Source: an uncultured delta proteobacterium (lineage in GTDB: Bacteria; Desulfobacterota; Binatia; UBA9968). From it: a DNA stretch of 64,000 nucleotides. Below the pieces are notes generated by a model. The model had not been told where the DNA came from, searched no databases, and saw nothing but the letters and a program-made list of their open reading frames with translations. Of this stretch, positions 1 through 64,000 are shown one piece after another. The position numbers were made by a program, and so were the translations under genes. Within the stretch, counting starts at the first letter, position 1; every line of letters begins with the position of its first letter. The stretch spans positions 32,001-96,000 of the forward strand of contig CAVYTU010000014.1 in the NCBI GenBank assembly GCA_963771465.1. The letters are read 5' to 3'.

Positions 1-984
1 AAAGTCGTCGCCGGCGGCCCGCCGACCGCGGTGCTGCGCAAACAGTTTAAGGAAACCTTCGAGAGCCGCTTCGGCATCGAGCTGGAGTTGCTCTCGGCGC
101 CGGGACCGCAGAATGCGCAGCGGGCGATCGCCGAATTCAAAGCCGGGGTAAAACATTTCGATGTGCTGCATGGCGGCTCGGGCACGTTGGAGCCGCTGCG
201 CAACGAGAACATGCTGGCGCCGTTCATGGATCAGTTGATCCTCGCCGAGGTGCGCGATCCCAAGCAATGGTGGGGCGGCCACATGTGGGAGGATAACGTC
301 AAAACCAACCGCTTCATCTATTCATTCTCCGCCGACTTCTCGGTGCCGCCGTTTTACAACTCCGATTTGGTCAAGCCCGGCGAGATCAGTTCCTACGACG
401 ATCTATTGCAGCCGAAATGGAAAGGCAAGATCGGCATGTTCGAGCCGCGCGTGCCGAGCGCCGGCCAGGGGCTGTGGGGATATTTGATGCGCGCCAAAGG
501 CAAGGAATACTTACAAAAGCTCGCTGAGCAAAATCTTTACATCCACCGCGACGGACAGCAGCTCGCGGTGGGCCTGGCCAAGGGCAATCTCGCGGTGGCG
601 CTGGCGCTCTCGCAACGCTTCGTCGATCCCTACATCAAAGGCGGTCTGCCGATAAAAGTGCTCACGTCGGTCAAGGAAGGCATGGGCGGCAGCAATGGCT
701 TCGGCACCGTGGCGGTCATGGCGAATGCGCCGCATCCCAACGCGACCCGAGTCTACATCAACTGGCTGCTTGGGAAAGAAGGCCAAGAACTCTACGGCCG
801 CGCGCTGACCCAAGGCAGCCGCCGTTTCGACGTCGACACCAAATGGCTGGCGCGCTACAACACGCCGGCTGCCAAAGACGTCACCACGCCCGAAGAGTTC
901 GAGAAAGTCCGCTTTTACGGCGAAGACGTGGTCAAGAACTGGCGCGAGCCGGCCGGCGAGTTCGCGCGCAAGATTCTAAAATAG
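1..984 (+). CDS. Extracellular solute-binding protein (class II, AfuA/thiamine-binding-like); 5' end lies outside the window
   Basis: Frame open from base 1; motifs DLLQPKWKGKI and APHPNATRVYINWLLGKEGQ typical of SBP_bac_6/8. Confidence 0.8.
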   Translation, partial: KVVAGGPPTAVLRKQFKETFESRFGIELELLSAPGPQNAQRAIAEFKAGVKHFDVLHGGSGTLEPLRNENMLAPFMDQLILAEVRDPKQWWGGHMWEDNVKTNRFIYSFSADFSVPPFYNSDLVKPGEISSYDDLLQPKWKGKIGMFEPRVPSAGQGLWGYLMRAKGKEYLQKLAEQNLYIHRDGQQLAVGLAKGNLAVALALSQRFVDPYIKGGLPIKVLTSVKEGMGGSNGFGTVAVMANAPHPNATRVYINWLLGKEGQELYGRALTQGSRRFDVDTKWLARYNTPAAKDVTTPEEFEKVRFYGEDVVKNWREPAGEFARKILK

Positions 985-1025
985 ACGACCGCCTCAACGG
1001 TTAAGTGGTCGTCAGCGGTAGAATA

Positions 1026-2021
1026 ATGCCTCTTAAATCGATTTCCCTTTGCCTCGTAGTCCTCGGCCTCGCATCTTTTGCAACAGCGCAAGACAAGAAA
1101 CTGCCGTCCATCACCGTCGGCTACTCGGCGATCAGCGGCAGCTTCGCGCCGCTCTGGGCGGCGCACGATCAAGGCTTGTTCGCCAAGCATGGCGTCGATA
1201 CCAAGCTCGCTTACATCCAGGGCAATCGTGTGATGCTCTCCGCGCTCACCGCCGGCGAAATTCAACTCTATCAAGGCGGCGCCGAGGGTTTGATCCGGCT
1301 GGTCTCCGGCGGCGGCGACGGCATCTTCATCGCCACCCAATACAACACCGTGGCGCACTACGTCTTGCTCACCGATCCGAGCATCACCAAACTCGAAGAG
1401 CTGCGCGGTAAGCGCATCGCCATCGATCCGACCAGCCCGACCTACGGCTACATGCTCAAAGCGCTTGAAACCGTCGGCGTGCGCAAGGACGAAGTCCAGT
1501 TCGTCCAATTCGGCAGCGCCGGCCAACCGGAGCGCACCGCCGCGGTGCTGCGCAAACAGGCATCGGCGACAATCCTAACGGCGCCCAATACTTACGCAGC
1601 GGAGAAGCAAGGCTTGAGAAAGTTTTCCATCATCCGCGATCTCGGCATACGCCAACTGATCACGATCACCGGCACGACGAAAAAATTCATGCGCGAGAAA
1701 CGCGACGTTGCAGACGGTTTTCTGCGCGGCTATGTGGAAGGCCTGGCCTTTGTACGATCGCAAAAGGAAGCGACGATGAAAATCATCGCCAAATACACGC
1801 GCCAGCGCGATCCGGAGATCCTCATCAAGTTTTACGAAGAGATGGCACCCGACTTGCCGCGCGTGCCGTACGTCGACGAAACCTCCGCGCGCGCGACCAT
1901 CGAAGCCATGCAGGCCCAAGGGCCGCCGCTGCCCAAAGTCGATGTCAAAGGAATTTTCGATAACAGCTATCTGAAGGCGTTGGAGAATAGCGGTTTCGTC
2001 GACAAGGTTAACGCGCGATGA
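1026..2021 (+). CDS. ABC substrate-binding protein, NMT1/THI5/SsuA-like
   Basis: Signal peptide; GLFAKHGVD, LEELRGKRIAI and FDNSYL segments. Confidence 0.85.
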   Translation: MPLKSISLCLVVLGLASFATAQDKKLPSITVGYSAISGSFAPLWAAHDQGLFAKHGVDTKLAYIQGNRVMLSALTAGEIQLYQGGAEGLIRLVSGGGDGIFIATQYNTVAHYVLLTDPSITKLEELRGKRIAIDPTSPTYGYMLKALETVGVRKDEVQFVQFGSAGQPERTAAVLRKQASATILTAPNTYAAEKQGLRKFSIIRDLGIRQLITITGTTKKFMREKRDVADGFLRGYVEGLAFVRSQKEATMKIIAKYTRQRDPEILIKFYEEMAPDLPRVPYVDETSARATIEAMQAQGPPLPKVDVKGIFDNSYLKALENSGFVDKVNAR

Positions 2022-2045
2022 TTACGTCAGGACAAATTACCAAGG

Positions 2046-2125
2046 TCGAGGATGGAGGATAGAGGATCGATGATCGCAACTGAACGAACTCGAATTCTTA
2101 CCATCCTCAATCCTCCATCATCCAT
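2046..2125. repeat. Heptamer (GAGGATN) tandem repeat with an inverted copy (hairpin-forming intergenic repeat)
   Basis: gaggatg-gaggata-gaggatc-gatgatc followed by ccatcctc-aatcctc-catcatc. Confidence 0.6.
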
Positions 2126-2148
2126 AATCGACCATTAAGGAGAGCCCA

Positions 2149-2871
2149 ATGCGCTACGAACTCTACTACCAACCGTCGATCCAAGGCCGCGGCGAATTCG
2201 TCCGGCTCGCGCTCGAAGACGCCGGCGCCGACTACGTCGACATCGCGCGCGATCCCAGCGTCGGCCGCGCGGGTATAACCAAAGTTCTCGAAGATCCTAC
2301 AGTCGAGCATCCGTCATTCGCGCCGCCTTTTCTCAAAGCGGGCAAGCTCATGATCGGCCAGACGGCGAATATTTTACAATATCTCGGCCCGCGCCTGGGC
2401 TTGGCCCCCAAAGACCAAGCGAGCCGCATTTGGGCGCATCAGATGCAGCTCACGGTGACCGATTGGGTCGCGGAAGTCAGCCTGGTGCACCATCCGATCG
2501 CCAATGCGCTTTACTATGAAGAGCAAAAAGACGAAGCGAAAAAGCGCGCGTCCTATTTCACGTCGCTGCGCATCCCAAAATTTCTCAGCTATTATGAGAA
2601 AATCCTGCAAAAAAATCCGAAAGGCTCGGTATTTCTATTCGGCAGGAAGATTTGTTACGTCGACCTGTCGCTGTTTCAAATGGTCGAAGGATTGCGCTAC
2701 GCTTTTCCCAGGGCGATGACAAAGCTGGAAGCGAACTATCCGCGCGTCGTCGCGCTCCATGACAAAGTCGGCGCTCGGCCGCGACTGAAAAAATATCTCG
2801 CGTCGCCGCGCCGCTTGGCGTTCAATACCAACGGCATCTTTCGTCACTATCCGGAACTGGACGAGCAGTAG
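2149..2871 (+). CDS. Glutathione S-transferase family protein
   Basis: QGRGEFVRLALE, FAPPFLK, GQTANIL, YVDLSLFQ; AAGGAG RBS. Confidence 0.9.
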   Translation: MRYELYYQPSIQGRGEFVRLALEDAGADYVDIARDPSVGRAGITKVLEDPTVEHPSFAPPFLKAGKLMIGQTANILQYLGPRLGLAPKDQASRIWAHQMQLTVTDWVAEVSLVHHPIANALYYEEQKDEAKKRASYFTSLRIPKFLSYYEKILQKNPKGSVFLFGRKICYVDLSLFQMVEGLRYAFPRAMTKLEANYPRVVALHDKVGARPRLKKYLASPRRLAFNTNGIFRHYPELDEQ

Positions 2872-2906
2872 CGGAGATTTCAGGGAGAAATCATTGAGGT
2901 GAACTA

Positions 2907-3566
2907 ATGGCGATCGAACTCTATTGGGGCAGCGGCAGTCCGTTCGCGTGGCGCGTCATGCTCACGCTCGAAGTCAAAGGTCTGGCGTACCAATCGAAGT
3001 TACTCGAATTCTCCAAAGGCGAGCATAAGACTCGCGCCTATCTGCAACTCAATCCGCGCGGCAAAGTGCCGACTCTCAAAGACGGCGATTACGTCGTCAA
3101 CGAGTCGCTCGCGATCATGAGTTATCTCGACCGCAAATATCCCGAGCCGCAGCTCTTTGGCAAAACTCCGGAGGAAACTGGACTGATCTGGCGCTTCCTA
3201 ACGGAATGCGAGGCCTATCTTGTCAGCGCCAGCGACAAAGTCGTCCGGCCGATTTTTTTTGGCAAAGGATTGGACAAAGTCGACGAGATCCAACTTGGCG
3301 CGCAAACGGTGCGCCAAGAATTTACCCAGCTCAATGAGCGTCTCGCCGGTCACGATTGGTTAGTTGGAGAAAGCATCACCGCCGCCGACATCGGCGTATT
3401 TCCCATCATCCAGCTATTCTTGCGCGCCGCCTCGAAAGACGCGGCACAACCGTTCGATTTGGGTCTGCTGCCATTGGCGCAACATTATCCGAATCTCGCG
3501 CGTTGGACGGCGCGCATCGAAGCGCTGCCCAATTACCAACGCACCTACCCACCGCACTGGCGCTAG
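2907..3566 (+). CDS. Glutathione S-transferase family protein
   Basis: SPFAWRV, LNPRGKVPTL, ESLAI, ITAADI. Confidence 0.9.
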   Translation: MAIELYWGSGSPFAWRVMLTLEVKGLAYQSKLLEFSKGEHKTRAYLQLNPRGKVPTLKDGDYVVNESLAIMSYLDRKYPEPQLFGKTPEETGLIWRFLTECEAYLVSASDKVVRPIFFGKGLDKVDEIQLGAQTVRQEFTQLNERLAGHDWLVGESITAADIGVFPIIQLFLRAASKDAAQPFDLGLLPLAQHYPNLARWTARIEALPNYQRTYPPHWR

Positions 3567-3608
3567 CAGCCGCGATTCGCTAGTGTTTAAAAAAAGGAGG
3601 ATTGAGCC

Positions 3609-4019
3609 ATGGCGACAAAATTTTCCGGCGGCTGCTTGTGCGGCGCGGTGCGCTACGTGTGCGAAGCCGATCCCATATTTATGGGCAATTGCCACTGTCG
3701 CGATTGTCAAAAGGCGAGTGGCGGCGCGTATGATCCTGCCATCGGACTGCCGGCAGCGGCGTTAACGATCACGGGCAAAGTTAAGTATCACGATAGCAAA
3801 GCGGATAGTGGCAATACCCTGAGCCGGGGCTTTTGCCCGGAGTGCGGCGCGCGGTTGTTCGGAAAGGCCAGCGCAATGCCCGACCTTGCGCTGATTACCG
3901 CCGGCAGTCTCGACGATCCGAGCCAGTATACGCCGAACATGGATATCTTCACGGCGAGCGCCCAGCCGTGGGATCATATGAATCCGGCGCTGGCGAAATT
4001 TCCCAAGATGCCGTTGTGA
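3609..4019 (+). CDS. GFA/CENP-V family zinc protein
   Basis: GGCLCGAVRY, CHCRDCQK, FCPECG. Confidence 0.9.
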   Translation: MATKFSGGCLCGAVRYVCEADPIFMGNCHCRDCQKASGGAYDPAIGLPAAALTITGKVKYHDSKADSGNTLSRGFCPECGARLFGKASAMPDLALITAGSLDDPSQYTPNMDIFTASAQPWDHMNPALAKFPKMPL

Positions 4020-4039
4020 TCGAAATCTCCGCAACGTAA

Positions 4040-5020
4040 ATGATACGTCCGACACAATGCGCTGCCCGCGCAGCGCTCGCTTTGCTGCTTCTCCAGTTTC
4101 TCGTCGGTTCCGTTAACAGCGCGGAAAAAGCCAAGCTCACCATCGGCTACTCCACCACAGGTCCCACCGCCGTGGGTTTGTGGATGGCCAAAGAGATCGG
4201 CGCCTTCGGCAAATACGGTGTCGAACCCAGTTTCGTTTTCATCTCGTCGAGCCCGGTGATGGTGCCGGCGTTGATCGGCGGCGACGTTCAGTGCGCCATC
4301 GCCGGCGCCAACGCGGTGATCGCCGCGGCGCTCGGCGGCGCGCCGATCGTCTCGGTGGCGAGTCTGGCCAATCGTCCCTATCTCCGCTTGTGGGCGCAGC
4401 CTGAATACAATCGGATCGAAGAACTGCGCGGCAAAACCTTCGGCGTATCGCGCTTCGGCGCCACCACCGACAATCTGACGCGCATCTTACTCCGCCGCGT
4501 CGGCTTGGAAAATGCCGTCACCATCCGCCAACTCGGCGGCACCCTCGAAGTCGGCCTGGCCTTTCGCCATCGCCAGATCGACGCAGCCGTGCTTGCCACG
4601 TTGCGCACCGACGCGCCCTATCGCATGTTGCTCGAGCTCGCCGACTCCGGCATTCAATATTCCATGGGGCAGTTAGTAGTCGCGCGCGAATTCCAACGCC
4701 GCTCGCCCGATACCCTGGAAAAAATCCTGCGCGCCTACATCGAAGGCGTCGCCGCACTGCGCGATCCGAGCCAGAAAAATCGCGTGACTAAAACCATCGC
4801 TGACTTCAGCCGGCTCAAAGAAGCCAGAGCGATCGAAGAGATTTACAGCGACGCGGCGAAATACGTCGACCGCATCCCGCGCGTCGAGCCGGAAGCGGTC
4901 GCTGCCACGTTGGAGTTAATGGGCAAGAAAGGCTTGGCGATCGAAACCTTCGCCGACAATTCCATCGTCGATCGCCTGGTTCGCGAAGGATTTATCGAGC
5001 AAGTCTACAAGAAACGGTAA
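4040..5020 (+). CDS. ABC substrate-binding protein, NMT1/SsuA-like
   Basis: Signal peptide; GAFGKYGVE, ELRGKTFGVSRFGATTD. Confidence 0.85.
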   Translation: MIRPTQCAARAALALLLLQFLVGSVNSAEKAKLTIGYSTTGPTAVGLWMAKEIGAFGKYGVEPSFVFISSSPVMVPALIGGDVQCAIAGANAVIAAALGGAPIVSVASLANRPYLRLWAQPEYNRIEELRGKTFGVSRFGATTDNLTRILLRRVGLENAVTIRQLGGTLEVGLAFRHRQIDAAVLATLRTDAPYRMLLELADSGIQYSMGQLVVAREFQRRSPDTLEKILRAYIEGVAALRDPSQKNRVTKTIADFSRLKEARAIEEIYSDAAKYVDRIPRVEPEAVAATLELMGKKGLAIETFADNSIVDRLVREGFIEQVYKKR

Positions 5021-5168
5021 GTCATTCACTCGGCCAAATTACGAGAATCCTCGTCGTCATCTCACGCCGCATTGCTTTGACATCACGGCGCGCCTTCAGC
5101 TAGTCTCCATCAATAAAGAACGATCGCCTGAAATCAGTAAACCATAAGTCGCCTAAAAGGAATTACTC

Positions 5169-6320
5169 ATGGCAGAAACAATATTGCTCGACGCGGATTC
5201 TCATGTCAGTGAACCTTTGAACCTTTGGAAGGAACGCTTGCCGGCGAAGTATCGCGACATCGCGCCGCATATGGAGACCCGATACGACGGCCAACCCGGC
5301 GCATGGTGGTTCATCGAACAGGATCGCCACCCGCACAACGTAATCTTGGGTTTTGGCGCCAACAAGTCCATCGAAGAATTGCAGAAACTATTAGAAGGCT
5401 TCTCCTACGCCGGCGCGCACCGCGGCGGCTGGGATCCGGCGCAGCGGCTCAAAGACATGGATCAGGACGGCGTCGCCGGCGACGTGCTTTACACGACCCT
5501 CGGTTTTCGTATGTTTTGGATCAAAGATGCCGGCTTTCAACGCGCCTGCTTTCAAGTCTATAACGACTGGCTCGCGGAGTTCTGCGCTTATTCGCCGAAA
5601 CGGCTAAAGGGCTTGGGGCTTGTTTCGCTATACGATCCCAAGCAAGCCGCTGAAGATTTGGCGGACTGCGCCAAGAAGGGATTGGCGGGAGCGATCATCT
5701 GGGCGTCGCCGCCGGAGGAGCTGCCGTTTCACTCGGAAAGCTACGACCCTTTCTGGGCCGCAGCGCAGGAGCTTAAAATGCCGCTGAGCCTGCACGAATT
5801 CGCCGGCTTTCAATGGGTAGATTGGGATTCCAACCCCAAAAAGCGCACCGTCGCCCAGGCGATCAATTCCCACGAAGTCGAGACGACGTTCGCCACGTTG
5901 ATCTTGTCCGGTGTCCTCGAGCGATTTCCCGGCCTCAAAGTTGTCTCGGCGGAATTGAACTGCGGCTGGCTGCCATTTTTTCTATTTCGCGTCGACGAAC
6001 GCTTCGGCGCCACCGGCATCCGCTTTCGCGGCACGCCGTTTCCGACCAAGCTAAAACTCAAACCGAGCGAATATTTTCGCCGCCAACTCTACGCCACATT
6101 CATCGACGACGGCTTCGGCGTCGCTCATCGCCACGATATCGGCGTGGACAATATTCTTTGGTCTTCGGACTTCCCTCACAGCGCGACGTTCTGGCCCAAG
6201 TCGCGGGAAAAGATCGCCGCCGATTTCCAAACGGTCGACGCCGCCGATAAGCAAAAAATTCTCTGCGACAATACGGCGAAGCTATACGGCTTTGAGGTGA
6301 ATTCAGAATCGAAGCGATGA
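5169..6320 (+). CDS. Amidohydrolase family 2 metal-dependent hydrolase/decarboxylase
   Basis: DADSH metal motif, PLSLH, SGVLERFPGLK, WSSDFPH. Confidence 0.9.
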   Translation: MAETILLDADSHVSEPLNLWKERLPAKYRDIAPHMETRYDGQPGAWWFIEQDRHPHNVILGFGANKSIEELQKLLEGFSYAGAHRGGWDPAQRLKDMDQDGVAGDVLYTTLGFRMFWIKDAGFQRACFQVYNDWLAEFCAYSPKRLKGLGLVSLYDPKQAAEDLADCAKKGLAGAIIWASPPEELPFHSESYDPFWAAAQELKMPLSLHEFAGFQWVDWDSNPKKRTVAQAINSHEVETTFATLILSGVLERFPGLKVVSAELNCGWLPFFLFRVDERFGATGIRFRGTPFPTKLKLKPSEYFRRQLYATFIDDGFGVAHRHDIGVDNILWSSDFPHSATFWPKSREKIAADFQTVDAADKQKILCDNTAKLYGFEVNSESKR

Positions 6321-6468
6321 ATCCAATATTATTATTGCGACGGCCACTCCAGCCGCGCTGGGCTATAAGAATAATCGGGACTGACTTCTACCCGAACAAG
6401 CTGTTTCGTAAGCGCCGTACGCTACTCTCTGCTTAAGGAACCAACCCTGGAGGGTCAGGATTGAGCCA

Positions 6469-6795
6469 TTAATCCCCGTCGCGACTGTTCATCGCGATCT
6501 CCGTGCACATCCGCTGCTCAACTTGTTTCAACTCCCTATCGTCGGGATTAACCGGCGGGCCGTATTTATCAACGAATATCGCCCCGCAGGACTGATCAAC
6601 AAATGCGTATTGCGTGTGCACGTATCCGGGGGAATCGGATTTCTCTTCTTTAATGACGACTATGGTCCCGTTAGGTAGCCTTGACGTATCCATGCTCGCG
6701 AACGACTCGGCCATAGATCGGCTATCTGCAAACGAGCTCGAAGTTAACAATGAAATCGCCAGGAAAATAGCAACACCAAGACCTTTTATGTACAT
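6469..6795 (-). CDS. Small secreted hypothetical protein (two Cys)
   Basis: AGGAGG RBS before MYIKGLG; signal peptide ending SFA; lower-GC codon usage. Confidence 0.6.
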   Translation of the reverse strand: MYIKGLGVAIFLAISLLTSSSFADSRSMAESFASMDTSRLPNGTIVVIKEEKSDSPGYVHTQYAFVDQSCGAIFVDKYGPPVNPDDRELKQVEQRMCTEIAMNSRDGD

Positions 6796-7158
6796 AGATT
6801 TCCTCCTTTCGAATTCGACCCTCCAGGCGTTGTTCCTGGAAGATATATGGTGCAATTCGGATACCAAGTTTGTAGTCGCTGATTTTTTTGATGCTTTTTC
6901 GGCTACGCAAATCGTTTGAGCCGGCTCGGTGGGTTGGAACTCACTGACACTCTGCCTCCAGTATGAGATTTTCCATCACTTGTAGTGTCTGCCATCTGAA
7001 ACCTGGGTAGGACTCTTTGTACAGTGCAGCGTACTAGCTGAACTGGCGCGAAAAGATCGCCCGGAACTTCCCATCCGTCAGTGCCACAGAGTAACGCTAA
7101 AAGTGCCGCAAAGCAGGCTTAGGGAAGATTTCGTCTGTTGTCTGTGCCAGCAAAATAT

Positions 7159-8301
7159 CTACTTCTGTGGCAACACGTCTTTGACCAGTTTGAAGATCGG
7201 CGTCAAATCTTGGTACTCGGGCTTGGCCAGATCCAGATACTTCTTCCCATCGTCCAGACGATTGTATGGATCGACGTCGTCTTTGGGAATATCGATGCGC
7301 CGTGAGTTATGCGCGTCGGGACGGCCGAGCTTTTGTAGCGCCATCTGACCTTCGCGTGACAGCAGCCAATTGACGAGAATCTTCGCCGCGTTGGGGTGCG
7401 GCGCGCGATTGGGTATGCCGAGTGTGCCGCCGGCGGCACTCGAACTGCCGCCTTCCTTCCAATTGTCCGTGTCGAGATACCCCAGCGGCAGTTTTTGCTG
7501 GATCGCTTTTTCGACCTCGCCGCCGGCGTTGCAGCGAATACACAGCGGCAATTTTCCGGTTGAAAGCCAGTCGACCATCTGACGCGGATCGCGGCTCACG
7601 ACAATCTGCATCTCGCCGTAGAGCTTCTTGAGGAACGGCGCACCGAGCTCGGGATTATAGTAGAAAAATTGCAGCGTCGCGCCCATGCCAAAACTGGTTG
7701 GATCGAGGGACGCGATTTTGCCTTTCCACTTCGGATTGAAGAGATCCCAGAACGATTTGAATTCCGAGCGATTTGCCTGCTTGGTATTGTGGATTATTTG
7801 GCCCGACTGGGAGTTGGCGACGAAGGCGAAGATGTAGCGCTTCTCAGGATCGATATAGCGGTGCTCGCCCTCATACCATTTCGTTGCGTCCAGTACTTCC
7901 GGCAGCATCAACGCCGGCTTGATCGGCTCGAGCACCTGCGCCTTGTAGAGCGCGTCGTGTAACGTGTTGGCGCCGGAACTGACGACATCGGCAAGATATT
8001 TTTCACCGCGCCGTTCGGCGAGTATGCGCGTCGAGAGCTGATTACCAGAGGCGTGAACCGTCGCGGCTTTGATCTTGGGATACTTTCTCCTGAAGCCGTC
8101 GAGCACGCGGTCATATTCGTAGCAGCAACCATAAAGCGTTACCTGCCCCTCGGACTCGGCAGAACGCAACGTCTTATCCCACTCCGCCTGCCAATTGGAC
8201 TGCGCTGAAGAAATCTCAGCAAACAACGTCAGCAGACCAAGCAACGTCATCGACGTTAAGAACGGCATGCTCGCCCGCAGCCTAATCGCAAGAAATTTCA
8301 T
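7159..8301 (-). CDS. Extracellular solute-binding protein (class II)
   Basis: DLFNPKWKGKI, APHPNAAKILVNWLLSREGQ; paralog of 1..984. Confidence 0.85.
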   Translation of the reverse strand: MKFLAIRLRASMPFLTSMTLLGLLTLFAEISSAQSNWQAEWDKTLRSAESEGQVTLYGCCYEYDRVLDGFRRKYPKIKAATVHASGNQLSTRILAERRGEKYLADVVSSGANTLHDALYKAQVLEPIKPALMLPEVLDATKWYEGEHRYIDPEKRYIFAFVANSQSGQIIHNTKQANRSEFKSFWDLFNPKWKGKIASLDPTSFGMGATLQFFYYNPELGAPFLKKLYGEMQIVVSRDPRQMVDWLSTGKLPLCIRCNAGGEVEKAIQQKLPLGYLDTDNWKEGGSSSAAGGTLGIPNRAPHPNAAKILVNWLLSREGQMALQKLGRPDAHNSRRIDIPKDDVDPYNRLDDGKKYLDLAKPEYQDLTPIFKLVKDVLPQK

Positions 8302-8351
8302 TTGCGTCCTGAATATTGATCAGACAACTTTAGCAAAGCCGGCAACATTCC

Positions 8352-8666
8352 TCACTTGATAAACCGCTGCACCGGCATATTGCCCTGCTCAAATCGCGGG
8401 TCATAGGGCATGCCTTCACGAATCCGGGTCAGATAATTGTCGCGGTTCACGCCGAACAGCTCGTAGCGGTAGAGATGGTTGAGCAGAAATGTATGCACGC
8501 CCATCTGATAGAGTTTGCCCACTGCGCCCGCAGTCAGCGCAGCGCGCTCGTCATCGGTCAACCGGAACTCCGCGAGCACCGCTTCGGGTGCTTCCGTAAT
8601 CCGTTTGCGAAAAGCCGGATCACTGTCGGTGAGATAAAGCAGCTTGTTGACCTGATAGACACTCAT
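8352..8666 (-). CDS. LigA-like (extradiol dioxygenase alpha-subunit) small protein
   Basis: FRKRITEAPEAVLAEFRLTDDERAAL...GVHTFLL pattern; directly downstream of a LigB-like gene. Confidence 0.7.
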   Translation of the reverse strand: MSVYQVNKLLYLTDSDPAFRKRITEAPEAVLAEFRLTDDERAALTAGAVGKLYQMGVHTFLLNHLYRYELFGVNRDNYLTRIREGMPYDPRFEQGNMPVQRFIK

Positions 8667-8727
8667 CACATTCCTCAATTTTTGCGTACTTTGCGTTCTT
8701 TGCGGCTAAAATTTCTTTTCCCTGGCT

Positions 8728-9531
8728 CTATTCGAATTTCCAAACGGCGTAGCCGTTGCCTTCATCGGGCTGCAAAAACAGCGGCTTAGTTTTGCCCACA
8801 GCGCCGGCGACGGTGATCCAGTTGAGCAGCTCACCGCTGTTGTTGCCGGCGGCGTTGATGCGTTCTTCGGTGGCGCGCCGCGCCAGCGTCGGATATTGGC
8901 CGCGCGACATGAGCCGGGAAATCGTTTCCGCCCACTCGTTGTCGATCCAACCGCGCAGCGGTCCGCCGACGTCCATGGCGAAGCAGCCGCTGGCGATCAG
9001 CGCGATGCGCTCTTTACCTTCCCATGCGTCGATGAAACGGCGCACCATGCGGCCCAAAGCCAAACAACGAGTCGCCAATGGCAACGGCGAGGCGAAACCG
9101 TTGGTGTAGATCGGCACCACGGGCAGCCGCATATCGGGATTGAGAAAGTGCAGCGGCACGACCAACGAATGATCCAAACGCAGCTCGTGCGCCGCGGCGA
9201 GATCGAATTTTTCACCGACGCCGTATTTGAACAACGCCTTGGCGAGCGGCACATGGCCGCGCACGGTGTAGCGCGGCATCGGACACCAGGTTTCTTGCGG
9301 CCCTTGAGCTTCTTCGGCCATGCCGACGCAAAAAGACGGCAGATTGTTGTAGAAAAAGTTTACGAAATGATCGCTGTCGACCTCGATGATCAAGTCAGGC
9401 TCGGCTTTCTCGACTTGCTCGCGCACCTGCTTCATCAACGCTTCGCCTCTAGTTTTTCCCGGCGCTTGCTGCATCTCAAAAACCAGGCGAGGCGGATGCG
9501 GCACGCCGGCCGCCAATACCAATTTTGCCAT
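8728..9531 (-). CDS. LigB-family class III extradiol ring-cleavage dioxygenase-like protein
   Basis: GVPHPP, DSDHFVNF, LDHSLVVPL, GELLNWI. Confidence 0.8.
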   Translation of the reverse strand: MAKLVLAAGVPHPPRLVFEMQQAPGKTRGEALMKQVREQVEKAEPDLIIEVDSDHFVNFFYNNLPSFCVGMAEEAQGPQETWCPMPRYTVRGHVPLAKALFKYGVGEKFDLAAAHELRLDHSLVVPLHFLNPDMRLPVVPIYTNGFASPLPLATRCLALGRMVRRFIDAWEGKERIALIASGCFAMDVGGPLRGWIDNEWAETISRLMSRGQYPTLARRATEERINAAGNNSGELLNWITVAGAVGKTKPLFLQPDEGNGYAVWKFE

Positions 9532-9687
9532 GGGATCTCCTATCTGCGAAAGATTGGCAGAAGATTTCGTCGCCCGTCTTAGCACCCGAGGCGGGCAGGG
9601 TCAATTAGTTTTCAATGGAAAACGATCGTTACTCACGGTGCCATTGATGCAGATTCATTCGGCGCTTTCTGTTATATGGGAGGGCAT

Positions 9688-10899
9688 ATGGAACGGAATC
9701 AATTTTCCCAGCTCGCCGCATGGATCACCGAGGCTGGACTCGCCGGACTGGATGAAAGCGCAACGCTGACCGGTTTTTGCGAGCGGCTTTTGGCGCTCGA
9801 CGTGGAGCTGGCGCGGGCGAATATTGTCATCGACACACTCCATCCGGTTTACCAAGGCCGTGCATTCACGTGGAAGCGCCAAACCCGAGGAACCGCACTT
9901 ACGGAATTCGGCCGCAGTGACCAGCGCGTCAACCTCTGGGAGCGCAGCCCGTTTTACAATCTGGAAGTTTCCGGTGAGACGCTCCTCAGGCGTCGCGTGA
10001 GCACTGCAACGGCTGTGGAGTTCCCGCTTTTCACAGACCTTCTCGTCGACGGTGTGACGGAATACCTCGCGATCGCCAACCGTTTTGCCGCTGAAGTGGT
10101 CATCGGCGACATGGATTGCGTTTATTCATCGTGGGCAACCGACGCGTCTGGGGGGTTCAAAGAGACCGACGTCGCCAACCTCACTCGGCTCGTGCCGCTG
10201 ATCGCGTTGACCATGAAAGCCGCTTCGTTGACCCGTATCGCCGGCACGCTGGTCGAAACTTATCTCGGCCGCGATGCCGGCCGCAAAGTCCTCGAAGGGC
10301 GCATCCAGCGCGGCGTCACCGATCGCATCGAAGCGGTCTTATGGTTCAGCGACCTGCGCAACTACACGCGCATCAGCGATTCGGCCGAACCCGAACTAAT
10401 CATTCCACTGCTCAACGAATACGCCGACGCCATCCTCTCAGCGATTCATGAGTCGGGCGGCGATGTTTTGAAATTGATGGGCGACGGCACCCTGGCTATT
10501 TTCACCGCGGACAATCGCGCCAGCGCGTGTCACGCCGCGCTCACCGCCGCAGCCGCGGCGCGCCAGTCCGTCGCGGTGGTCAACCATCGCCGCGCGGCGG
10601 AAAGCCTGCCGACGACTGATATGTACTTGGGGCTTCACGTCGGTGAAGTTTTTTACGGTAACATCGGCAGCAAAGACCGCCTCGATTTCACCGTCGTCGG
10701 TCCCGCCGTCAATGAAGTGAGCCGCATCGCCGGTCTGTGCCGCTCCGTCGATCAACCTCTGCTGATCTCCTCCGCGTTCGCGAGCGCCATCGACGAACCG
10801 AAGAATCTGCTCGTCTCGGTCGGCCGCTACGCACTGCGCGGCGTCGGCCGCCCGCAGGATCTCTACACGCTCGATCCGGAACCGGACGTGCCGGATTGA
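9688..10899 (+). CDS. Class III adenylate/guanylate cyclase with N-terminal GAF-like region
   Basis: FSDLRNYT, LKLMGDG, RLDFTVVGPAVNEVSRI. Confidence 0.9.
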   Translation: MERNQFSQLAAWITEAGLAGLDESATLTGFCERLLALDVELARANIVIDTLHPVYQGRAFTWKRQTRGTALTEFGRSDQRVNLWERSPFYNLEVSGETLLRRRVSTATAVEFPLFTDLLVDGVTEYLAIANRFAAEVVIGDMDCVYSSWATDASGGFKETDVANLTRLVPLIALTMKAASLTRIAGTLVETYLGRDAGRKVLEGRIQRGVTDRIEAVLWFSDLRNYTRISDSAEPELIIPLLNEYADAILSAIHESGGDVLKLMGDGTLAIFTADNRASACHAALTAAAAARQSVAVVNHRRAAESLPTTDMYLGLHVGEVFYGNIGSKDRLDFTVVGPAVNEVSRIAGLCRSVDQPLLISSAFASAIDEPKNLLVSVGRYALRGVGRPQDLYTLDPEPDVPD

Positions 10900-10958
10900 T
10901 TAACCTCGTAGTTAAGTTAGCGGGGGATTAGATCGAGCGATGAGAATTTTTCCAAATC

Positions 10959-11039
10959 CGCCACCCCCGAATGTTTTTATCGGGGGTCCAGACTCGGAGC
11001 CGCCTGGATTCCCGCTTAAAGCATGCGGGAATGACGGAC
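10959..11039. repeat. REP-like palindromic element
   Basis: acccccga...tcgggggt hairpin followed by ctggattcccgcttaaagcatgcgggaatgac hairpin between convergent genes. Confidence 0.7.
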
Positions 11040-11102
11040 TTCGATGAAGGAATCGATTCTGCGGGTAAGTTTCGAGAATCGAAACTCGCAGCGATAGAAA
11101 GC

Positions 11103-12824
11103 TCAGTGGCTGCCGCAGATCACATTGAGCACCGCTTGGCGCTTTTCCTCTTTGACCACTTTGAGCGCGCGCCTGAGCGCCGGCAAAACTTCTGCCGGAT
11201 CGTCGACCATCTCGCCATAACCGCCGTGCGCTTCGACGACTTTTTCATAGCGCGGCGACGGTGCTAATTCGGTCAGCGGAAAATTTCCCGTACTCACCGC
11301 CCAGCCGTCCGGCATGACTTGTTGCGTCGCCGCCTTGGTGGAGTGCCAGATGGCGTTGTTGCAGATAATCGTGAGCATAGGAAGGTCATAGGCGTGAGAA
11401 ACGAAGTGGCAGGCGGTCGGATTGTTGAACATATAAGTGCCATCGCCCGCGGTAACGATCACAGTTTTTTCCGGCCGCGCCAGCTTCATACCCAAGCCGC
11501 CGCCGATACCCCAGCCGAGTCCGCCCGCGGGTGAGCCGCCGAAATAGCTCGCCGGCTCGCTCAAGTTGAGCACTTCGTTGCCGACGCCATGATCGCTGAG
11601 CACGAGGGTGTCTTGGTCTCGCACCTGTTCGACGCAGTGCGCCAACCAAGTATGGCTGATCGGCCTTTCATGGCTCGCGTGCTCGACTCTTTGTTTCAAC
11701 CGCTCGCGGTAGCGCTTGCGCTCGGCGCGAATTTTCTCGGCGCGCTCGCTCAACAGTTTTTCATTTCGCGGCCCGCTCATTAATTCCTGCGCGAGCAATT
11801 CGAGCGCAAGCTTGGGATCGCCGCCGATGGAAATATCTTTAGGAAAGTTGCGGATCGGAATGGCGCCGTAATTCGGGTCGCGGGCGATTTGAATGACCTT
11901 GCCGTTTTCCGGCGGCTTGCCTTGAAGCGGGTACCAAGGCACGTCGGACTCGACCACAACGACCACATCCGCGTCTTTGATATAAGGCGCCGAGCTCACA
12001 CCGAGGTAAAAATCATGGGTGTTGGGCATGCTCACGAACGGACTCGCCGGCGTCACCACAGGTGCGACCAAAGCTTCGGCGAACGAAACCATCGCGCTCA
12101 CCGCGGTAGGATCCGAACCCAAGCGGCCGGTGATAATCAGCGGATTAGTCGCGCCGCGCAAGATCTCCGCTGTGCGCTTGATCGACGCTGCGCTCGGTTG
12201 CGATGGTTCGACCTGAGCCTTGCGGTTCGGATGAATGGTGATGGAATCCATCTTCTGCGCCAGCACTTCGCGCGGCAACGTTAGATAAACCGGGCCTTGC
12301 GGCGTGCCGAGCGCCATCTCCAGCGCGCGATCGACGACAGTCTCGACTTGCTCGCCGTTGCGCAACTCGTAATCCCACCGAGTAAACTCGCGCAGCAGAC
12401 TTCCTTGATCGAACGACTCCTGCCCCCAATGGATGAAATTGCTCCGGCTCCCGACAAAGCCTTCCTCAGTTAACGGTGTCCTACCGGCGGAAAAAATCAT
12501 CGGCACATTGAGACGCGAAGCGTTCATGATCGCCGCCGATGCGTTGCCGGTGCCAACGATCACATGCACCATCACCACCTGCGGCTCGCCGGTAAGCATC
12601 GCATAACCCTGCGCCATGCTGACAGCGACAAACTCATGCGGCACCGTGATCGGCATCGGATGCAGTTTTTTCTCCGCGCCAAACTTCGCCAAAGCATCGA
12701 TAACCGGCCCAAAGTCGGTGCCGCTATTGCCAAAGAAATATTTAATCCCGCGCGCGCGCAGGACTTCTAAGTAAGCTTGTCCAACGGTCTCGACCTGAAC
12801 GGTTACGGTTTTGTTCGTGTCCAT
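11103..12824 (-). CDS. Thiamine-diphosphate-dependent enzyme (acetolactate synthase/benzoylformate decarboxylase-like)
   Basis: FGNSGTDF, PHEFVAV, GDGTYMFNN ThDP motif. Confidence 0.9.
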   Translation of the reverse strand: MDTNKTVTVQVETVGQAYLEVLRARGIKYFFGNSGTDFGPVIDALAKFGAEKKLHPMPITVPHEFVAVSMAQGYAMLTGEPQVVMVHVIVGTGNASAAIMNASRLNVPMIFSAGRTPLTEEGFVGSRSNFIHWGQESFDQGSLLREFTRWDYELRNGEQVETVVDRALEMALGTPQGPVYLTLPREVLAQKMDSITIHPNRKAQVEPSQPSAASIKRTAEILRGATNPLIITGRLGSDPTAVSAMVSFAEALVAPVVTPASPFVSMPNTHDFYLGVSSAPYIKDADVVVVVESDVPWYPLQGKPPENGKVIQIARDPNYGAIPIRNFPKDISIGGDPKLALELLAQELMSGPRNEKLLSERAEKIRAERKRYRERLKQRVEHASHERPISHTWLAHCVEQVRDQDTLVLSDHGVGNEVLNLSEPASYFGGSPAGGLGWGIGGGLGMKLARPEKTVIVTAGDGTYMFNNPTACHFVSHAYDLPMLTIICNNAIWHSTKAATQQVMPDGWAVSTGNFPLTELAPSPRYEKVVEAHGGYGEMVDDPAEVLPALRRALKVVKEEKRQAVLNVICGSH

Positions 12825-13064
12825 GCAGACGCTCCTCGCGATTGGTAATGAAACGATAACCAGCTCATATATCGACCGAGCCGGTGCTGGCAAGCCGCGG
12901 GTTGTGAAACTTTCGGCTAACTTCCCAGCATCGCTTGACGGGAAACGTAGCTTGACAAGTCACAAGCGAGCGATAGAGTTTAACAACTCCTAATGAAAAT
13001 CGCGTAGAGCTGGTTGGGATAGGCGGCCAGCAACGGCGCGGCCTAAGCGGGTCACTTAATAGTT

Positions 13065-13976
13065 GTGCTATTAGTTTATATTATTATTCAGCTGCGTGGA
13101 GCATGGGAGGCTTGCCAGAGTACGCGCGGATTGACGTTGTTTGGCGTGACAATGCTTCTTGTCATGCTGCGCGTTGGCAATCCGGCTTGGGCACAGGATT
13201 CAAGTAGGGTGCCCGTCGTGATAGATGGGCAGAACGTCGGCCTTGAAATCCGTATCTACAAGCCTTCTACGGAAGGAAAGGTACCGACACTTGTCTTTAA
13301 TCATGGCTCTACCGGTACCGGTAGAGACCCGATCCTATTCACGAAGCCCGAGAGGTTTCCACAACTGGCCCGGTTCTTCGTACAGCGCGGTTGGGCCGTC
13401 GTAATGCCGTCGCGACGCGGGCGGGGAGGATCGGAAGGCGAATATGATGAGGGGTTTGCGATTGATCGCTCGCGTGGCTACACCTGTGACCCGTCGTTAT
13501 CGATTCCCGGGGCGGATCGTGCGTTGCGCGACATCGAAGCTGCGATGGGAGCGATCATAACGATGCCTTTTGTCGATGGCAATCGAGTTGTCATCGGTGG
13601 GGAATCGCGCGGAGGCATTCTCAGTGTGGCCTATGCGGGGCAGCATCCTGAGCAGGTCAAAGGAGTAATCAATTTTGTCGGCGGATGGCTAGGCTTCGGC
13701 TGCAAAACCGCCAGCACTGTCAATCAGGAGATCTTCAAACGCGGTGCCCGGTATACGGGCGACACGATCTGGCTATATGCTTACCCGGATCGGTTCTATC
13801 CAATGTTCCACAGCCGTGAGAACTTCGCTGCATTCCAGGCGGCTGGTGGCAAGGGTGTATTCCATGAGTTTCCTCCAGGTTCCGGCGGTCACGGCATCGC
13901 AGCACGTCCCGACGTCTGGACTTCTGTCCTCGACGCTTACTTGAAGCGTCGAGGTTTGGCGAACGAAGAGCGATGA
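13065..13976 (+). CDS. Secreted alpha/beta hydrolase (dienelactone hydrolase-like)
   Basis: VFNHGS, GESRGG nucleophile elbow, GGH; start codon uncertain. Confidence 0.8.
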   Translation: MLLVYIIIQLRGAWEACQSTRGLTLFGVTMLLVMLRVGNPAWAQDSSRVPVVIDGQNVGLEIRIYKPSTEGKVPTLVFNHGSTGTGRDPILFTKPERFPQLARFFVQRGWAVVMPSRRGRGGSEGEYDEGFAIDRSRGYTCDPSLSIPGADRALRDIEAAMGAIITMPFVDGNRVVIGGESRGGILSVAYAGQHPEQVKGVINFVGGWLGFGCKTASTVNQEIFKRGARYTGDTIWLYAYPDRFYPMFHSRENFAAFQAAGGKGVFHEFPPGSGGHGIAARPDVWTSVLDAYLKRRGLANEER

Positions 13977-14123
13977 ACAAACGCTGGACAACATTGGGAA
14001 CAAAAGGCACATTTTAGCTTCAAGCATAACTTCGGCTTGAGCGGACTGAACAACTTGGCGGCGCTCAGCCGCGCGTAAAGTTGCTAAGGTTTTGGAAGAC
14101 AGAAAAGTATAAGAGGAGGTCCA

Positions 14124-14598
14124 ATGCGCAAGCGTATAATTAATCAAGATCCTCAAAATGTCTCACCCGTCGATCACAGTTGGCTAGACTCTGCAACGCC
14201 TGGCGCAAGTCGAAGTTACGTCCGAGGAGGCGGCAAACCCGATCGAGGCGGCGCTGATACCCAGTGTCGGATCAGGTTGGCGGGCGGCACAAGCCGGGGA
14301 GCAGACGATCCGCCTGCTGTTCGACGAGTCGCAGAAGGTCAGGCGCATTCAGTTACTTTTTGACGAGGATCAACAGGCGCGCACGCAAGAGTTCGTGCTG
14401 CGGTGGTCGCCGGACGCCGGTCGATCTTACCGGGAGATCGTGCGTCAGCAATATAACTTCAGTCCGCCGGGCATGACGCGCGAGTCTGAAGATTACACGG
14501 TCGATCTCGTCGGAGTGACAGCACTGGAACTACGAATCGTTCCCGACATAAGTGGCGGAGACGCCCGTGCATCGGTCGCGCAGTTACGTATCGCATAA
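14124..14598 (+). pseudogene. Galactose-binding-like/carbohydrate-binding small protein with one frameshift (~14190)
   Basis: MRKRIINQ...WLD continues as LQRLAQVEVTSEE...RTQEFVLRWS...QQYNFSPPG...LRIA if one T is removed; GAGGAGG RBS. Confidence 0.7.
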
Positions 14599-14711
14599 TC
14601 TCTAGCGCTGCTTTGTAGCCGGTTTAACTCCTTCGGGCTATGGGTCTCTTACTTGTGGCGCCGATATCTTATCCGTTGCCTAACATCCGTGCCGGTTAAG
14701 CGCGACGTTAC

Positions 14712-15236
14712 CTACAAGACCGCTTCGGCCTGAAACACCACCGGCAGCCAAGTCACCGGCGTCGAATCCTGCACGCAACGGAAACCTTTCACTTCATTTT
14801 TCCAATCCGGCAAGTAACGGTGTGAGCAGTCGCATGTGTTAGCCGGACCACAGAGAGCTTTGTAGGTTTGCCCGCCGATATCGACGTCGGTCGAAGTCCA
14901 CTCCCAAATATCGCCGCGCTTTTTAAGCTTGCCGCCTTCGCATGTGGACTTCCATTCATCGACGGTCGGCAACCGGCGTCCGACGAAGCGGCAGTAGGCG
15001 TTCACATCATGAAAGTTGACGAGCACGACCGGCTCGTTTTCTTTGCCGGCAGGAAAGCTACCGTTGACCCAATATTCCGGCGCTGCATGACGCGTCGCCG
15101 CAACAAACTTCAGATACTCGCCGTTGGTGACTTCGCTGTGATCAAGCGCTGCCGCGGCGAGAAAATACATCGGCAAGAAGAACGCCCAACAACAATCTAA
15201 TGAGCTCGAACGCTTTGCTTTCAAATTCCTCACCAT
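14712..15236 (-). CDS. Short formylglycine-generating-enzyme (SUMF1/FGE-sulfatase) fold protein
   Basis: EVTNGEY, PVVLVNFHDVNAYC, RRLPTVDEW, IWEWT, GFRC. Confidence 0.75.
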   Translation of the reverse strand: MVRNLKAKRSSSLDCCWAFFLPMYFLAAAALDHSEVTNGEYLKFVAATRHAAPEYWVNGSFPAGKENEPVVLVNFHDVNAYCRFVGRRLPTVDEWKSTCEGGKLKKRGDIWEWTSTDVDIGGQTYKALCGPANTCDCSHRYLPDWKNEVKGFRCVQDSTPVTWLPVVFQAEAVL

Positions 15237-15238
15237 AA

Positions 15239-16204
15239 CTACTTGAGCGCTTGTTGCAGCAACGTAAAATCGGTGAGCTGCGACGGCGCGACGCCTTTGA
15301 TGCCGGCTTCCGCCAGCATCGTGGTAACGAGCGAATTCAACATCGACTCTTCCACCATGCCGTTTCTCGTGTAGTTGTTGATCGCCATCTGATAAATCTC
15401 GGCCGCCATCTCGCGATCGAGCTTTAGCCAACTCATCATCACCTGGTGCGTGCCTTCGGGATTCTCCCGCATAAAGCGCAGCGATTGGAGCAGCGCCTTG
15501 ATCACGCGCCGCACTTGATCGGGGTGATCGCGCAGTTTTGCGCTGTTGACGCCGAGCCCGCCGGCGAGCAGGCCGTGATACTCGGCGGCGTTGATCAATA
15601 GCTTGAGGCCCATCTTCTTGGCTCGATACGCCTCGCCGTAATCCATCATCGCGCTATCGATGGAACCGGAGAGCATCGCACCGATGCGCGTGCCGGTATC
15701 GACGATGCGATAGATTATGTCGCGATCCGGATCCAAACCGTTTTGCTTGAGAATAAACTTGGCCGAAATCTGCTGCGAACCGAGGAGTCCCGGGACACCC
15801 ATCGATTTTCCCTTGAGCTCGCTTACCGACTTGATCTCCTGGCGCACGACCAATCCCCAAAAGGGTTTGGTCGTGCCGAGAAACACGATGCGCACCGGCA
15901 ATCCTCTCGCCGCCGAGACAAACGTCGAGCCAGCTCTGAGTGTGTAGTCGATATTGCCGCTGGCGAGCGCGGCGCGATCGACCTCGGTGCGCGTAAGCAG
16001 CAGTTTGACATCGAGGTTCTGCTCGCGAAAAAAACCTCGTTGGCGCGCTACCTCGGCGGGCAAAAACGTTATGCTCGGGCCGGCGAAAGAAATCAGCGCT
16101 TCTTCTAACGCCAAGGCCGGCTGCGCCGAGACGAGCAAGCACATTACTTGGAGACTGAATAGTATTGCAGCCAGGAGTCGGAAAGTACGTGCGATGCCAA
16201 GCAT
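15239..16204 (-). CDS. ABC substrate-binding protein, NMT1/SsuA-like
   Basis: GFFREQNLDV, ELKGKSMGV, GLDPDRDI. Confidence 0.85.
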   Translation of the reverse strand: MLGIARTFRLLAAILFSLQVMCLLVSAQPALALEEALISFAGPSITFLPAEVARQRGFFREQNLDVKLLLTRTEVDRAALASGNIDYTLRAGSTFVSAARGLPVRIVFLGTTKPFWGLVVRQEIKSVSELKGKSMGVPGLLGSQQISAKFILKQNGLDPDRDIIYRIVDTGTRIGAMLSGSIDSAMMDYGEAYRAKKMGLKLLINAAEYHGLLAGGLGVNSAKLRDHPDQVRRVIKALLQSLRFMRENPEGTHQVMMSWLKLDREMAAEIYQMAINNYTRNGMVEESMLNSLVTTMLAEAGIKGVAPSQLTDFTLLQQALK

Positions 16205-16221
16205 TACAACCTCCCGTCGGT

Positions 16222-17250
16222 TCAGAATTCTTCGCGATAAAGATCGAGTGCCTTCAGCGCCGGCGCGTCGCTCATGGAGAACAGAATCGCGTCATCGGTT
16301 GACGAATTGACATGGTGGTGCGCGTACCAGAGCGGCACGACGAAGGTGTCGCCTTGCCGCCAGTCGAAATGCCGCTCGCCGATCTGCGTCGCGCCTCGTC
16401 CGCGAAATACATGGTACATCACCGTACTGGTGTGACGGTGCGATTCCGTCGCGACTTTCGCCGGGAGCAATTGAACCGCGCACTGAATCGTCGTCATCGT
16501 CGGTCCACCGGTAACCGGATTGCGATATTCAAGTAAATAACCGTCAAAACGATTTCGTGCGTCCGTTGATTTCCTCAACCCCGTGAGCGCCGGCTCGGTG
16601 TCGCGCCACTTGTAGTGGAAAAAATCGGCGCGCGGCAATCCGTCGCGCATCGAACTGCCGGGCTGATCCATTACGACTTCGCTACTCATCTCGATCGCCT
16701 GGCGCCGTTCGGCGAAGCGCTCCTGCATCACTTGGTGCAGCGCCGTGATTAGCGGAAAATCCAAACCGTCGAGCCAAAGCATCGGTTCGGTCGTATCGTT
16801 GGAATGATCATGCCAGGTGAGCTTCGGCGTGAGAATCAAATCGCCGGGCTCCATGACGCATTGTTGGCCGTTGACCGTGGTGTAGGCGCCTTTACCTTGG
16901 ATAACGAAACGCAGCGCCGCCGGCGTGTGGCGGTGCGCCCGCGCGTTTTCGCCGGGCTTGACGTATTGGAATGAGATTTGAATCGTATGGGTCGCAAAGC
17001 CGTGCTTTTGATCGAGTCCCGGATTGACCAGCCGCACCACGCGCCGCTCGCTGTTCTCCAAGCTGATCACTTCGCCCGCGCGCACCAGACTCTCGTGCAC
17101 ATCGGCCCACTTCCACAGACAAGGTTCGACAGTGGTCATCGGATGATTCGGCAACCCTTCCATGCCGAGCCGCCAATAACCCGAGAGATTTTTCCCCACC
17201 ATGTCGCGGTCGAGAAGGATGATGCTATCGGTTTGAGCTGTTTGTTTCAT
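16222..17250 (-). CDS. Gentisate 1,2-dioxygenase-like bicupin
   Basis: ERRVVRLVNPG, AHRHTPAALRF, WHDH, WLDGLDFP, NPVTGGPTM, second HRH. Confidence 0.85.
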   Translation of the reverse strand: MKQTAQTDSIILLDRDMVGKNLSGYWRLGMEGLPNHPMTTVEPCLWKWADVHESLVRAGEVISLENSERRVVRLVNPGLDQKHGFATHTIQISFQYVKPGENARAHRHTPAALRFVIQGKGAYTTVNGQQCVMEPGDLILTPKLTWHDHSNDTTEPMLWLDGLDFPLITALHQVMQERFAERRQAIEMSSEVVMDQPGSSMRDGLPRADFFHYKWRDTEPALTGLRKSTDARNRFDGYLLEYRNPVTGGPTMTTIQCAVQLLPAKVATESHRHTSTVMYHVFRGRGATQIGERHFDWRQGDTFVVPLWYAHHHVNSSTDDAILFSMSDAPALKALDLYREEF

Positions 17251-17403
17251 AGCCAACGACCTCTGGACTGCTTTAGTAACACTTGGTTCTCACCACGAAG
17301 GCATGAAGGAAAGAGGGCGCGATCAATCGCCCCCACGAAATCAATTTCCTTTGCTCCCTTGCGCTTTTGGCGTCAATTCTCCGATTCCGAATCTTCTTCC
17401 GTC

Positions 17404-17445
17404 AACGATTTGAACGGCTTGAACGGTTGGAACGACTGGAACGAA
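17404..17445. repeat. Nonamer tandem repeat (AACGNYTKG-like)
   Basis: aacgatttg-aacggcttg-aacggttgg-aacgactgg-aacga. Confidence 0.6.
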
Positions 17446-17454
17446 CTTTCTCCG

Positions 17455-18087
17455 CTATTTCCCAGCCACCGATCGCGGCGGGATCGGCTGATTGTAAATC
17501 ATATCCACCCACATCGGCTGATACGCCGCGACGAAGCCGTTCTTGTAGGCGTTGCCGCAGTAATGCGCCGGCTTGAGTTTATCCCAGACGATTTTGCCGC
17601 TCGGCTCGATACAGTCTTCGTCCACCGACGCCGCGACAACTTTTCCGACGACCATCAGCCGGTGCAGCCACTGCTTGGTCCATTCCACTTTGCATTCAAA
17701 ATGGCTGCGGCACTCGGCGATGCGCGGCGGCTTGACCCACTTGGAAGGTATCGCCGTCAGTCCGGCTTTCTCCAATTCGTTCACCCGCGGTGGAAAATCC
17801 AAGCCGACGACTCTGACTTTCTCTAGAATCTCCCGTTCGAAGGGCGGCACGTTGACGACAAACTCAGAAGTCGCCAGCACGTTGTGCGCCGTGTCCTTGG
17901 GCGCGCCGACGGTGAAAGAAATATACACCGGATCGTGACAGACCCGCACGCAGGTGCCAAAAGACGCCGCGTTCACTCGGCCCGCTTCGTCCACTGTAGT
18001 GATCATGACGAGACACGCGCTCGGCGCGAACAGTTTATCCCAATGCTCGCTCGGCACGTCGACTTTGTTTACCGCGTTCATAGTCAT
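17455..18087 (-). CDS. Flavin reductase-like (DIM6/NTAB family) protein
   Basis: ITTVDEAGRVNAASF, KDTAHNV, EFVVN, PPRIAEC..HFEC. Confidence 0.85.
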   Translation of the reverse strand: MTMNAVNKVDVPSEHWDKLFAPSACLVMITTVDEAGRVNAASFGTCVRVCHDPVYISFTVGAPKDTAHNVLATSEFVVNVPPFEREILEKVRVVGLDFPPRVNELEKAGLTAIPSKWVKPPRIAECRSHFECKVEWTKQWLHRLMVVGKVVAASVDEDCIEPSGKIVWDKLKPAHYCGNAYKNGFVAAYQPMWVDMIYNQPIPPRSVAGK

Positions 18088-18225
18088 TCCTCCCGTCGCA
18101 AGGTATTCATGTTGCGCCAACTCTGCCGACAATCGCCCAGCGCCCGTGATCGGCTGGCGTATGCCGAGAAACTTGAGCGCCGCTTTCGGACCTTGAACAT
18201 TGAACCCTTGATCCTTGAATGAAAT

Positions 18226-19302
18226 TTAAGGATGCACATCTTCGAGAAACCAATCCGTGGGAATCTCGCGCCCGACTCGTGCTTCCCGCGCCCGCGCTAA
18301 AACTTCACTCCCGACAGCGGCGAACTGAAGACCGAGACCGACATTATTGCAAAAGCAACTTATCGAATTGTCCTTCACCCGTCCCGGATGTTGACCGTTG
18401 ACCAGCTGCGATATCGTCGGCAAGTCCCAAATCGCCGCATCTTCACGGGTGAGCGGATGGGGCCAACCTTCGGCGATATCGGGTATCGACTGCGGATCGA
18501 CGCCGATGGCGATTTGAAACGGCTTGGCCTCGTGCCAGTGAATGATCAGCGGATCGGCTCGCTTGTAAGTCAGCGCATCGAGCTCGCAAGGCTTGACGCA
18601 TGACACATGCATGCCCGGCTGTAATAGCTCGCCGGAAAACAACGCGGAGATAGAATTGGTCGTGCAGATCACCATGTCCGCGTCTTTAATAGCTTCCGCG
18701 GCACTGCTTGATTCAATCAACTCCGCCGATACTTTGCCTCTCCACTCTTCAACGAACTTGCGCCGCGACTCCGGTGTCGGACTAAAAACTTTCACTCGCT
18801 TTAGATCGCGAATCATCGCCATCGTCACCAGATGCGCGCTCGCCTGCCAGCCCGAACCGAGCAAAGCCATTGTGGTGGAATTCTTCCGCGCCAGGTAGCG
18901 CGCCGCGATCGCGCTGGCGCCGGCGACCCGCAGTTTCTGCACGTAGCCATCGGGGAAAATCGCCAGAGGCTCGCCGGTCTCGGTGCTGAAGAGCATCACC
19001 AATCCAACATAACGATTGCCGCCCGCGACCGGCAACTTGTCTTTGCGCACGCCGCCGGCTTTCTCGTACCATTTCACCACGCTGGAGTTGAGCCTGAGCG
19101 CGGCGATGTTACGGTTCGGTAACACGCCGCTCATGGTTTTGTATTCATAGAACTCATTCGGCTTGGTTGGACTGAAAACATCGTACCGCGGCACCGTCGC
19201 GGCCATGCCGTTGCCGAGATCGCGGTACGCATCTTCGAGCACGTCGAGACAGGCGCCGACGGGAAGAATTTTTTCGATGTCTTCATTGGAGAGTATCAGC
19301 AT
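18226..19302 (-). CDS. Ornithine cyclodeaminase/mu-crystallin family protein
   Basis: LRVAGASAIAARYLAR, GSGWQA, GLGLQFAA. Confidence 0.85.
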   Translation of the reverse strand: MLILSNEDIEKILPVGACLDVLEDAYRDLGNGMAATVPRYDVFSPTKPNEFYEYKTMSGVLPNRNIAALRLNSSVVKWYEKAGGVRKDKLPVAGGNRYVGLVMLFSTETGEPLAIFPDGYVQKLRVAGASAIAARYLARKNSTTMALLGSGWQASAHLVTMAMIRDLKRVKVFSPTPESRRKFVEEWRGKVSAELIESSSAAEAIKDADMVICTTNSISALFSGELLQPGMHVSCVKPCELDALTYKRADPLIIHWHEAKPFQIAIGVDPQSIPDIAEGWPHPLTREDAAIWDLPTISQLVNGQHPGRVKDNSISCFCNNVGLGLQFAAVGSEVLARAREARVGREIPTDWFLEDVHP

Positions 19303-19594
19303 GCAAACCTCCTGCATTATTCCCGCTGCGCGAGCTAGAATTGCAAATTCCTAGTCTGGAATCTGGAATCTGTCATTTGCACTTCCGAGCAAGGCGAGGA
19401 CGCGCCGCCATTGTTAGTGCCGTGACGATTGTTTTTCAAGTCGCGCCTCGGCACAAGAGAATTTGACAACGGACCTTCAAGTAACCGATATTGATATGCG
19501 TTTCGGTTCAAAATTTCCGGATAACCTTGGCAGATAGATCAATAAGGAGTTCTCGGATTACCAATCTCACTTACCAGCTGTAAAGGAGATCAAT

Positions 19595-20668
19595 ATGAAA
19601 TTCTCGAAGGTCCTGTCACTCGCGCCGTGCGGCCTATTAAGTTTCTTGATCGCTTTTTCAGGTTGGGCTGCCGACTACCCGACGCCGAAGGAAGGAAGCT
19701 GGACGGTGCGTGATTTTCAATTTCACACCGGCGAAACGCTGCCCGAGCTGCACTTGAATTACATCACGCTCGGCGATCCGGCTGGAGAGCCGGTATTGCT
19801 TCTGCACGGCACGGGCGGCTCCGGAACGAATTTTCTCAGTAACGATTTCGCCGGCGAATTATTCGGCGCCGGACAGCCTCTTGACGCCAAGCGATACTTC
19901 ATCATCATTCCGGACGCCATCGGGGCGGGTAAATCATCGAAGCCGTCCAATGGTTTGCGAATGAACTTTCCCCGTTACAGCTCTGACGATCTGGTACGAG
20001 CCAACTATCGTCTTGTAACCGAACACCTCGGCGTGCGTCGCTTGCGCCTGCTTATGGGGAGCTCGGGAGGATGCATGCAAGCCTGGATTTGGGGCATTAC
20101 GTATCCGGACTTCATGGAAACGCTCGTGCCACTGGCCTGCATGCCCGTCGAATTGAGCGGTCGCAATTGGATGACACGGCGCATGATGATCGAATCGATC
20201 CGCAGCGATCCGGAGTGGAACAGCGGCAATTATACCAAGCAGCCGCGCAGTCTACAGTTGGCGCAAACTTTTTTTAGTATCACCACCAGCGGCGGCACTC
20301 GAGCGTTGCAGAAGGCGGCGCCGACGAGGGAAAAAGCCGATCAACTCGTGAATCAGCGACTCGCGCAGCCGGCACGAGCCGACGCCAACGATCTGATCTA
20401 TCAATACGAGTCGGCGCGCGACTACAACCCGACGCCCAAACTGGAGAGCATCAAAGCACGCGTGCTCGCGATCAATGCAGAAGACGATGAGCGCAATCCG
20501 ATAGAGTTGGGAATCATGGAGCGAGAAATCAAACGCGTCGCACAAGGCCGCTATGTGCTAATCACCGCCAGTGATCAAACCGCCGGCCACGGCACCACCG
20601 GCAGAGCGAAGTGGTGGAAGCAGCATCTGGCGGAGTTTCTACGATCGACGACACACGCGGCCAAGTAG
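19595..20668 (+). CDS. Secreted homoserine O-acetyltransferase-like alpha/beta hydrolase
   Basis: Signal peptide; LLHGTGG, IPDAIGAGKSS, GSSGG elbow, DDERNP, GHGT. Confidence 0.85.
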   Translation: MKFSKVLSLAPCGLLSFLIAFSGWAADYPTPKEGSWTVRDFQFHTGETLPELHLNYITLGDPAGEPVLLLHGTGGSGTNFLSNDFAGELFGAGQPLDAKRYFIIIPDAIGAGKSSKPSNGLRMNFPRYSSDDLVRANYRLVTEHLGVRRLRLLMGSSGGCMQAWIWGITYPDFMETLVPLACMPVELSGRNWMTRRMMIESIRSDPEWNSGNYTKQPRSLQLAQTFFSITTSGGTRALQKAAPTREKADQLVNQRLAQPARADANDLIYQYESARDYNPTPKLESIKARVLAINAEDDERNPIELGIMEREIKRVAQGRYVLITASDQTAGHGTTGRAKWWKQHLAEFLRSTTHAAK

Positions 20669-20710
20669 AATGCCGCGGGAGAGATCACATAAAGATCGAG
20701 GCGCAACGCC

Positions 20711-21094
20711 ATGAAATGGTCGTTGAGATCAAAATCGGCTAAGGGAATAGTTGATCATTTGACACCAGAGGAAAACGAAAAGCCAATGGCCTCTGCGAGA
20801 ATTTACGGTGCGTGGGGTGCTATCACTGGTGGGATTCCCATCGGATTACTGACGGGTCTTTTTAACGATCTTGTATTAATGATGGGTTTTCCGAATGATC
20901 TCACAATGGTTATTGCTGCGATATTGGTGACGGCACACGTAGTTTGCATACCGCTTTGCTTCAGATGGCAAAAGAAGTTTCTGTGCTCATCCCAGTGGGC
21001 GAGACAACACGGTTTCCGTCCGGAACTCCTGAGAGTATTTGAGTTCAGACGTGCCCGCCTAATTCGCTCGCTGCACTCTACGGACGCAAGATAA
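20711..21094 (+). CDS. Hypothetical membrane protein (2 TM)
   Basis: Two hydrophobic segments; lower GC than neighbours. Confidence 0.5.
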   Translation: MKWSLRSKSAKGIVDHLTPEENEKPMASARIYGAWGAITGGIPIGLLTGLFNDLVLMMGFPNDLTMVIAAILVTAHVVCIPLCFRWQKKFLCSSQWARQHGFRPELLRVFEFRRARLIRSLHSTDAR

Positions 21095-21147
21095 ATCCAC
21101 TCGATGCCGCAGCCGACTCGCGAGTTTCAAAGCCATTCTCCCCAGCC

Positions 21148-22464
21148 ATGACCATGCATCCCAAGCCGACTGGCGCGATGACCCAGCCGCGTTTTTTCTA
21201 CGGCTGGTACATCGTCGGTGTCGGGATTCTCGTTAACATCGCCGGTACCTTCGCCTTTTCCAGCACGCTGAGTATTTTTTTGAAACCGATCACCGAAGAG
21301 CTGGGCGTTTCGCGCGGGGCATTTTCGCTGATTCGGACTTTTGAGATCGGTGTTGCCGCGCTTATCGTGCCGCTATTAGGTTCTTGGATCGATCGCCATG
21401 GTGGGCGCGGCGTGCTCGTTCTCGGCGTTTTGATGGAAGGCGCGGGCCTCTTGCTTTCAAGTCTGGTGCAAAGTTTTTGGCAGTTCGCTTTGGTCCGCTG
21501 CTCGCTTGTGATCGCCGGCGAGGCGCTGCTCGGCTCACTGGTCATCAACGTCACCATCGCCCAATGGTTCGTGCGCAAGCGCGGCCGTGCCATGGGAATT
21601 GCCAACCTGGGAACTGGCATTGCGAAGTTGAGCATCCCGATCGCAGCAGCGTGGCTGTTCGTTCTTGTCGGCTGGCGCAACACCTGGGCGATATTTGGCA
21701 TCGTCGCGCCGCTGTTGGTGGTGGCTCCGGCGTTGATCTTCGTACGCCGGCAGCCGGAAGACTTAGGTCTTCGCCCGGATGGCGACTCGCCGCATCAAAC
21801 AGGTGACGAGCCGCCGGCAACTTCAAGCAACGCGGACCTGCGCCAAACGAGCGATGCAAGTATATGGACTCGATCCGATGTGATCCGACTGCCGACCTTC
21901 TGGGTTCTGGTCATCACATTCGGCATCGCCAGTGTCGGCATCGCCGGTTTGAATCTCCATATATTTTCTTACGTCACCGACATCGGACATTCGCCGCTGG
22001 TTGCCGCGTCGTTCATGAGCACCATCGCTCTCACCCAACTCGGCTCGACGCTGCTGTGGGGCATGCTCGCCGACAAGTTCGATATCAGAAAAGTTTCTTG
22101 TTTTCAGTTTCTGATTCAAGGCGTGGGGCTGATCACGGCGATCTCAAGCAGTGACCTTCAGCTGACCTATGTCGGCTTTTTCCTCTACGGCACGGGACTG
22201 GCGGGAAGTTTTGTTTTGCGCGAAGTAATCTGGGCTAATTTCTTTGGGCGAAATTCCCTCGGCACCGTGCGCGGCCTGTCGATGTTTTTCTCTCACCTGT
22301 TCGCCGCCAGCGGCGCGCCGTTCTTCGGTTTTCTGCATGACCGCACCGGCAGCTACGATCTCTCTTTCACGCTGTTTTCCTGCGCGCTTTTCACTTCGGC
22401 GTTTTTAGTGCTGCTGGCAAAGCCGCCACGGTTGACCAATAACTCGGAACCCGCGCGCTTGTAA
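21148..22464 (+). CDS. MFS transporter (OFA/MCT-like)
   Basis: FYGWYIV, GSWIDRHGGR motif A, WFVRKRGRAMGI. Confidence 0.9.
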   Translation: MTMHPKPTGAMTQPRFFYGWYIVGVGILVNIAGTFAFSSTLSIFLKPITEELGVSRGAFSLIRTFEIGVAALIVPLLGSWIDRHGGRGVLVLGVLMEGAGLLLSSLVQSFWQFALVRCSLVIAGEALLGSLVINVTIAQWFVRKRGRAMGIANLGTGIAKLSIPIAAAWLFVLVGWRNTWAIFGIVAPLLVVAPALIFVRRQPEDLGLRPDGDSPHQTGDEPPATSSNADLRQTSDASIWTRSDVIRLPTFWVLVITFGIASVGIAGLNLHIFSYVTDIGHSPLVAASFMSTIALTQLGSTLLWGMLADKFDIRKVSCFQFLIQGVGLITAISSSDLQLTYVGFFLYGTGLAGSFVLREVIWANFFGRNSLGTVRGLSMFFSHLFAASGAPFFGFLHDRTGSYDLSFTLFSCALFTSAFLVLLAKPPRLTNNSEPARL

Positions 22465-22477
22465 GGATTGAAATCAT

Positions 22478-23431
22478 TTGCTTATGCTCGGAAACATGAT
22501 CCAAAGAATATTTGTTTTTGTCGTGGTGTCGGCGATACTTTCTGGAATTCCGCTTTCAGCGCAATCCAACAAGATCCACATCTCCGCGCCGTCAAAATCG
22601 CTGTCGTGGTTCCCGATTCATCTCACCCGGGAAAAGGGTTTTTATCGCGCCGAGGGTCTGGATGTCGACTATGTCATCATGAAACCGCAAATCGCCATGC
22701 AGGCGTTGATCGCCGGCGATGTCGGCTACACCACTGCGCTCGGTTCGACGATCCGCGCGGCGCTGCGCAATGTGCCGCTCCGCGTCGTCATGACCATCGC
22801 CGATAAGCCGCTGTTCGCTCTCATGGCTCGGCCGTCGATCGATTCAGTGGAAGAATTGCGCGGGAAACTGATCGGTATTTCATCCTTCGGCGCCAGCACC
22901 GACACCTACGCCCGCGCGCTGCTGCGCCGCTTTAAGTTAATCCCGAATCAAGACGTCAAGATTATCGCCCTCGGCGGCGGCATGAATCGGATCGCCGCCA
23001 TGGAAGCCGGCGCCATCGATGCGGCGCTCATCGAGGCGCCGTACAACGTCATGCTCGAGCGCAAAGGTTTCCGCAAGATTCTTTTTGTCGGCGACTTGAT
23101 TCCGTCGCCGTTGGCCGGCTTCGGCACGCGATTGGAAAAGATCCAGAAGCAACCTGATGAAGTGCAGCGGCTGGTGCGCGCCACGCTGCGCGGCATTCAG
23201 TTCGCCAAGGCAAACAAGCAGGAAAGCGTCCGCTCGATCATGAAATGGACCGACATGGATCAAGGATTGGCCGAGGGAAGCTACGAGATGGCGGCCGCGA
23301 GCTGGTCGAACAGCGGCGCGGCCAGTCCGCAGGGAATACAAATCGCTATGGAAGAAATTCGCGCCGAACTAAAACTCGAGGCTCCACCCGACCCGTCGAG
23401 GGCGTTCGAGTGGAGCTTCGTGCAGAGATGA
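22478..23431 (+). CDS. ABC substrate-binding protein, NMT1/SsuA-like
   Basis: GFYRAEGLDV, ELRGKLIGISSFGASTD. Confidence 0.85.
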   Translation: MLMLGNMIQRIFVFVVVSAILSGIPLSAQSNKIHISAPSKSLSWFPIHLTREKGFYRAEGLDVDYVIMKPQIAMQALIAGDVGYTTALGSTIRAALRNVPLRVVMTIADKPLFALMARPSIDSVEELRGKLIGISSFGASTDTYARALLRRFKLIPNQDVKIIALGGGMNRIAAMEAGAIDAALIEAPYNVMLERKGFRKILFVGDLIPSPLAGFGTRLEKIQKQPDEVQRLVRATLRGIQFAKANKQESVRSIMKWTDMDQGLAEGSYEMAAASWSNSGAASPQGIQIAMEEIRAELKLEAPPDPSRAFEWSFVQR

Positions 23432-23461
23432 AACTGAAAGATGCTTAGGAGTTAGCGGCAA

Positions 23462-23740
23462 TCAAGAATTGCGCTGCTTCATCTTCTCGAGTAATTCCTT
23501 AACCGACGTGCGGGTGATTTCCCGTTGAAACTGAGCGCGGAAGTTGCTCACCAAACTGACATGCTCGATCACCATGTCGTAGACTTTCCACTGACCATTG
23601 ACGTCATGCAGACGATAATCGATGGCGGTTTCTGAGCCGCTACCCACGACCTTGGTTTCGACGCTGGCAAAGCCTCCGTCGAGAGCTTCGCGCTTGAACT
23701 GAATTTTTTTCGTCGCCATTGGTTCGAACGGTTCGACCAT
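23462..23740 (-). pseudogene. C-terminal fragment of an MlaC/Ttg2D phospholipid-shuttle protein
   Basis: IDYRLH...WKVYDMVIEHVSLVSNFRAQF matches the MlaC C-terminal half; no signal peptide or N-terminal half. Confidence 0.65.
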
Positions 23741-23817
23741 AGGTCACCAGTGCGCAGGCCGCTTGTCGGGAGCCACAACTTTGCTTAATATGCCCGGCAG
23801 ATTGGAGGTTATGCGAA

Positions 23818-24258
23818 GTGTATTATTTCGCCTATGGCTCGAACATGAATTGGCAGCAAATGCAGCGCCGCTGCCCATCGGCGCAGTTTGTCTGCGTCGC
23901 TCGCTTGTCCAACTATCAGTTTGGCATCACGCGCCATTCACGGCTGCGCAATTGTGGCACCGCAAATGTCTATCCCAACGCAGACGCGGCAGTTTGGGGT
24001 ATCGTATACGAGGTGAGCGAAGCTGACCTAATTGTGATGGATGGTTTCGAAGACGGTTATCGCCGCGAATTTTTGTCAGTCAGCCCGTTGAGCGACGGCG
24101 CGCCATCGATTACCGTATTAGTTTACGTCGCTGAGATCGAACTGAACGTCCCCTTGCCCAATACCGAGTACAAACGGATCATGCTCGAAGGCGCCGAACA
24201 TTGGGCGCTACCGCCAGCGTATTTGTCGATGCTCGAGGCAATTTCAACCGCAAAATGA
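23818..24258 (+). CDS. Gamma-glutamylcyclotransferase family protein
   Basis: YFAYGSNM, VWGIVYEV, MDGFE. Confidence 0.9.
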   Translation: MYYFAYGSNMNWQQMQRRCPSAQFVCVARLSNYQFGITRHSRLRNCGTANVYPNADAAVWGIVYEVSEADLIVMDGFEDGYRREFLSVSPLSDGAPSITVLVYVAEIELNVPLPNTEYKRIMLEGAEHWALPPAYLSMLEAISTAK

Positions 24259-24371
24259 TTGGCGTTTGACGCGTGTTTGGCGAAACGCGTCAGACGATTT
24301 CAAATCGCACAAACATCGATAGACATGGTTTCGGTCGTGCGCTAAGATCGCGCAGTCGGTCACTGCGTAAC

Positions 24372-27300
24372 ATGGCGCTAGAGACAAACCCGATTGCGAA
24401 TCAAGCGATGGCGATCGCGCGCCATCCGCGCACGCGCAAGATCGCCATCTGGTCCGCCTCCATTATCGCCGGCATCGGTGTCCTACTCGGCCTCATCGCT
24501 CCGCCGCTGCTGCGCGGCAAGATCGCCGCCGAGCTGTCCAACAAACTCCATCGCCAAGTCACTATCGAACAGATCAAGATCAATCCTTACGTGATGACCG
24601 TAGCCGTGCGCGGTTTCGCCATGAAGGAGCGCCAGAGCCAAACCACTGCGGTTTCCTTCGACGAGCTTCTGGTCGATCTCGATATCCGCTCGCTATTTCG
24701 TTTTGCCCCGGTGATCGAAGAATTGCGCCTGGCGAAGCCTTACGTGAATCTCGTGCGCAACGCGGAACTGAAATATAATTTTCAGGATCTAATCGACGAA
24801 TTCACTTCTGGACCGTCCGGGCCCACGCCGCGCTTCGCTTTGAACAATATTCAAATCATCGGCGGCAAGATCGATTTCGATGACCAGCCGGAGCAGACTA
24901 AACATGCAATCACCGATCTCAAGATCGGTATTCCGTTCATTTCGAGCATACCCGCGTACTTCGATATCAAGGTCCAACCGGAATTTTCCGCGGTAATTAA
25001 CGGCGCGCCGTTTCACCTCGCCGGCGCCAGCACAACGCCGTTTAAGGACACGCTTGAAAGCACGTTGGGATTCGATATCGACAAACTCGAGATCGCCAAA
25101 TATCTGGAATATTCGCCGGTGGCGCTAAACTTCAAAATGCCGGCGGGACAACTCAACGGTAAAGTTACCGCCGCGTTCAAATCGGGGAAAAACAATCCGG
25201 GGGTGTTGTCGCTATCGGGCAACATGGCGGTCAATGCGCTGGAGATGCAACAGGCCGACAGCACACCTCTGCTCAAACTGCCCAACTTCGACATCGTGCT
25301 CGACTCCTTTGAAGTTTTCGCCAGCAAAGCCAACGTGAAATCGGTCAAATCTCAAGGACTCGAACTGCACGTCAGCCGTAGCCGCAACGGCGAGATTAAC
25401 CTGGGGAACTTAGTCGTTAAAACTGTCAGCGCCCAGCCGGTCGAAGTCAAAAAGGACAATGGCAAACCCTTCGCTTACCAGATCGAGGATATCAACATCG
25501 AAGGCGTGACAATTCATTTTACGGACCAGCAGCCGCAACGACCCTACAAGACGCGGTTAGACAACGTCACGCTCAAAGTCAGCGGGCTAAACAACGAAGC
25601 CGGCAAGAAAGCCAACGTCGAGGTGTCCTTCGAATCCGACGCCAAAGAAAAGTTTTCGCACAGCGGCACGTTGCAACTGACGCCGCTGCTGGCGGAAGGC
25701 AAATTAGATATCCGGGCACTGCAACTCAAGGGGCTTCGACCTTACTACGAAAATGTGATCGGCGTGGAATTTAAGGACGGCCTTCTCGACCTCACGACTC
25801 ACGTTGCCTTCGCGCAGAAAGGAGACGAGCCGGAGATAACACTTTCCGAGCTGAACGCGGAATTGCGATCATTGCGCATGGACGTGCCGGGAGAATCCGA
25901 ACCGCTTTGGCGCGTGCCGCTCCTGACCGTGAAAGACACCACGGTTGACGTCGGCAAGCGTTCGGTCGTCATTGGTTCCGTGGAAACCCGGGATGGTAAC
26001 GGCTATGTCCAACGGGAAAAGGACGGCACGATCAGCTATGCCCGCTTGATCAAGACCCGCGCCCCTGAAAGCGCACCCAAGCAACCGGCGAAAACAGAAC
26101 AGGCTGCTTGGACCGTGAACACCAAGCGCGTGGTTTTCAACCGCTTTAGAATTGTGTACGACGATCGTTCCCTGGCGACACCGGCGCGAATTGTCGTATC
26201 TAATACAACACTCCGCGGCGAGAATTTTTCCAATGTGGAAAAGTCGCGCGGCAAAGTGACGTTCCAAGCCGCCATCAACGACAAAGGGACCTTGAAATTT
26301 GCCGGGACTGTGGGAACTCGGCCCGTTGCGGGTCAGATGGCGGTCGATGCTCAGGGAATTGACGTCCTGCCATTTCAGCCCTATCTGGCGGACCGAGTTA
26401 ACTTCTTGCTCACCAGCGGTAATATTGGCACCAAGGGGAACCTAGTTTTCGATGGCAGTGGCGACAGTCCCGCAAAAGTCAACTACGACGGCAGCGTCGA
26501 CATCGCCGACTTCGCGACCATTGAAAAGAGCAACTCCAACGACCTGCTCAAGTGGAAATTGCTCAACTTGAACGCCCTTCAGTTCAACCTCGAACCTTTC
26601 AAATTGAGCATCGGCGAAATCAACCTCGGCGATTTCTACTCCCGCTTGATCCTCGGCGCCGACGGCAAAATGAATTTGCAAAAGCTCACGCCCCAAAGCG
26701 AGGAAACGAAAACCGAGCCGCCGCCGGAAAAAACCGCGGCGCAGGCGCCGGAGGCAAAAGCGCCGGCCAAGTCAGAGCCGGCGGCTCCTTCCGCAGCTAC
26801 CTCGGACAAAGCGATCACCATCGGCAAGATCAACCTCACCGGCGGCATCGTCAACTTCAGCGATCTGTTCATCAAACCCAACTACAACGCCAATCTCACC
26901 GGCGTCCAGGGAACCATTTCCGAGCTCAAGCCGGAAACACCCGGCGATCTCGACATCCAAGCGCGCCTCGACAATGCGGCGCCGGTGGCGATCAAAGGCA
27001 AACTCAACCCGCTGTCGAAAGAATTGTTTCTCGACATAGTGGCCGATGCCAAGGAGATCGAGCTGAGTCCCATGACGCCCTACTCGGGGCGCTACGTCGG
27101 TTATGGCATCGAAAAAGGCAAGCTTTCGTTCACCGTCAAATACAAGCTAGAGAATCGCAAGCTGAGCGCCGAAAACAAAATCATTTTGAACCAGCTCACT
27201 TTCGGCGAAAAAATCGAAAGTCCAGACGCGACCAAACTCCCGGTGCTCTTTGCTGTGTCGCTGCTCAAAGACCGCGACGGCGTCATCGACATCGACCTGC

Positions 27301-28010
27301 CGATCAGCGGCTCGCTGGACGATCCGCAGTTCAGCGTCGGTGGGATCATCTGGCGTATCATCATAAATATTCTCACCAAGGCGGTCACCGCGCCGTTTTC
27401 CTTACTCGGCGCGGTCTTCAGCGGCGGTGGCAGCGGTGAAGAGCTGAGCTATGTTGAATTCGACAATGGCCGGGCCACTTTGAATGACGCCGCCAAGAAC
27501 AAAATTGCCACCCTCGCCAAAGCGCTCAACAACCGCCCATCAATCAACTTGGAATTGAGCGGCCGCGTCGATGCGGCGACCGATCTCGAAGGCTTGAAGC
27601 GCGTCGGCATCGAGCGCAAAGCCAAGGCACAGAAGCTTCGCGAGCTGGTGCGCCAGGGTGAAGCGCAGCGCTCGGTGGACGATATTCAATTCGGGAAAGA
27701 CGAGTATCCGAAGTATTTGAAGGCCGCCTACGGCGACGAGAGCTTTCCCAAGCCGCGCAATCTGATTGGGCTCGCGGTGGATTTACCGGTGGCCGAGATG
27801 GAAAAGCTGATGATGCAGCACGCCAAAGCGAGCGACGACGATATGCGCCAGCTGGCGGCGCAGCGCGCGCAAGCGGTGCGCGATGCGCTGCTCGCTTCTG
27901 GTCAAGTCAGCGCCGACCGTCTGTTTATCGTCGCGGCGAAGTCGTTGACCAATGAAGAGCGAGCGCAACTCAAAGGCAAACCCAACCGCGTCGATTTTTC
28001 CATGAAATAA
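24372..28010 (+). CDS. DUF748-repeat (AsmA-like) envelope protein with OmpA-like C-terminal region
   Basis: N-terminal TM anchor; repeated beta-rich segments; LLKDRDGVIDIDLPISGSLDDPQFSVG; LAAQRAQAVRDAL. Confidence 0.8.
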   Translation: MALETNPIANQAMAIARHPRTRKIAIWSASIIAGIGVLLGLIAPPLLRGKIAAELSNKLHRQVTIEQIKINPYVMTVAVRGFAMKERQSQTTAVSFDELLVDLDIRSLFRFAPVIEELRLAKPYVNLVRNAELKYNFQDLIDEFTSGPSGPTPRFALNNIQIIGGKIDFDDQPEQTKHAITDLKIGIPFISSIPAYFDIKVQPEFSAVINGAPFHLAGASTTPFKDTLESTLGFDIDKLEIAKYLEYSPVALNFKMPAGQLNGKVTAAFKSGKNNPGVLSLSGNMAVNALEMQQADSTPLLKLPNFDIVLDSFEVFASKANVKSVKSQGLELHVSRSRNGEINLGNLVVKTVSAQPVEVKKDNGKPFAYQIEDINIEGVTIHFTDQQPQRPYKTRLDNVTLKVSGLNNEAGKKANVEVSFESDAKEKFSHSGTLQLTPLLAEGKLDIRALQLKGLRPYYENVIGVEFKDGLLDLTTHVAFAQKGDEPEITLSELNAELRSLRMDVPGESEPLWRVPLLTVKDTTVDVGKRSVVIGSVETRDGNGYVQREKDGTISYARLIKTRAPESAPKQPAKTEQAAWTVNTKRVVFNRFRIVYDDRSLATPARIVVSNTTLRGENFSNVEKSRGKVTFQAAINDKGTLKFAGTVGTRPVAGQMAVDAQGIDVLPFQPYLADRVNFLLTSGNIGTKGNLVFDGSGDSPAKVNYDGSVDIADFATIEKSNSNDLLKWKLLNLNALQFNLEPFKLSIGEINLGDFYSRLILGADGKMNLQKLTPQSEETKTEPPPEKTAAQAPEAKAPAKSEPAAPSAATSDKAITIGKINLTGGIVNFSDLFIKPNYNANLTGVQGTISELKPETPGDLDIQARLDNAAPVAIKGKLNPLSKELFLDIVADAKEIELSPMTPYSGRYVGYGIEKGKLSFTVKYKLENRKLSAENKIILNQLTFGEKIESPDATKLPVLFAVSLLKDRDGVIDIDLPISGSLDDPQFSVGGIIWRIIINILTKAVTAPFSLLGAVFSGGGSGEELSYVEFDNGRATLNDAAKNKIATLAKALNNRPSINLELSGRVDAATDLEGLKRVGIERKAKAQKLRELVRQGEAQRSVDDIQFGKDEYPKYLKAAYGDESFPKPRNLIGLAVDLPVAEMEKLMMQHAKASDDDMRQLAAQRAQAVRDALLASGQVSADRLFIVAAKSLTNEERAQLKGKPNRVDFSMK

Positions 28011-28100
28011 CCGGCGCGCGCCACGGGCGTCAACTAGAAACTGGGTGATTGTGAACCCGCCTCTTCTGGTATAGACTTTTTTTGGTTCAGGAGGCTCTAC

Positions 28101-28346
28101 ATGACCCAGGCAAGAAAGACCGCCAATCCCAAAGTAACCATCATCGCCAGCAAGGGCGCCAATCAAGCGATCAATTATCTACTGGAAGACCGCGACGAAC
28201 TGGAATGGCTGGTGGCCATTGGCCGTAATAAGAATGGCGATATTTTCTTCTACGACACCGGCGGCGATATCATCCAAGATCTGGGCGCTATCGAATACGT
28301 CAAAGAGCGAATCGTGCGCGACTATTTCGGCGAGACGGATGAGTAG
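28101..28346 (+). CDS. Small acidic hypothetical protein (81 aa)
   Basis: AGGAGG RBS; codon usage like host genes. Confidence 0.65.
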   Translation: MTQARKTANPKVTIIASKGANQAINYLLEDRDELEWLVAIGRNKNGDIFFYDTGGDIIQDLGAIEYVKERIVRDYFGETDE

Positions 28347-28415
28347 GGCGACCCTCGGTGCAAAGGTTGAATCAGAGAACGCTGCGTTCCGACCTTGAAC
28401 CTTTGAACCAAGTTT

Positions 28416-29846
28416 TTAATCCATCGGAATCTTCGGCTTAATTCTTAGCGGCGGCGCGCCCGCCGGCAGAAAATCTTCCAAGTTAACCGTTTCCCAACCC
28501 ACCGGCCGCAGCCGTTCGAATTCATTGCGCCGCGCGCCATCGCACTCCGGAGGTTTGGTGGCGTCGATGATCATCTTGCCGCCGATCCGGTGCCATCCCG
28601 GCGCGCCCGGATGGCCAAACTCTGGACAGGACGGATCCATGGCGTGAATCTTCGCGCCGGGGATCGTGACAATATCTTCGGCCGGATTGACCCGCGTATT
28701 GATCGACCAGAGCACTTCCGCGTAGTTAAAAATATCCACGTCGATATCGACAGCGATGGCGATCTTGGGATGCTGGTATTCGCTCGACAGAACCGACATC
28801 AAAACGTTTTTCGCTTCGCCGTAGTAGCGCGGCTTCATCTGCACCACGACGCCGAAGATGCCCGGCATGACTAACACGTTGCGGACATCGGCCAGGCCGC
28901 CGACGTTACGCGCGCGGCGCAGGATCTGCGCCGACATGGGAACTTTATGGTAGACGCAGCCCTCGACTTCAGTGCCGTTCTGGACGTTTTTGAAGATCGC
29001 GTCATTGCGCATGGTGATGGCTTTGATGTTGACGATGGGATTTTGCCCCGAGCCGGTGAGATAATAATCTTGAAACTCGCTGAACGGTCCTTCGGGCTCG
29101 CGGATTTTTGGCGGGATTTCACCTTCGAGAACAATCTCGGCCCAGGCCGGCACTTCCAGATCGACGGTGCGGCATTTGACCAACTCGACGTCTTCTTGCA
29201 GTAGCGCGGCGGCGATCTCGAATTCATCGACGCCATATTGCGTCGTCGTCGCCGCGGCGAAGTAATACATCGGGTGGTGGCCGATCATGATCGCCACCGG
29301 CATCGGCTTATCTTCGGCTTCATACATCTGATAGTTCGTCCAGGCATGGCGCGGATAGAGCAGGATGCCGGTCTTCTTCGGCCCCTTCATTTGCAATCGA
29401 TGAAAGCTCAAGTTGCGCTCTCCGGTCTGAGGATTTTTCGTGATCATCAAACCGGAACCGATAAACGGCCCGCCGTCACGAATGCCGGCCTGATGAATCG
29501 GCATTTTAGTGATATCGACATCGTCGCCGAGCAAAACTTTTTGCTGCACCGGTCCGGTCTCAACCAAGCGTGTTTTGCCGAGCTTTTCCGTCCGCCGGAC
29601 AAATTCGGGAATCATTTCGTCGCGCGGCTTATCGAAGGCCAGCGGCGCCAGCGACACATCGCCGGGCGCTTGTCCGAGACAACGCCAACCAGGATAGTCA
29701 GGCAAGTTTTCAAATAGGAGCCCGCGGTCGCGCGCCTGCCACAGCAGCGCGCCCATCTGCGTGCGCGGATCGACGGGTTTGCTAATGCGCGCCAACAATC
29801 CGGCGTTCTCCAGTTGTTCGATCCACGTGCGCATATCTTTGGCCAT
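28416..29846 (-). CDS. UbiD-family prFMN-dependent (de)carboxylase
   Basis: RNLSFHRLQ, AEIVLEG, EPEGPFSEF, VDIDVDIF. Confidence 0.9.
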   Translation of the reverse strand: MAKDMRTWIEQLENAGLLARISKPVDPRTQMGALLWQARDRGLLFENLPDYPGWRCLGQAPGDVSLAPLAFDKPRDEMIPEFVRRTEKLGKTRLVETGPVQQKVLLGDDVDITKMPIHQAGIRDGGPFIGSGLMITKNPQTGERNLSFHRLQMKGPKKTGILLYPRHAWTNYQMYEAEDKPMPVAIMIGHHPMYYFAAATTTQYGVDEFEIAAALLQEDVELVKCRTVDLEVPAWAEIVLEGEIPPKIREPEGPFSEFQDYYLTGSGQNPIVNIKAITMRNDAIFKNVQNGTEVEGCVYHKVPMSAQILRRARNVGGLADVRNVLVMPGIFGVVVQMKPRYYGEAKNVLMSVLSSEYQHPKIAIAVDIDVDIFNYAEVLWSINTRVNPAEDIVTIPGAKIHAMDPSCPEFGHPGAPGWHRIGGKMIIDATKPPECDGARRNEFERLRPVGWETVNLEDFLPAGAPPLRIKPKIPMD

Positions 29847-29924
29847 GAGAAACTCCTCGCGATTCGATTTTGCGTCATGCATATCACGGCGCCGCAACGC
29901 TCTCCACAGTCAGAATTGAAGTAC

Positions 29925-29984
29925 GGGAGTGATGGAGTATTGGGTTTGTCCGAACAGCCATCACTCTAGTACTCCACCACTCCA
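29925..29984. repeat. Octamer-based (GGAGTRNT) palindromic intergenic repeat, copy 1
   Basis: ggagtgatggagtattggg...ccgaa...ccatcactctagtactccaccactcca. Confidence 0.7.
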
Positions 29985-30039
29985 TCGCATCATTTCTCCC
30001 GGTTTGCCTTTCCTCGGCGATTCACTTACTTTCCGCCCC

Positions 30040-31278
30040 ATGGCATCCATCGCGGCTTTGTTCGGTCTACAAAAACTTCCACCGGAAAAAGCGCGCGCGC
30101 TGGGCATCGTCTACGCCACTAGCGTCGCGCTCATGATGGGCGTCAATTTTATTCAGCCGGCGCTGCCGGCGCTGACGCTGGCATTCAATGTCACCGACGC
30201 CGAATTGTCCTGGGTCATGACCGTATTCACCGCGCCGGCGATTTTCTTATCGCCGATTTTCGGCGTCATCGCCGACCGCCACGGTCGACGCTTACTGCTC
30301 GCATTTGGCATGATGGCTTTCGGACTGTTCGGCGCGGCGATGGCGCTGGCGCCCAATTATACTTGGTTACTGGTTTTCCGCGCCTTACAGGGAGTCGGCT
30401 TCAGCGCGGTCATCCCGTTGACGATCGTCCTCATCGGCGATCTGTTGGAGGGCGACAAAGAGATCGGCGGCCAAGGCTTTAAAGTTTTTCTCGACCGCAT
30501 CGGCTACTTGGTTTTTCCGCCGCTTGGAGGGCTGTTGGCGACAATCGCCTGGTTCTGGCCCTTTGTATTCTACCTGCTGACGATTCCGGTCGGCGTAGCC
30601 GCGCTAGTGTGGATGCCGGAAACAAAAGGCAAAAGCAGCCAACGGACGATGACCTATCTCGGCGACATGCTGCGCCTGACGCGCCACCCGCGCCTGGTGA
30701 TCGCTTTCTCGGCGGGCTTTCTCCGTTTCTTTCTCGACTACGGCTTTCTCACCTACTTCCCGCTTTTTCTCGTCCGCGCTCACGGCATCTCGATGGCCAC
30801 CGCTGGCCTGCTGTATATCTTTTTTTCCGTTGGCGCCATGATGACGTCTAGTCAGGCCGGACGGATCGCCGCCGGGCGCGACAAGGCGAATATTCTTTTT
30901 CTCGCCTTCGTCATCAGCGGCGCGTCGGTGCTTGCGGTTCCATTCGTCGGCAATGTTTGGCTGATCGGCGGCGCGCTGTTTTTCTATGGCCTGGCCAACG
31001 GCGTGATTTCGCCGATGCAGAAAAGTTTATTGACGCAGAACGCGCCGGCGGAGCTGCGCGGCGGCATCGTCTCCTTCGACCGCTTGATCCAACAGGTGTC
31101 GAAAACTACGTCAACGTCGATCGTCGGCCTGCTGTTGGTGAGCGCCGAGCTAGCAACGATATTTTGGCTGCTGGGAATTCTTTCCTTCTTGAGCGTCGGC
31201 CTGATGGCCTGTCTGTTGCCGCGCGGACAAAGAGTTGTCCCTACCCCGGATTATTCATTCCACGAAGAAAAACCGTAA
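30040..31278 (+). CDS. MFS transporter (DHA1-like)
   Basis: GVIADRHGRR motif A, FRALQGVG, GGLL motif C. Confidence 0.9.
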   Translation: MASIAALFGLQKLPPEKARALGIVYATSVALMMGVNFIQPALPALTLAFNVTDAELSWVMTVFTAPAIFLSPIFGVIADRHGRRLLLAFGMMAFGLFGAAMALAPNYTWLLVFRALQGVGFSAVIPLTIVLIGDLLEGDKEIGGQGFKVFLDRIGYLVFPPLGGLLATIAWFWPFVFYLLTIPVGVAALVWMPETKGKSSQRTMTYLGDMLRLTRHPRLVIAFSAGFLRFFLDYGFLTYFPLFLVRAHGISMATAGLLYIFFSVGAMMTSSQAGRIAAGRDKANILFLAFVISGASVLAVPFVGNVWLIGGALFFYGLANGVISPMQKSLLTQNAPAELRGGIVSFDRLIQQVSKTTSTSIVGLLLVSAELATIFWLLGILSFLSVGLMACLLPRGQRVVPTPDYSFHEEKP

Positions 31279-31358
31279 CATTGTATCGATCGCAAATCTC
31301 AAATTGCTAAGTATGAAATCTGATATAGGTAGTTTGAAATTCCGAGCATCAGCGAGGA

Positions 31359-32462
31359 TTAGCCCAAGTGTTTCTTAAAACGTAGCGCGCTCAAAGTCAT
31401 GAACAGCGCGCCGAAGGCGGCGAGCACGACCGCTTCGTCCCACAGCGCGGCGATGCCCGCGCCGCGGAGAATAATGCCGCGGAGAATTTCCAAATAGTAA
31501 GTCGCCGGGATGAGAAAACTGAATACGTATATAATCATCGGCATGGACTCCCGCGGAAAAACAAATCCCGAGAGCAAAAACGACGGCAACATGGACATCA
31601 AGGACATCTGCATCGCCTCACCTTGATTCTTGGCGAAGGTCGAAATGACGATGCCGATGCCGAGCGCGGGTATCAAGAACAAAAGCGAAAGAAAGAGCAG
31701 CAAGGTCACCGAACCACTCACCGGGACTCGGAATAGAAAAACCATCAGCAACAACACCACAACGGTCTGAGCGAAACCGATCGCCGTGTAAGGCAAGAGC
31801 TTGCCGAGAATCAGTCCGCCTTTGGATACCGGCGTGACGAGTAGTTGCTCCAAGGTGCCGCGCTCGCGCTCGCGCACGATGGCGAAGGCAGTGAGAAAGA
31901 CCGTGACCAATTGGAGAATGATGCCGATCAAGCCCGGCACGAAAAAATTGACGCTCTCAAGGTTGGGATTGAACAACAGCCGTGGCCGGATATCGACTTT
32001 GAACTCGGCCGGAGAAATTCCCTCAATCGCCAACGATTTCATAAAACCTAATTGTTGGCTCGAATTCAACGCTTGCAGCGCGGTGGTCGATTCGGACCCA
32101 TCGATCACCACCTGTACCTGAGCCTGGCGGCCGTTGACGAGGTTGGCAGAATAGTCAGGTGGAATTTTGATGCCGACTTTGGCCCGGCCGCTGACGATGG
32201 CAGACTGAAGCTCACGATCGGAATGAACTGCGCCGATGATTTTGAAGTAGCGGGTGTTTTCAAATTCTTTGATTAGCTGGCGGCTCTCCGCGTCGCGATT
32301 GAGATCGAACACCACCGTATTGACGTATTTGACGTCGGTGTCGATGGCGTAGCCGAAAATCAACAGCTCGATGAGCGGAATCGCCATCACAAAGCGCGTC
32401 GCCGGATCGCGCTTGATGTGGATGATTTCCTTTTTGAGGATCGCCCAAAGACCGCGGAACAT
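31359..32462 (-). CDS. ABC-2 type exporter permease (YbhS/YbhR-like)
   Basis: IVRERERGTLEQLLVTP, LLSGFVFPRESMP. Confidence 0.9.
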   Translation of the reverse strand: MFRGLWAILKKEIIHIKRDPATRFVMAIPLIELLIFGYAIDTDVKYVNTVVFDLNRDAESRQLIKEFENTRYFKIIGAVHSDRELQSAIVSGRAKVGIKIPPDYSANLVNGRQAQVQVVIDGSESTTALQALNSSQQLGFMKSLAIEGISPAEFKVDIRPRLLFNPNLESVNFFVPGLIGIILQLVTVFLTAFAIVRERERGTLEQLLVTPVSKGGLILGKLLPYTAIGFAQTVVVLLLMVFLFRVPVSGSVTLLLFLSLLFLIPALGIGIVISTFAKNQGEAMQMSLMSMLPSFLLSGFVFPRESMPMIIYVFSFLIPATYYLEILRGIILRGAGIAALWDEAVVLAAFGALFMTLSALRFKKHLG

Positions 32463-32464
32463 CG

Positions 32465-33415
32465 TCACCTCCGCGTATCGTTGCGATGTATTCGCGTCAG
32501 CGTGACAAAGACATCTTCCAAAGAAGGTGGCACAGCCCGGCAATGAACCTCGTTCCCGTCCAGTTGTTTGAAGTGGCTTTCCAATGCGGCTGCGTCGGTG
32601 CCTCGGCGCGCCAGCGCGTGAATCGCTTCGCCGAAGATCGTCGCATCGAGAACGGCCGGATGCTGCCGCACTAGCGGAAGCAAATGCGTGGCATCATCGC
32701 TGGCAATTTCAAACCAACTGGAATCATCGGGCGTCAGTTCCGGCAAGCGCTTCAAGTCTTGTGGCCGGCCCAGGGCGAGCAGTTTCGAGAGGTAAATGTA
32801 GGCGACCCGCGAGCAGCGCTCGGCTTCGTCCATGTAATGGGTCGTAACGAACAACGTCGTGCCCTCAGCGGCGAGACGAAACAGTAAATCCCAAATCTCC
32901 CGGCGCGCCACCGGATCGATGCCCGCCGTCGGTTCGTCGAGAAAAACAATCTTCGGATCGTGCAGTAAGGAACAAGCGAGCGCTAAACGTTGCTTGTAAC
33001 CGCCCGAGAGCGTGGCGGCCAATTGCTCCATGCGCCCTTCCAGACCGGCCAACTCCACTACTGTGCGCCGCCGCGCCGTCATGTTCGGTTTGCCCAGGCC
33101 GTAAATCGCGCCATAAAAATCGATGTTCTCTTCCACCGTCAGATCTTCGTAGAGGCTGAACCGCTGCGACATGTAGCCGATGCGCTTCTTGATCTCTTCG
33201 GTTTGCTTGACGATATCGAGGCCGGCGAGTTCCGCCCGCCCGGCAGTCGGCTGCAGCAAACCGCAGAGCATGCGAATCACGGTCGACTTGCCGGAGCCAT
33301 TGGGACCGAGAAAGCCAAAAATCTCTCCCGCTTCAATCTCCAAGTCGAGATTGTCGACCGCGGTCAGCGCGCCGAATTTTTTCGTAAGCCCTTCGGCCTT
33401 AATGACGATGCTCAT
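32465..33415 (-). CDS. ABC exporter ATP-binding protein (YbhF-like)
   Basis: GPNGSGKST, LSGG, LDEPT, TTHYMDEAE. Confidence 0.95.
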   Translation of the reverse strand: MSIVIKAEGLTKKFGALTAVDNLDLEIEAGEIFGFLGPNGSGKSTVIRMLCGLLQPTAGRAELAGLDIVKQTEEIKKRIGYMSQRFSLYEDLTVEENIDFYGAIYGLGKPNMTARRRTVVELAGLEGRMEQLAATLSGGYKQRLALACSLLHDPKIVFLDEPTAGIDPVARREIWDLLFRLAAEGTTLFVTTHYMDEAERCSRVAYIYLSKLLALGRPQDLKRLPELTPDDSSWFEIASDDATHLLPLVRQHPAVLDATIFGEAIHALARRGTDAAALESHFKQLDGNEVHCRAVPPSLEDVFVTLTRIHRNDTRR

Positions 33416-33501
33416 GGACTTCCAGCGAGGCGCATTAGGCACCGTTCATCGGCAAGAGCGCTGCGTGTTTTTCGACCGCTGACTTTCTGATTTGTGACGT
33501 C

Positions 33502-34641
33502 TTAGCGCTTTTCGATCGTCACGTCCGCGCTCATGCCGGGACGCAGGACGTTATCCTGGTCGTCGATCACCACTTCGGTCTGAAACACTTGCAGCGCCCG
33601 CTCTTCATGAGTCTGGACATTGCGCGGGGTAAACTCGCCTTGCCGAAAAATACGCCGCACGGTGCCGCGAAAATCTTTTCCTGGGAATGAGTCGACGCGT
33701 ACTTTGACTGGCAGTCCAGGTTGAACGAAGCCCAACTGCGCTTCGGGCAGATAGGCGCGCACCCACAACGTACCGATTCTGAGCAGCGTCGCCACCGGTT
33801 TACCGGCGCCGACCAGATCGCCGGGTTCGAGATCCAAGGTATCGATCAAAGCGTCCACCGGCGCCTTGATCACAGTCTCTTCCAATTGCGTCTGGATCAC
33901 CTGAACCCGCGCCCGCGCGCCTTCCATCTCCGACTTAGCTTGAGCGATTTCCTCCTTGCGAAAGCCGCTTCTCAGTTGACGCCGTTTTGCATCAGCCTCC
34001 GCCAAACGCTGGCGCGCCCGTTCGATTTCTTCCTTGCGCGTGCCCGCGAGTAGGAGATTGTAATGCTCGCGGACCGCTGCCATTTTTTGTTCGGCTTCAT
34101 CGGCCTTAGCCAGCGCGTCGTCGTATTCTTGCTTGGCAATCAGTTCGCGCTTGGCGAGTCCATCCATGCGTTGTAAAAACGTCTGCGCGTTCTCAGCCTG
34201 CGCTTTGGCCGCTTTCCACTCGGCGGCCGCCTGGTCGATCTCTTGCTGACGCGGCCCGGAGACTAATTGATCCATTTCTGCTTGCGCTTGCTTCACCGCC
34301 GCCTCAGCCTGTTCGATCTCTTCCTTGCGAAAACCTGCCGTGAGCAGCGCGTATTTCGCTTCCGCTTGACCCAATCCAGCTTGCGCCTCGGCATAGGACG
34401 CGTCGATCTCTTTCGGCTCCAAGAGCACAAGTGTCTCGCCAGCCTTAACAGCCTGGCCTCGTTTAGCGACGACCTTGAGCACCCGGCCGCCGATTTTCGA
34501 GCCGACGTGAATGTCGTCAGCTTCAATGACACCCGAAATCACGATAGCGCTGTCATTGCTGCTAGCATTCCAAAAATAATAGCCGGTAACCATCGCCAAA
34601 GCTGCGGCGACTGTAATGAGAATGACCTTGTTGCGGTTCAT
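33502..34641 (-). CDS. HlyD/YbhG-type membrane fusion protein
   Basis: TM anchor, coiled coil, EFTPRNVQT, LRPGMSADV. Confidence 0.9.
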   Translation of the reverse strand: MNRNKVILITVAAALAMVTGYYFWNASSNDSAIVISGVIEADDIHVGSKIGGRVLKVVAKRGQAVKAGETLVLLEPKEIDASYAEAQAGLGQAEAKYALLTAGFRKEEIEQAEAAVKQAQAEMDQLVSGPRQQEIDQAAAEWKAAKAQAENAQTFLQRMDGLAKRELIAKQEYDDALAKADEAEQKMAAVREHYNLLLAGTRKEEIERARQRLAEADAKRRQLRSGFRKEEIAQAKSEMEGARARVQVIQTQLEETVIKAPVDALIDTLDLEPGDLVGAGKPVATLLRIGTLWVRAYLPEAQLGFVQPGLPVKVRVDSFPGKDFRGTVRRIFRQGEFTPRNVQTHEERALQVFQTEVVIDDQDNVLRPGMSADVTIEKR

Positions 34642-34677
34642 GAGTCACAAGAGTGCGAATAACGGAGCGACAGGCGT

Positions 34678-35550
34678 TTAAAAAGCTTTGTATTCCTTAT
34701 CCTCGCGGCTCTCGGTTTCGAGCTGGATGGTGATGTGCTCGATGTGAAAGCGCTCTTTGAGGGTGTCTTCGATACCGTTCAGCACCTGGTGAAAATCGCC
34801 GCCGTTTTCCACCACCGCATGGGCGCTGAGCGTGTAGATATCGGAAGTTACCGCCCACACGTGCAGGTCATGAACCTTGGCGACGCCGTCGACGGATTCG
34901 ATGGTCTCGCGCACCTCTTCCAGGCGGATGCCTTTGGGCACGGCTTGCATCAAGACGCTGAGAGAATCTTTGATTAAGCTCCACGACGAAAAAAGAATCA
35001 GCGCGCCGATAAAAACACTGATCAGCGGATCGGCGAGATACCAGCCGGTGCTCAACATGATCAGACCCGCGACGATCGCCCCCACCGAACCAATGGCATC
35101 GCTCAAGACGTGCAGGAACGCGCCGCGGACATTGAGATTGTGACGATGGCCGCCGTGGAGAATCACGGCAGCGGCGATATTGACCGCCAAGCCGAATACC
35201 GCGACGACCATCATGCCGTAGCTCTCGACCACGGGCGGATTGAAGAAGCGCTGGTAGGCCGCCGCGAAAATAACTCCCACGATCAGCCATAACGTCAAAC
35301 CGTTAAACAGCGCGGCGAGAATCTCGACGCGATGAAAGCCGAAAGTGCTATGATGGGTCGCGGGCCGTTGGGCCATGCGAAAGGCGAACAAGCTTAGCGC
35401 CATGGCGCCGATATCGGAAAGCATATGGCCGGCGTCGGACAGTAAGGCCAAGCTGTTGGTTAAGAAGCCGGCGATCAGCTCGGCGAAAAAATACAGCGCA
35501 CTGATCGCCAGAGCCCACTTCAGCCGCTGTGTCTCACTATGCCGCGCCAT
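34678..35550 (-). CDS. Cation diffusion facilitator (CzcD/ZitB-like)
   Basis: SLALLSDAGHMLSD, LHVLSD, VHDLHVW, HITIQLE. Confidence 0.95.
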   Translation of the reverse strand: MARHSETQRLKWALAISALYFFAELIAGFLTNSLALLSDAGHMLSDIGAMALSLFAFRMAQRPATHHSTFGFHRVEILAALFNGLTLWLIVGVIFAAAYQRFFNPPVVESYGMMVVAVFGLAVNIAAAVILHGGHRHNLNVRGAFLHVLSDAIGSVGAIVAGLIMLSTGWYLADPLISVFIGALILFSSWSLIKDSLSVLMQAVPKGIRLEEVRETIESVDGVAKVHDLHVWAVTSDIYTLSAHAVVENGGDFHQVLNGIEDTLKERFHIEHITIQLETESREDKEYKAF

Positions 35551-35685
35551 GAAGTCTATCGGCTGGAAACAAAGTAATCACTGACTCAGTATGGCCCAAC
35601 ATTTCGCCAGAAGAAAGCACGCCGGCAAATACAGAAATGAGACGGATCCTTCCCCGTTCTGTATCCCTGTCTCAAGTCTTATTCT

Positions 35686-36843
35686 TTAATCCTGGTTGTT
35701 TTTGAGCATCATGAAAAACAGTCTTCCCGGCCGATTCATATATCCAGCCATCCCACCCGGCTCCTCGCCGGTGCCGAAATAGATATCGGCGCGCTGCAAG
35801 CCGCGGATCGCGCCGCCGGTATCCTGGTTGAGCATCAAGCGCCGCATCGGCCGCCAGCCGGCCAATCGCCCGGCTGCATCGATGACGGGAATCTCCGTTT
35901 CGACTAAAGCGAGCGCGCCCTTGGGAAAAAGCCGGTAATCGGTCGCAATGCTTCTGCCCGCGGTCACCGGCACTTCGAGACTGCCGAGCGGGCCGCCGGC
36001 GACCACGCGAAAGAAAACGTAACTTTCGTTGTAAGCGAAAATCTCGTCGCGTTCCTGCGGATTGTCATTGAGATATTGGCGCAGCCGCTGCATCGACATC
36101 GCTTCTTTGGCGATTTTGCCGTTGTCGATGAGCAATCGGCCGATGCTTCGATAAGGCAGACCATTTTGTGCCGCATAGCCGACGCTCACCTGACCGCCGT
36201 CCGGCAGACGGACAATCCCCGAGCCCTGAATATGCAGAAAAAAAACATCGATCGAATCTTTCACCCAAGCGATCTCCAAGCCGCGTCCCTTGAGCGCGCC
36301 CAATGCGTCAATCTCTCGGCGCGTGTAATAAGGAACCAAACCTTCTTGCTCCATGCGCCCGACGCTTCTCTCTCCGTTCTGCGCCGACTCGGCCACCATC
36401 AGGTCGAGCGGTTTTGCGTAAATCGGAAAGCGGTAATCCTCGGTCGCCACCAGACTGCCTTCAATCACCGGCTGGTAATAGCCAGTGAACAAGACCTTGG
36501 ACATTTCCGGATCGGCATGGGAAGGAATCCATTCGAAGCGCGCCGCGATCTCACGAGCCAGACATTCTCGGCAGCTCCATCGGCTCAACAACTGCTCGAA
36601 GGCAATCAGCGAACGTCGCACCTCGGCGGCAGTTAGTTCGCGCGGCTCCACGCCAACGATACGATCGGGCGGCAACCTTTCTAGATAGGCAAGGCTATGG
36701 CGAATCGCCGCGCGCAACGACTCGGCGTCAAGATCGTCACCCATCAGTGTCGGAGCCGACGCCGGCGGCAGCGCGCAACTCGACAGCAACAAAATCAAAA
36801 CAATCCACTGGCAAGTTGCGAGACACTTGCAGCGACGAACCAT
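35686..36843 (-). CDS. mltA: Membrane-bound lytic murein transglycosylase A
   Basis: Lipobox LSSC; FTGYYQP, HIQGSG, QDTGGAIRG..RADIYFG (3D domain). Confidence 0.9.
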   Translation of the reverse strand: MVRRCKCLATCQWIVLILLLSSCALPPASAPTLMGDDLDAESLRAAIRHSLAYLERLPPDRIVGVEPRELTAAEVRRSLIAFEQLLSRWSCRECLAREIAARFEWIPSHADPEMSKVLFTGYYQPVIEGSLVATEDYRFPIYAKPLDLMVAESAQNGERSVGRMEQEGLVPYYTRREIDALGALKGRGLEIAWVKDSIDVFFLHIQGSGIVRLPDGGQVSVGYAAQNGLPYRSIGRLLIDNGKIAKEAMSMQRLRQYLNDNPQERDEIFAYNESYVFFRVVAGGPLGSLEVPVTAGRSIATDYRLFPKGALALVETEIPVIDAAGRLAGWRPMRRLMLNQDTGGAIRGLQRADIYFGTGEEPGGMAGYMNRPGRLFFMMLKNNQD

Positions 36844-37232
36844 TTGCGCCAGAGTTAGCAGCGTTGAATCACCAAGAGATTAGAAAAGAAGTGGCGCGGA
36901 TTCTCGACAAATTGCCGCGCCGTTTTCGTGAGCAGCTGCACAACCTCGAGATCGTCGTCGAAGAGCGGCCGTCCGAAGAGTTACTCCGCAGCGAAGGACT
37001 CGACCCGCGCTGCGACACTTTGTACGGCATTTATGAAGGCATCCCACTGCCCGAACGATCGGTTCTCGACCTGCCATTACTACCCGATAAAATCACCATA
37101 TTCGCCGAACCGCTGCTAGAAGATTTTCCCGACCCGCAAGAACTGCGTGAAGAAATCCGCCTCACAGTGATCCACGAAATCGCCCACTATTTCGGCATGG
37201 ACGACGACGAGATCGAGGATCTGGGTTACTAA
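36747..37232 (+). CDS. Zincin-like metallopeptidase (Zincin_1); true start probably near 36860
   Basis: LYGIYEGIPL, TVIHEIAHYFG. Confidence 0.85.
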   Translation: MSEPTPAAARNSTATKSKQSTGKLRDTCSDEPFAPELAALNHQEIRKEVARILDKLPRRFREQLHNLEIVVEERPSEELLRSEGLDPRCDTLYGIYEGIPLPERSVLDLPLLPDKITIFAEPLLEDFPDPQELREEIRLTVIHEIAHYFGMDDDEIEDLGY

Positions 37233-37237
37233 AAAAT

Positions 37238-37315
37238 GCTGAGTCCTGAGTGCTGAGTTCTGGGTCCTCAGACCGGAATTTTAACTCAGGACTCAGCACT
37301 GTGAACTCAGGACTT
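37238..37315. repeat. Heptamer (TGAGTNC) inverted tandem repeat between convergent genes; possible bidirectional terminator
   Basis: tgctgagtcctgagt ... actcaggactcagca perfect 15-bp inverted repeat. Confidence 0.7.
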
Positions 37316-37317
37316 CT

Positions 37318-38406
37318 TTAATCCCTAATATCCTGCAAAAACCACTCGGTCGGCAGCTCGCGGCCGACCTTGGCCTGCTTCGCCAGCTCGACGACTTTTC
37401 CGGCGCAGGCGGCGAACTGCAGGCCCTGTGTGCCGGCGTTGATGAAAAAGGTCACCTGCTGGTTGTTCGTTCGGCCCGGAACTCTCCCGGCTCGGATGTC
37501 CATGAAATATTTGAAGTAGTCGCCTTTGTAATTATCCACCGTCGGGTTGGGAATGCGCGCGCGTTCTTCGGGTTGGCCGGCGATGTAGCCCGCGTTGCCA
37601 TGCAAACGCACCATACCTTCGTCCATGGCTTCGATGGTGTTTTTGCCGAGTTTGACCGACAGGTCGCATCGCTTGATCACGCTAGGGCCGACCTCGCAAG
37701 CCCGAACGCAGGTGATATGCGCGCCCTCTTTGAGCCATTCGGGGTTGTCGAAAACAGTTTGCGTGGAATCCGTGCAGGTTGCCACGATGTCGGACTCGCG
37801 CACGACTTTTTCCGGCGCGTCCACCGCGACCACTTCGATATCCAGCTTGCCGGTCATCTCTTTCGCGAAGCGCTCGCGGTTCGCCTTCGTCGGGCTGTAG
37901 ACTTTGACTTTTTTTAGTTTGCGCACTTCGTAAAACGCCTCTAAGTAACTGCGCGCCATGCCGCCGGAACCGAAGATGCCGACATCGCAGGCATCTTCGC
38001 GCGCTAAGAATTTCGCGCCCAAACCGGCGCAGCCGCCGACCCGCATATGCTGCAACAGTCCGTCATTGATCATCGCCAGCGGCTCGCCGTTACGAACGCT
38101 AAAAACCATGACCAAGCCGCACCAGGTTCCCGGCTGCATGCAGTATTTTTCCTCAGTCTCGCCGTTGGGCCAGTAGACGATGTCGGACTTCATGCGGATC
38201 GCGAACACGCCGATCTTGCGGCTCGCCCCTTCCATCGTCCCCCAACGGTAATATCCGTCCGGCCGGTCACACGGCATCCAAAGATCCAGGCGCGGCCGGT
38301 ACACCGCGTCGCCCTTGAGCAAATCATCGTAGCCGTCCTCCAGCGCGGCGAGGCAGTCTTTCATGGTAAATAGTTTTTCGACTTCTTGGTTGTTGATCAG
38401 CAGCAT
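37318..38406 (-). CDS. Ornithine cyclodeaminase/mu-crystallin family protein (second paralog)
   Basis: MRVGGCAGLGAKFLAR, GSGGMA, QGLQFAA; C-terminus PTEWFLQD like 18226..19302. Confidence 0.85.
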   Translation of the reverse strand: MLLINNQEVEKLFTMKDCLAALEDGYDDLLKGDAVYRPRLDLWMPCDRPDGYYRWGTMEGASRKIGVFAIRMKSDIVYWPNGETEEKYCMQPGTWCGLVMVFSVRNGEPLAMINDGLLQHMRVGGCAGLGAKFLAREDACDVGIFGSGGMARSYLEAFYEVRKLKKVKVYSPTKANRERFAKEMTGKLDIEVVAVDAPEKVVRESDIVATCTDSTQTVFDNPEWLKEGAHITCVRACEVGPSVIKRCDLSVKLGKNTIEAMDEGMVRLHGNAGYIAGQPEERARIPNPTVDNYKGDYFKYFMDIRAGRVPGRTNNQQVTFFINAGTQGLQFAACAGKVVELAKQAKVGRELPTEWFLQDIRD

Positions 38407-38553
38407 AGAAATCCTCCTGCACTTGCCTTACAACAATGGCTGCTATTTGCAAAGCTTCGTTGCTGGAAATTCACTGAAATCTCGGATTTTGATTTGACAA
38501 CTCCCGGCCATTGTCGCAAAAATAAGCCGAAATTTGACCGGGAGGAGAAAACG

Positions 38554-39465
38554 TTGAAGATTCTCAGATTCAATGACGACCGCATCGGCGTCATCAAAGA
38601 TGGCAACATGGTCGTGGACGTGAGCGACACCGTGAGCGCCCGTAAGGCCAAAGGGCCGCAGCGCGTGATGGAAGAAATCATCGAGGGTTGGCGCAAATAC
38701 CGCAAGCGCTTTGAAAAAGTCCTGGCGGAGCAAAGCGGCGTGCCGCTCGACAGCGTGCAACTGCGCAGCCCGTTCGCCCGACCCGGCAAATTTCTCGCCG
38801 CGTTCAGCAACTACATCGACCGGCCGGAACGGACCGCTGATAATTTTCCCAACGAATATTTTTACAAATCTCCCGATCTCGTCGGTCCCGGCGAAGCCGT
38901 CGAATTGCGAGACATCCCCGCTTGCGTGGTGTATCAACCCGAAGCCGAATTTGCGTTCGTCATCGGTAAAACCGCCAAAGATGTGACCGAAAAGAAAGCC
39001 CTCGATCATGTTTTCGGTTATGTGCCGATGTTCGATATTTCCACCAGAGGTCTGACGCGGCGCACCCAGTTCATCGGCAAAGGGCAAGGATCGCACGGCT
39101 GCTGCGGCCCGTGGATCATCACCAAGGATGAAATCCCCGATCCGCACAATGTCGTCGTCAAGTCATGGACCAACGGTGAGCCGCGGCAAAACTACAACAC
39201 CAGTGCCATGGCGCATAAGCTGCCGAACCAGATCGCCTGGCTGTCGAAATTTCTCACCCTCAGCCCCGGCGATGTCGTCGCGACGGGAACTTTTCATGAA
39301 GGTCTGATGCCGGTCAACGTCGGCGACACCATCGAGATCGAATTCGAAAACATGGGCCGGGCGAAATTCAATATCAAAGGCAACAGCCCACGCAAAGACG
39401 TACCGTGGCTCCCCGGCAAAAACCAGCCAACGCCGCCGCCAGGCGGTGGCATGCATATCGTCTGA
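38554..39465 (+). CDS. Fumarylacetoacetate hydrolase family protein
   Basis: EAEFAFVIGK, GPWIITKDEI, LSPGDVVATGT; GGAGG RBS before TTG. Confidence 0.85.
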   Translation: MKILRFNDDRIGVIKDGNMVVDVSDTVSARKAKGPQRVMEEIIEGWRKYRKRFEKVLAEQSGVPLDSVQLRSPFARPGKFLAAFSNYIDRPERTADNFPNEYFYKSPDLVGPGEAVELRDIPACVVYQPEAEFAFVIGKTAKDVTEKKALDHVFGYVPMFDISTRGLTRRTQFIGKGQGSHGCCGPWIITKDEIPDPHNVVVKSWTNGEPRQNYNTSAMAHKLPNQIAWLSKFLTLSPGDVVATGTFHEGLMPVNVGDTIEIEFENMGRAKFNIKGNSPRKDVPWLPGKNQPTPPPGGGMHIV

Positions 39466-39474
39466 GGAATGGGC

Positions 39475-39534
39475 CAATGGAGTATTGGAGTGATGGAGTA
39501 CTGGGTTTCCGAATTCCCAACACTCCATTATTCC
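39475..39534. repeat. Octamer-based palindromic repeat, copy 2
   Basis: aatggagtattggagtgatggagtactgggtttccgaattcccaacactccattattcc. Confidence 0.7.
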
Positions 39535-40295
39535 GTTCTTCTCGCCATTCCCCGCTGCCAGGGCAGTAACCACCGGACCACTAGATTAAAAAGCTGATTA
39601 AGGCTGTAGCCGAGCAGTGCTAAAGCCAGCATCCCCGCGTACATCTGGGCGACTTTGAAACGGCGCTGTGCGTCAAGGACGAAGTATCCGATGCCATCGG
39701 TGCTGCCAACCATTTCCGAGATCACCACGAGTATCAGCATGATCGGCAAACTGACACGCAGACCGGTGACGATCTGCGGCGAGCACGCGGGTAAAACCAC
39801 GTGCCAGATAATCTTACGTTGGGACAGACCAAATGTACGCGCAGTGTTAAGCAAAACCCAATCAAGGCCGCGCACGCCGTCGATGGTGTTCAGCAGGATT
39901 GGCCAGGCGCAGGAAAAAAAGATCACGAAAATTTTCATCTCATCGCCCAGACCGAAGAACAACAAGGCGACCGGGATCACCACCGGCGGCGGCACCGGTC
40001 GAAGCATTTCGACGACGACTTCGAGCAAGCGATAAATCCGTTGTGACAACCCCATTAAAATCCCCAATGGAATAAACACGGCGGCGGCGAGAAAATAACC
40101 CGCCGCGGCGCGTTTCATGCTGGCGAGAATTTGCCAAGGTATCTGTCCGGAAACAACCAACTCGGAGAATATTTTAGAAATCCTGCTCGGCGGCGGAATG
40201 ATCAACGCATTGATCCACTCGGTTTGCGCCAGGATCTCCCAGATAACCAGCAGTGCCAGCAGAAATAGCGGCCCAGTGAATTTCGCTGCCGCCAT
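39528..40295 (-). CDS. ABC permease, SsuC/TauC/NitT family
   Basis: LRPVPP, LNTIDGVR, EMVGSTDGIG. Confidence 0.9.
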   Translation of the reverse strand: MAAAKFTGPLFLLALLVIWEILAQTEWINALIIPPPSRISKIFSELVVSGQIPWQILASMKRAAAGYFLAAAVFIPLGILMGLSQRIYRLLEVVVEMLRPVPPPVVIPVALLFFGLGDEMKIFVIFFSCAWPILLNTIDGVRGLDWVLLNTARTFGLSQRKIIWHVVLPACSPQIVTGLRVSLPIMLILVVISEMVGSTDGIGYFVLDAQRRFKVAQMYAGMLALALLGYSLNQLFNLVVRWLLPWQRGMARRTE

Positions 40296-40296
40296 T

Positions 40297-41076
40297 TTAG
40301 GCCGTCCCCCGCGCCATCATGCCGTGACGCCAGTACATGGCTTTGGCTTCCAGCATCAAGAAAAGCCGGTTGAGCAGATATCCCAGCAGCGCGACTACCA
40401 CAATACCGGCATACATATTGGCGCTGTTCATGCCGCGTTCCTCGTCGAGAATATAAAAACCGAGCCCCTTGCTGCCGGCAATCATCTCGGCAGTGGTCAC
40501 TAAGATCAGCGCGATCGATAGACCGATACGTAAGCCGGTCACGATGTAAGGCGACGCCCCGGGCAGAATGATCTGCCAAAGAATCCGCCCTCTGCCGAGA
40601 CCGAATGTCCGCCCGGTATCGATCAGTGTACCGTCGATATGGCGCACGCCGTCGATGGTATTGATCAGCACCGGCCACAGACTGGCGTAAACCGTTACCG
40701 CCACGATCATGGCATCGCCGATGCCAAGCAGCAAAATCGCCACCGGAATGATCGCCACCGACGGCATCGGCCTGAGCAACTCAATCACCGTCGCCAACAA
40801 GCCATGCAAAAAGCGAAAATAGCCGAGCACCACGCCGAGCGTCACCGCCAGCGCCGCGGCGAGCAAATAGCCTTGCAGGAATCGTCCTACTGTGACGGCG
40901 CAATGTTGGGCCATCGAACCGGACGAGATCGCCTGCGCCAGCGCGGCGAGAATCTGACTGATCGGCGGAAAATAAAGTTGCAACTGCGGCGTCCCACGGG
41001 CGCCAAGCTCCCAAACCAGCAGCGCCGTGCCGAAGACGAGCCAGCCCGGCCAGTTGAATTTCTTGCGCTCGTTCAC
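40297..41076 (-). CDS. ABC permease, SsuC/TauC/NitT family
   Basis: LRPMPSVAIIP, INTIDGVR, AEMIAGSKGLG. Confidence 0.9.
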   Translation of the reverse strand: MNERKKFNWPGWLVFGTALLVWELGARGTPQLQLYFPPISQILAALAQAISSGSMAQHCAVTVGRFLQGYLLAAALAVTLGVVLGYFRFLHGLLATVIELLRPMPSVAIIPVAILLLGIGDAMIVAVTVYASLWPVLINTIDGVRHIDGTLIDTGRTFGLGRGRILWQIILPGASPYIVTGLRIGLSIALILVTTAEMIAGSKGLGFYILDEERGMNSANMYAGIVVVALLGYLLNRLFLMLEAKAMYWRHGMMARGTA

Positions 41077-41849
41077 GGCGCGCTCTGATTGCCGATCTGG
41101 CGATAGATTTCGTTGCGCAGCTCCATGAAGCGCGCTGCGGCGCGCGTCGTCACTTGATGGCGCGGGCGAGAAAAGTCAATTTTTACTTCCTGGATGATTC
41201 GCGACGGCCGCCGGCCGAGCACCCAAATGCGGTCCGAGAGATAAATCGCTTCTTCGATATCGTGCGTGATAAAAAGAATCGTGGTCTTAAGCTCCGCCCA
41301 GAGTCGGAGCAGCGTGTCTTCCAGCTCAAGCCGCGTCAGGGCGTCGAGCGAGCCGAACGGTTCGTCCATCAACAACACTTCCGGTTCGTAGGCGAGCGCG
41401 CGGGCGATAGCAACGCGCTGCTGCATGCCGCCGGACAGCTCCCAGGGATAATACTTTTCAAATCCCTTGAGACCGACGAGCTCGACTAGCGCGCGCGCCT
41501 TCGTGTCAGCATCGCGGGATGGATGGCCACGCGCATCGAGACCGAAACGGACGTTGCCTAGCACGGAACGCCACGCGAAGAGCGACTTGTTGTACTCCTG
41601 AAACAGCAACACCAAACCGGGCGGCGGCCCGGTGACGGTTTGGCCGTTAACGATCACGCGGCCGGCGCTCGGCGCCAGCAAGCCAGCGATCGCCATGAGC
41701 AATGTCGTCTTGCCGCACCCCGACGGACCGACAAAAGAAACGAACTCACCCGCTTCGACCTGGCAAGTGATGTCGCCGATCGCAACGGTCGTCTCGCCGC
41801 CGGCTTGCCGGTAGCTTTTCGAGAGATTCTGGATTTCGAGAATCGGCAC
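41073..41849 (-). CDS. ABC ATP-binding protein, SsuB/TauB family (start uncertain)
   Basis: GPSGCGKTT, LSGGMQQR, MDEPFGSLD. Confidence 0.9.
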   Translation of the reverse strand: MPILEIQNLSKSYRQAGGETTVAIGDITCQVEAGEFVSFVGPSGCGKTTLLMAIAGLLAPSAGRVIVNGQTVTGPPPGLVLLFQEYNKSLFAWRSVLGNVRFGLDARGHPSRDADTKARALVELVGLKGFEKYYPWELSGGMQQRVAIARALAYEPEVLLMDEPFGSLDALTRLELEDTLLRLWAELKTTILFITHDIEEAIYLSDRIWVLGRRPSRIIQEVKIDFSRPRHQVTTRAAARFMELRNEIYRQIGNQSAP

Positions 41850-41862
41850 GGGCGGGGGGAAG

Positions 41863-41947
41863 ACTGGAGTGTTGGAATGATGGAATACTGGAGTATTGGG
41901 TTTTTCCGAACCCATTACTCCAACATTCCAATACTCCATCACTCCAA
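41863..41947. repeat. Octamer-based palindromic repeat, copy 3
   Basis: tggagtgttggaatgatggaatactggagtattggg-tttttccgaa-cccattactccaacattccaatactccatcactcca. Confidence 0.75.
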
Positions 41948-41955
41948 TCTAATGA

Positions 41956-42918
41956 TTACGCTTTCCTCGCCAAATCGCTCAATACATCTTTCGCCTTGAG
42001 CGCGCGGGAAATCATTTTGTACTTGTAGGTCAAATCCATCGTCACTTGGACATCTTTCTCGTTGACCGCTTTTTCAAATAGCGGCAAGCCGATCCTACCA
42101 GCGAAATCCGGGTTGAGCCCGGCCCACTTGATCATCGCCGCGCGCGCGCCGTCCTTGTCCGCGCGGATCGCATCGACACCCTTGTTGATCGCGCGCACGA
42201 ACGCTTGACTGGTCTCTTTGTTCTTTTGCAGCCATTTCTCCGACGCAAACCAACTTGCGATTAGGAATCTTGGTAACACGTCGCCCCACGGATTGGACAA
42301 TACCCGCGTCTCCGGCCGGCGCGCCGCCACCGCGGCAAAAGGTTCCTGCACGCTGATGGCGTCGACTTTGCCGGCCACCAACGCGGGCTCCATTTGCGGG
42401 AATGGAATTTCAACGAATTTGATCTTGCTCGCATTACCACCGTTCTTGTCGACCCAGGCCAGCGCCATCAGATGGACGATGTTATTAAGCGTGTTGACCG
42501 CGACGGTCTTGCCTTCGAGATCCTTGGCGCTTTTTATGGGAGCATCTTTGCCGACCACGATCGCGTGGGTCTCGTTGCTGCCGCGCACGTTGGTTGCGCC
42601 GCCGGCGATGAGCTTAAAATCGAAACCTTCGGCATGCGCCTGATAAAGCGAAATCACATTCGTCCAGCCAAATTGTAAATCGCCGGAGGTCACGCCTTGC
42701 ACGATCACCGCGCCGCCCGCCATCGGCACGGTTTCCAACTCGATGCCTTCAGCTTTGAAAAACCCCTTTTCCATCGCCATGAACATCGGGGAGCAATCGA
42801 CGATCCTCATGTAGCCCAACTTGCCCTTGGTCTGTGCCCAACTGAGATCGCGTGCGAGGGTCAACCCGGCGACGCCGACAGTGACTTTGATGAGAAAATG
42901 CCGACGGGAGATTGTCAT
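41956..42918 (-). CDS. Tat-exported ABC substrate-binding protein, SsuA/NMT1-like
   Basis: SRRHFL twin-arginine signal; GFFKAEGIE, DLEGKTVAVN. Confidence 0.9.
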   Translation of the reverse strand: MTISRRHFLIKVTVGVAGLTLARDLSWAQTKGKLGYMRIVDCSPMFMAMEKGFFKAEGIELETVPMAGGAVIVQGVTSGDLQFGWTNVISLYQAHAEGFDFKLIAGGATNVRGSNETHAIVVGKDAPIKSAKDLEGKTVAVNTLNNIVHLMALAWVDKNGGNASKIKFVEIPFPQMEPALVAGKVDAISVQEPFAAVAARRPETRVLSNPWGDVLPRFLIASWFASEKWLQKNKETSQAFVRAINKGVDAIRADKDGARAAMIKWAGLNPDFAGRIGLPLFEKAVNEKDVQVTMDLTYKYKMISRALKAKDVLSDLARKA

Positions 42919-43038
42919 AGCGCTGGCTCCTAAGCTAGTTTGCTGATGAACTGAATTCCGCAAACGCCTATTCCTTAGTACAAGCGCTGAAATAAAGAAA
43001 GCAACGCCGCCCGAACGCCGATTGCTGGGCCAGCGCCG

Positions 43039-44958
43039 TCAGAGATTAGCACAAGACAACTTTATCGGACCCGGTTGCTTGGCCAGCTGTTGAATAAGCA
43101 TGGTTTGCAAGTCCTTTACCGTCTCGCGTTCCCGCTCCGCCAAATTGACCCGCTCATCGGGATCGTTGGCCAGATCGTAGAGTTCGAGCCACCCGTCATT
43201 GCAGGCGGCTATCAGTTTGAACCGGTGCCACCAAATTGCCAATTTGGTAGGTAAGACATAGTTGACCTTACTGTCAGGATGCTTGTAATTGAGTGCAATC
43301 GTGGCAACTTCAGCCGGGGACGATTCACGATCGAGCGCCTGCCCATCCATCCAATCTGGAATTGTTACGCCCAAGGTCTTAAGAATCGTAGGGGCGATAT
43401 CAATGGTTTGAGTCAGCCCCGACACTCGGGCGCCGCTCTTTTGCCCAGGAAAGCGAATCACCAGTGGCACCCAAGTTGAGTTTTCGTACAGTTCTTCGCC
43501 GTGGTAGAGGTAACCGCGTTCGAAGGAGTCGCCGTGATCCCCTGTGATAATTATTAGCGCCTCGTCGAACCAGGGTTGCCGGCGAAGAAAACCGAAGAAG
43601 TCGCCCAGCGCCGCGTCGACGGTGCGCACCGACGCCTCATATTCCGCCTTGTACGAATCCACCTCCGGCTGTAGCGCACTGTCATAGTGTTTATAGATTT
43701 CTAGTTCGGTATTTCTCTTATCGACGAATTGGCTCCTCAGCTTCCGAGCCAACATGGACAATGACGGCATGACCTTCGATTCATGAGGTTCGTGGATATG
43801 GATGAACAGAAAAAACGGCCGCCGCGCGCCGGTAATCATCGTCGTCGTCTGCTCTAAGGTATCGTTCAAGTGTCCATAGGTAGACGTTCGTTTGGGAAAA
43901 CCGAGCCAGGGAAACAACAAACGCAAATCCTGATACATCCGGCCGCCAAGAAAAGTTGGGTAGATGCCCAAATCGCGTAGCCAGCTCAGCGTGAGAAATC
44001 TAAACGCGAAGCTTTCCGGTTGACTGAGCGCGGCGGAAAAGCCCAAAGAGTGCAAAGTCGCTTCAAGACTGCTCGTCACCGCCGCCGTGGTATAGCCGTG
44101 ACTGCGAAGGATTTGCAGTAAATTTTGATCGCTCGGATACGCCGGTAATTCGCGGCTGAGCCGGGCTTGATGGAGCGAATGTTTTCCTGTGAGCAACGCC
44201 GTCAGAGAGGGAATCGTCATCGTCGCGTTCGCATGCGTGTCGAGATAGACGCTGCTGACTTTACCGAATTGCTCGATCATCGGCGTGACGACACCCTTAG
44301 GGCTATATAAAGATAAGCTTTGCGCTCGCAACGAATCAGCGACGATCACGATTACGTTTGGAGCGTGTTGGTTCGGCTTAGCTGACTCTGATGGCGCTGC
44401 TGCTACTTCCTGTCGCGCGGAAAAAGTATCAGCAATTTTAATCCCGAGAACCGCCACCGACGCGATAAAAATCGGCAGCACGGCGTACCAAAAACAGTCA
44501 CTCCAGGACGGCAAATCATCGGCTGCCGCACGAGCTGACCGGGATCTTTGGCGTCTGGCCAGGATGTACGCGCCAGCGATTAACAAAATTATGCCGCAAT
44601 GAACCACGTAACCGTCGCCGACCAACCATGGCCAGCTGGCGAGCCAACGCATTAGATAGAACGCGCTCACGAGAACACAGCCTACGCGACAAACGAATTC
44701 GTTACTCTGGAACACGGATAATGGCGGCAAGAACAGGGCGATTAGCGAAACGAACGCCGCAAGCACGACGACCCAGAAAATCAACGTCCAGAGAATCGAC
44801 GCAGCATCAGCCAGGCTGTCCATGACTGGCTCGAAATCCGTGCCGTAGACCGATTGGAGCGCCAGAATCCAGAGATACGCCACGACGCAAAGCCAAGGCC
44901 TGACAATCACGCCGTAGGCGCAAAGAACGGTTTTGATTCGCTGCTTCACCGGGCCCAT
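43039..44958 (-). CDS. Membrane-anchored alkaline-phosphatase/sulfatase-superfamily protein with Thr nucleophile (NoeB/LtaS-like architecture)
   Basis: About 5 N-terminal TMs; NVIVIVADSLR, TMTIPSLTALLTG, HEPH, TGDHGD, HGE, ELYDLANDPDE. Confidence 0.8.
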   Translation of the reverse strand: MGPVKQRIKTVLCAYGVIVRPWLCVVAYLWILALQSVYGTDFEPVMDSLADAASILWTLIFWVVVLAAFVSLIALFLPPLSVFQSNEFVCRVGCVLVSAFYLMRWLASWPWLVGDGYVVHCGIILLIAGAYILARRQRSRSARAAADDLPSWSDCFWYAVLPIFIASVAVLGIKIADTFSARQEVAAAPSESAKPNQHAPNVIVIVADSLRAQSLSLYSPKGVVTPMIEQFGKVSSVYLDTHANATMTIPSLTALLTGKHSLHQARLSRELPAYPSDQNLLQILRSHGYTTAAVTSSLEATLHSLGFSAALSQPESFAFRFLTLSWLRDLGIYPTFLGGRMYQDLRLLFPWLGFPKRTSTYGHLNDTLEQTTTMITGARRPFFLFIHIHEPHESKVMPSLSMLARKLRSQFVDKRNTELEIYKHYDSALQPEVDSYKAEYEASVRTVDAALGDFFGFLRRQPWFDEALIIITGDHGDSFERGYLYHGEELYENSTWVPLVIRFPGQKSGARVSGLTQTIDIAPTILKTLGVTIPDWMDGQALDRESSPAEVATIALNYKHPDSKVNYVLPTKLAIWWHRFKLIAACNDGWLELYDLANDPDERVNLAERERETVKDLQTMLIQQLAKQPGPIKLSCANL

Positions 44959-45055
44959 TCAACGGTTATCAAACCAGTTGTTTTAAGTCCCGTCGAGAAT
45001 TGTTGGAGAGATGACAGCGTCACTTCGCGAAATTGTCGACGCCCCATGAAAGAGA

Positions 45056-45295
45056 CTATAAGTGGACAAATTGTTTAGCCAGAAATTCTTTAACCTGGGC
45101 AATGTACTGCTTGATGTATCTGAGCATATAGAAGAACAAACCTAACGCGCCATAAAACATGACGTAGAGAACCTGGGAGAGCATGCCGCTGGTTCCTGGA
45201 TCGATGTAGGCCAGCACATCGCAGGGCAGGATCAATCCCCAGGCCATTATCCAAAAGGCGCGGTGAGATCCGCTCCATGGTCTATCACTGCGCAT
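45056..45295 (-). CDS. 79-aa membrane peptide with AYIDPGT motif
   Basis: GGAAGGAG RBS; signal-like segment, then VLA-YIDPGTSG, one TM helix and an amphipathic tail. Confidence 0.75.
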   Translation of the reverse strand: MRSDRPWSGSHRAFWIMAWGLILPCDVLAYIDPGTSGMLSQVLYVMFYGALGLFFYMLRYIKQYIAQVKEFLAKQFVHL

Positions 45296-45426
45296 ACGCG
45301 TATCTCCTTCCGTGCTCACGGGCCACTTCCATATCAAAAATAACTTGTTTGTCAAAACGCCGATCCAACCGCCAATATCGATTGGCCGTCGCACCACCGA
45401 ATCTCCCTAATTGACAATGCCGCTGG

Positions 45427-46872
45427 TCATTTTTCGCAAAGAAAAAACTTCCTCCCAGCGGGAAACGATGGCGTGACCGTGACCAACCTAAAGTGCTGTT
45501 TCAGGCAACTTTCGACATCATCGGCGGTGTAATCATCAAGGTGAGGCACGACGCTGGCACCCATCTTTGGCTTAAGAGCGGTCACAAATTCCAACAATAG
45601 CCAGCGCTCGCCCAGCGCCGCAAAGTTCTCGCAGATACGCGCTATCGGCAGGCGCTGCGATGCCACCACATGGTGCACCACCGCTAGGCCCATGACCAGT
45701 TCACTCTTGAACCGTTCGATCGGTCCTGGGCAAGCAACCCCACCGCGGCCAGCTGTTGGTGCCGAGCTAAAGACATTGACCACGAGTGGCAAGATATTGA
45801 GCCCATCTGCGCACGCCGTCTCATAACAGAACGACAACGCCGCCGGATCCGCTTCGCATGCAGTCACGCGCGCTCCGCTTTTGGCGGCAACTGCAGAATA
45901 ATCGCCCGGTGTTGGCCCCTACGTCGAGCACACTGTTAGGGCTTCAGGTCGCTGAGTATTTTGCCGACCGCCTGGTGCTTCGAGTGCCAGTCGCCGGGCG
46001 ACAAATCGGTTTGGAAGTATTTCTGGTCGTGGCTTTCGTAGTAGCGCGCCCAATGACTAGTCCGATGGTTCAGCTTGAGGCTCTCGATATTTTTGCGTAG
46101 TGAAGCAAAAAACTTGAGCTTGAGTCTTCCTTGTCCTGGTCCGCTGTTGGCAGATTTGGAGATCGAGAGAAAACGTTGTTGCATGTCATCCGGCAAATGC
46201 TCAAAGAGTTTGCCCGCGACCTTTGGAATCGCCACACCGAGAGTGCGTCGCGGATGGCGCAGTTTGAAAGATGCCGGCAACGCGGCGAGCAAATCGCCAT
46301 CGCTGACACCGCCGAGATAATCGCGCATGAGCCAACGCGCGATGTGATCCGGCCCGCCGCATACAAGTACAAAGGAAAGAGAAAAAAATTGCAGAACTGC
46401 TGATACGGCGCCCACAAAATATCGTCCCGCGCCGGGACAATTGAGCCGGCATCAATATAGACCGGCTTTGTGCCGTCGAAAAGAACGTTCCACGGATGGC
46501 CGTCCTGAAGCGTCAGTCCGTGCTCGGCTAAGCGAATACAAAGATCGAGAGTCGCAGCGCTGCGTCTCTGCAGCATCGCCGGCGGCCATTCATAGCAGTA
46601 GGATTGCACCGCCACGCGGCGATGATGCAGCACGGCGTTACCTGCCTCAGTGGTAAAGCGGGTCAATTCGCTTTCGACCAACAGCCCATCGCGCACCAGG
46701 TCAGCGATCACGCCGAGCTCAGACCAATGTTTCCAGCGCGCCGCATATTCCGGCTCTAGCGCGCGATAAAGCTCACCGCGCCATTCAAACACCCGTCCAT
46801 TGGGATCGACGAAGGATTCGCTCAGCCAGCGCTGTTCTCTGCCGCAGGAATCGTCTCGTTGGAGTTCGCCAT
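45427..46872 (-). pseudogene. NoeA-like protein (kinase-like N-domain + class I SAM methyltransferase), broken by several 1-bp indels
   Basis: Reconstructed across frames: SFVDPNGRVF, SYCYEW, LQDGHPWNVLF, IDAGS, YQQFCNFFLFPL, WARYY, VLDVGANTG, LAVVHH, LLLEFV. Confidence 0.75.
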
Positions 46873-46963
46873 GGAGTCAGTATAAATGTTGTGACAAGTT
46901 GACTGAGTGCGCTATCTTTATTGATTCGATTGAGGTCTAAGAGCTTTGCGGCGTTGGGTAGGC

Positions 46964-47740
46964 TTACGCCGACGGCAGCCAACCGACTATACTGATTTGC
47001 CGCCCGGTTTCGCCACCCTGGCGCCGGTACGAGTAGAAATCTTTCGGCGCGCAGCTCGTGCATGGGCCGATCTCGTGGAGCTGTTTGCCTGGCACACCGG
47101 CGGCGCGGAGAATATCGCGATTGAGCCGGCGCAGATTGACGAATGACTTGCCATCTTTGACGGCAATGCTGGGAGTCGTCAGCTTGCCCCACTTTTTCAT
47201 CAGCGGTGCGGCAACATCGTCTTTGACTTCATAGCAGCACGCGCCGATCGACGGCCCGAGCGCCACTTCCAAATCCGCGGCTTCAATATTGTTTTGATCT
47301 TTGAATAGCCGCACGGTTTTCTCCGCAATCCCCGCCAACGTGCCGCGCCAACCGGCGTGCACCGCAGCCGCCAATCTTTGCTTCGGCGCAATGATTAACA
47401 GCGGCACACAGTCGGCCGTGAGAACTCCCAGGTAGACATCGTTCTCGCCGGTGATCATGCCGTCGGCCTCGCCCGCTTCTTTTAGCTGTTTGTCTTTGAT
47501 CTCAATAATATTATCGCCATGCACCTGGCGCATGGTGACAACCTTGCCGTCGTGTATGCCCACCGCCTGCTTCATGTCGCAAACGTTTTGGCTGACGATC
47601 TTCGGGTCGTCGCCGACCCGATAGGAGACATTGAGTCCGGAGTAAACGCCGACACTCTTGCCGCCGCGCCGGCCCATGAAGCCGTGCAGCAAACCCAAAT
47701 GCGTTTGCCACTGCGGAACCGTCAGGTGCGTGATTTCCAT
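46964..47740 (-). CDS. pgeF: Peptidoglycan editing factor PgeF/YfiH (laccase-domain) protein
   Basis: QVHGD, TADCVP, HAGWRG, GPSIGACCYEV, FYSYRR. Confidence 0.9.
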   Translation of the reverse strand: MEITHLTVPQWQTHLGLLHGFMGRRGGKSVGVYSGLNVSYRVGDDPKIVSQNVCDMKQAVGIHDGKVVTMRQVHGDNIIEIKDKQLKEAGEADGMITGENDVYLGVLTADCVPLLIIAPKQRLAAAVHAGWRGTLAGIAEKTVRLFKDQNNIEAADLEVALGPSIGACCYEVKDDVAAPLMKKWGKLTTPSIAVKDGKSFVNLRRLNRDILRAAGVPGKQLHEIGPCTSCAPKDFYSYRRQGGETGRQISIVGWLPSA

Positions 47741-47895
47741 TAGGCGGTATTATGTGGACTCCATCCGAGAGTTGCAAGGCGCAAACGCGCCCGGTCATCT
47801 CACGCTGACCATAGAAAACCGCAGAAACAATCAAGCAGATAGGCGTTCTTCGATCTTGCCGAAGCCCACCGAGGCGAGTAAATTGGCAACTAACA

Positions 47896-50800
47896 ATGGC
47901 CAACGGCAACTACACTGAGACGCTCCGACAGCCTGGCTTTCTCGCCTTTTTCTGGACCCAGTTCTTGGGTGCGTTCAACGATAATTTTTTGAAGATCGTC
48001 GTCTCGTTCGTCGCCTTGAATCTGGCCACCAGCGCGAGCGCGAACTACGTCGAGCTGATCGCGTTTCTGTTCATTCTTCCGTCGGCGCTATTTTCCGGTT
48101 ACGCCGGCCATCTCGCCGACGTCTACAGCAAGCGGACTATTTTAGTCACGGTGAAGCTGTGGGAAATCGCCATCATGGTTTTTGCGCTCACGGCGTTTTT
48201 CTTTGGTCAGATTCAACTCATGTTGGGTGCAGTGTTCTTGATGGGGCTGCACGCCGCATTCTTCAGTCCGGCCAAGTACGGCATCCTGCCGGAGATGCTG
48301 CCGGAAAAAGATTTGTCGCGCGGTAATGGACTTCTGGAAATGAGCACCTTCATGGCGATCATTTTGGGCACGTCGCTCGGCAGCGCGATTTTTTCCGTCT
48401 GGAAATATAACTTGCCGCTGATCGGCCTGGTGATGATCGCCATCGCGGTCTTGGGCTATTGGACCAGCTTGGGAATCTCCCATGTTCCACCATCAGGCGC
48501 GGCGAAACTATTGCGGCTCAATCCGTTCAGCGAGATCGCCGACGGTCTGCGCCGTTTGCGTTCCGAGCGTCCGCTTTGGCTCACCGTGATCGGCATCTCT
48601 TATTTTTGGTTTCTCGGCGCGCTGGTCCAAATCAACATACTTTTCTTCGGCAAAGAACTGCTCCACCTGGACGAGTTTCACATCGGCCTGCTCGGCACCT
48701 TCCTCGCCATCGGCATCGGCATCGGCAGTCTCGCCGCCGGCCGGCTGTCGGGCGATCATATCGAATTGGGCCTGGTGCCGCTCGGATCAGTTGCCATGGG
48801 TCTCTGTCTAGCCTTGGTCGCATGGTCGGCACCGTCTTATCCGGCCACGGCACTCGCGCTCGTGCTTCTTGGTTTTTCCGCTGGACTCTTCGCTGTGCCC
48901 TTGAATGCGTTGTTGCAGCAGCGCAGCGGCAAGGAAGAAAAAGGCCAGCTGATCGCGACCAATAATTTCATGAACACCATCGGCATCGCACTCGCAGCGG
49001 CAACCCACTGGCTGCTTAAATCGCCGTTACAATTGTCGCCGGATACGATCATTTTGCTGATTGGCTTAATCACCCTCGGCGGCACTGTGATCATTCTCTA
49101 TCTGCTACCCGACTATTTCGTGCGCTTTGTCCTCTGGCTTATTACCCACACCGTCTATCGCATTCGAGTGGTCGGCGACGACAAGATCCCGCTTCACGGC
49201 CCCGCGCTTTTGATATCGAATCACGTCTCCTTCGTCGACGCGATCTTGATCGGCGCCTCGCTACCGCGCTTCGTCCGTTTCATGCTGCACCGGGAGTACT
49301 ATGATCGCAAATCGCTCAATTGGTTTTTCCGCCTGATGCGCTCGATCCCGGTTTCGGCCACCAATCGGCGCGATATCATCGAGTCGATCAAGCGCGCGCG
49401 CAACGAATTGGAAAAAGGCCACGCCGTTTGCATCTTCGCCGAGGGCGCGATCAGCCGCACCGGTCGCTTGCTGCCACTCAAACGGGGCTTTGAAAGGATC
49501 GTCGATGGCACCAACGTGCCGATCGTGCCGGTGCACTTGGACCAGCTATGGGGCAGCATATTTAGTTTCAAGAACGGCCGCTTCTTTTGGAAATGGCCGG
49601 GCAAGGCGCCCTATCCCGTGACGGTTTCATTTGGCGCGGCCTTGCCGCCGACCGCCACCGTGAATCAAGTGCGCAACGCAATTTTAGAATTGGAAAGCGA
49701 AGCGGTGGAATACCGGCGCAGCGCCAGCGATCTGTTGCACACCAAATTCGTCGCAATGGCCAAGCGCCGTTGGCGCTCGTTCTGCATGGCCGATACCACG
49801 GGCACGGAACTGACCTATGGAAAAACTCTCATCGCCAGCCTCTTGTTCGCGCGCTGGGTGCGGACCCATTGCCCCAATCAGGCCATGGTCGGCGTGATGC
49901 TTCCGGCCACGGTCGGCGGCTCGCTGGTCAATATCGCAATCTTGTTCGCCGGCAAAGTGCCGGTCAATTTGAATTTCACTTCCGGCGCCGAGGCGATGAC
50001 CGCGGCCATCGCCCAATGCAAGATCAAGACGATCATCACTTCCGAGGCTTTCTTAAGTAAAGCCAATCTCGAAACCATGGAAGGCATGGTTTTCGTCGAA
50101 CAGATTCGCAGCTCGTTTACCGAAGCTCAGAAATTGACGACCGCCGCGAAAGCCTTTCTGATGCCGGCGCTCTGGTTGAACCGCCGCGCCGTCAAACAGC
50201 AACGTCCCCACGATCTGGCGACGATCATTTTTTCCAGCGGCAGCACGGGAACGCCTAAAGGCGTCATGCTGTCACACCACAACATTATTTCGAACATTGA
50301 AGGGATACGCCAGGTGATCCACTTCACGCCGAGCGATCGGATCATGGGCGTATTGCCGCTGTTTCATTCCTTTGGCTTTACCGCCACGCTCTGGTTGCCG
50401 CTGCTCGCCGGCTTTGGCGCCGTTTATCATCCCAATCCGACGGACGCCAAGACCATCGGCGAGACCGTGCAGAAATATCGAGCGACTTTGCTGATCAGCA
50501 CGCCGACTTTTTTTGTCAGCTATTGGCGCCGCTGCAGCAAGGAAGAATTTGCCAGCTTGCGCTATGTCATCGCCGGCGCGGAAAAACTGCGCGAGCAAAT
50601 CGCCAAAGGCTTTCAAGAAAAATTTGGCCTGACCATTCTCGAAGGCTACGGCTGTACCGAACTGGCGCCGGTGGTCGCGGTCAACACGCCCGATGTTACC
50701 GACGGCAAGGAAAAACAGGTCGGCCACAAGCCCGGCACCGTCGGCCACCCGATTCCCGGGGTCGCCGCCAAAGTCATCGATCCCGACACCGGACAGCCGC

Positions 50801-51288
50801 TGGGGCCTGGCGAAGAAGGACTCTTATTGATCAAAGGCCCCAATGTCATGCTCGGCTATTTGAACCAGGGAAGTCTCACCGACCAGGTCATGCGGCGCGG
50901 CTGGTACGTCACCGGAGATATCGTGGCGATCGATGAAGACGGCTTTATCAAGATCACCGATCGCCTATCACGCTTCAGCAAGATCGGCGGCGAAATGGTA
51001 CCGCACATGAAAGTCGAAGAGGCGATCAACGAGGTGCTTGGCAGCGCCGTATCCGTGGTCACCGCCCTGCCCGACCCGCAGCGCGGCGAGAAACTCGTCG
51101 CCTTTTACACCCAGAACGGTTTCAGTCGAGACGTCCTGTGGAGCAAGCTCAATCAAACCGAGCTGCCCAAACTATGGATCCCCAAACGCGAAAATATCCA
51201 CGCCATCGACGCCATCCCGATCCTCGGCTCGGGCAAGGCCGACCTCAAAAAAGTCAAAGCGATGGCGCTGGAACGCGCGGCGAGCTAA
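47896..51288 (+). CDS. aas: Trifunctional LplT-like MFS + acyltransferase + acyl-ACP synthetase
   Basis: QFLGAFNDN MFS start; NHVSFVD and FAEG PlsC motifs; FSSGSTGTPKG, EGYGCTE, TGD adenylation motifs. Confidence 0.9.
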   Translation: MANGNYTETLRQPGFLAFFWTQFLGAFNDNFLKIVVSFVALNLATSASANYVELIAFLFILPSALFSGYAGHLADVYSKRTILVTVKLWEIAIMVFALTAFFFGQIQLMLGAVFLMGLHAAFFSPAKYGILPEMLPEKDLSRGNGLLEMSTFMAIILGTSLGSAIFSVWKYNLPLIGLVMIAIAVLGYWTSLGISHVPPSGAAKLLRLNPFSEIADGLRRLRSERPLWLTVIGISYFWFLGALVQINILFFGKELLHLDEFHIGLLGTFLAIGIGIGSLAAGRLSGDHIELGLVPLGSVAMGLCLALVAWSAPSYPATALALVLLGFSAGLFAVPLNALLQQRSGKEEKGQLIATNNFMNTIGIALAAATHWLLKSPLQLSPDTIILLIGLITLGGTVIILYLLPDYFVRFVLWLITHTVYRIRVVGDDKIPLHGPALLISNHVSFVDAILIGASLPRFVRFMLHREYYDRKSLNWFFRLMRSIPVSATNRRDIIESIKRARNELEKGHAVCIFAEGAISRTGRLLPLKRGFERIVDGTNVPIVPVHLDQLWGSIFSFKNGRFFWKWPGKAPYPVTVSFGAALPPTATVNQVRNAILELESEAVEYRRSASDLLHTKFVAMAKRRWRSFCMADTTGTELTYGKTLIASLLFARWVRTHCPNQAMVGVMLPATVGGSLVNIAILFAGKVPVNLNFTSGAEAMTAAIAQCKIKTIITSEAFLSKANLETMEGMVFVEQIRSSFTEAQKLTTAAKAFLMPALWLNRRAVKQQRPHDLATIIFSSGSTGTPKGVMLSHHNIISNIEGIRQVIHFTPSDRIMGVLPLFHSFGFTATLWLPLLAGFGAVYHPNPTDAKTIGETVQKYRATLLISTPTFFVSYWRRCSKEEFASLRYVIAGAEKLREQIAKGFQEKFGLTILEGYGCTELAPVVAVNTPDVTDGKEKQVGHKPGTVGHPIPGVAAKVIDPDTGQPLGPGEEGLLLIKGPNVMLGYLNQGSLTDQVMRRGWYVTGDIVAIDEDGFIKITDRLSRFSKIGGEMVPHMKVEEAINEVLGSAVSVVTALPDPQRGEKLVAFYTQNGFSRDVLWSKLNQTELPKLWIPKRENIHAIDAIPILGSGKADLKKVKAMALERAAS

Positions 51289-51500
51289 CTCCGATTAAGC
51301 TGTGTTGATCGAGGTGTGACCCTGGAGGAACGAAGGCAGCGGCGCGAATGTTTCATTTTGTGCTCCAAGCTCGGCACGATGCTTGACCTTTGCGCTGCTG
51401 ATCTCATGAGCAACTCGCCGCGCGTGCATCTTCAAGGCACACTGCTTTGCCTTCGTTCCGGAAGGGTTGCGCCTCGATCGAAGTTTCACACAAATACGGG
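51289..51500 (+). mobile_element. MITE-like structured element, copy 1
   Basis: Flanked by CTAA/CTAA; internal ~32-bp inverted repeat gatcgaggtgtgaccct..ggaacgaaggca / tgccttcgttcc..agggttgcgcctcgatc. Confidence 0.75.
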
Positions 51501-51559
51501 CTAACACCGACAATGAATTTCATGCCAAGCGACCACCGCGGAGCGTAGGAGCTAAGCCA

Positions 51560-53420
51560 ATGATATCGACAGCGGAAATCCGCGCCGTATATGAACACGC
51601 AACGACCGAGTTTATCGAGGCGCGTGAGTTCCAAGTGCTGGTTTCCGGCCGAGCGTCGGGAGATTTTGTCCGTCAGTTTTTACTCAACGTTTTTCGCACG
51701 CATTATCTGTCGGCCCATATCGTCGCGCTTTGCTTCGCGGCGCTGCCGTCCAATGCGGCGGCGCTGTTGAAAGAAAATCTCCTCGAAGAAATGGGCCACT
51801 CCGCAGACGAGCCACCCCATTCGGCGTTGTTGCTCAAGCTCGCTGAAGGTATCGGCTGTTCGCCGCAGGAAATTGACAAACTCATCGACGACGCGCGCCG
51901 CCGGGTTGCGGTCTTTTGTGCCACTCGAGTGCCGTTGGCCACCCTGCGTGAAATCTGTCTCGCCGTGCTGCTGGAAACGCTCTCCTTTGAGTTCATGCTG
52001 TCGCGCTGCTCGGGACAAATCGCCACGGCTTTACGCGAGCACTACGGCGTCGCCAAAGCGGCGCTCAAGTGGTTTGAGCTTCACTCCGAAGTGGACATTC
52101 GCCACGCCGAGGAAGGGCTGACGGTGATCGAAGACTACCTCGCGTTTCATCAGATCGGTGATCCGACCTTCGACCTCATCCAGCGTGCGGCTCTTGGCAA
52201 AGTCTTCAGCAAGCATTATTTCCCGGCCGAGGAGCGCGCTTTTGCTTTGCCCGTCGAAAGCAAGAACGCGTCACGCATCGAGGCGATCACCATCTATAAA
52301 CTGAAAATTCCATTTCATCAGGCCTTTCATCACGCCACCCAGCGCCGCGAGGAAAGCGACGCAGTGATCGTGCGGATCAAAGACGCCAGCGGGCAGATCG
52401 GTTACGGCGAAGCGCTGCCGCGTCCCTACGTCACCGGCGAAACCACCGCATCGATGATCGCTCATCTGCGCGGACGGCTGGCGCCGCAGATTTTCGCTCC
52501 CACATGGGTCGCGGGTTGGGCGACCTTCGAGCTTCTCGACTCCTGTCGCGCCGAGTGGACGCGAAGTCATGACAGCGCGGTCAGCGCTTGGAACGCGGCG
52601 TTTTGCGCCGTCGAATTGGCATTGCTCGACTGGAGTTTGAAAAGTCTCAGCCACTTCGCTGTCCGCATTCCTGCCACCGGCACGAAACCAAGTCATCTAC
52701 AGCGGCGTCATTTCTTCCGACAATCCAGCGGAAGCAGCGGCGTTGGCCAAGCGAATGGTCAAATTTGGTTTGCGTCAACTCAAGATCAAAGTCGGCACAT
52801 CGGACGACTACGACCGGGTCGCCGCGGTGCGCCAAGCCGTAGGGCCGGAAGTCGCATTGCGCGCCGATGCCAATGGCGCCTGGAGCGCGGCGCAAGCGGT
52901 CGAGGAATTGCACCGGCTCAAGCCTTTTAACTTACAAGTGATCGAACAACCGGTGCCGCCAGGCGATCTCGCTGGAATGAGAAAAGTCCGAGCGGAAACC
53001 GGCCTGCCGGTGATGGCCGACGAGTCGCTCGTGACCATCGAGCAAGCGCGCCATCTGATCGACGCGCGCGCCTGCGACTATTTCAACATACGCCTGTCCA
53101 AGTGCGGCGGCGTCACCGGCAGCCTGGCGATCGCCAAACTCGCCGCGCAAGCCGGCATCAAAATCCAGGTCGGCGCACAGGTCGGCGAGACGGCGATCCT
53201 TTCCGCCGCCGGCAGGACCTTTGCCGCTCATTTGCCGACGCTCGCGTTCGCCGAGGGTTCCTTCGGCACCTGGTTATTAAGCGAAGACATCGCCTTCGAA
53301 GACGTGAGCTTCGGTTACGCCGGCGTCGCGCCACTGCTCGCAAGCCGCGGCCTCAGCGTGACGGTCAAAGACGAAACCTTGGAACGGCTTGCCGTCGAAA
53401 AGATCGAGCTCAGTCGCTAG
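51560..53420 (+). CDS. Heme-oxygenase-like diiron (CADD/PqqC/TenA-like) domain fused to an enolase-superfamily (MLE/epimerase-like) domain; +1 frameshift at ~52641-52653
   Basis: ENLLEEMG..PPH, FEF, WFELHSEVDIRH; GYGEALPRPYVTGET; after the shift YSGVIS, KIKVG, DAN, EQP, ADES, NIRLSKCGG, GAQVGET. Confidence 0.8.
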
Positions 53421-53673
53421 CCCGGACTATTCATGCCACGAGGAAACCTGACGACACTCTGTTATCGAGGTGCGACCCCAAAGAACCAAAACGTCGGACG
53501 AGGGCAGGGGCGCGAATGTTTCATTTTGTGCTCGGCACTCGGTACGATGTTTAACCTTTTCCCTGCTGATCTCATTAGCAAGTTGTCCCGCGTGCATCTT
53601 CAAGGCACAGCTGCTTTGCCTTCGTTCCGGAGGGGTTGCACCTCGATCGTAGTTTTGCCGCGAATAATTCGCG
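53421..53673 (+). mobile_element. MITE-like structured element, copy 2
   Basis: ctag[cccggactattca...gcgaataattcgcg]ctag; same core as copy 1. Confidence 0.8.
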
Positions 53674-53683
53674 CTAGGCGGTT

Positions 53684-55372
53684 ATGACGTTGGCCCACCG
53701 CGCCGCGCTCTTGCTGAGCGGCCTTCAATGGAATCGCTGGGAGCGCCAAACACGCGATCCGGCTGCCGCGCAAAAACAGCTACTGCGAGAAATCGTTCAG
53801 CGCAATCAATCCACCGCCTTCGGCAGAGATCACGGCTTTAGCTCGATCAAAAGCGTCAAAGATTTCCGCCGCCAGGTGGCGATCGGCGATTATGAAAGTT
53901 TTCGGCCTTATATCGAGCGCGCCAAGCAAGGTGAAAAAGCAGTGCTGACCAGCGAGCCGATACTGATGTTCACCATGACCAGCGGCAGCACCGGCGAGCC
54001 GAAGTTGATCCCCGTAACCGAATCGACGCGTGCGACCCATACCAGACTGACGCGACTTTGGTACAGCCGGGCGTTCCAAGATCATCCGGGGTCGGGTGCG
54101 GGAAAAGTTTTCGGGCTGGTGGGCCGAATGGTCGAAGGGCACACCGCCGGTGGTATCCCCTACGGTGCGGCGTCGGGCCTGATTTATCAATCCAGCCCGG
54201 CTTGGATCAAACGCACGCACGCGCTGCCTTATGAAATCGCCGAGATCAAAGATTTCCAAACCAAGTATTACGCCGCGATGCGGGTCGCCATCGAACAGGA
54301 TGTCACCTTCCTGGGCACGCCCAATCCGAGCACGATACTTCGGCTCGTCGAAACTGCCGATCATTTTCGCGCGGAGATTATCAAAGACATACACGACGGC
54401 AGCTTGTCGAATCGTATTGAATTGGCGGGGGATGTTCGACTGGCGTTGGCGAAATATTTATCGCCGAACCGACAGCGTGCGCAACAATTGGAACAATCGC
54501 TGGCGGGGACCGGACGGCTTCGTCCCATCGACTACTGGCCCCATTTGCGGCTCATCGGTTGCTGGAAAGGTGGCAGCGTCGGCGTTCGTCTCAAAGAATT
54601 GGTCGCTTGGTTCGGCAACCAAGTGCCGGCACGTGACCTCGGCTACATGGCCAGTGAGGCGCAGATGTCGCTGCCGGTGAGCGACAGCGGTTCGGCTGGT
54701 ATTTTAGCGGTCGATGGGAATTTTTATGAGTTCATCCCAGAGTCGGAAATCGCCAGCGCCCATGCCATAGCGCTTGGCTGCGACGAGCTTGAATCAGGCG
54801 GCGTGTATTATCCGATCCTCACCACCGCCGCCGGTCTCTATCGCTACGACATCAACGACGTGATCCGTGTCACCGGCTTTCACGGCAAAACTCCGTTGGT
54901 GGAATTCCTCCGCAAAGGTCGCGATGTCACCAACATCACCGGCGAAAAATTGCACGTCAATCACGTGATCCAGGCGATGGAACAGGCTCAACGCGCCACG
55001 GGCGCCGTGGTGCGGCACTTTCGCGCTTTCGCGGACATGGAAAATTCCCGCTATGCCTTCATGGTTGAGTGCGACGGCGCTAAGGCCAACGACGCAACAC
55101 TCAGCCATTTACTCGCCGAACTGGACGCGTGCCTGTTCGAGATCAATGTCGAATATGCCGATAAACGAAAATCGGCGCGACTCCAAGCGCCCGTACTCTG
55201 CGTCATGAAACACGGCTGGTATGAGCGCAAGGCCGCTGTTGCGCTCCACGCTGGCGCGCGCGACGTCCAGTTCAAAGCGCAGCTGTTGAGCGTCATACCG
55301 GAAGATCCGAGCGAGATCATGGCGCTGTTACAAAATTCGAACTCTGCTGATATCTCCAAAAGACACGATTGA
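53684..55372 (+). CDS. GH3-family (auxin-responsive GH3-like) acyl-adenylate/amide ligase
   Basis: TSGSTGEPKLIP, GYMASE, FYEFIP, GLYRYDINDVI, GEKL. Confidence 0.9.
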   Translation: MTLAHRAALLLSGLQWNRWERQTRDPAAAQKQLLREIVQRNQSTAFGRDHGFSSIKSVKDFRRQVAIGDYESFRPYIERAKQGEKAVLTSEPILMFTMTSGSTGEPKLIPVTESTRATHTRLTRLWYSRAFQDHPGSGAGKVFGLVGRMVEGHTAGGIPYGAASGLIYQSSPAWIKRTHALPYEIAEIKDFQTKYYAAMRVAIEQDVTFLGTPNPSTILRLVETADHFRAEIIKDIHDGSLSNRIELAGDVRLALAKYLSPNRQRAQQLEQSLAGTGRLRPIDYWPHLRLIGCWKGGSVGVRLKELVAWFGNQVPARDLGYMASEAQMSLPVSDSGSAGILAVDGNFYEFIPESEIASAHAIALGCDELESGGVYYPILTTAAGLYRYDINDVIRVTGFHGKTPLVEFLRKGRDVTNITGEKLHVNHVIQAMEQAQRATGAVVRHFRAFADMENSRYAFMVECDGAKANDATLSHLLAELDACLFEINVEYADKRKSARLQAPVLCVMKHGWYERKAAVALHAGARDVQFKAQLLSVIPEDPSEIMALLQNSNSADISKRHD

Positions 55373-55797
55373 ATCCGTCCATGCACGGTCCCGTCCTCGC
55401 CCTGCTGACACTCCTCTTCGCGCTCCGTGTTTTGGGTCAAGCACTCGTCGCGTTTGTCGGCGTTGCTTGGTTGCCAGTCATGGAACAATGGTTTTCCGGA
55501 CTGATTCCCTACCCAACACTTCTCATGATCCAACTCCTCATGCTCATTCTCATGGTGAAAATCACCGGCGAAATCTGGCGCGGCGTAGGCACATTCGCCA
55601 TCCGACGGCCGCACTGGTCACAGTTTTTAATAAGATTTAGCGCCGTCTACGCCGGCGCCATGGTCTTGCGCTATGTTTTGACGATGATTTTACATCCGGA
55701 GAAGCGCTGGCTCGGGGATGTCATCCCAATCATTTTTCACTTCGTGCTGGCAGGGTTCATATTCGTGCTCGGCCACTATCATCGACGCGCACGCTGA
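55369..55797 (+). CDS. Hypothetical 4-TM membrane protein
   Basis: Four hydrophobic segments; WFSGLIPYP and IPIIFH motifs; overlaps the GH3 stop. Confidence 0.7.
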   Translation: MNPSMHGPVLALLTLLFALRVLGQALVAFVGVAWLPVMEQWFSGLIPYPTLLMIQLLMLILMVKITGEIWRGVGTFAIRRPHWSQFLIRFSAVYAGAMVLRYVLTMILHPEKRWLGDVIPIIFHFVLAGFIFVLGHYHRRAR

Positions 55798-55848
55798 TTG
55801 CATGGGCATACATCGCGTGTTAGAAACTTGCTAGTTTTGGAGGATGAA

Positions 55849-56829
55849 ATGGATTTCCAGCAACTGGCGGACAAAGCACTCAACGGCATACTTCCCGAGC
55901 GGGATGAATTGAAAGCAATTCTCAACGCGCCGGACGAACAACTGCCGGAGATATTGAGCGCGGCCTTTAGAGTGCGCCATCACTATTACGGCAAGCGCGT
56001 GCAAATTCATGTCTTGCAGAATGCCAAGAGCGGCTTGTGTCCGGAGGACTGCCACTATTGCTCGCAATCCTCGGTCTCCGAAGCGCCCGTCGAGAAATAT
56101 CCTTTCATGTCCAAAGAGAAATTGGTGGAAAACGCCAGACAGGCCAAAGCCGCCGGCGCCGTGCGCTTTTGCATCGTCAACAGCGGCCGCGGCCCGACCC
56201 ATAAAGAAATCGACGAGATCGCCGACGCCGTGCGCGAGATCAGATCACAAACCGGGATGAATGTTTGCTGCTCGCTCGGCTTGATGAACGAAGACAAGAC
56301 GCAGAAACTAGCGGCCGCCGGCGTCGGCAGGGTCAATCACAATTTGAACACCAGCCGGGAGCGCCACGCCGAGATCGTCACCACTCACACCTACGACGAC
56401 CGCTTGGCGACGATTGAAAGCGTCAAGAGCGCCGGAATCGGCACTTGTTCTGGTGGGATTATCGGCATGGGCGAGAGCGACGACGACATTATCAACCTGG
56501 CGATGACGTTGCGCGCCATGGATATCGACTCGATCCCAGTGAATTTTCTGAACTCGATCCCCAAGACGCCGTTCGAACAAAAGCGCGAACTCACCCCGCA
56601 GCGCTGTTTGAAAACCCTCTGCCTGTTTCGTTTCGTCAATCCAGGCAAAGAAATCCGCGTCGCCGGCGGCCGTGAAGTCAATCTGCGATCGCTGCAGCCG
56701 CTGAGCCTATATCCGGCGAACTCAATGTTCGTCAACGGATATCTCACGACGCCCGGCCAAGACGCTAGCGACGCCCATCAAATGATCCGCGACTTGGGCT
56801 TCGAGCTCGATCAGCCGGCGGCGATCTAG
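55849..56829 (+). CDS. bioB: Biotin synthase
   Basis: CPEDCHYCSQS radical-SAM motif, NHNLNT, CSGGIIGMGE, PVNFL, IRVAGGRE, YLTT. Confidence 0.95.
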   Translation: MDFQQLADKALNGILPERDELKAILNAPDEQLPEILSAAFRVRHHYYGKRVQIHVLQNAKSGLCPEDCHYCSQSSVSEAPVEKYPFMSKEKLVENARQAKAAGAVRFCIVNSGRGPTHKEIDEIADAVREIRSQTGMNVCCSLGLMNEDKTQKLAAAGVGRVNHNLNTSRERHAEIVTTHTYDDRLATIESVKSAGIGTCSGGIIGMGESDDDIINLAMTLRAMDIDSIPVNFLNSIPKTPFEQKRELTPQRCLKTLCLFRFVNPGKEIRVAGGREVNLRSLQPLSLYPANSMFVNGYLTTPGQDASDAHQMIRDLGFELDQPAAI

Positions 56830-56887
56830 GCACAGGTGTGACCGAGAATTAAAAGCGCCCTTTAAACGCAACTCCAAGGAGACTACC

Positions 56888-57397
56888 GTGCGATATGTTA
56901 TCTTTCTCGTCACACTTCTAACAACCGTCAGCGCTGCATCGGCGGCATCGTTCGATGCGCCGAAGCGGAAATCCGGTTTGTGGGAAATCAAAATGTCGAA
57001 TGCCGCTGCCCAGGGCACAACCATGCAGCAGTGCATCGACCAAAGCACCGACGACTTGATGAAGAATAATATGGCGGGAATGGAGAAGCCATCTTGCTCG
57101 AAAAACGAGATGCGCCGCGATGGCGGCAAGATCGTCTCCGAATCCGTCTGTAAGGTCGGCGCCAGCACTGCTACGACCCGCGCGGTTTTTACCGGCCAAT
57201 TCGACACGGCATACAAGGCGGATATCAAGAGCACGTATGAACCGCCGCTTCACGGCATGAAAGAGTCGACATCCGTACTTGACGCGAAATGGCTAGGAGC
57301 GTGTAAGCCGGGACAAAAAGCCGGCGACATTTCGATGCCCGGCATGCCGAATATGAACATGAACGACATGATGAAGAAGCTGCCGAAGCAGCCCTGA
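56888..57397 (+). CDS. DUF3617-like exported protein
   Basis: Signal peptide; RKSGLWEI, QQCID, AKWLGACK. Confidence 0.75.
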   Translation: MRYVIFLVTLLTTVSAASAASFDAPKRKSGLWEIKMSNAAAQGTTMQQCIDQSTDDLMKNNMAGMEKPSCSKNEMRRDGGKIVSESVCKVGASTATTRAVFTGQFDTAYKADIKSTYEPPLHGMKESTSVLDAKWLGACKPGQKAGDISMPGMPNMNMNDMMKKLPKQP

Positions 57398-57642
57398 AGT
57401 TGTCGCGCTAACGTTGGATGGGTCAAGCAAGACGTACTCATCGAATCCTCCTTTGCTCGGATCGCCACGAGGACGTAATCATGGTGCGGGCCGCGCTCTC
57501 AGTTGCAAACTCGCTGCGAAATGCCTAATCTCCTGTCGGATCGCGCCGACATAAATCTGCAGAGTTTTCGAGGGAAAAACTATCTAGTAAGCAATAATAT
57601 AGTTTGGGAGAACCTAAACCTTCATTAACGGAGGAGAACCTT

Positions 57643-58905
57643 ATGATCTCACGAACTTCGTCCCAGATTCGCTTGCTGTTAGCCGGATTAGTTACTTCGC
57701 TAGGATTAACGTTACCACCCATTATTCAATCACAAGAAAAGCCGCCGCCCAACGTCCAGCCCACGCCAACGACAGTTCCTGGTCGCCCCGATATTCCCAA
57801 CGCTGAAATAGCCAAGACGCTGCGCGGCGTGCCGTCACCGCCATTGCCGACACCAGCGGAGAAACTACAGATCGGCCAGCTGAAAATGGCCAAGGGTTTC
57901 AAGCTCGAAGTTTATGCCAGCGGCATCGCCAACGCGCGCTCGCTGCGCATCGGCGACAAAGGCACCGTCTTCGTCAGCAACCGCCAACTCGATAAGGTCT
58001 ACGCGATCGCCGAGCGCAACGGCAAGCGCGAGACCAAAGTGATCGCGTCCGGCTTGGACCGGCCCAACGGGCTCGCCTTTCATAGCGGCACGCTGTACAT
58101 CGGCGAAGGCACCAAAATTTCCAAGCTGGAAAAGATCGAAGATAGTCTCGACAACCCGGGCAAACCCACCGTCATTTACAGCGAACTACCGAATCAACAA
58201 TCGCACGGGTGGAGGTATATCGCCATCGGACCGGACAACAAGCTCTACATAAACGTCGGCGCGCCGTGCAACATCTGCGAACCGCCGGAGACCAACGCAC
58301 AGATTCGCCGCATCAATCTTGATGGCAGCGGCGCGGAAGTGTTTGCTCGCGGCGTGCGCAATTCGGTGGGCTTCGACTGGCATCCGATCACCAAGGATTT
58401 CTATTTCACGGATAATGGCCGTGACTGGCTGTCGGAAGACCTGCCGGAGGATGAGCTCAACCGTGTCACCAAGGTTGGCCAGCATTTTGGATTTCCCTAT
58501 TGTCACCAGGGCAACTTCACGGACCGCGACGTTGGCTGGGGCCGCTCCTGCACCGAGTTCACGCCGCCGGTCGCCTTGATCGGCCCCCACAGCGCCGCGC
58601 TCGGCATGCGCTTCTACACCGGCAACATGTTTCCACGCGAATACCGTAACGCCATCTTGATCGCCCGTCACGGCTCGTGGAATCGCACCCAAAAAATCGG
58701 CGGCGACATCATCGTGGCCAAATTGAATGTAAACGGCACGGTAAAATCGGTTGAGCCGTTCATCACCGGCTTTTTGCACAACAACGAATACTGGGGCCGG
58801 CCGGTCGACGTCCATGTCATGAAAGATGGCTCTATGTTGATCTCGGACGACTATGCCGGCGCGGTTTACCGCGTCACCTACAACCCGCAGGTCGCCAGCC
58901 GTTAA
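57643..58905 (+). CDS. Glucose/sorbosone dehydrogenase family beta-propeller protein
   Basis: GAPCNIC, RGVRNSVGFDW, DNGRD, FGFPYC, HGSWNR, GRPVDV. Confidence 0.9.
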   Translation: MISRTSSQIRLLLAGLVTSLGLTLPPIIQSQEKPPPNVQPTPTTVPGRPDIPNAEIAKTLRGVPSPPLPTPAEKLQIGQLKMAKGFKLEVYASGIANARSLRIGDKGTVFVSNRQLDKVYAIAERNGKRETKVIASGLDRPNGLAFHSGTLYIGEGTKISKLEKIEDSLDNPGKPTVIYSELPNQQSHGWRYIAIGPDNKLYINVGAPCNICEPPETNAQIRRINLDGSGAEVFARGVRNSVGFDWHPITKDFYFTDNGRDWLSEDLPEDELNRVTKVGQHFGFPYCHQGNFTDRDVGWGRSCTEFTPPVALIGPHSAALGMRFYTGNMFPREYRNAILIARHGSWNRTQKIGGDIIVAKLNVNGTVKSVEPFITGFLHNNEYWGRPVDVHVMKDGSMLISDDYAGAVYRVTYNPQVASR

Positions 58906-58920
58906 GCGATCAGCATCTCC

Positions 58921-58951
58921 GCCGCGGGCAACTCAGCCCGCGGCGCTTTTT
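58921..58951 (+). terminator. Rho-independent terminator-like hairpin
   Basis: gccgcggg-caactcag-cccgcggc followed by gcttttt. Confidence 0.6.
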
Positions 58952-58966
58952 CCCTTCTCGTCTCAA

Positions 58967-59112
58967 TTGAAGATCAAACTCGGTCGCCGTTACTCACTCG
59001 CGCTGGCGTTAACAGCGCTCTCAATATCGTTTCGCTGCGATGGGCGGACGTGATGCATCCTCTGACCGATGCGAATCTCCAGGATCTTGCACACCATCTC
59101 GCCCGGCTGTAA
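58967..59112 (+). pseudogene. Probable internally deleted cytochrome c4/c553-type gene remnant
   Basis: Signal-like LKIKLGRRYSLALALTALS joined to ...ADVMHPLTDANLQDLAHHLARL*; no CxxCH left. Confidence 0.45.
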
Positions 59113-59138
59113 TACGAACGCCATTCGTGGCGCCAGCT

Positions 59139-60017
59139 TCACTTCCACCAACTGATCAGAATCACGCCGCCGACGATCAGCGCCGCGCTGACGACGATCC
59201 TCAGCGTCACGCGCTCGACGCCGCGCAAGAATATCGCTGTCAAAATGAGCGAGAATAAAGGACCCGTGCTGCTGATCGGAATGACGACCGAGACCTTGCC
59301 GAGATCGAGCGCGTAGTAGATGCAAGTCATGGCTAAACTGACGGTCACGCCGGCGGCGAGAAACCACCAGAAACACTGCCGGTTCATCTTCCAGCTTTCT
59401 TGAGTTTTCTCGACGTACCAGAGCGTCAGCACGGACACGACTAACGACGAACTCGCGGTGACGGCGGCGGCGAGCAAGGGATGGGGCACGGCGGCAAGGC
59501 CGAACTTGCGCACCACCTGAGAAGTCCCGGCCAATGCCGACGCGGCGATCGGATACCAGAGGTAAATCGCCGAGCCGGCGAGTTGCATCGAATCACGGCG
59601 CCATGACAGAAGAATAATTCCGGCGATAATCATCAAAGTCGCGGCGAGGATCGGCAGGGTGAGGTCTTCGCCGAGAAAAATAATCGCCATGAGGGCGCTA
59701 AAGAGCGGCGTGCTGGCGCGAATCGGATCGGTGATCGCTACGCCGAGCGTGTCGATGCCTTTGTAAGTCAGCAAGCGCGTCAATCCCGGTTGGAAAAAGC
59801 CCACGCCGACGAAGATCAAAATCGAAGCCGCGGTAACGTTCGCCATCGGCACAAGCAAGAGCGCCATGGCCCAAAGAAACACGATGTTGATCAACAGGCT
59901 GCTGATCACACCGGTCGCCGGATTCGAATAGCGCAGCGCTTTTTTAGTGAAGAGATTGTGCAGCGCAAACAGAAACGCGTTAGCAAGAGCGTAAAACTCA
60001 GCGGGGATATCGGTCAT
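59139..60017 (-). CDS. EamA/DMT family transporter
   Basis: Two 5-TM repeats; ALDLGKVSVVIPI, FLRGVERVT. Confidence 0.85.
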   Translation of the reverse strand: MTDIPAEFYALANAFLFALHNLFTKKALRYSNPATGVISSLLINIVFLWAMALLLVPMANVTAASILIFVGVGFFQPGLTRLLTYKGIDTLGVAITDPIRASTPLFSALMAIIFLGEDLTLPILAATLMIIAGIILLSWRRDSMQLAGSAIYLWYPIAASALAGTSQVVRKFGLAAVPHPLLAAAVTASSSLVVSVLTLWYVEKTQESWKMNRQCFWWFLAAGVTVSLAMTCIYYALDLGKVSVVIPISSTGPLFSLILTAIFLRGVERVTLRIVVSAALIVGGVILISWWK

Positions 60018-60146
60018 GCGTTGGAGCGAAGCCGGGGGGTCGTGACTTGCCAGTGAACTCAATTGCAGACCGAGCTATACAAGCTCGACTAGGAAAGCGC
60101 AACTAAAAGGCTGGCCGGCAAGAGCGAGACGGGTGCGGCTTTTGAA

Positions 60147-62000
60147 TCAATTTTTGACGCTAGCCAGAATAACCTCAGCCGCCTTTTCGCCGATCATATA
60201 GACTGCGCTGACGATGAAGAAACCGGGGATGCGCGGGAACACCGAGGCATCGACGACACGCAGTCCGTGGACACCGTGGACACGAAAGTCGCTGTCGAGC
60301 ACACCACCTTGTTCCCTCGGCCCGATGGGACAGCTGCACGAGGCGTGATGGCCCCAGGCGTTGTCGCGCACGAATTCTCTCAGTTCATCGTCTGTTTGGC
60401 ATCGCTCGCCGGGCAATTCCTCGGCAGCGATCAAGCCTTTTCCCCTTAAATCTTTAGTCATCGCCCGGACAAAGCGAATCCCCTCGACCACGGCGTCCAA
60501 GTCTTTACCGTCGCGATCGCTCCCTTCGTCGAAATAACGGAAGTCGATCTTCGGTGGTTGGCGTGGATCGGCCGATTGTAAAGTTACCGTGCCGGCACGA
60601 TTGAGCGTGCGTGCCTTGAGGATAATCCAGCTCAAGTAGTTTTGCCGTTCGGCGATCAACTTCGAATAGCCTGGGAAATACCCGCGAAAGTTTCCCACCA
60701 GACCGGCGCAAAACAGATCGGGAATTTTATCGTACTTAGATTGCATGACAATCGCGAGCACGCTGCCGTTGGCCGTGTAGACGCCTTTTTTTTGCGTCTG
60801 CCATTCACGAAACTGAGAGTCTCCGTTGGTGAATTTGGCGCCGGCTAACATTTGCCAATCGTCTTTCATTCGATTGACGACGCTGACTTCGTAGCGGTCT
60901 TGGAGATTTTTGCCAACTCCCGCAAGGTCCATTTTGGTTTCGATGCCGTGGCGGGCCAATTCCTGCCGCGGACCGATACCGGAAAGCATCAACAACTGTG
61001 GCGTATTGAATGCGCCGCCGCAAAGTATGACTTCTCTAATCGCCTTAGCCTGCCGTCTTTCGCCGGCAGCGTTGCTGGGATTGGTATGCGCCCGGTACAA
61101 TCGCTCGCCCTTGAGATACTCCACGCCGCTCGCACGATGGTCGCGGTCGAGAAGAACCCGAGTCACCAGTGCGTCACATTCGATGTGTAACTTGTCAGGA
61201 AATTTCTCGGCGACGCTCAGCACTCTTTCGCGGCTACCGATGCGGACATGGCCGTGCGTCGTCAGCGGCACCAAGCGCAGCCCGGCTGCACTGGCTTTCA
61301 CCTGCCGCCAGTCGTTGGGATCACCGCGGGTTTTGAAGAAACCGCGCAGCCGTTCGAGACGAGCGCCGATTTGCGAAGAGGCGTCCACGGCCAACTGTTC
61401 CAAGACTTTTCGCAAGCGGCGATTGCCGAGCGATTCCATCGGCATCGCCAACTCGGTGGTCAACCAACCGTCAAAGCCATGGCGCGCCGGGTTAAAACCG
61501 GTGAGCTTGGAGATCCAGCGTTTGAGCGGACGGTGCTGGCAGTTCTCGATCCGTTCGAAGTAGCGGCGCATATTGTCCGCGCGCCACGTCGAGTCGCCGG
61601 TCGACGCGGCGATGTCGTCCCAATCCGCGTTATGCGGATAAATGAGAATCATCGCGTTGTGCGCCGTGCAACCGCCGAGTGTGCCAGCGCGCGGGTAGAG
61701 CACGCCGCGTTGTGCCGCGCTATATTTGCCATCTTTCTTTTGGCGCTCTTCGTCGGCGTAGTGATTGACGAAGTAATCCCAACGCAGCGCCGGATTTTCC
61801 GACGCGAAGGCGTGGAAGGCCGGTACTTGGTAGTCTTGCGGCAGTCTCGAATCGGTTAGCTGAAACGGATCGCCGCCGGCTTCGAGCAGCAACACCGTGC
61901 GGCCCGCTTCAGCTAACCGCGCCGCCAGCGTACCGCCGCCCGCTCCCGAACCGACAACGATAAATTCGTATTCACCAGAGGGAGCGGTAGCTTCAGACAT
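60147..62000 (-). CDS. GMC-family FAD oxidoreductase
   Basis: VGSGAGG, LGGCTAHNAMI, GGAFNTPQLLMLSGIG, WGHHAS, LRVVDASVFP. Confidence 0.9.
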   Translation of the reverse strand: MSEATAPSGEYEFIVVGSGAGGGTLAARLAEAGRTVLLLEAGGDPFQLTDSRLPQDYQVPAFHAFASENPALRWDYFVNHYADEERQKKDGKYSAAQRGVLYPRAGTLGGCTAHNAMILIYPHNADWDDIAASTGDSTWRADNMRRYFERIENCQHRPLKRWISKLTGFNPARHGFDGWLTTELAMPMESLGNRRLRKVLEQLAVDASSQIGARLERLRGFFKTRGDPNDWRQVKASAAGLRLVPLTTHGHVRIGSRERVLSVAEKFPDKLHIECDALVTRVLLDRDHRASGVEYLKGERLYRAHTNPSNAAGERRQAKAIREVILCGGAFNTPQLLMLSGIGPRQELARHGIETKMDLAGVGKNLQDRYEVSVVNRMKDDWQMLAGAKFTNGDSQFREWQTQKKGVYTANGSVLAIVMQSKYDKIPDLFCAGLVGNFRGYFPGYSKLIAERQNYLSWIILKARTLNRAGTVTLQSADPRQPPKIDFRYFDEGSDRDGKDLDAVVEGIRFVRAMTKDLRGKGLIAAEELPGERCQTDDELREFVRDNAWGHHASCSCPIGPREQGGVLDSDFRVHGVHGLRVVDASVFPRIPGFFIVSAVYMIGEKAAEVILASVKN

Positions 62001-62017
62001 TGGAACGATTTTCTCTG

Positions 62018-62257
62018 CCGGATGCATTCAGGCTACGGGGAAACCTGACGACACGGGTTGATCGAGGTGTGACCCTGGAGGAACGAAGGCACCGGCGCGA
62101 ATGTTTCATTTTGAGCTCAGCGCTGGGCACGATCTTTGACCCTTTCGCCGCTGATCCATTCGCAAGTCGCCCGCATGCAATCTTCAAGGCACAACTGCTT
62201 TGCCTTCGTTCCGGAAGGGTTGCACCTCGATCAACGTTTTACCGCGCATAATCCGGG
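62018..62257 (+). mobile_element. MITE-like structured element, copy 3
   Basis: ccggatgcattca...gcgcataatccggg followed by ctag (stop of the neighbouring gene); same core. Confidence 0.75.
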
Positions 62258-64000
62258 CTAGAAGGTTTTCAAGAATTCGATCAACGCGCGCTTGTCGTCA
62301 TCGCTCAACGCCTGCGTTTCCTTGGAAAAGCCAGTGCCAAAGTAATGACCTTTATTGGCGACGAAGTCAGGGCACTTGCTCACTTTCAACAGATCGGGAA
62401 CCAATCCCTTAAATACTTCGGCTGCCTCCTTTTCGCTCTTGCCCTCAACCGCCTTGAGATCAGCTTTCATCCTCAGCAGCAACTTACCCAGATCGAGCTT
62501 GTTGGTATCGAGGTCGATGTTGGTCAACAAGTTCACCGGCGTCCCTTTCGGGATCGGGCCGATCTGAATTCCCTCTTCGCTGAAGAGCCAGGGAAACCAG
62601 CGGTTCAGCCAGCCGCCCCAGCTCAGCATTTTTTCCAGCAGCGGCGAGACGAAACCGGGCGCGACTTTGATATAGCTGGTTTCGGTCGTGCGAAAGATGA
62701 ATCCTGGCACCTTGTCGCCGAGAATCGGATCTTTGTCGCGTTTCTCCGGCCAGAGCATTTTCTCGATGGAGTCGTTAAACGAATCCAGACGGGAATCCAC
62801 CGACGGATTCGCGTTGAACTTGCCCACGGAGTTATTTAACAGAAACGGCGCCGTCGACCACAAGCTGATCAACGACGGCACGCGTGTATAGCCACGGCCG
62901 CCGGCGGGCATGTCATATTCCCAAGGACTGCCGTCGATGGGGTTATGCACGGTGAGCTTGCCCACCGACGGCAGGTCTTTATAAGTCTGCGACGAAAAAT
63001 TGTCCCAGATATTGCCGCCGAGCGCGTTGGTCGCTAGCGGGCTGCACGCGTTGGTCTGCAACAGCGTCACCGGGATGCGCCGCTCGGTGGACAGATAATT
63101 GTCGGCGAGAAAATCATCGGCCATGACCATGTCCGTCATCTTCTTTTTGAAGTCGTCGGTCTTGGTCCAGCCCCAGTATTGATCCCAGTTCTTGTCGTCC
63201 ACTCCGGCCGGCGCATCGGGAATCTTGCTCGAATGGCAACGCGCGCAGTTCTCGGCGAATACTACCTTGCCGCGAGTCAGCTGGGCTTTATCCTTGGATA
63301 GATGCTTTTCCCCGCCGGGCGCGTCCTTCAGCGAGTCGGGCTTGGCGGTCTTGAGAAAGAACAGCGCGACATCCGGCGTCTGTTCCTGTGTGGCGTTCCA
63401 GTAGCTGGAGTTCTTGTTGGCGTCGGCGATCTTGATCGGCGTGACTTTCTGGCCGCCCACCAGCGCGTTGAAATGAAGCAGCCATTCTTCGCTGAACAGG
63501 CCGATGTTAATATAGACTCGGTTCAAGGCGCCGAGTATCCCCACCGAGTCGGCGCCGTCTTTTAATACATGCGCCGTCCAGACTTTGTCCGGCTCTTTGA
63601 AATACTGCGACAGCGCCGCAGTGCGTTTGTAGTGCTGGAACTGTTTGTTATCGCGGCCGCCGCCGGCCAATGTTTCTTCGCCCCAACGTTCGGCGATCTT
63701 GAGCCGCGCGCCGACGTTATAAACCGCGTTCATGGTGCGCGGGTTGTTAATATAATCCGTCGATACAAACGAGGTGTCGAGCGTGCCCGGCAACGAAGTA
63801 TGGATCAGCTGGTAGATGAAATTCGCCGGGTCGTTTTCCCAAAACAGCACGCGGTCCACCCAAAAATATTGCGACCCGGGATTGGAATTGATGTTTTCCC
63901 ACTTGGGATTTTCCGGGTTCTCCGGCGGTTTCACCGGGCTTGGACCGACATGGCAAAAGCCGCAGGACATGCCGACACGATAGGGACGAACCAAATCTTT
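62258..64000 (-). CDS. Large multi-heme c-type cytochrome (RoxA/bCcP-superfamily-like); 5' end lies outside the window
   Basis: CGFCH and CARCH heme motifs; RGKVVF before the second CxxCH; PSLISLWSTAPFLLNNSV; LSDDDKRALIEFLKTF. Confidence 0.75.
   Translation of the reverse strand, partial: KDLVRPYRVGMSCGFCHVGPSPVKPPENPENPKWENINSNPGSQYFWVDRVLFWENDPANFIYQLIHTSLPGTLDTSFVSTDYINNPRTMNAVYNVGARLKIAERWGEETLAGGGRDNKQFQHYKRTAALSQYFKEPDKVWTAHVLKDGADSVGILGALNRVYINIGLFSEEWLLHFNALVGGQKVTPIKIADANKNSSYWNATQEQTPDVALFFLKTAKPDSLKDAPGGEKHLSKDKAQLTRGKVVFAENCARCHSSKIPDAPAGVDDKNWDQYWGWTKTDDFKKKMTDMVMADDFLADNYLSTERRIPVTLLQTNACSPLATNALGGNIWDNFSSQTYKDLPSVGKLTVHNPIDGSPWEYDMPAGGRGYTRVPSLISLWSTAPFLLNNSVGKFNANPSVDSRLDSFNDSIEKMLWPEKRDKDPILGDKVPGFIFRTTETSYIKVAPGFVSPLLEKMLSWGGWLNRWFPWLFSEEGIQIGPIPKGTPVNLLTNIDLDTNKLDLGKLLLRMKADLKAVEGKSEKEAAEVFKGLVPDLLKVSKCPDFVANKGHYFGTGFSKETQALSDDDKRALIEFLKTF

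Follow-up and report, generated by a model that had tools for sequence, protein, structure and literature searches.

An accessory gene cassette with an HDO-enolase fusion, a GH3 ligase and a 4-TM membrane protein, possibly directed at N-acyl amino acids

An HDO-enolase fusion, a GH3 ligase and a 4-TM membrane protein, encoded in the genome of a soil bacterium, form a core cassette of three genes with four enzyme or protein modules. This cassette is an evolutionary unit: it is lost or decays together and is optional (accessory) within the genus. Its predicted catalytic residues are intact in the alignments, and we give an even chance to an accessory pathway whose product is an N-acyl amino acid that has been oxidised and perhaps also epimerised. 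The upstream gene aas usually adjoins the cassette and may be its partner. The downstream gene bioB is a bystander, a syntenic neighbour that is not tied to the cassette.

The locus and the cassette as an inherited unit

The window, which is the whole stretch of 64,000 nucleotides analysed here, contains the cassette between aas and bioB. All five genes are co-oriented on the + strand:

47896-51288, + strand: aas, 1130 aa, with MFS, acyltransferase and AMP-binding domains
51300..51490, no strand assigned: MITE-like repeat copy 1, between aas and HDO-enolase
51560-53420, + strand: HDO-enolase fusion, HDO (approximately residues 1-230) joined to an MLE-subgroup enolase-superfamily part
53460..53655, no strand assigned: MITE-like repeat copy 2, between enolase and GH3
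53684-55372, + strand: GH3 ATP-dependent acyl-acid amido synthetase with all three GH3 Pfam domains
55369 or 55381 to 55797, + strand: 4-TM ORF, no Pfam match
55849 (more likely) or 55798 to 56829, + strand: bioB, TIGR00433

The sequence bears out the five co-oriented genes and both MITE copies described in the first-pass annotation. The overlap of the GH3 and membrane protein genes that it described is present if the 4-TM ORF starts with the TTG at 55369, which the GH3 stop codon (55370-55372) overlaps; the alternative start is the ATG at 55381. The long spacers of 271 nt (aas / HDO-enolase) and 263 nt (enolase / GH3) each hold one copy of an element of approximately 190 nt with inverted ends, located at 51307-51338 and 51448-51479 in copy 1. 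Copy 2 is 86-93% identical to copy 1 and is matched in the genome at C14:85498-85655. Altogether, the element has 42 genome matches, 35 of them at least 150 nt long, and no family match in Rfam.

The fusion gene is broken into two frames in the given assembly (51560-~52650 and ~52650-53420) by a +1 frameshift near 52648. The fusions of five relatives are single open frames of 620-623 aa; in calling the gene simply a fusion, the first-pass annotation was imprecise. A contig of 448 nt from public run X1, otherwise identical, has one base fewer at 52648, which restores the frame; thus, the frameshift is probably an assembly error. Contigs from a single RNA library span portions of these genes; this library may contain DNA, so the evidence for expression is weak.

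Of the 31 genus genomes, 21 encode the cassette GH3, and all five genes occur in the same order in nine of 13 genus loci, plus two further ones. We also analysed 80 related metagenome loci, which are kin and not independent samples. Where the contig leaves room, GH3 follows the fusion in 43 of 44 of these loci, the 4-TM gene follows GH3 in 24 of 31, and the fusion is directly preceded by aas in 55 of 63. Most supporting loci are close kin with 58-75% identity; a second fusion clade has just 38-47% identity. Decay affects the cassette genes jointly: in G019 the fusion is in at least four pieces and GH3 in at least five, but the alignments of aas (1130 aa) and of bioB are unbroken, and in G015 a deletion fuses an HDO fragment to the GH3 C-terminus. 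One genome of another, distant family, G309, encodes on one strand aas, the membrane protein, an HDO of 238 aa that is not fused, the enolase and GH3, with identities to the window proteins of 40, 52, 34, 52 and 47%, respectively. Of 14 genomes sampled from this family, G309 is the only one in which GH3, aas or the membrane protein was found. Thus, of the five-gene neighbourhood assumed in the first-pass annotation, HDO, enolase, GH3 and membrane protein stay together across two families with aas as a usual companion, but bioB is not constant.

The aas product, a lysophospholipid transporter fused to an acyltransferase and an acyl-ACP synthetase, scores 1400.3 bits against the LplT-Aas equivalog NF006386 (cut-off 1221, residues 8-1128). 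The gene is single-copy in the genome (G000) and stays where the cassette is absent, as expected of a housekeeping gene. It is found next to the cassette in three different arrangements. Five metagenome loci have the cassette without aas and an ABC-2 exporter upstream instead. G529 carries aas, cassette and bioB on three separate contigs; its cassette adjoins a cupin gene, and its aas is followed by a Rieske oxygenase and then a GH3 paralogue. The slot between aas and bioB is occupied in G046 by an N-acyl amino acid synthase domain of the FeeM type (41 bits, cut-off 27) fused to an aminotransferase; a match to this whole query is found in one of the 31 genus genomes, and the others match the aminotransferase part alone.

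The 4-TM protein is the fourth cassette member and lies outside described families, having no match in Pfam or NCBIfam. Across 10 homologues it has 30 invariant columns, and in G309 its gene is located between aas and HDO. Some relatives adjoin DUF6962 and an FAD-linked oxidase with no GH3 there, which counts against the pathway proposed below.

The enzyme modules

The HDO part belongs to the heme-oxygenase-like dimetal oxidases (PF14518, 62.8 bits, cut-off 28.9), and all 28 fusions compared have its six metal ligands E77, H87, E144, H175, D179 and H182. The domain was modelled with a pLDDT of 95.5, and a Foldseek comparison matched its fold to CADD, HrmI, RohS and UndA (TM 0.63-0.71 for CADD and HrmI). 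Among solved HDO structures CADD is the closest (profile E-value 2e-23). In CADD, Tyr27 is the residue that is sacrificed and Lys152 is its neighbour (PMC9522330). The family consensus and the window protein both have Phe in place of Tyr27, the position of Lys152 is hydrophobic, and the score against TIGR04305 is 32.2 bits (cut-off 200); a CADD-type p-aminobenzoate synthase was therefore rejected. The HDO family is small, with 105 clusters at 50% identity among 1.84 billion representatives. Our literature search found no report of an HDO joined to an enolase-superfamily domain, nor of a fusion-plus-GH3 pair.

The enolase part (PF13378, 177.6 bits) has the residues of the MLE subgroup: K409/K411, D437, E463, D488 and K515 (G008 numbering) are invariant in the 28 fusions. 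The KxK motif on strand 2, the D/E/D metal ligands and the lysine on strand 6 align with 3jva, 2p88 and 1jpm. These are the best solved relatives (E-values 3e-41 to 2e-35); 3jva and 1jpm are dipeptide epimerases, and 2p88, an N-succinyl-Arg/Lys racemase, aligns over the full length of the enolase part. The catalytic lysines are compatible alike with a racemase, a dehydratase or a cycloisomerase. Three NCBIfam equivalogs, against which the C-terminal fragment was scored, were rejected: L-Ala-D/L-Glu epimerase (85.2, cut-off 500), N-acetyl-D-Glu racemase (101.5, cut-off 400) and OSBS (93.2, cut-off 288). A model of the whole fusion (pTM 0.68) has a low-confidence linker at 229-231 and two domains without a fixed arrangement.

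The ligase belongs to the GH3 family, with 246.9 bits for PF03321, 72 for PF23571 and 55.8 for PF23572 (cut-off 23.6 each). By eye, TSGSTGEPK, YMASE and GLYRYDIND in its translation correspond to motifs I to III; the nucleotide-binding motifs of JAR1 are given as SSGTSxGxxK, YGSSE and GLYRYRLGD in PMC12493201. OlsH of Singulisphaera acidiphila, the one bacterial GH3 that has been characterised, makes N-acyl ornithine (PMC12493201). The best solved relative is plant JAR1 (135 bits), and benzoate-glutamate ligases are among the solved relatives. OlsH itself, as lyso-ornithine lipid synthetase NF052613, was rejected at 115.5 bits (cut-off 620), the best stretch comprising residues 22-223 alone. 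The ligase is thus as near to JAR1 as to OlsH, which counts against the pathway proposed below. No alpha/beta-hydrolase domain as in OlsI was found among the five genes, and the locus does not qualify as an OlsH/OlsI operon.

The proposed pathway and its alternatives

In the pathway that we propose, GH3 would adenylate a carboxylic acid, for which a fatty acid is the likeliest candidate, and couple it to an amino acid through the amino group; the resulting N-acyl amino acid would keep its alpha-carboxylate free. The enolase domain would hold this carboxylate via Mg2+ and abstract the alpha-proton, resulting in the D-form epimer or in beta-elimination. The same molecule might be a substrate of the fused HDO domain, which with O2 would hydroxylate it, N-oxygenate it or oxidise it in another way, and the 4-TM protein may link the process or its product to the membrane. 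Aas might supply or re-use acyl groups, which is the weakest step. The first-pass annotation had suggested an acyl-amide or aminolipid; the gene context of HDO, enolase, GH3 and membrane protein with aas as neighbour agrees with it, but bioB is no part of it. Pointers to a lipid substrate are the OlsH precedent (PMC12493201), the FeeM synthase in G046 and the Rieske/GH3 pair in G529.

A bolder version, which we consider unlikely, is a fourth, O2-dependent bacterial aminolipid route on a basic amino acid. GH3 would form N-acyl-ornithine or N-acyl-lysine, the enolase would convert it to the D form, HDO would N-oxygenate the side-chain amine or hydroxylate the acyl chain, and the neighbouring LplT-Aas would add a second acyl chain with its acyltransferase and acyl-ACP synthetase domains. 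Weak pointers to a basic amino acid are the use of ornithine by OlsH, the oxidation of lysine N6 by the structural neighbour HrmI and the N-succinyl-Arg/Lys racemase activity of 2p88. If this route were real, different lipoamino-acid cassettes, namely HDO-enolase/GH3, FeeM-aminotransferase and Rieske/GH3, could replace one another at a general docking slot downstream of aas.

The same architecture might make a non-lipid product, a soluble signal, a siderophore-like molecule or a detoxification conjugate, if GH3 conjugated a small or aromatic acid that HDO makes or modifies and the enolase epimerised the amino-acid part. Plant GH3.12 conjugates 4-substituted benzoates to an amino acid, benzoate-glutamate ligases are among the GH3 relatives, and the closest solved HDO is a p-aminobenzoate synthase, although the substituted Tyr27 and Lys152 positions and the low TIGR04305 score speak against that activity. 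In one type of context the cassette is preceded by the ABC-2 exporter and an amidohydrolase, and the G529 cassette adjoins the cupin gene and is apart from aas; however, conservation of the membrane protein, the frequent presence of aas and the FeeM-type synthase at the same slot point to lipids, and we regard a non-lipid product as rather unlikely. Less probable still is a salvage or catabolic route, in which an N-acyl (D-)amino acid or a D-amino acid is taken in, racemised by the enolase and oxidised, with GH3 supplying the N-acylation for the racemase. The racemase of N-succinyl amino acid racemase pathways needs such N-acylation, and the full-length alignment with 2p88, the patchy and dispensable cassette (with its GH3 in two thirds of the genus genomes) and frequent hydrolase neighbours (a CocE/NonD hydrolase in L117, an amidohydrolase in L140) would fit. 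Yet the cassette has no constant deacylase, the 4-TM protein is without a transporter family signature, and an ATP-spending ligase with an O2-dependent dimetal enzyme is more typical of biosynthesis.

That the genes share no function and are unrelated neighbours kept together by recent common descent within one genus is very improbable. The close kinship of most supporting loci and the lack of a fixed domain arrangement in the fusion model agree with it, but HDO and enolase are fused in both of the distant clades, the separate HDO and enolase genes of G309 still adjoin GH3 and membrane protein in a rearranged order, and the genes are lost jointly in G019 and G015. The first-pass annotation had also counted bioB as a pathway member and offered, as an alternative, oxidation of long-chain acyl groups to a pimelate-like biotin precursor feeding BioF/A/D/B. 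The bioB product is a genuine BioB (TIGR00433, 399.2 bits, cut-off 225; PF04055 and PF06968 present), and of 25 metagenome loci that extend far enough, 20 have its gene after the cassette and five do not. The genome encodes bioF, bioA and bioD, and the search for bioC, bioH and bioW envisaged earlier found none above cut-off in G000 (BioC at best 66.7, cut-off 185; BioH at best 59.7, cut-off 207; BioW no match), so these do not account for the source of pimelate. Against both claims, aas is directly adjacent to bioB with the middle genes absent in G024, G006 and G027, bioF, bioA and bioD are on contigs other than that of the window, and bioB stays intact where the cassette decays (G019 and G015). 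It is not located after the cassette in G008, is on a different contig from the cassette in G529, and neither bioB nor bioF was found in G309 (97% completeness), which has the cassette; conversely, the cassette-less G006, G007 and G046 keep bioF above cut-off. Membership of bioB in the pathway is thus not supported, and the pimelate route, already largely refuted by distribution, is extremely improbable.

Comparison with known systems

The predicted HDO domain shares the seven-helix fold with CADD, HrmI, RohS, FlcD and UndA (TM 0.63-0.71), and its six carboxylate/histidine ligands are at the CADD positions. It is just 12-18% identical to any solved HDO and, unlike CADD, has other residues at the Tyr27 and Lys152 positions. 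The enolase domain resembles MLE-subgroup epimerases and racemases in the KxK motif, the three metal ligands and the second catalytic lysine. It differs from such epimerases in being fused to an oxygenase and in scoring far under the cut-off of every NCBIfam equivalog, and its alignment with 3jva and 1jpm ends short of the last barrel strands.

FeeM-type synthases (PF21926), one of which occupies the same slot between aas and bioB in G046, are expected to yield the same product class, but they are not homologous to GH3 and use acyl-ACP, not ATP. From the OlsH/OlsI pathway (PMC12493201), the cluster differs in having neither an OlsI alpha/beta-hydrolase nor an OlsG methyltransferase, and in having the HDO-enolase fusion and the 4-TM protein as partners, which are absent from the OlsH pathway. 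It resembles OlsH/OlsI in its bacterial GH3, predicted to form an N-acyl bond from an ATP-activated acid and an amino acid, in the three recognisable nucleotide-binding motifs of this ligase and in the operon-like setting with lipid genes.

The gene cluster and its interrupted fusion gene

The cluster is located on contig C14 of the 6.9 Mb genome (19 contigs) of an uncultured Binatia bacterium, here G000. Five co-oriented genes, an overlap between the GH3 gene and the membrane gene, and MITE copies in two of the spacers had been described in the first-pass annotation, and all of these were seen.

Features of the cluster in the window
47896-51288, + strand: aas; MFS, acyltransferase and AMP-binding domains (NF006386, 1400 bits, cut-off 1221)
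51560-53420, + strand: HDO-enolase fusion; PF14518 ("iron-containing redox enzyme"), 62.8 bits, and PF13378, 177.6 bits
53684-55372, + strand: GH3 gene
55369 or 55381 to 55797, + strand: ORF with four transmembrane segments (4-TM), without family match
likely ATG start at 55849, preceded by GGAGG, + strand: bioB (TIGR00433, 399 bits)
51300-51490, 53460-53655 and 62057-62242: copies of the MITE-like element

The TTG at 55369 is overlapped by the GH3 stop. The MITE-like element is approximately 190 nt long with inverted ends of about 30 nt, and one copy is located in each of the two long spacers. It has 42 matches in the G000 genome, 35 of which are at least 150 nt long, with 73-88% identity; no Rfam family corresponds to it, and an Rfam scan of 47000-58000 was empty. 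Since the spacers of relatives are only about 50 nt and 8 nt long at the two junctions, both insertions are lineage-specific. A promoter and terminator scan gave three promoter-like sites, with 4.5 expected.

In the G000 assembly the fusion gene is split over two frames, whereas five relatives have a single frame of 620-623 amino acids. Shifting the frame from about 52650 recovers the conserved "...FLPPARNQV(I/V)YSGV". Four public sequencing runs (X1, X3, X5 and X15) were compared with the window over 51490-56900. Position 52648 is covered by X1 only and lies outside the coverage of the other three; here the X1 contig (52276-52724) is missing one base and is otherwise identical to the window. 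X1 and the window may share a source sample. At 56864, between bioB and the DUF3617 gene, the contigs of both X1 (DNA) and X15 (an RNA library) have one base fewer, and together the two positions suggest single-base indel errors of the assembly. Because the X1 contig lacks the extra base and frameshifts, also in aas, are found in several relatives with few contigs (G020, G045), the break at 52648 is probably an assembly error, the less likely alternative being a very recent real mutation. A programmed frameshift was rejected, since the otherwise identical contig is simply without that base.

From X15 there are contigs over 51626-52059, over portions of the GH3 gene and over 55268-55889, the last running from the end of GH3 through the membrane gene into the start of bioB; such contigs cannot prove one transcript, and the library may contain DNA, so that they carry no weight here. 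Gaps in the coverage by X3, X5 and X15 are likewise no evidence. Synonymous sites are saturated among the relatives (60-70% protein identity).

Linkage and distribution of the cassette

Strong matches to the fusion (E ≤1e-100) were found in 12 of 24 sampled genomes of the genus, with fragments in three others, and GH3 is present in 21 of 31 genus genomes. Of 13 genus loci retrieved, 9 have all five genes in the order seen in the window, as do G044 and G045. An unpublished genome, G005, is counted in the genus tallies for the fusion, GH3 and the FeeM protein described below. The same genome is the sole source of a second GH3-plus-enolase pair without HDO (L028), on which no conclusion depends.

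The metagenome set comprises the 80 best loci, which are 60-100% identical and represent kin rather than independent samples. Among those of the 80 with room for the gene in question, the enolase part follows the HDO part in 66 of 68, GH3 comes next in 43 of 44, the membrane gene next in 24 of 31 and bioB next in 20 of 25; aas is immediately upstream in 55 of 63. A neighbourhood analysis of GH3 and enolase homologs had been proposed earlier; in these loci HDO, enolase and GH3 stay linked. At five metagenome loci the upstream genes are those for an amidohydrolase and for the ATPase and permease of an ABC-2 system, together with an ORF of 131 aa, and at locus L117 a sigma-54 activator is located upstream and a CocE/NonD hydrolase, then aas, downstream.

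Some copies are broken. In G019 the fusion is in at least four pieces and GH3 in at least five, and aas and bioB are each one-piece alignments. In G015 a deletion has left part of the HDO joined to the C-terminal 250 residues of GH3 (L022). HDO fragments in frame with GH3 parts were observed in L022 and in the metagenome proteins P0012 and P0195; the enolase domain was apparently deleted.

Outside the genus the cassette is rare. When 401 genomes of the phylum were sampled, G000 and G309 were the only ones with an HDO match at E ≤1e-15. Of 121 genomes sampled from the class, 3 have GH3 of this type, 6 the membrane protein, 31 aas and 94 bioB, one bioB row being the unpublished genome G513. In G309, from another family, the following are encoded in the same orientation: aas at 40% identity, the 4-TM protein at 52%, an unfused HDO of 238 amino acids at 34%, a separate enolase at 52% and GH3 at 47%. 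Of 14 genomes sampled from that family, G309 is the only one with GH3, the only one with aas and the only one with the membrane protein, and these genes were therefore probably gained together. G529 belongs to the family of the window but to another genus; its fusion and GH3 are located beside a cupin gene on contig C11. A search of genome contigs with the GH3 protein alone returned 21 loci from close Binatia only, and a search of the plasmid collection gave no HDO homologue.

The HDO family is a small one: 1.84 billion representatives contain 105 of its clusters (50% identity), and these include stand-alone forms of about 230 amino acids. A second clade of HDO-enolase fusions has an HDO part that is 38% identical; one source name is Methylomirabilales. 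The metagenome protein P0174 (572 aa) combines an enoyl-CoA hydratase (crotonase) domain with an HDO of 29% identity, which hints that some members of the family use acyl-thioester-derived substrates.

Two further gene arrangements were observed. Homologues of the 4-TM protein, for which the protein atlas gave unnamed clusters only, are located, without GH3, next to a DUF6962 gene and a gene for an FAD-linked oxidase of the ALO type in G541 (L148:8603-11252) and G025 (L056:9892-11828); in the latter a TAG interrupts the membrane gene, and the oxidase is fragmented. The closest relative, G008, carries a distant GH3 paralogue (29% identical) after two B12-binding radical SAM genes and two family-less ORFs (L029:2970-9591). 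This is a different, uncharacterised GH3 system.

The neighbouring genes bioB and aas

The first-pass annotation had included aas and bioB in the pathway. For bioB this is not supported: aas and bioB adjoin without the cassette in G024, G006 and G027, the last from another family, and in G529 aas (C39) and bioB (C48) are on contigs other than that of the fusion and GH3. G024 and G006 have the order pgeF, aas, bioB with only 134-240 nt between the latter two. In G337 and family f3, bioB is located near pgeF without aas, and further out it is solitary. In G008, the 3.4 kb past the membrane gene are without bioB. What precedes bioB in G025 is a decayed remnant, made up of 62 residues of aas and a membrane gene interrupted by a stop codon.

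The alternative that the cassette supplies a pimelate-like biotin precursor is likewise not supported, since the distributions of bioF and the cassette disagree both ways. The cassette-less genomes G006, G007 and G046 keep bioF above the cut-off, and in G309 (97% complete) the cassette is present and neither bioB nor bioF was found. The proposed search for BioC, BioH and BioW gave no match above the cut-offs in the G000 genome. A link of the cassette to the origin of pimelate in BioC-less bacteria, tempting as it is, is thus unsupported. A bioF-bioA pair is present twice in G000 (C15:1080554-1082997 and C13:494139-496579), followed by bioD on C15, the sole locus scanned for this gene; the duplication may not be real (contamination estimate 6.29%).

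The established function of the LplT-Aas family is the re-acylation of lysophospholipids. Since aas is single-copy in G000 and is retained where the cassette was lost, a housekeeping role in this re-acylation fits.

A candidate N-acyl amino acid pathway and its relation to known enzymes

Epimerases and racemases of the MLE type take acyl-amino acids with a free alpha-carboxylate. The GH3 product would be an acyl-amino acid with exactly such a carboxylate, and because the enolase domain shares one polypeptide with a dimetal domain that activates O2, the two would catalyse consecutive steps on one molecule. For both reasons the cassette may be an accessory route to an N-acyl amino acid that is oxidised and possibly epimerised, a reading to which we give an even chance. 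If true, soil bacteria that are widespread and uncultured (Binatia, according to the source names of homologues) would have a defined enzyme trio that produces lipoamino acids in oxidised and possibly D-configured form.

The genes beside aas bear on whether the product would be a lipid. Amide-forming genes recur at this place, namely the cassette itself (in the window and in relatives), a FeeM protein in G046 and a Rieske/GH3 set in G529. The G046 protein (L026:1628-3277, 550 aa) is a fusion of a FeeM N-acyl amino acid synthase domain (41.1 bits, cut-off 27) and a PhnW-like class-V aminotransferase and occupies the exact aas-bioB interval; it was found in one of 31 genus genomes, the others matching the aminotransferase part only. 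In G529 the genes downstream of aas (L146:5907-10075) encode a Rieske/VanA-type oxygenase, then a paralogue of GH3 with 31% identity and an FG-GAP protein. These occupants are suggestive of a lipid substrate and of cooperation with Aas, which, if the reading holds, would suggest a second role for this lipid-repair enzyme. A soluble conjugate instead of a lipid is the rather unlikely alternative, and we rank the lipid product as likelier.

The enolase part has its KxK pair, second lysine and three metal ligands at positions matching those of 2p88 and of the dipeptide epimerases 3jva and 1jpm, and these residues are invariant in 28 fusions from both clades; every curated equivalog model scored below its cut-off. 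Judged from the sequence, these residues would allow alpha-proton abstraction from a carboxylate, compatible with epimerisation or elimination. The HDO domain was modelled with a pLDDT of 95.5, and by fold it is most similar to CADD (TM 0.63-0.71), the lysine N-oxygenase HrmI (0.70), FlcD, PqqC, RohS and UndA. A profile of 11 close HDOs matched no solved structure at E 1e-8, but a wider profile did. The model of the whole fusion (pLDDT 85.3, pTM 0.68) has a weak linker at 229-231 and no confident interface between HDO and enolase; it shows no fixed placement of one domain against the other and speaks neither for nor against channelling.

Six CADD-type ligand positions are conserved in the HDO. 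Tyr27, the sacrificial residue of CADD (PMC9522330), is replaced by Phe and Lys152 by a hydrophobic residue, and the HDO was therefore rejected as a p-aminobenzoate synthase. Full-text literature searches showed no HDO fused to an enolase-superfamily domain and no paper that joined HDO/diiron enzymes, the enolase superfamily and GH3.

The best solved relative of the GH3 protein is JAR1, and three nucleotide-binding motifs are recognisable against the list in PMC12493201, whose GH3 tree listings might hold Binatia sequences. The 2026 review PMC12971839 states that the enzymes making many bacterial N-acyl amino acids are unknown; it describes OlsH as the sole characterised bacterial GH3, whose homologues may accept other amino acids. 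The window GH3 scores far under the cut-off of the OlsH model.

Follow-up and report, generated by a model that had tools for sequence, protein, structure and literature searches.

A conserved pairing of HDO and enolase-superfamily domains next to a GH3 ligase gene, with a one-base break in an uncultured Binatia genome

Two overlapping open reading frames on contig CAVYTU010000014.1 (assembly GCA_963771465.1), 51467..52930 and 52743..53420, differ in frame by +1 and pose the question of whether they belong to one gene and what its product would do; all positions are those of the window, the whole 64,000-nt stretch analyzed from this uncultured delta proteobacterium. The first frame has its real start at ATG 51560, and the second is preceded by a TGA at 52638-40, is open from 52641 and stops at 53418-20. 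It had been proposed in the initial annotation that removal of one base at 52641-52653 joins the two into a fusion protein of ~619 aa, composed of a heme-oxygenase-like (HDO) two-metal domain and an enolase-superfamily domain. This was borne out, as a single base, A 52649 on the plus strand, shifts the frame, and reading through without it gives 363 + 256 = 619 codons, with intact relatives having 619–623 aa. Consistently, in tblastn with an intact 633-aa relative (P0001), residues 13–377 matched one frame (74%) and residues 380–633 the next (78%), which confined the break to 52641-52656.

The domain layout was then assigned by Pfam and structure comparison. On the plus strand, the HDO domain occupies 51560..52270, a linker with the enolase-superfamily N-terminal capping domain follows in the same frame at 52271..52648, and the TIM-barrel domain of the muconate lactonizing enzyme-like (MLE) subgroup lies in the +1 frame at 52650..53420. 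PF14518 (Haem_oxygenas_2) matched aa 38–195 of the first frame with 63 bits (cut-off 28.9), and MR_MLE_C matched the second frame with 179.9 bits (cut-off 29.4). The capping domain was matched more weakly, by MR_MLE_N at aa 248–359 of the first frame (16.3 bits in the window sequence, under the cut-off of 22) and by MenC_N, with further N-terminal matches to the AEE and OSBS models, and many relatives carry a recorded PF02746 match; in P0001, the model of the whole protein (pTM 0.82) likewise has a strand-rich N-terminal part. Since the HDO and capping domains are matched in one frame, the fusion does not depend on the repair, as had been stated initially.

At least 273 database proteins (348–1108 aa) matched at E ≤ 1e-3, and among the 120 matches listed nearly all were intact fusions of 617–640 aa carrying PF14518 and PF13378; the family is found in metagenome-assembled genomes (MAGs) of Binatia-like and Dehalococcoidia bacteria. 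The description of the gene as hidden thus holds for the window copy, whose frame is broken, but not for the family, most listed members of which are intact; the hidden state is a property of the window assembly or lineage. The initial annotation had passed over this family of intact fusions, as well as the adjoining GH3 gene and the absence of the frameshift from near-identical contigs, both described below.

To what the extra base is due was judged from environmental contigs compared over 52200-53100. It was absent from contigs of four public runs from four studies: X1 and X3 each contained one spanning contig that lacked one letter at 52648/9, and loose contig ends of X5 and X15 read AAAGTCTC directly followed by GCCACTTCGC, that is, without A 52649. 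The X1 contig (448 nt) showed no other difference from the window, and that of X3 carried the T allele at 52275, as a second assembly (P0020) does, but without the extra base. P0020 itself, with a 456-aa ORF differing in 3 aa, has the same extra base and an identical out-of-frame tail. Because environmental DNA that is almost identical carries an unbroken gene, the extra A is either an error of assembly or a recent lesion confined to one lineage, not a programmed shift; and as P0020 shares the tail, a real lesion has to be considered. If the base is real, translation would end within the enolase domain and the locus would be in decay, a reading to which we give somewhat less than even odds. 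In its favor, the base is found in both assemblies, a deletion in another strain (P0035) joins the enolase domain to GH3, which shows that decay of the locus occurs in some strains, three other genomes of the same genus are broken at other places, and no other split gene was found among 10 other window ORFs scanned with Pfam, suspected overlapping pairs included, which indicates that indel noise in the window is not high. MITE-like repeats on both sides of the gene, one of which lies in a gap before GH3 widened to 263 nt, point the same way. Yet the base is missing from all four runs, a lesion would need to sit on both 52275 alleles while an intact copy of one circulates (X3 vs. P0020), the flanking genes are intact, and related loci in MAGs of few contigs are rich in split genes, some at homopolymers, as is typical of indel noise. 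For a programmed +1 ribosomal frameshift, only the sharing of the break by two assemblies could be adduced; it is effectively refuted, as each of the 60 fused relatives reads in a single frame, the base is missing from near-identical contigs, broken relatives are broken elsewhere, and no Rfam element was found in 51200-53800.

Other candidates for sequence damage in the window were also inspected. An FGE-sulfatase-like ORF (14712-15653, minus strand) appeared partial by Pfam but has a normal C-terminus and was discarded as a second frameshift, and the other overlapping ORF pairs proved to be distinct genes. A GTCTC motif precedes the extra A; a systematic sequencing error linked to this motif found no support, since only one break goes with the 84 GTCTC/GAGAC sites of the window, and the motif occurred in only 2 of 13 inspected break stretches of related loci, some of which lie at T-runs instead. 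As for the MITE-like repeats, copy 1 (51307..51486) has 32-nt terminal inverted repeats, and copy 2 (53475..53655) lies between the enolase stop and the GH3 start, with 86% identity at 53498-53609 and 93% at 53611-53655, its left end being extrapolated from the 2168-nt copy spacing. The repeat, to which no strand was assigned, had 42 matches in its own genome, ~36 of them near full length.

The putative two-metal site of the HDO domain was examined by comparison with solved structures. A full ligand set (E..H, E, H-x3-D-x2-H) had been read from the sequence, and indeed E76/E77 (51785-90), H87 (51818-20), E144 (51989-91), H175 (52082-84), D179 (52094-96) and H182 (52103-05), all on the plus strand, align with the site of the Chlamydia trachomatis protein CADD (1rcw) and are kept in 92–93 of 93 sequences. 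The AF2 model of the domain is all-helical (pLDDT 94.3, pTM 0.91), and Foldseek ranked CADD best (TM 0.67–0.75), then HrmI and UndA, with PqqC, TenA and HmuO also among the matches. With PF14518 above its cut-off, a heme-oxygenase-like helical fold and six ligands on three core helices, the domain belongs to the HDO superfamily and would activate O2.

CADD (CT610; 1rcw and 8va9, deposited as 4-aminobenzoate synthase) is a member of the same superfamily with the same seven-helix fold, and is the nearest solved sequence (E 2e-4), but its identity to the window domain is only 18–19%. Its model TIGR04305 scored 32.3 bits on the window against a cut-off of 200, and Ile occupies the position of CADD Lys152, a residue that presumably has a functional role; for these two reasons a CADD-like role in folate or 4-aminobenzoate synthesis was rejected. 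In addition, the window family differs from CADD in having invariant H48, S51 and E139 of its own and in being fused or otherwise coupled to an enolase domain. Since CADD has both Fe/Mn and Mn/Mn entries, the metal of the window domain may be Fe/Mn rather than Fe/Fe. UndA, HrmI, RohS and FlcD, which are O2-activating two-metal enzymes on fatty or amino acids (partly according to entry titles), share the fold at lower rank (TM 0.5–0.71) with 13–16% identity, and none of their entries examined has an enolase-superfamily fusion.

For the enolase domain, the best PDB matches were the dipeptide epimerase/L-Ala-D/L-Glu epimerase entries 3q45, 3jva and 1jpm (E 6e-34 to 3e-31); like N-acylamino-acid racemase/OSBS, these have the same capping domain, barrel, KxK motif and D/E/D ligands. 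The KIK motif (52782-90, plus strand as are the following codons) aligns with K160-x-K162 of 1jpm at the end of β2, and the predicted Mg ligands D (52866-68), E (52944-46) and D (53019-21) align exactly with D191, E219 and D244 at the ends of β3, β4 and β5, each conserved in 75 of 75 sequences. At the end of β6, however, the epimerases have Lys, which acts as second base or electrophile (FNLKLSK in 3q45, INIKLMK with K268 in 1jpm by alignment numbering), whereas the window has Arg (NIRLSK, 53091-93). The initial annotation had pointed out this substitution, which is real and conserved: Arg is found in 73 of 75 relatives, the others having one Leu and one gap, and also in a stand-alone enolase of Neiella marina. 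Thus the barrel profile, capping domain, Mg ligands and β2 KxK are those of the MLE subgroup and the β6 Lys is absent, and QxGxQVGE and EGSxG motifs are conserved and specific to the window clade. The NCBIfam models scored far under their cut-offs (AEE 124.8 vs. 334.95, NSAR/OSBS 107.3 vs. 400, DgcA 95.8 vs. 288, MLE 87.4 vs. 500), so that no substrate can be transferred. The N-acetyl-D-Glu racemase model was among the best of these matches, also far under its cut-off; this enzyme and the dipeptide epimerases both act on N-acylated amino acids.

Whether the two domains work together was addressed with the related loci. Among 100 of these, HDO and enolase are fused in 60 and encoded by separate genes in 32; the split loci keep the same gene order, the genes mostly overlapping, with an ATGA stop/start in most. 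For one split pair (L104), predicted docking gave an ipSAE of 0.83 against 0.35 for the best of three controls. Of 80 solved complexes 58 attained this mark, as did 2 of 110 mismatched pairs; the counts apply only roughly here, because the docking used its own alignments. The runs agreed in ≥95% of contacts with partner pLDDT ≥89, and the predicted interface comprises enolase residues 12–28, 157–166 and 337–353 and HDO residues 118–131 and 202–235. We know of no complex like this pair. The split/fused (Rosetta-stone) pattern, the gene order and the predicted interface point to one functional unit, and the best reading is that the HDO and enolase domains form it either fused or as a predicted docking pair. 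The initial remark that no characterized protein of this architecture was known to its author agrees with the literature searched, as queries for HDO with enolase superfamily, HDO with mandelate racemase and GH3 with enolase superfamily returned nothing relevant, the last only papers on glycoside-hydrolase “GH3”. In the part of a similarity-network survey of ~9,600 HDOs that was accessible, fusion is mentioned only for the SznF cluster, and its supplementary tables may list the window cluster (PMC7848743).

Directly downstream, at 53684..55372 on the plus strand, lies a gene for a GH3-family acyl acid amido synthetase, an ATP-dependent amide-forming ligase, assigned by three Pfam domains (GH3, GH3_M, GH3_C) and by the nucleotide-binding motifs TSGSTGEPK, YMASE and GLYRYDIND, which were compared by eye with those in PMC12493201. 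Its nearest PDB entry is JAR1 (3e-38 over residues 18–551), and it is distant from the plant enzymes. Of the 76 related loci with enough downstream sequence, 74 have GH3 no more than 520 nt after the HDO/enolase genes; the gap after the enolase stop is 4–20 nt in most relatives vs. the 263 nt of the window. Upstream, a 1130-aa protein encoded at 47896..51288 (plus strand) combines an MFS transporter with a PlsC-type acyltransferase and an AMP-binding ligase (Pfam MFS_1, Acyltransferase, AMP-binding), a content resembling LplT-Aas, and such a gene precedes HDO in 37 of the 78 related loci that offer ≥700 nt of upstream sequence; all 37 are Binatia-like. A 142-aa hydrophobic protein of no Pfam family (55369..55797, plus strand) overlaps the GH3 stop; many Binatia-like loci have a homologue of it after GH3, as do 6 of 23 distant loci. 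After GH3, an LCM-type methyltransferase is found in 4 of the 23 distant loci and an MMPL transporter in one locus (L053). The MFS/PlsC/acyl-ligase gene, the methyltransferase and the MMPL transporter could hint at lipids; GH3 enzymes accept many non-lipid acids. The Dehalococcoidia flanks hold housekeeping genes (ZnuA, PNPase and lysine-pathway genes), and distant loci have only the HDO, enolase and GH3 genes in common. In N. marina, a cultivable marine gammaproteobacterium, an α/β-hydrolase gene precedes the stand-alone Arg-type enolase, which adjoins GH3; genes for a Ser/Thr kinase and a PP2C phosphatase flank this locus.

A comparison is offered by OlsH of Singulisphaera acidiphila, the only characterized bacterial GH3, which makes N-acyl ornithine from a fatty acid, ornithine and ATP, and whose product is O-acylated by the α/β-hydrolase OlsI (PMC12493201). 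As in the window, the GH3-like ligase is in an operon with partner enzymes; the window cassette, however, has no adjoining α/β-hydrolase, unlike the operon of OlsI and the Neiella locus. Term searches of that paper and of a 2026 review turned up no HDO or enolase partner. By analogy with OlsH, the ~619-aa HDO/enolase unit and the downstream GH3 are read as a cassette that would act on an N-acyl amino acid or fatty acid, a reading to which we assign a probability of about 60%; the cassette probably has a part in making or altering an N-acyl amino acid, which may be a membrane lipid. As the neighborhood beyond the three genes is not conserved, the lipid link leans mainly on the OlsH analogy and on lineage-restricted neighbors.

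In the proposed scheme, for which we infer substrate, order of steps and chemistry, GH3 would adenylate a carboxylic acid, in all likelihood of the fatty acid kind, and join it to an amino acid, and the enolase domain would bind the free α-carboxylate of the conjugate (or of the acid) on Mg2+. The single Lys base would take the α-proton and the Arg would stabilize the enolate, leading to elimination, hydration or one-sided proton transfer and not to two-base racemization, and the HDO domain would use O2 to hydroxylate or desaturate that molecule. The coupled oxidation and one-base elimination or isomerization suggested in the initial annotation is compatible with all that was observed, and the split/fused pattern and the predicted HDO-enolase interface lend it indirect support.

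Two other accounts of the cassette were weighed against this one. The enolase domain might be an ordinary two-base dipeptide or N-acylamino-acid racemase merely tethered to an unrelated oxygenase, as its best PDB matches would have it; this is very improbable, considering the β6 Arg of 73 of the 75 relatives and the NCBIfam scores given above, and the gene order, split/fused pattern and predicted interface, which indicate a functional unit. Less easily set aside, though still rather unlikely, is that the cassette serves the synthesis or breakdown of a small molecule other than a lipid (a signal, a siderophore-like compound or an antibiotic). For example, the HDO would modify an amino acid by N-oxygenation or C–C cleavage, the enolase would epimerize or dehydrate it, and GH3 would conjugate it to an aromatic or other acid. 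HrmI entries with the product N6-hydroxy-L-lysine are among the fold matches, and several characterized HDOs beyond HrmI have free amino acids as substrates. Hormones and benzoates are conjugated by plant GH3 enzymes, according to the names of the PDB matches, the three genes alone are conserved across phyla, and the kinase and phosphatase of the Neiella locus also agree with such a role. Against it, the sole characterized bacterial GH3 uses fatty acids, lipid-handling neighbors recur (PlsC/Aas-like, MMPL, α/β-hydrolase), and the flanks examined showed neither NRPS or PKS genes nor other tailoring genes of the usual kinds.

The preferred reading, in which the cassette has an N-acyl amino acid or fatty acid as its substrate, also admits a bolder and quite speculative form. 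Here the HDO and the one-base, Arg-bearing enolase, whether fused or separate, would form an obligate complex that works with GH3, and modified N-acyl amino acids or aminolipids would be made by a route not known before. In one version, the HDO would hydroxylate or desaturate beside the carboxylate and the enolase-type domain would then dehydrate or hydrate. If so, dehydro- or hydroxy-acyl amino acid lipids would arise directly from free fatty acids, with neither CoA nor ACP intermediates, and the pair would be the first tandem catalyst of an oxidase and an enolase-superfamily enzyme and would add a functional subgroup to the MLE branch.

Both the HDO enzymes and the enolase superfamily serve as models for new chemistry evolving on old scaffolds, and no description of a conserved physical pairing of the two was found in the literature searched. 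New here are the split/fused pattern, the linkage to GH3 and the predicted binding of the split pair. The pairing goes with a systematic exchange of the catalytic Lys for Arg and with an obligatory GH3 ligase partner. Soil Binatia and Dehalococcoidia have the three-enzyme module, and a marine gammaproteobacterium that can be cultivated has part of it. Should N-acyl amino acids be the substrates of the cassette, it would add to the recently discovered GH3 route by which bacteria make aminolipids and could help to explain the hydroxylation or desaturation of such lipids or signals.

The fusion gene lies on the + strand as two overlapping ORFs, 51467..52930 and 52743..53420 (ORF listing and direct translation), the second frame being open from 52641 on, right after the TGA at 52638–52640, and its likely start codon is ATG 51560, which follows a GGAG and agrees with the N-termini of relatives. 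In Pfam, PF14518 (Haem_oxygenas_2, 'iron-containing redox enzyme'; 63 bits vs. a cut-off of 28.9) and MR_MLE_N (weak, 16.3 bits, under the cut-off of 22) matched residues 38–195 and 248–359 of the first frame, respectively, and MR_MLE_C matched the second frame at 179.9 bits. NCBIfam was concordant: the first frame matched N-terminal portions of the AEE and OSBS models, and the second matched their barrel portions. HDO and enolase capping domains therefore share one frame, and, as the initial annotation stated, the fusion exists without any repair. By the tests applied, the protein belongs to the HDO superfamily and, the β6 Lys excepted, to the MLE subgroup, and it falls short of every named isofunctional family model in NCBIfam.

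The HDO stretches LLEE...PPH, SFEF and H-SEV-D-IR-H paired with the metal-ligand stretches of CADD/CT610 (1rcw) in a HMMER alignment (E 1.8e-4). Counted over 93 sequences (the window's and those of 92 loci, fused and split), E76, E77 and H87 were conserved in 92, and E144, H175, D179 and H182 in all, with H48, S51 and E139 as additional invariants particular to this HDO clade. The site had been read as a full diiron ligand set; the set is indeed complete, but 'two-metal' is the safer wording, since CADD entries with Fe/Mn and with Mn/Mn are among the structural matches. When the enolase part was aligned to the dipeptide epimerases 3q45, 3jva and 1jpm, KIKVG corresponded to the K160-x-K162 motif, RADAN, IEQP and MADES to the three Mg ligands D191, E219 and D244 (1jpm numbering per the alignment), and FNIRLSKCGG to FNLKLSK and INIKLMK, its Arg falling on K268. 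Both Lys and the D/E/D ligands were invariant in 75/75 sequences and the β6 residue was Arg in 73 of them (one Leu, one gap), confirming the Mg ligands and the Arg in place of the two-base epimerase Lys as first annotated. The β6 Lys is the second base in epimerases and mainly a cationic stabiliser in OSBS and MLE, and on this ground the conserved Arg would fit one-base chemistry (elimination, hydration or cycloisomerisation) better than racemisation.

The HDO domain, modeled with 41 relatives, was predicted to be all-helical (pLDDT 94.3, pTM 0.91), and Foldseek against the PDB placed CADD on top (E 1.6e-6, TM 0.67–0.75), followed by the N-oxygenase HrmI, the fatty-acid decarboxylase UndA, TenA, PqqC, FlcD, RohS and true heme oxygenases. 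The full-length model of P0001, an intact 633-aa relative, runs from a helical domain through a strand-rich capping domain to an alternating barrel (pLDDT 87.5, pTM 0.82). At L104, a locus encoding separate HDO and enolase proteins, binding of the two was predicted with an ipSAE of 0.83 (best of three controls, 0.35), on a calibration whose mark was reached by 58/80 solved complexes and 2/110 mismatched pairs and which holds only roughly for the custom alignments used; at least 95% of the contacts agreed among the docking runs, and partner pLDDT was at least 89. The predicted interface includes enolase residues 12–28, part of the N-terminal capping domain that lies over the active site in the MLE subgroup.

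The HDO part of P0001, searched against proteins of 348–1108 aa, matched 273 of them at E ≤ 1e-3; among the 120 listed, nearly all were 617–640 aa with PF14518 and PF13378, and they were mostly from Candidatus Binatia and named 'enolase C-terminal domain-like protein' or 'iron-containing redox enzyme family protein' by NCBI. Within the genus, 13/25 genomes (the window's own included) matched at E ≤ 1e-100 and three more carried fragments, while the best match in 16 genomes of two other families was no better than 1.8e-7. A GTDB genome scan added fused copies with 44% identity in Dehalococcoidia MAGs and, in Neiella marina, an enolase homologue that stands alone. When 1.84 billion representatives were scanned in full by HMMER with the HDO domain as the sole query, only 121 matched at E ≤ 1e-3, among them both ~620-aa fusions and many stand-alone proteins of 224–243 aa (30–52% identity), and by these matches the HDO clade of the fusion is small and distinct. 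No paper on an HDO-enolase fusion was found, and the main text of an HDO survey mentions fusion for the SznF cluster only (PMC7848743). The protein combines known kinds, the HDO superfamily and the MLE subgroup, in an architecture not described in the literature found; the initial annotation likewise knew of no characterised protein with it.

In tblastn with P0001, its residues 13–377 aligned in one frame (74% identity) and 380–633 in the next (78%). Logan contigs from four public runs of four different studies were then compared with 52200–53100. The 448-nt contig of run X1 (52276–52724) had zero mismatches and one letter missing at 52648/9, the 486-nt contig of X3 (52255–52741) had one mismatch and the same gap, and loose ends in X5 and X15 (an RNA-library run) read AAAGTCTC then GCCACTTCGC, the form without A 52649; the window's form occurred in no contig of the four runs over this range. 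Removal of A 52649 yields ...LKSL-ATSLSAFLPP... and a protein of 363 + 256 = 619 residues, within the family's modal length (619–623 aa), so taking one base out at 52641–52653 joins the two ORFs as proposed.

The base is absent from the contigs of four studies but present in P0020, a second 456-aa ORF on a different 108.7-kb contig, which differs from the window's ORF at three residues and has an identical out-of-frame tail, counting against a simple assembly error. Of the three, R239L corresponds to 52275 G>T, a variant that the X3 contig also carries, there without the extra base. The extra base thus sits on both alleles, in two long-contig assemblies, and an intact T-allele copy is present in another study's contigs. 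We somewhat favor a shared consensus artefact, and a real lesion of this lineage is given a lesser though substantial chance. A programmed frameshift was rejected, as every one of the 60 fused relatives reads in a single frame, an Rfam element is absent from 51200–53800, and three further broken same-genus copies break elsewhere, at residues 311, 350 and 525 (tblastn with P0001). The window is otherwise clean of frame breaks, with no split gene among 10 other ORFs scanned with Pfam, suspected overlapping pairs included.

Among the 12 same-genus loci, seven are intact in one frame (including L008, from the unpublished genome G005), one continues into GH3, and four, counting the window's, each carry a break at a different position. 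The continuing form (L012/L021, from same-genus genome G020 and a public MAG) lacks the last ~14 residues and stop of the fusion and reads in frame into GH3 as an open frame of 946–996 aa; because further genes at that few-contig MAG locus are split as well, indel noise is the probable cause, not a genuine triple fusion. The deletion variant P0035 (623 aa, on two metagenome contigs) passes from HDO, capping domain and 31 initial barrel residues straight into GH3 residues 225–340 and then into out-of-frame sequence, and to judge from it the cassette is decaying in some strains. Several split genes apiece (Aas-like, GH3, sulfatase), some at T runs, were observed at the few-contig public MAG loci L021, L022, L033 and L035 of relatives. 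Frame breaks in few-contig MAG assemblies of this sort are often artefacts. Two copies of a MITE-like dispersed repeat (~190 nt, 32-nt terminal inverted repeats) flank the fusion gene in the same orientation (51307–51486 and ~53475–53655), and a third lies 8.6 kb downstream (~62057–62242); the genome holds 42 matches, about 36 near full length, 73–88% identical.

The main new result is the linkage of HDO, enolase and GH3. When 100 loci (20 from genomes, 80 from metagenomes) were compared, HDO and enolase formed one open frame in 60 and separate genes in the same order in 32, most of these with an ATGA overlap between HDO stop and enolase start; two loci were ambiguous, five ended too early, and that of Neiella was without an HDO gene. 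L073 (63% identity), counted among the split loci, may instead be a fusion that has broken. Where at least 300 nt of downstream sequence was available (76 loci), 74 had a same-strand gene of the GH3 family starting no more than 520 nt away; the exceptions were L018, with 331 nt of room only, and L106, with a broken enolase gene. In 23 distant loci these three were the only genes in common; a small membrane protein came next in six, and an LCM-family (carboxyl) methyltransferase followed GH3 in four, all split-type (L053, 9560–12687; L059, L079 and L088), with an MMPL-family transporter after it in L053. The Binatia-like loci carried an MFS-PlsC-AMP-ligase gene ahead of the cassette (37/78 with room), and the Dehalococcoidia flanks carried ZnuA, PNPase and lysine-pathway genes. 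In seven Dehalococcoidia loci (L025–L030, L036) the fusion is immediately preceded, on its own strand, by a gene for a conserved protein of ~780 aa that has two metal-binding stretches of the ZnuA type; this may reflect metal supply or mere synteny. The BioB-like radical-SAM/BATS gene at 55798–56829, after a small membrane protein, is syntenic in Binatia-like loci with 81–95% identity; it is conserved far better than the cassette, which suggests a housekeeping role and not membership of the pathway. The enolase-GH3 pair also occurs in a cultivable organism, Neiella marina J221, within an operon-like run (L034, 5015–11595) of Ser/Thr kinase, α/β-hydrolase (Hydrolase_4), enolase homologue with the β6 Arg, GH3 and PP2C phosphatase.

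The window's GH3 protein (53684..55372, +) has all three GH3 Pfam domains and is matched by JAR1 over residues 18–551 (3e-38). OlsH of Singulisphaera acidiphila, the one characterised bacterial GH3-like enzyme, makes N-acyl ornithine from free fatty acid, ornithine and ATP with a preference for non-hydroxylated fatty acids, OlsI, an α/β-hydrolase, then O-acylates the product, and other bacterial GH3 homologues are suggested to make other N-acyl amino acids (PMC12493201). Term searches of that paper and of a 2026 review (PMC12971839) gave no mention of an enolase or racemase partner. The α/β-hydrolase gene of Neiella occupies the place of OlsI in the OlsH operon. Among solved structures, dipeptide epimerases are closest to the enolase domain, and the top NCBIfam matches include an N-acetyl-D-Glu racemase model; both kinds use N-acylated amino acids with a free α-carboxylate, which is exactly what a GH3 ligase produces. 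On this ground, the cassette favored here is one in which GH3 would make an N-acyl amino acid, the enolase domain would take its α-carbon proton with one base, and the HDO domain would use O2 to oxidise it; a variant with the free fatty acid as the shared substrate is equally compatible. Any particular reaction is far less probable than the broader reading, to which we assign a probability of roughly 0.45, that the HDO-enolase-GH3 cassette acts on an N-acyl amino acid or lipid.
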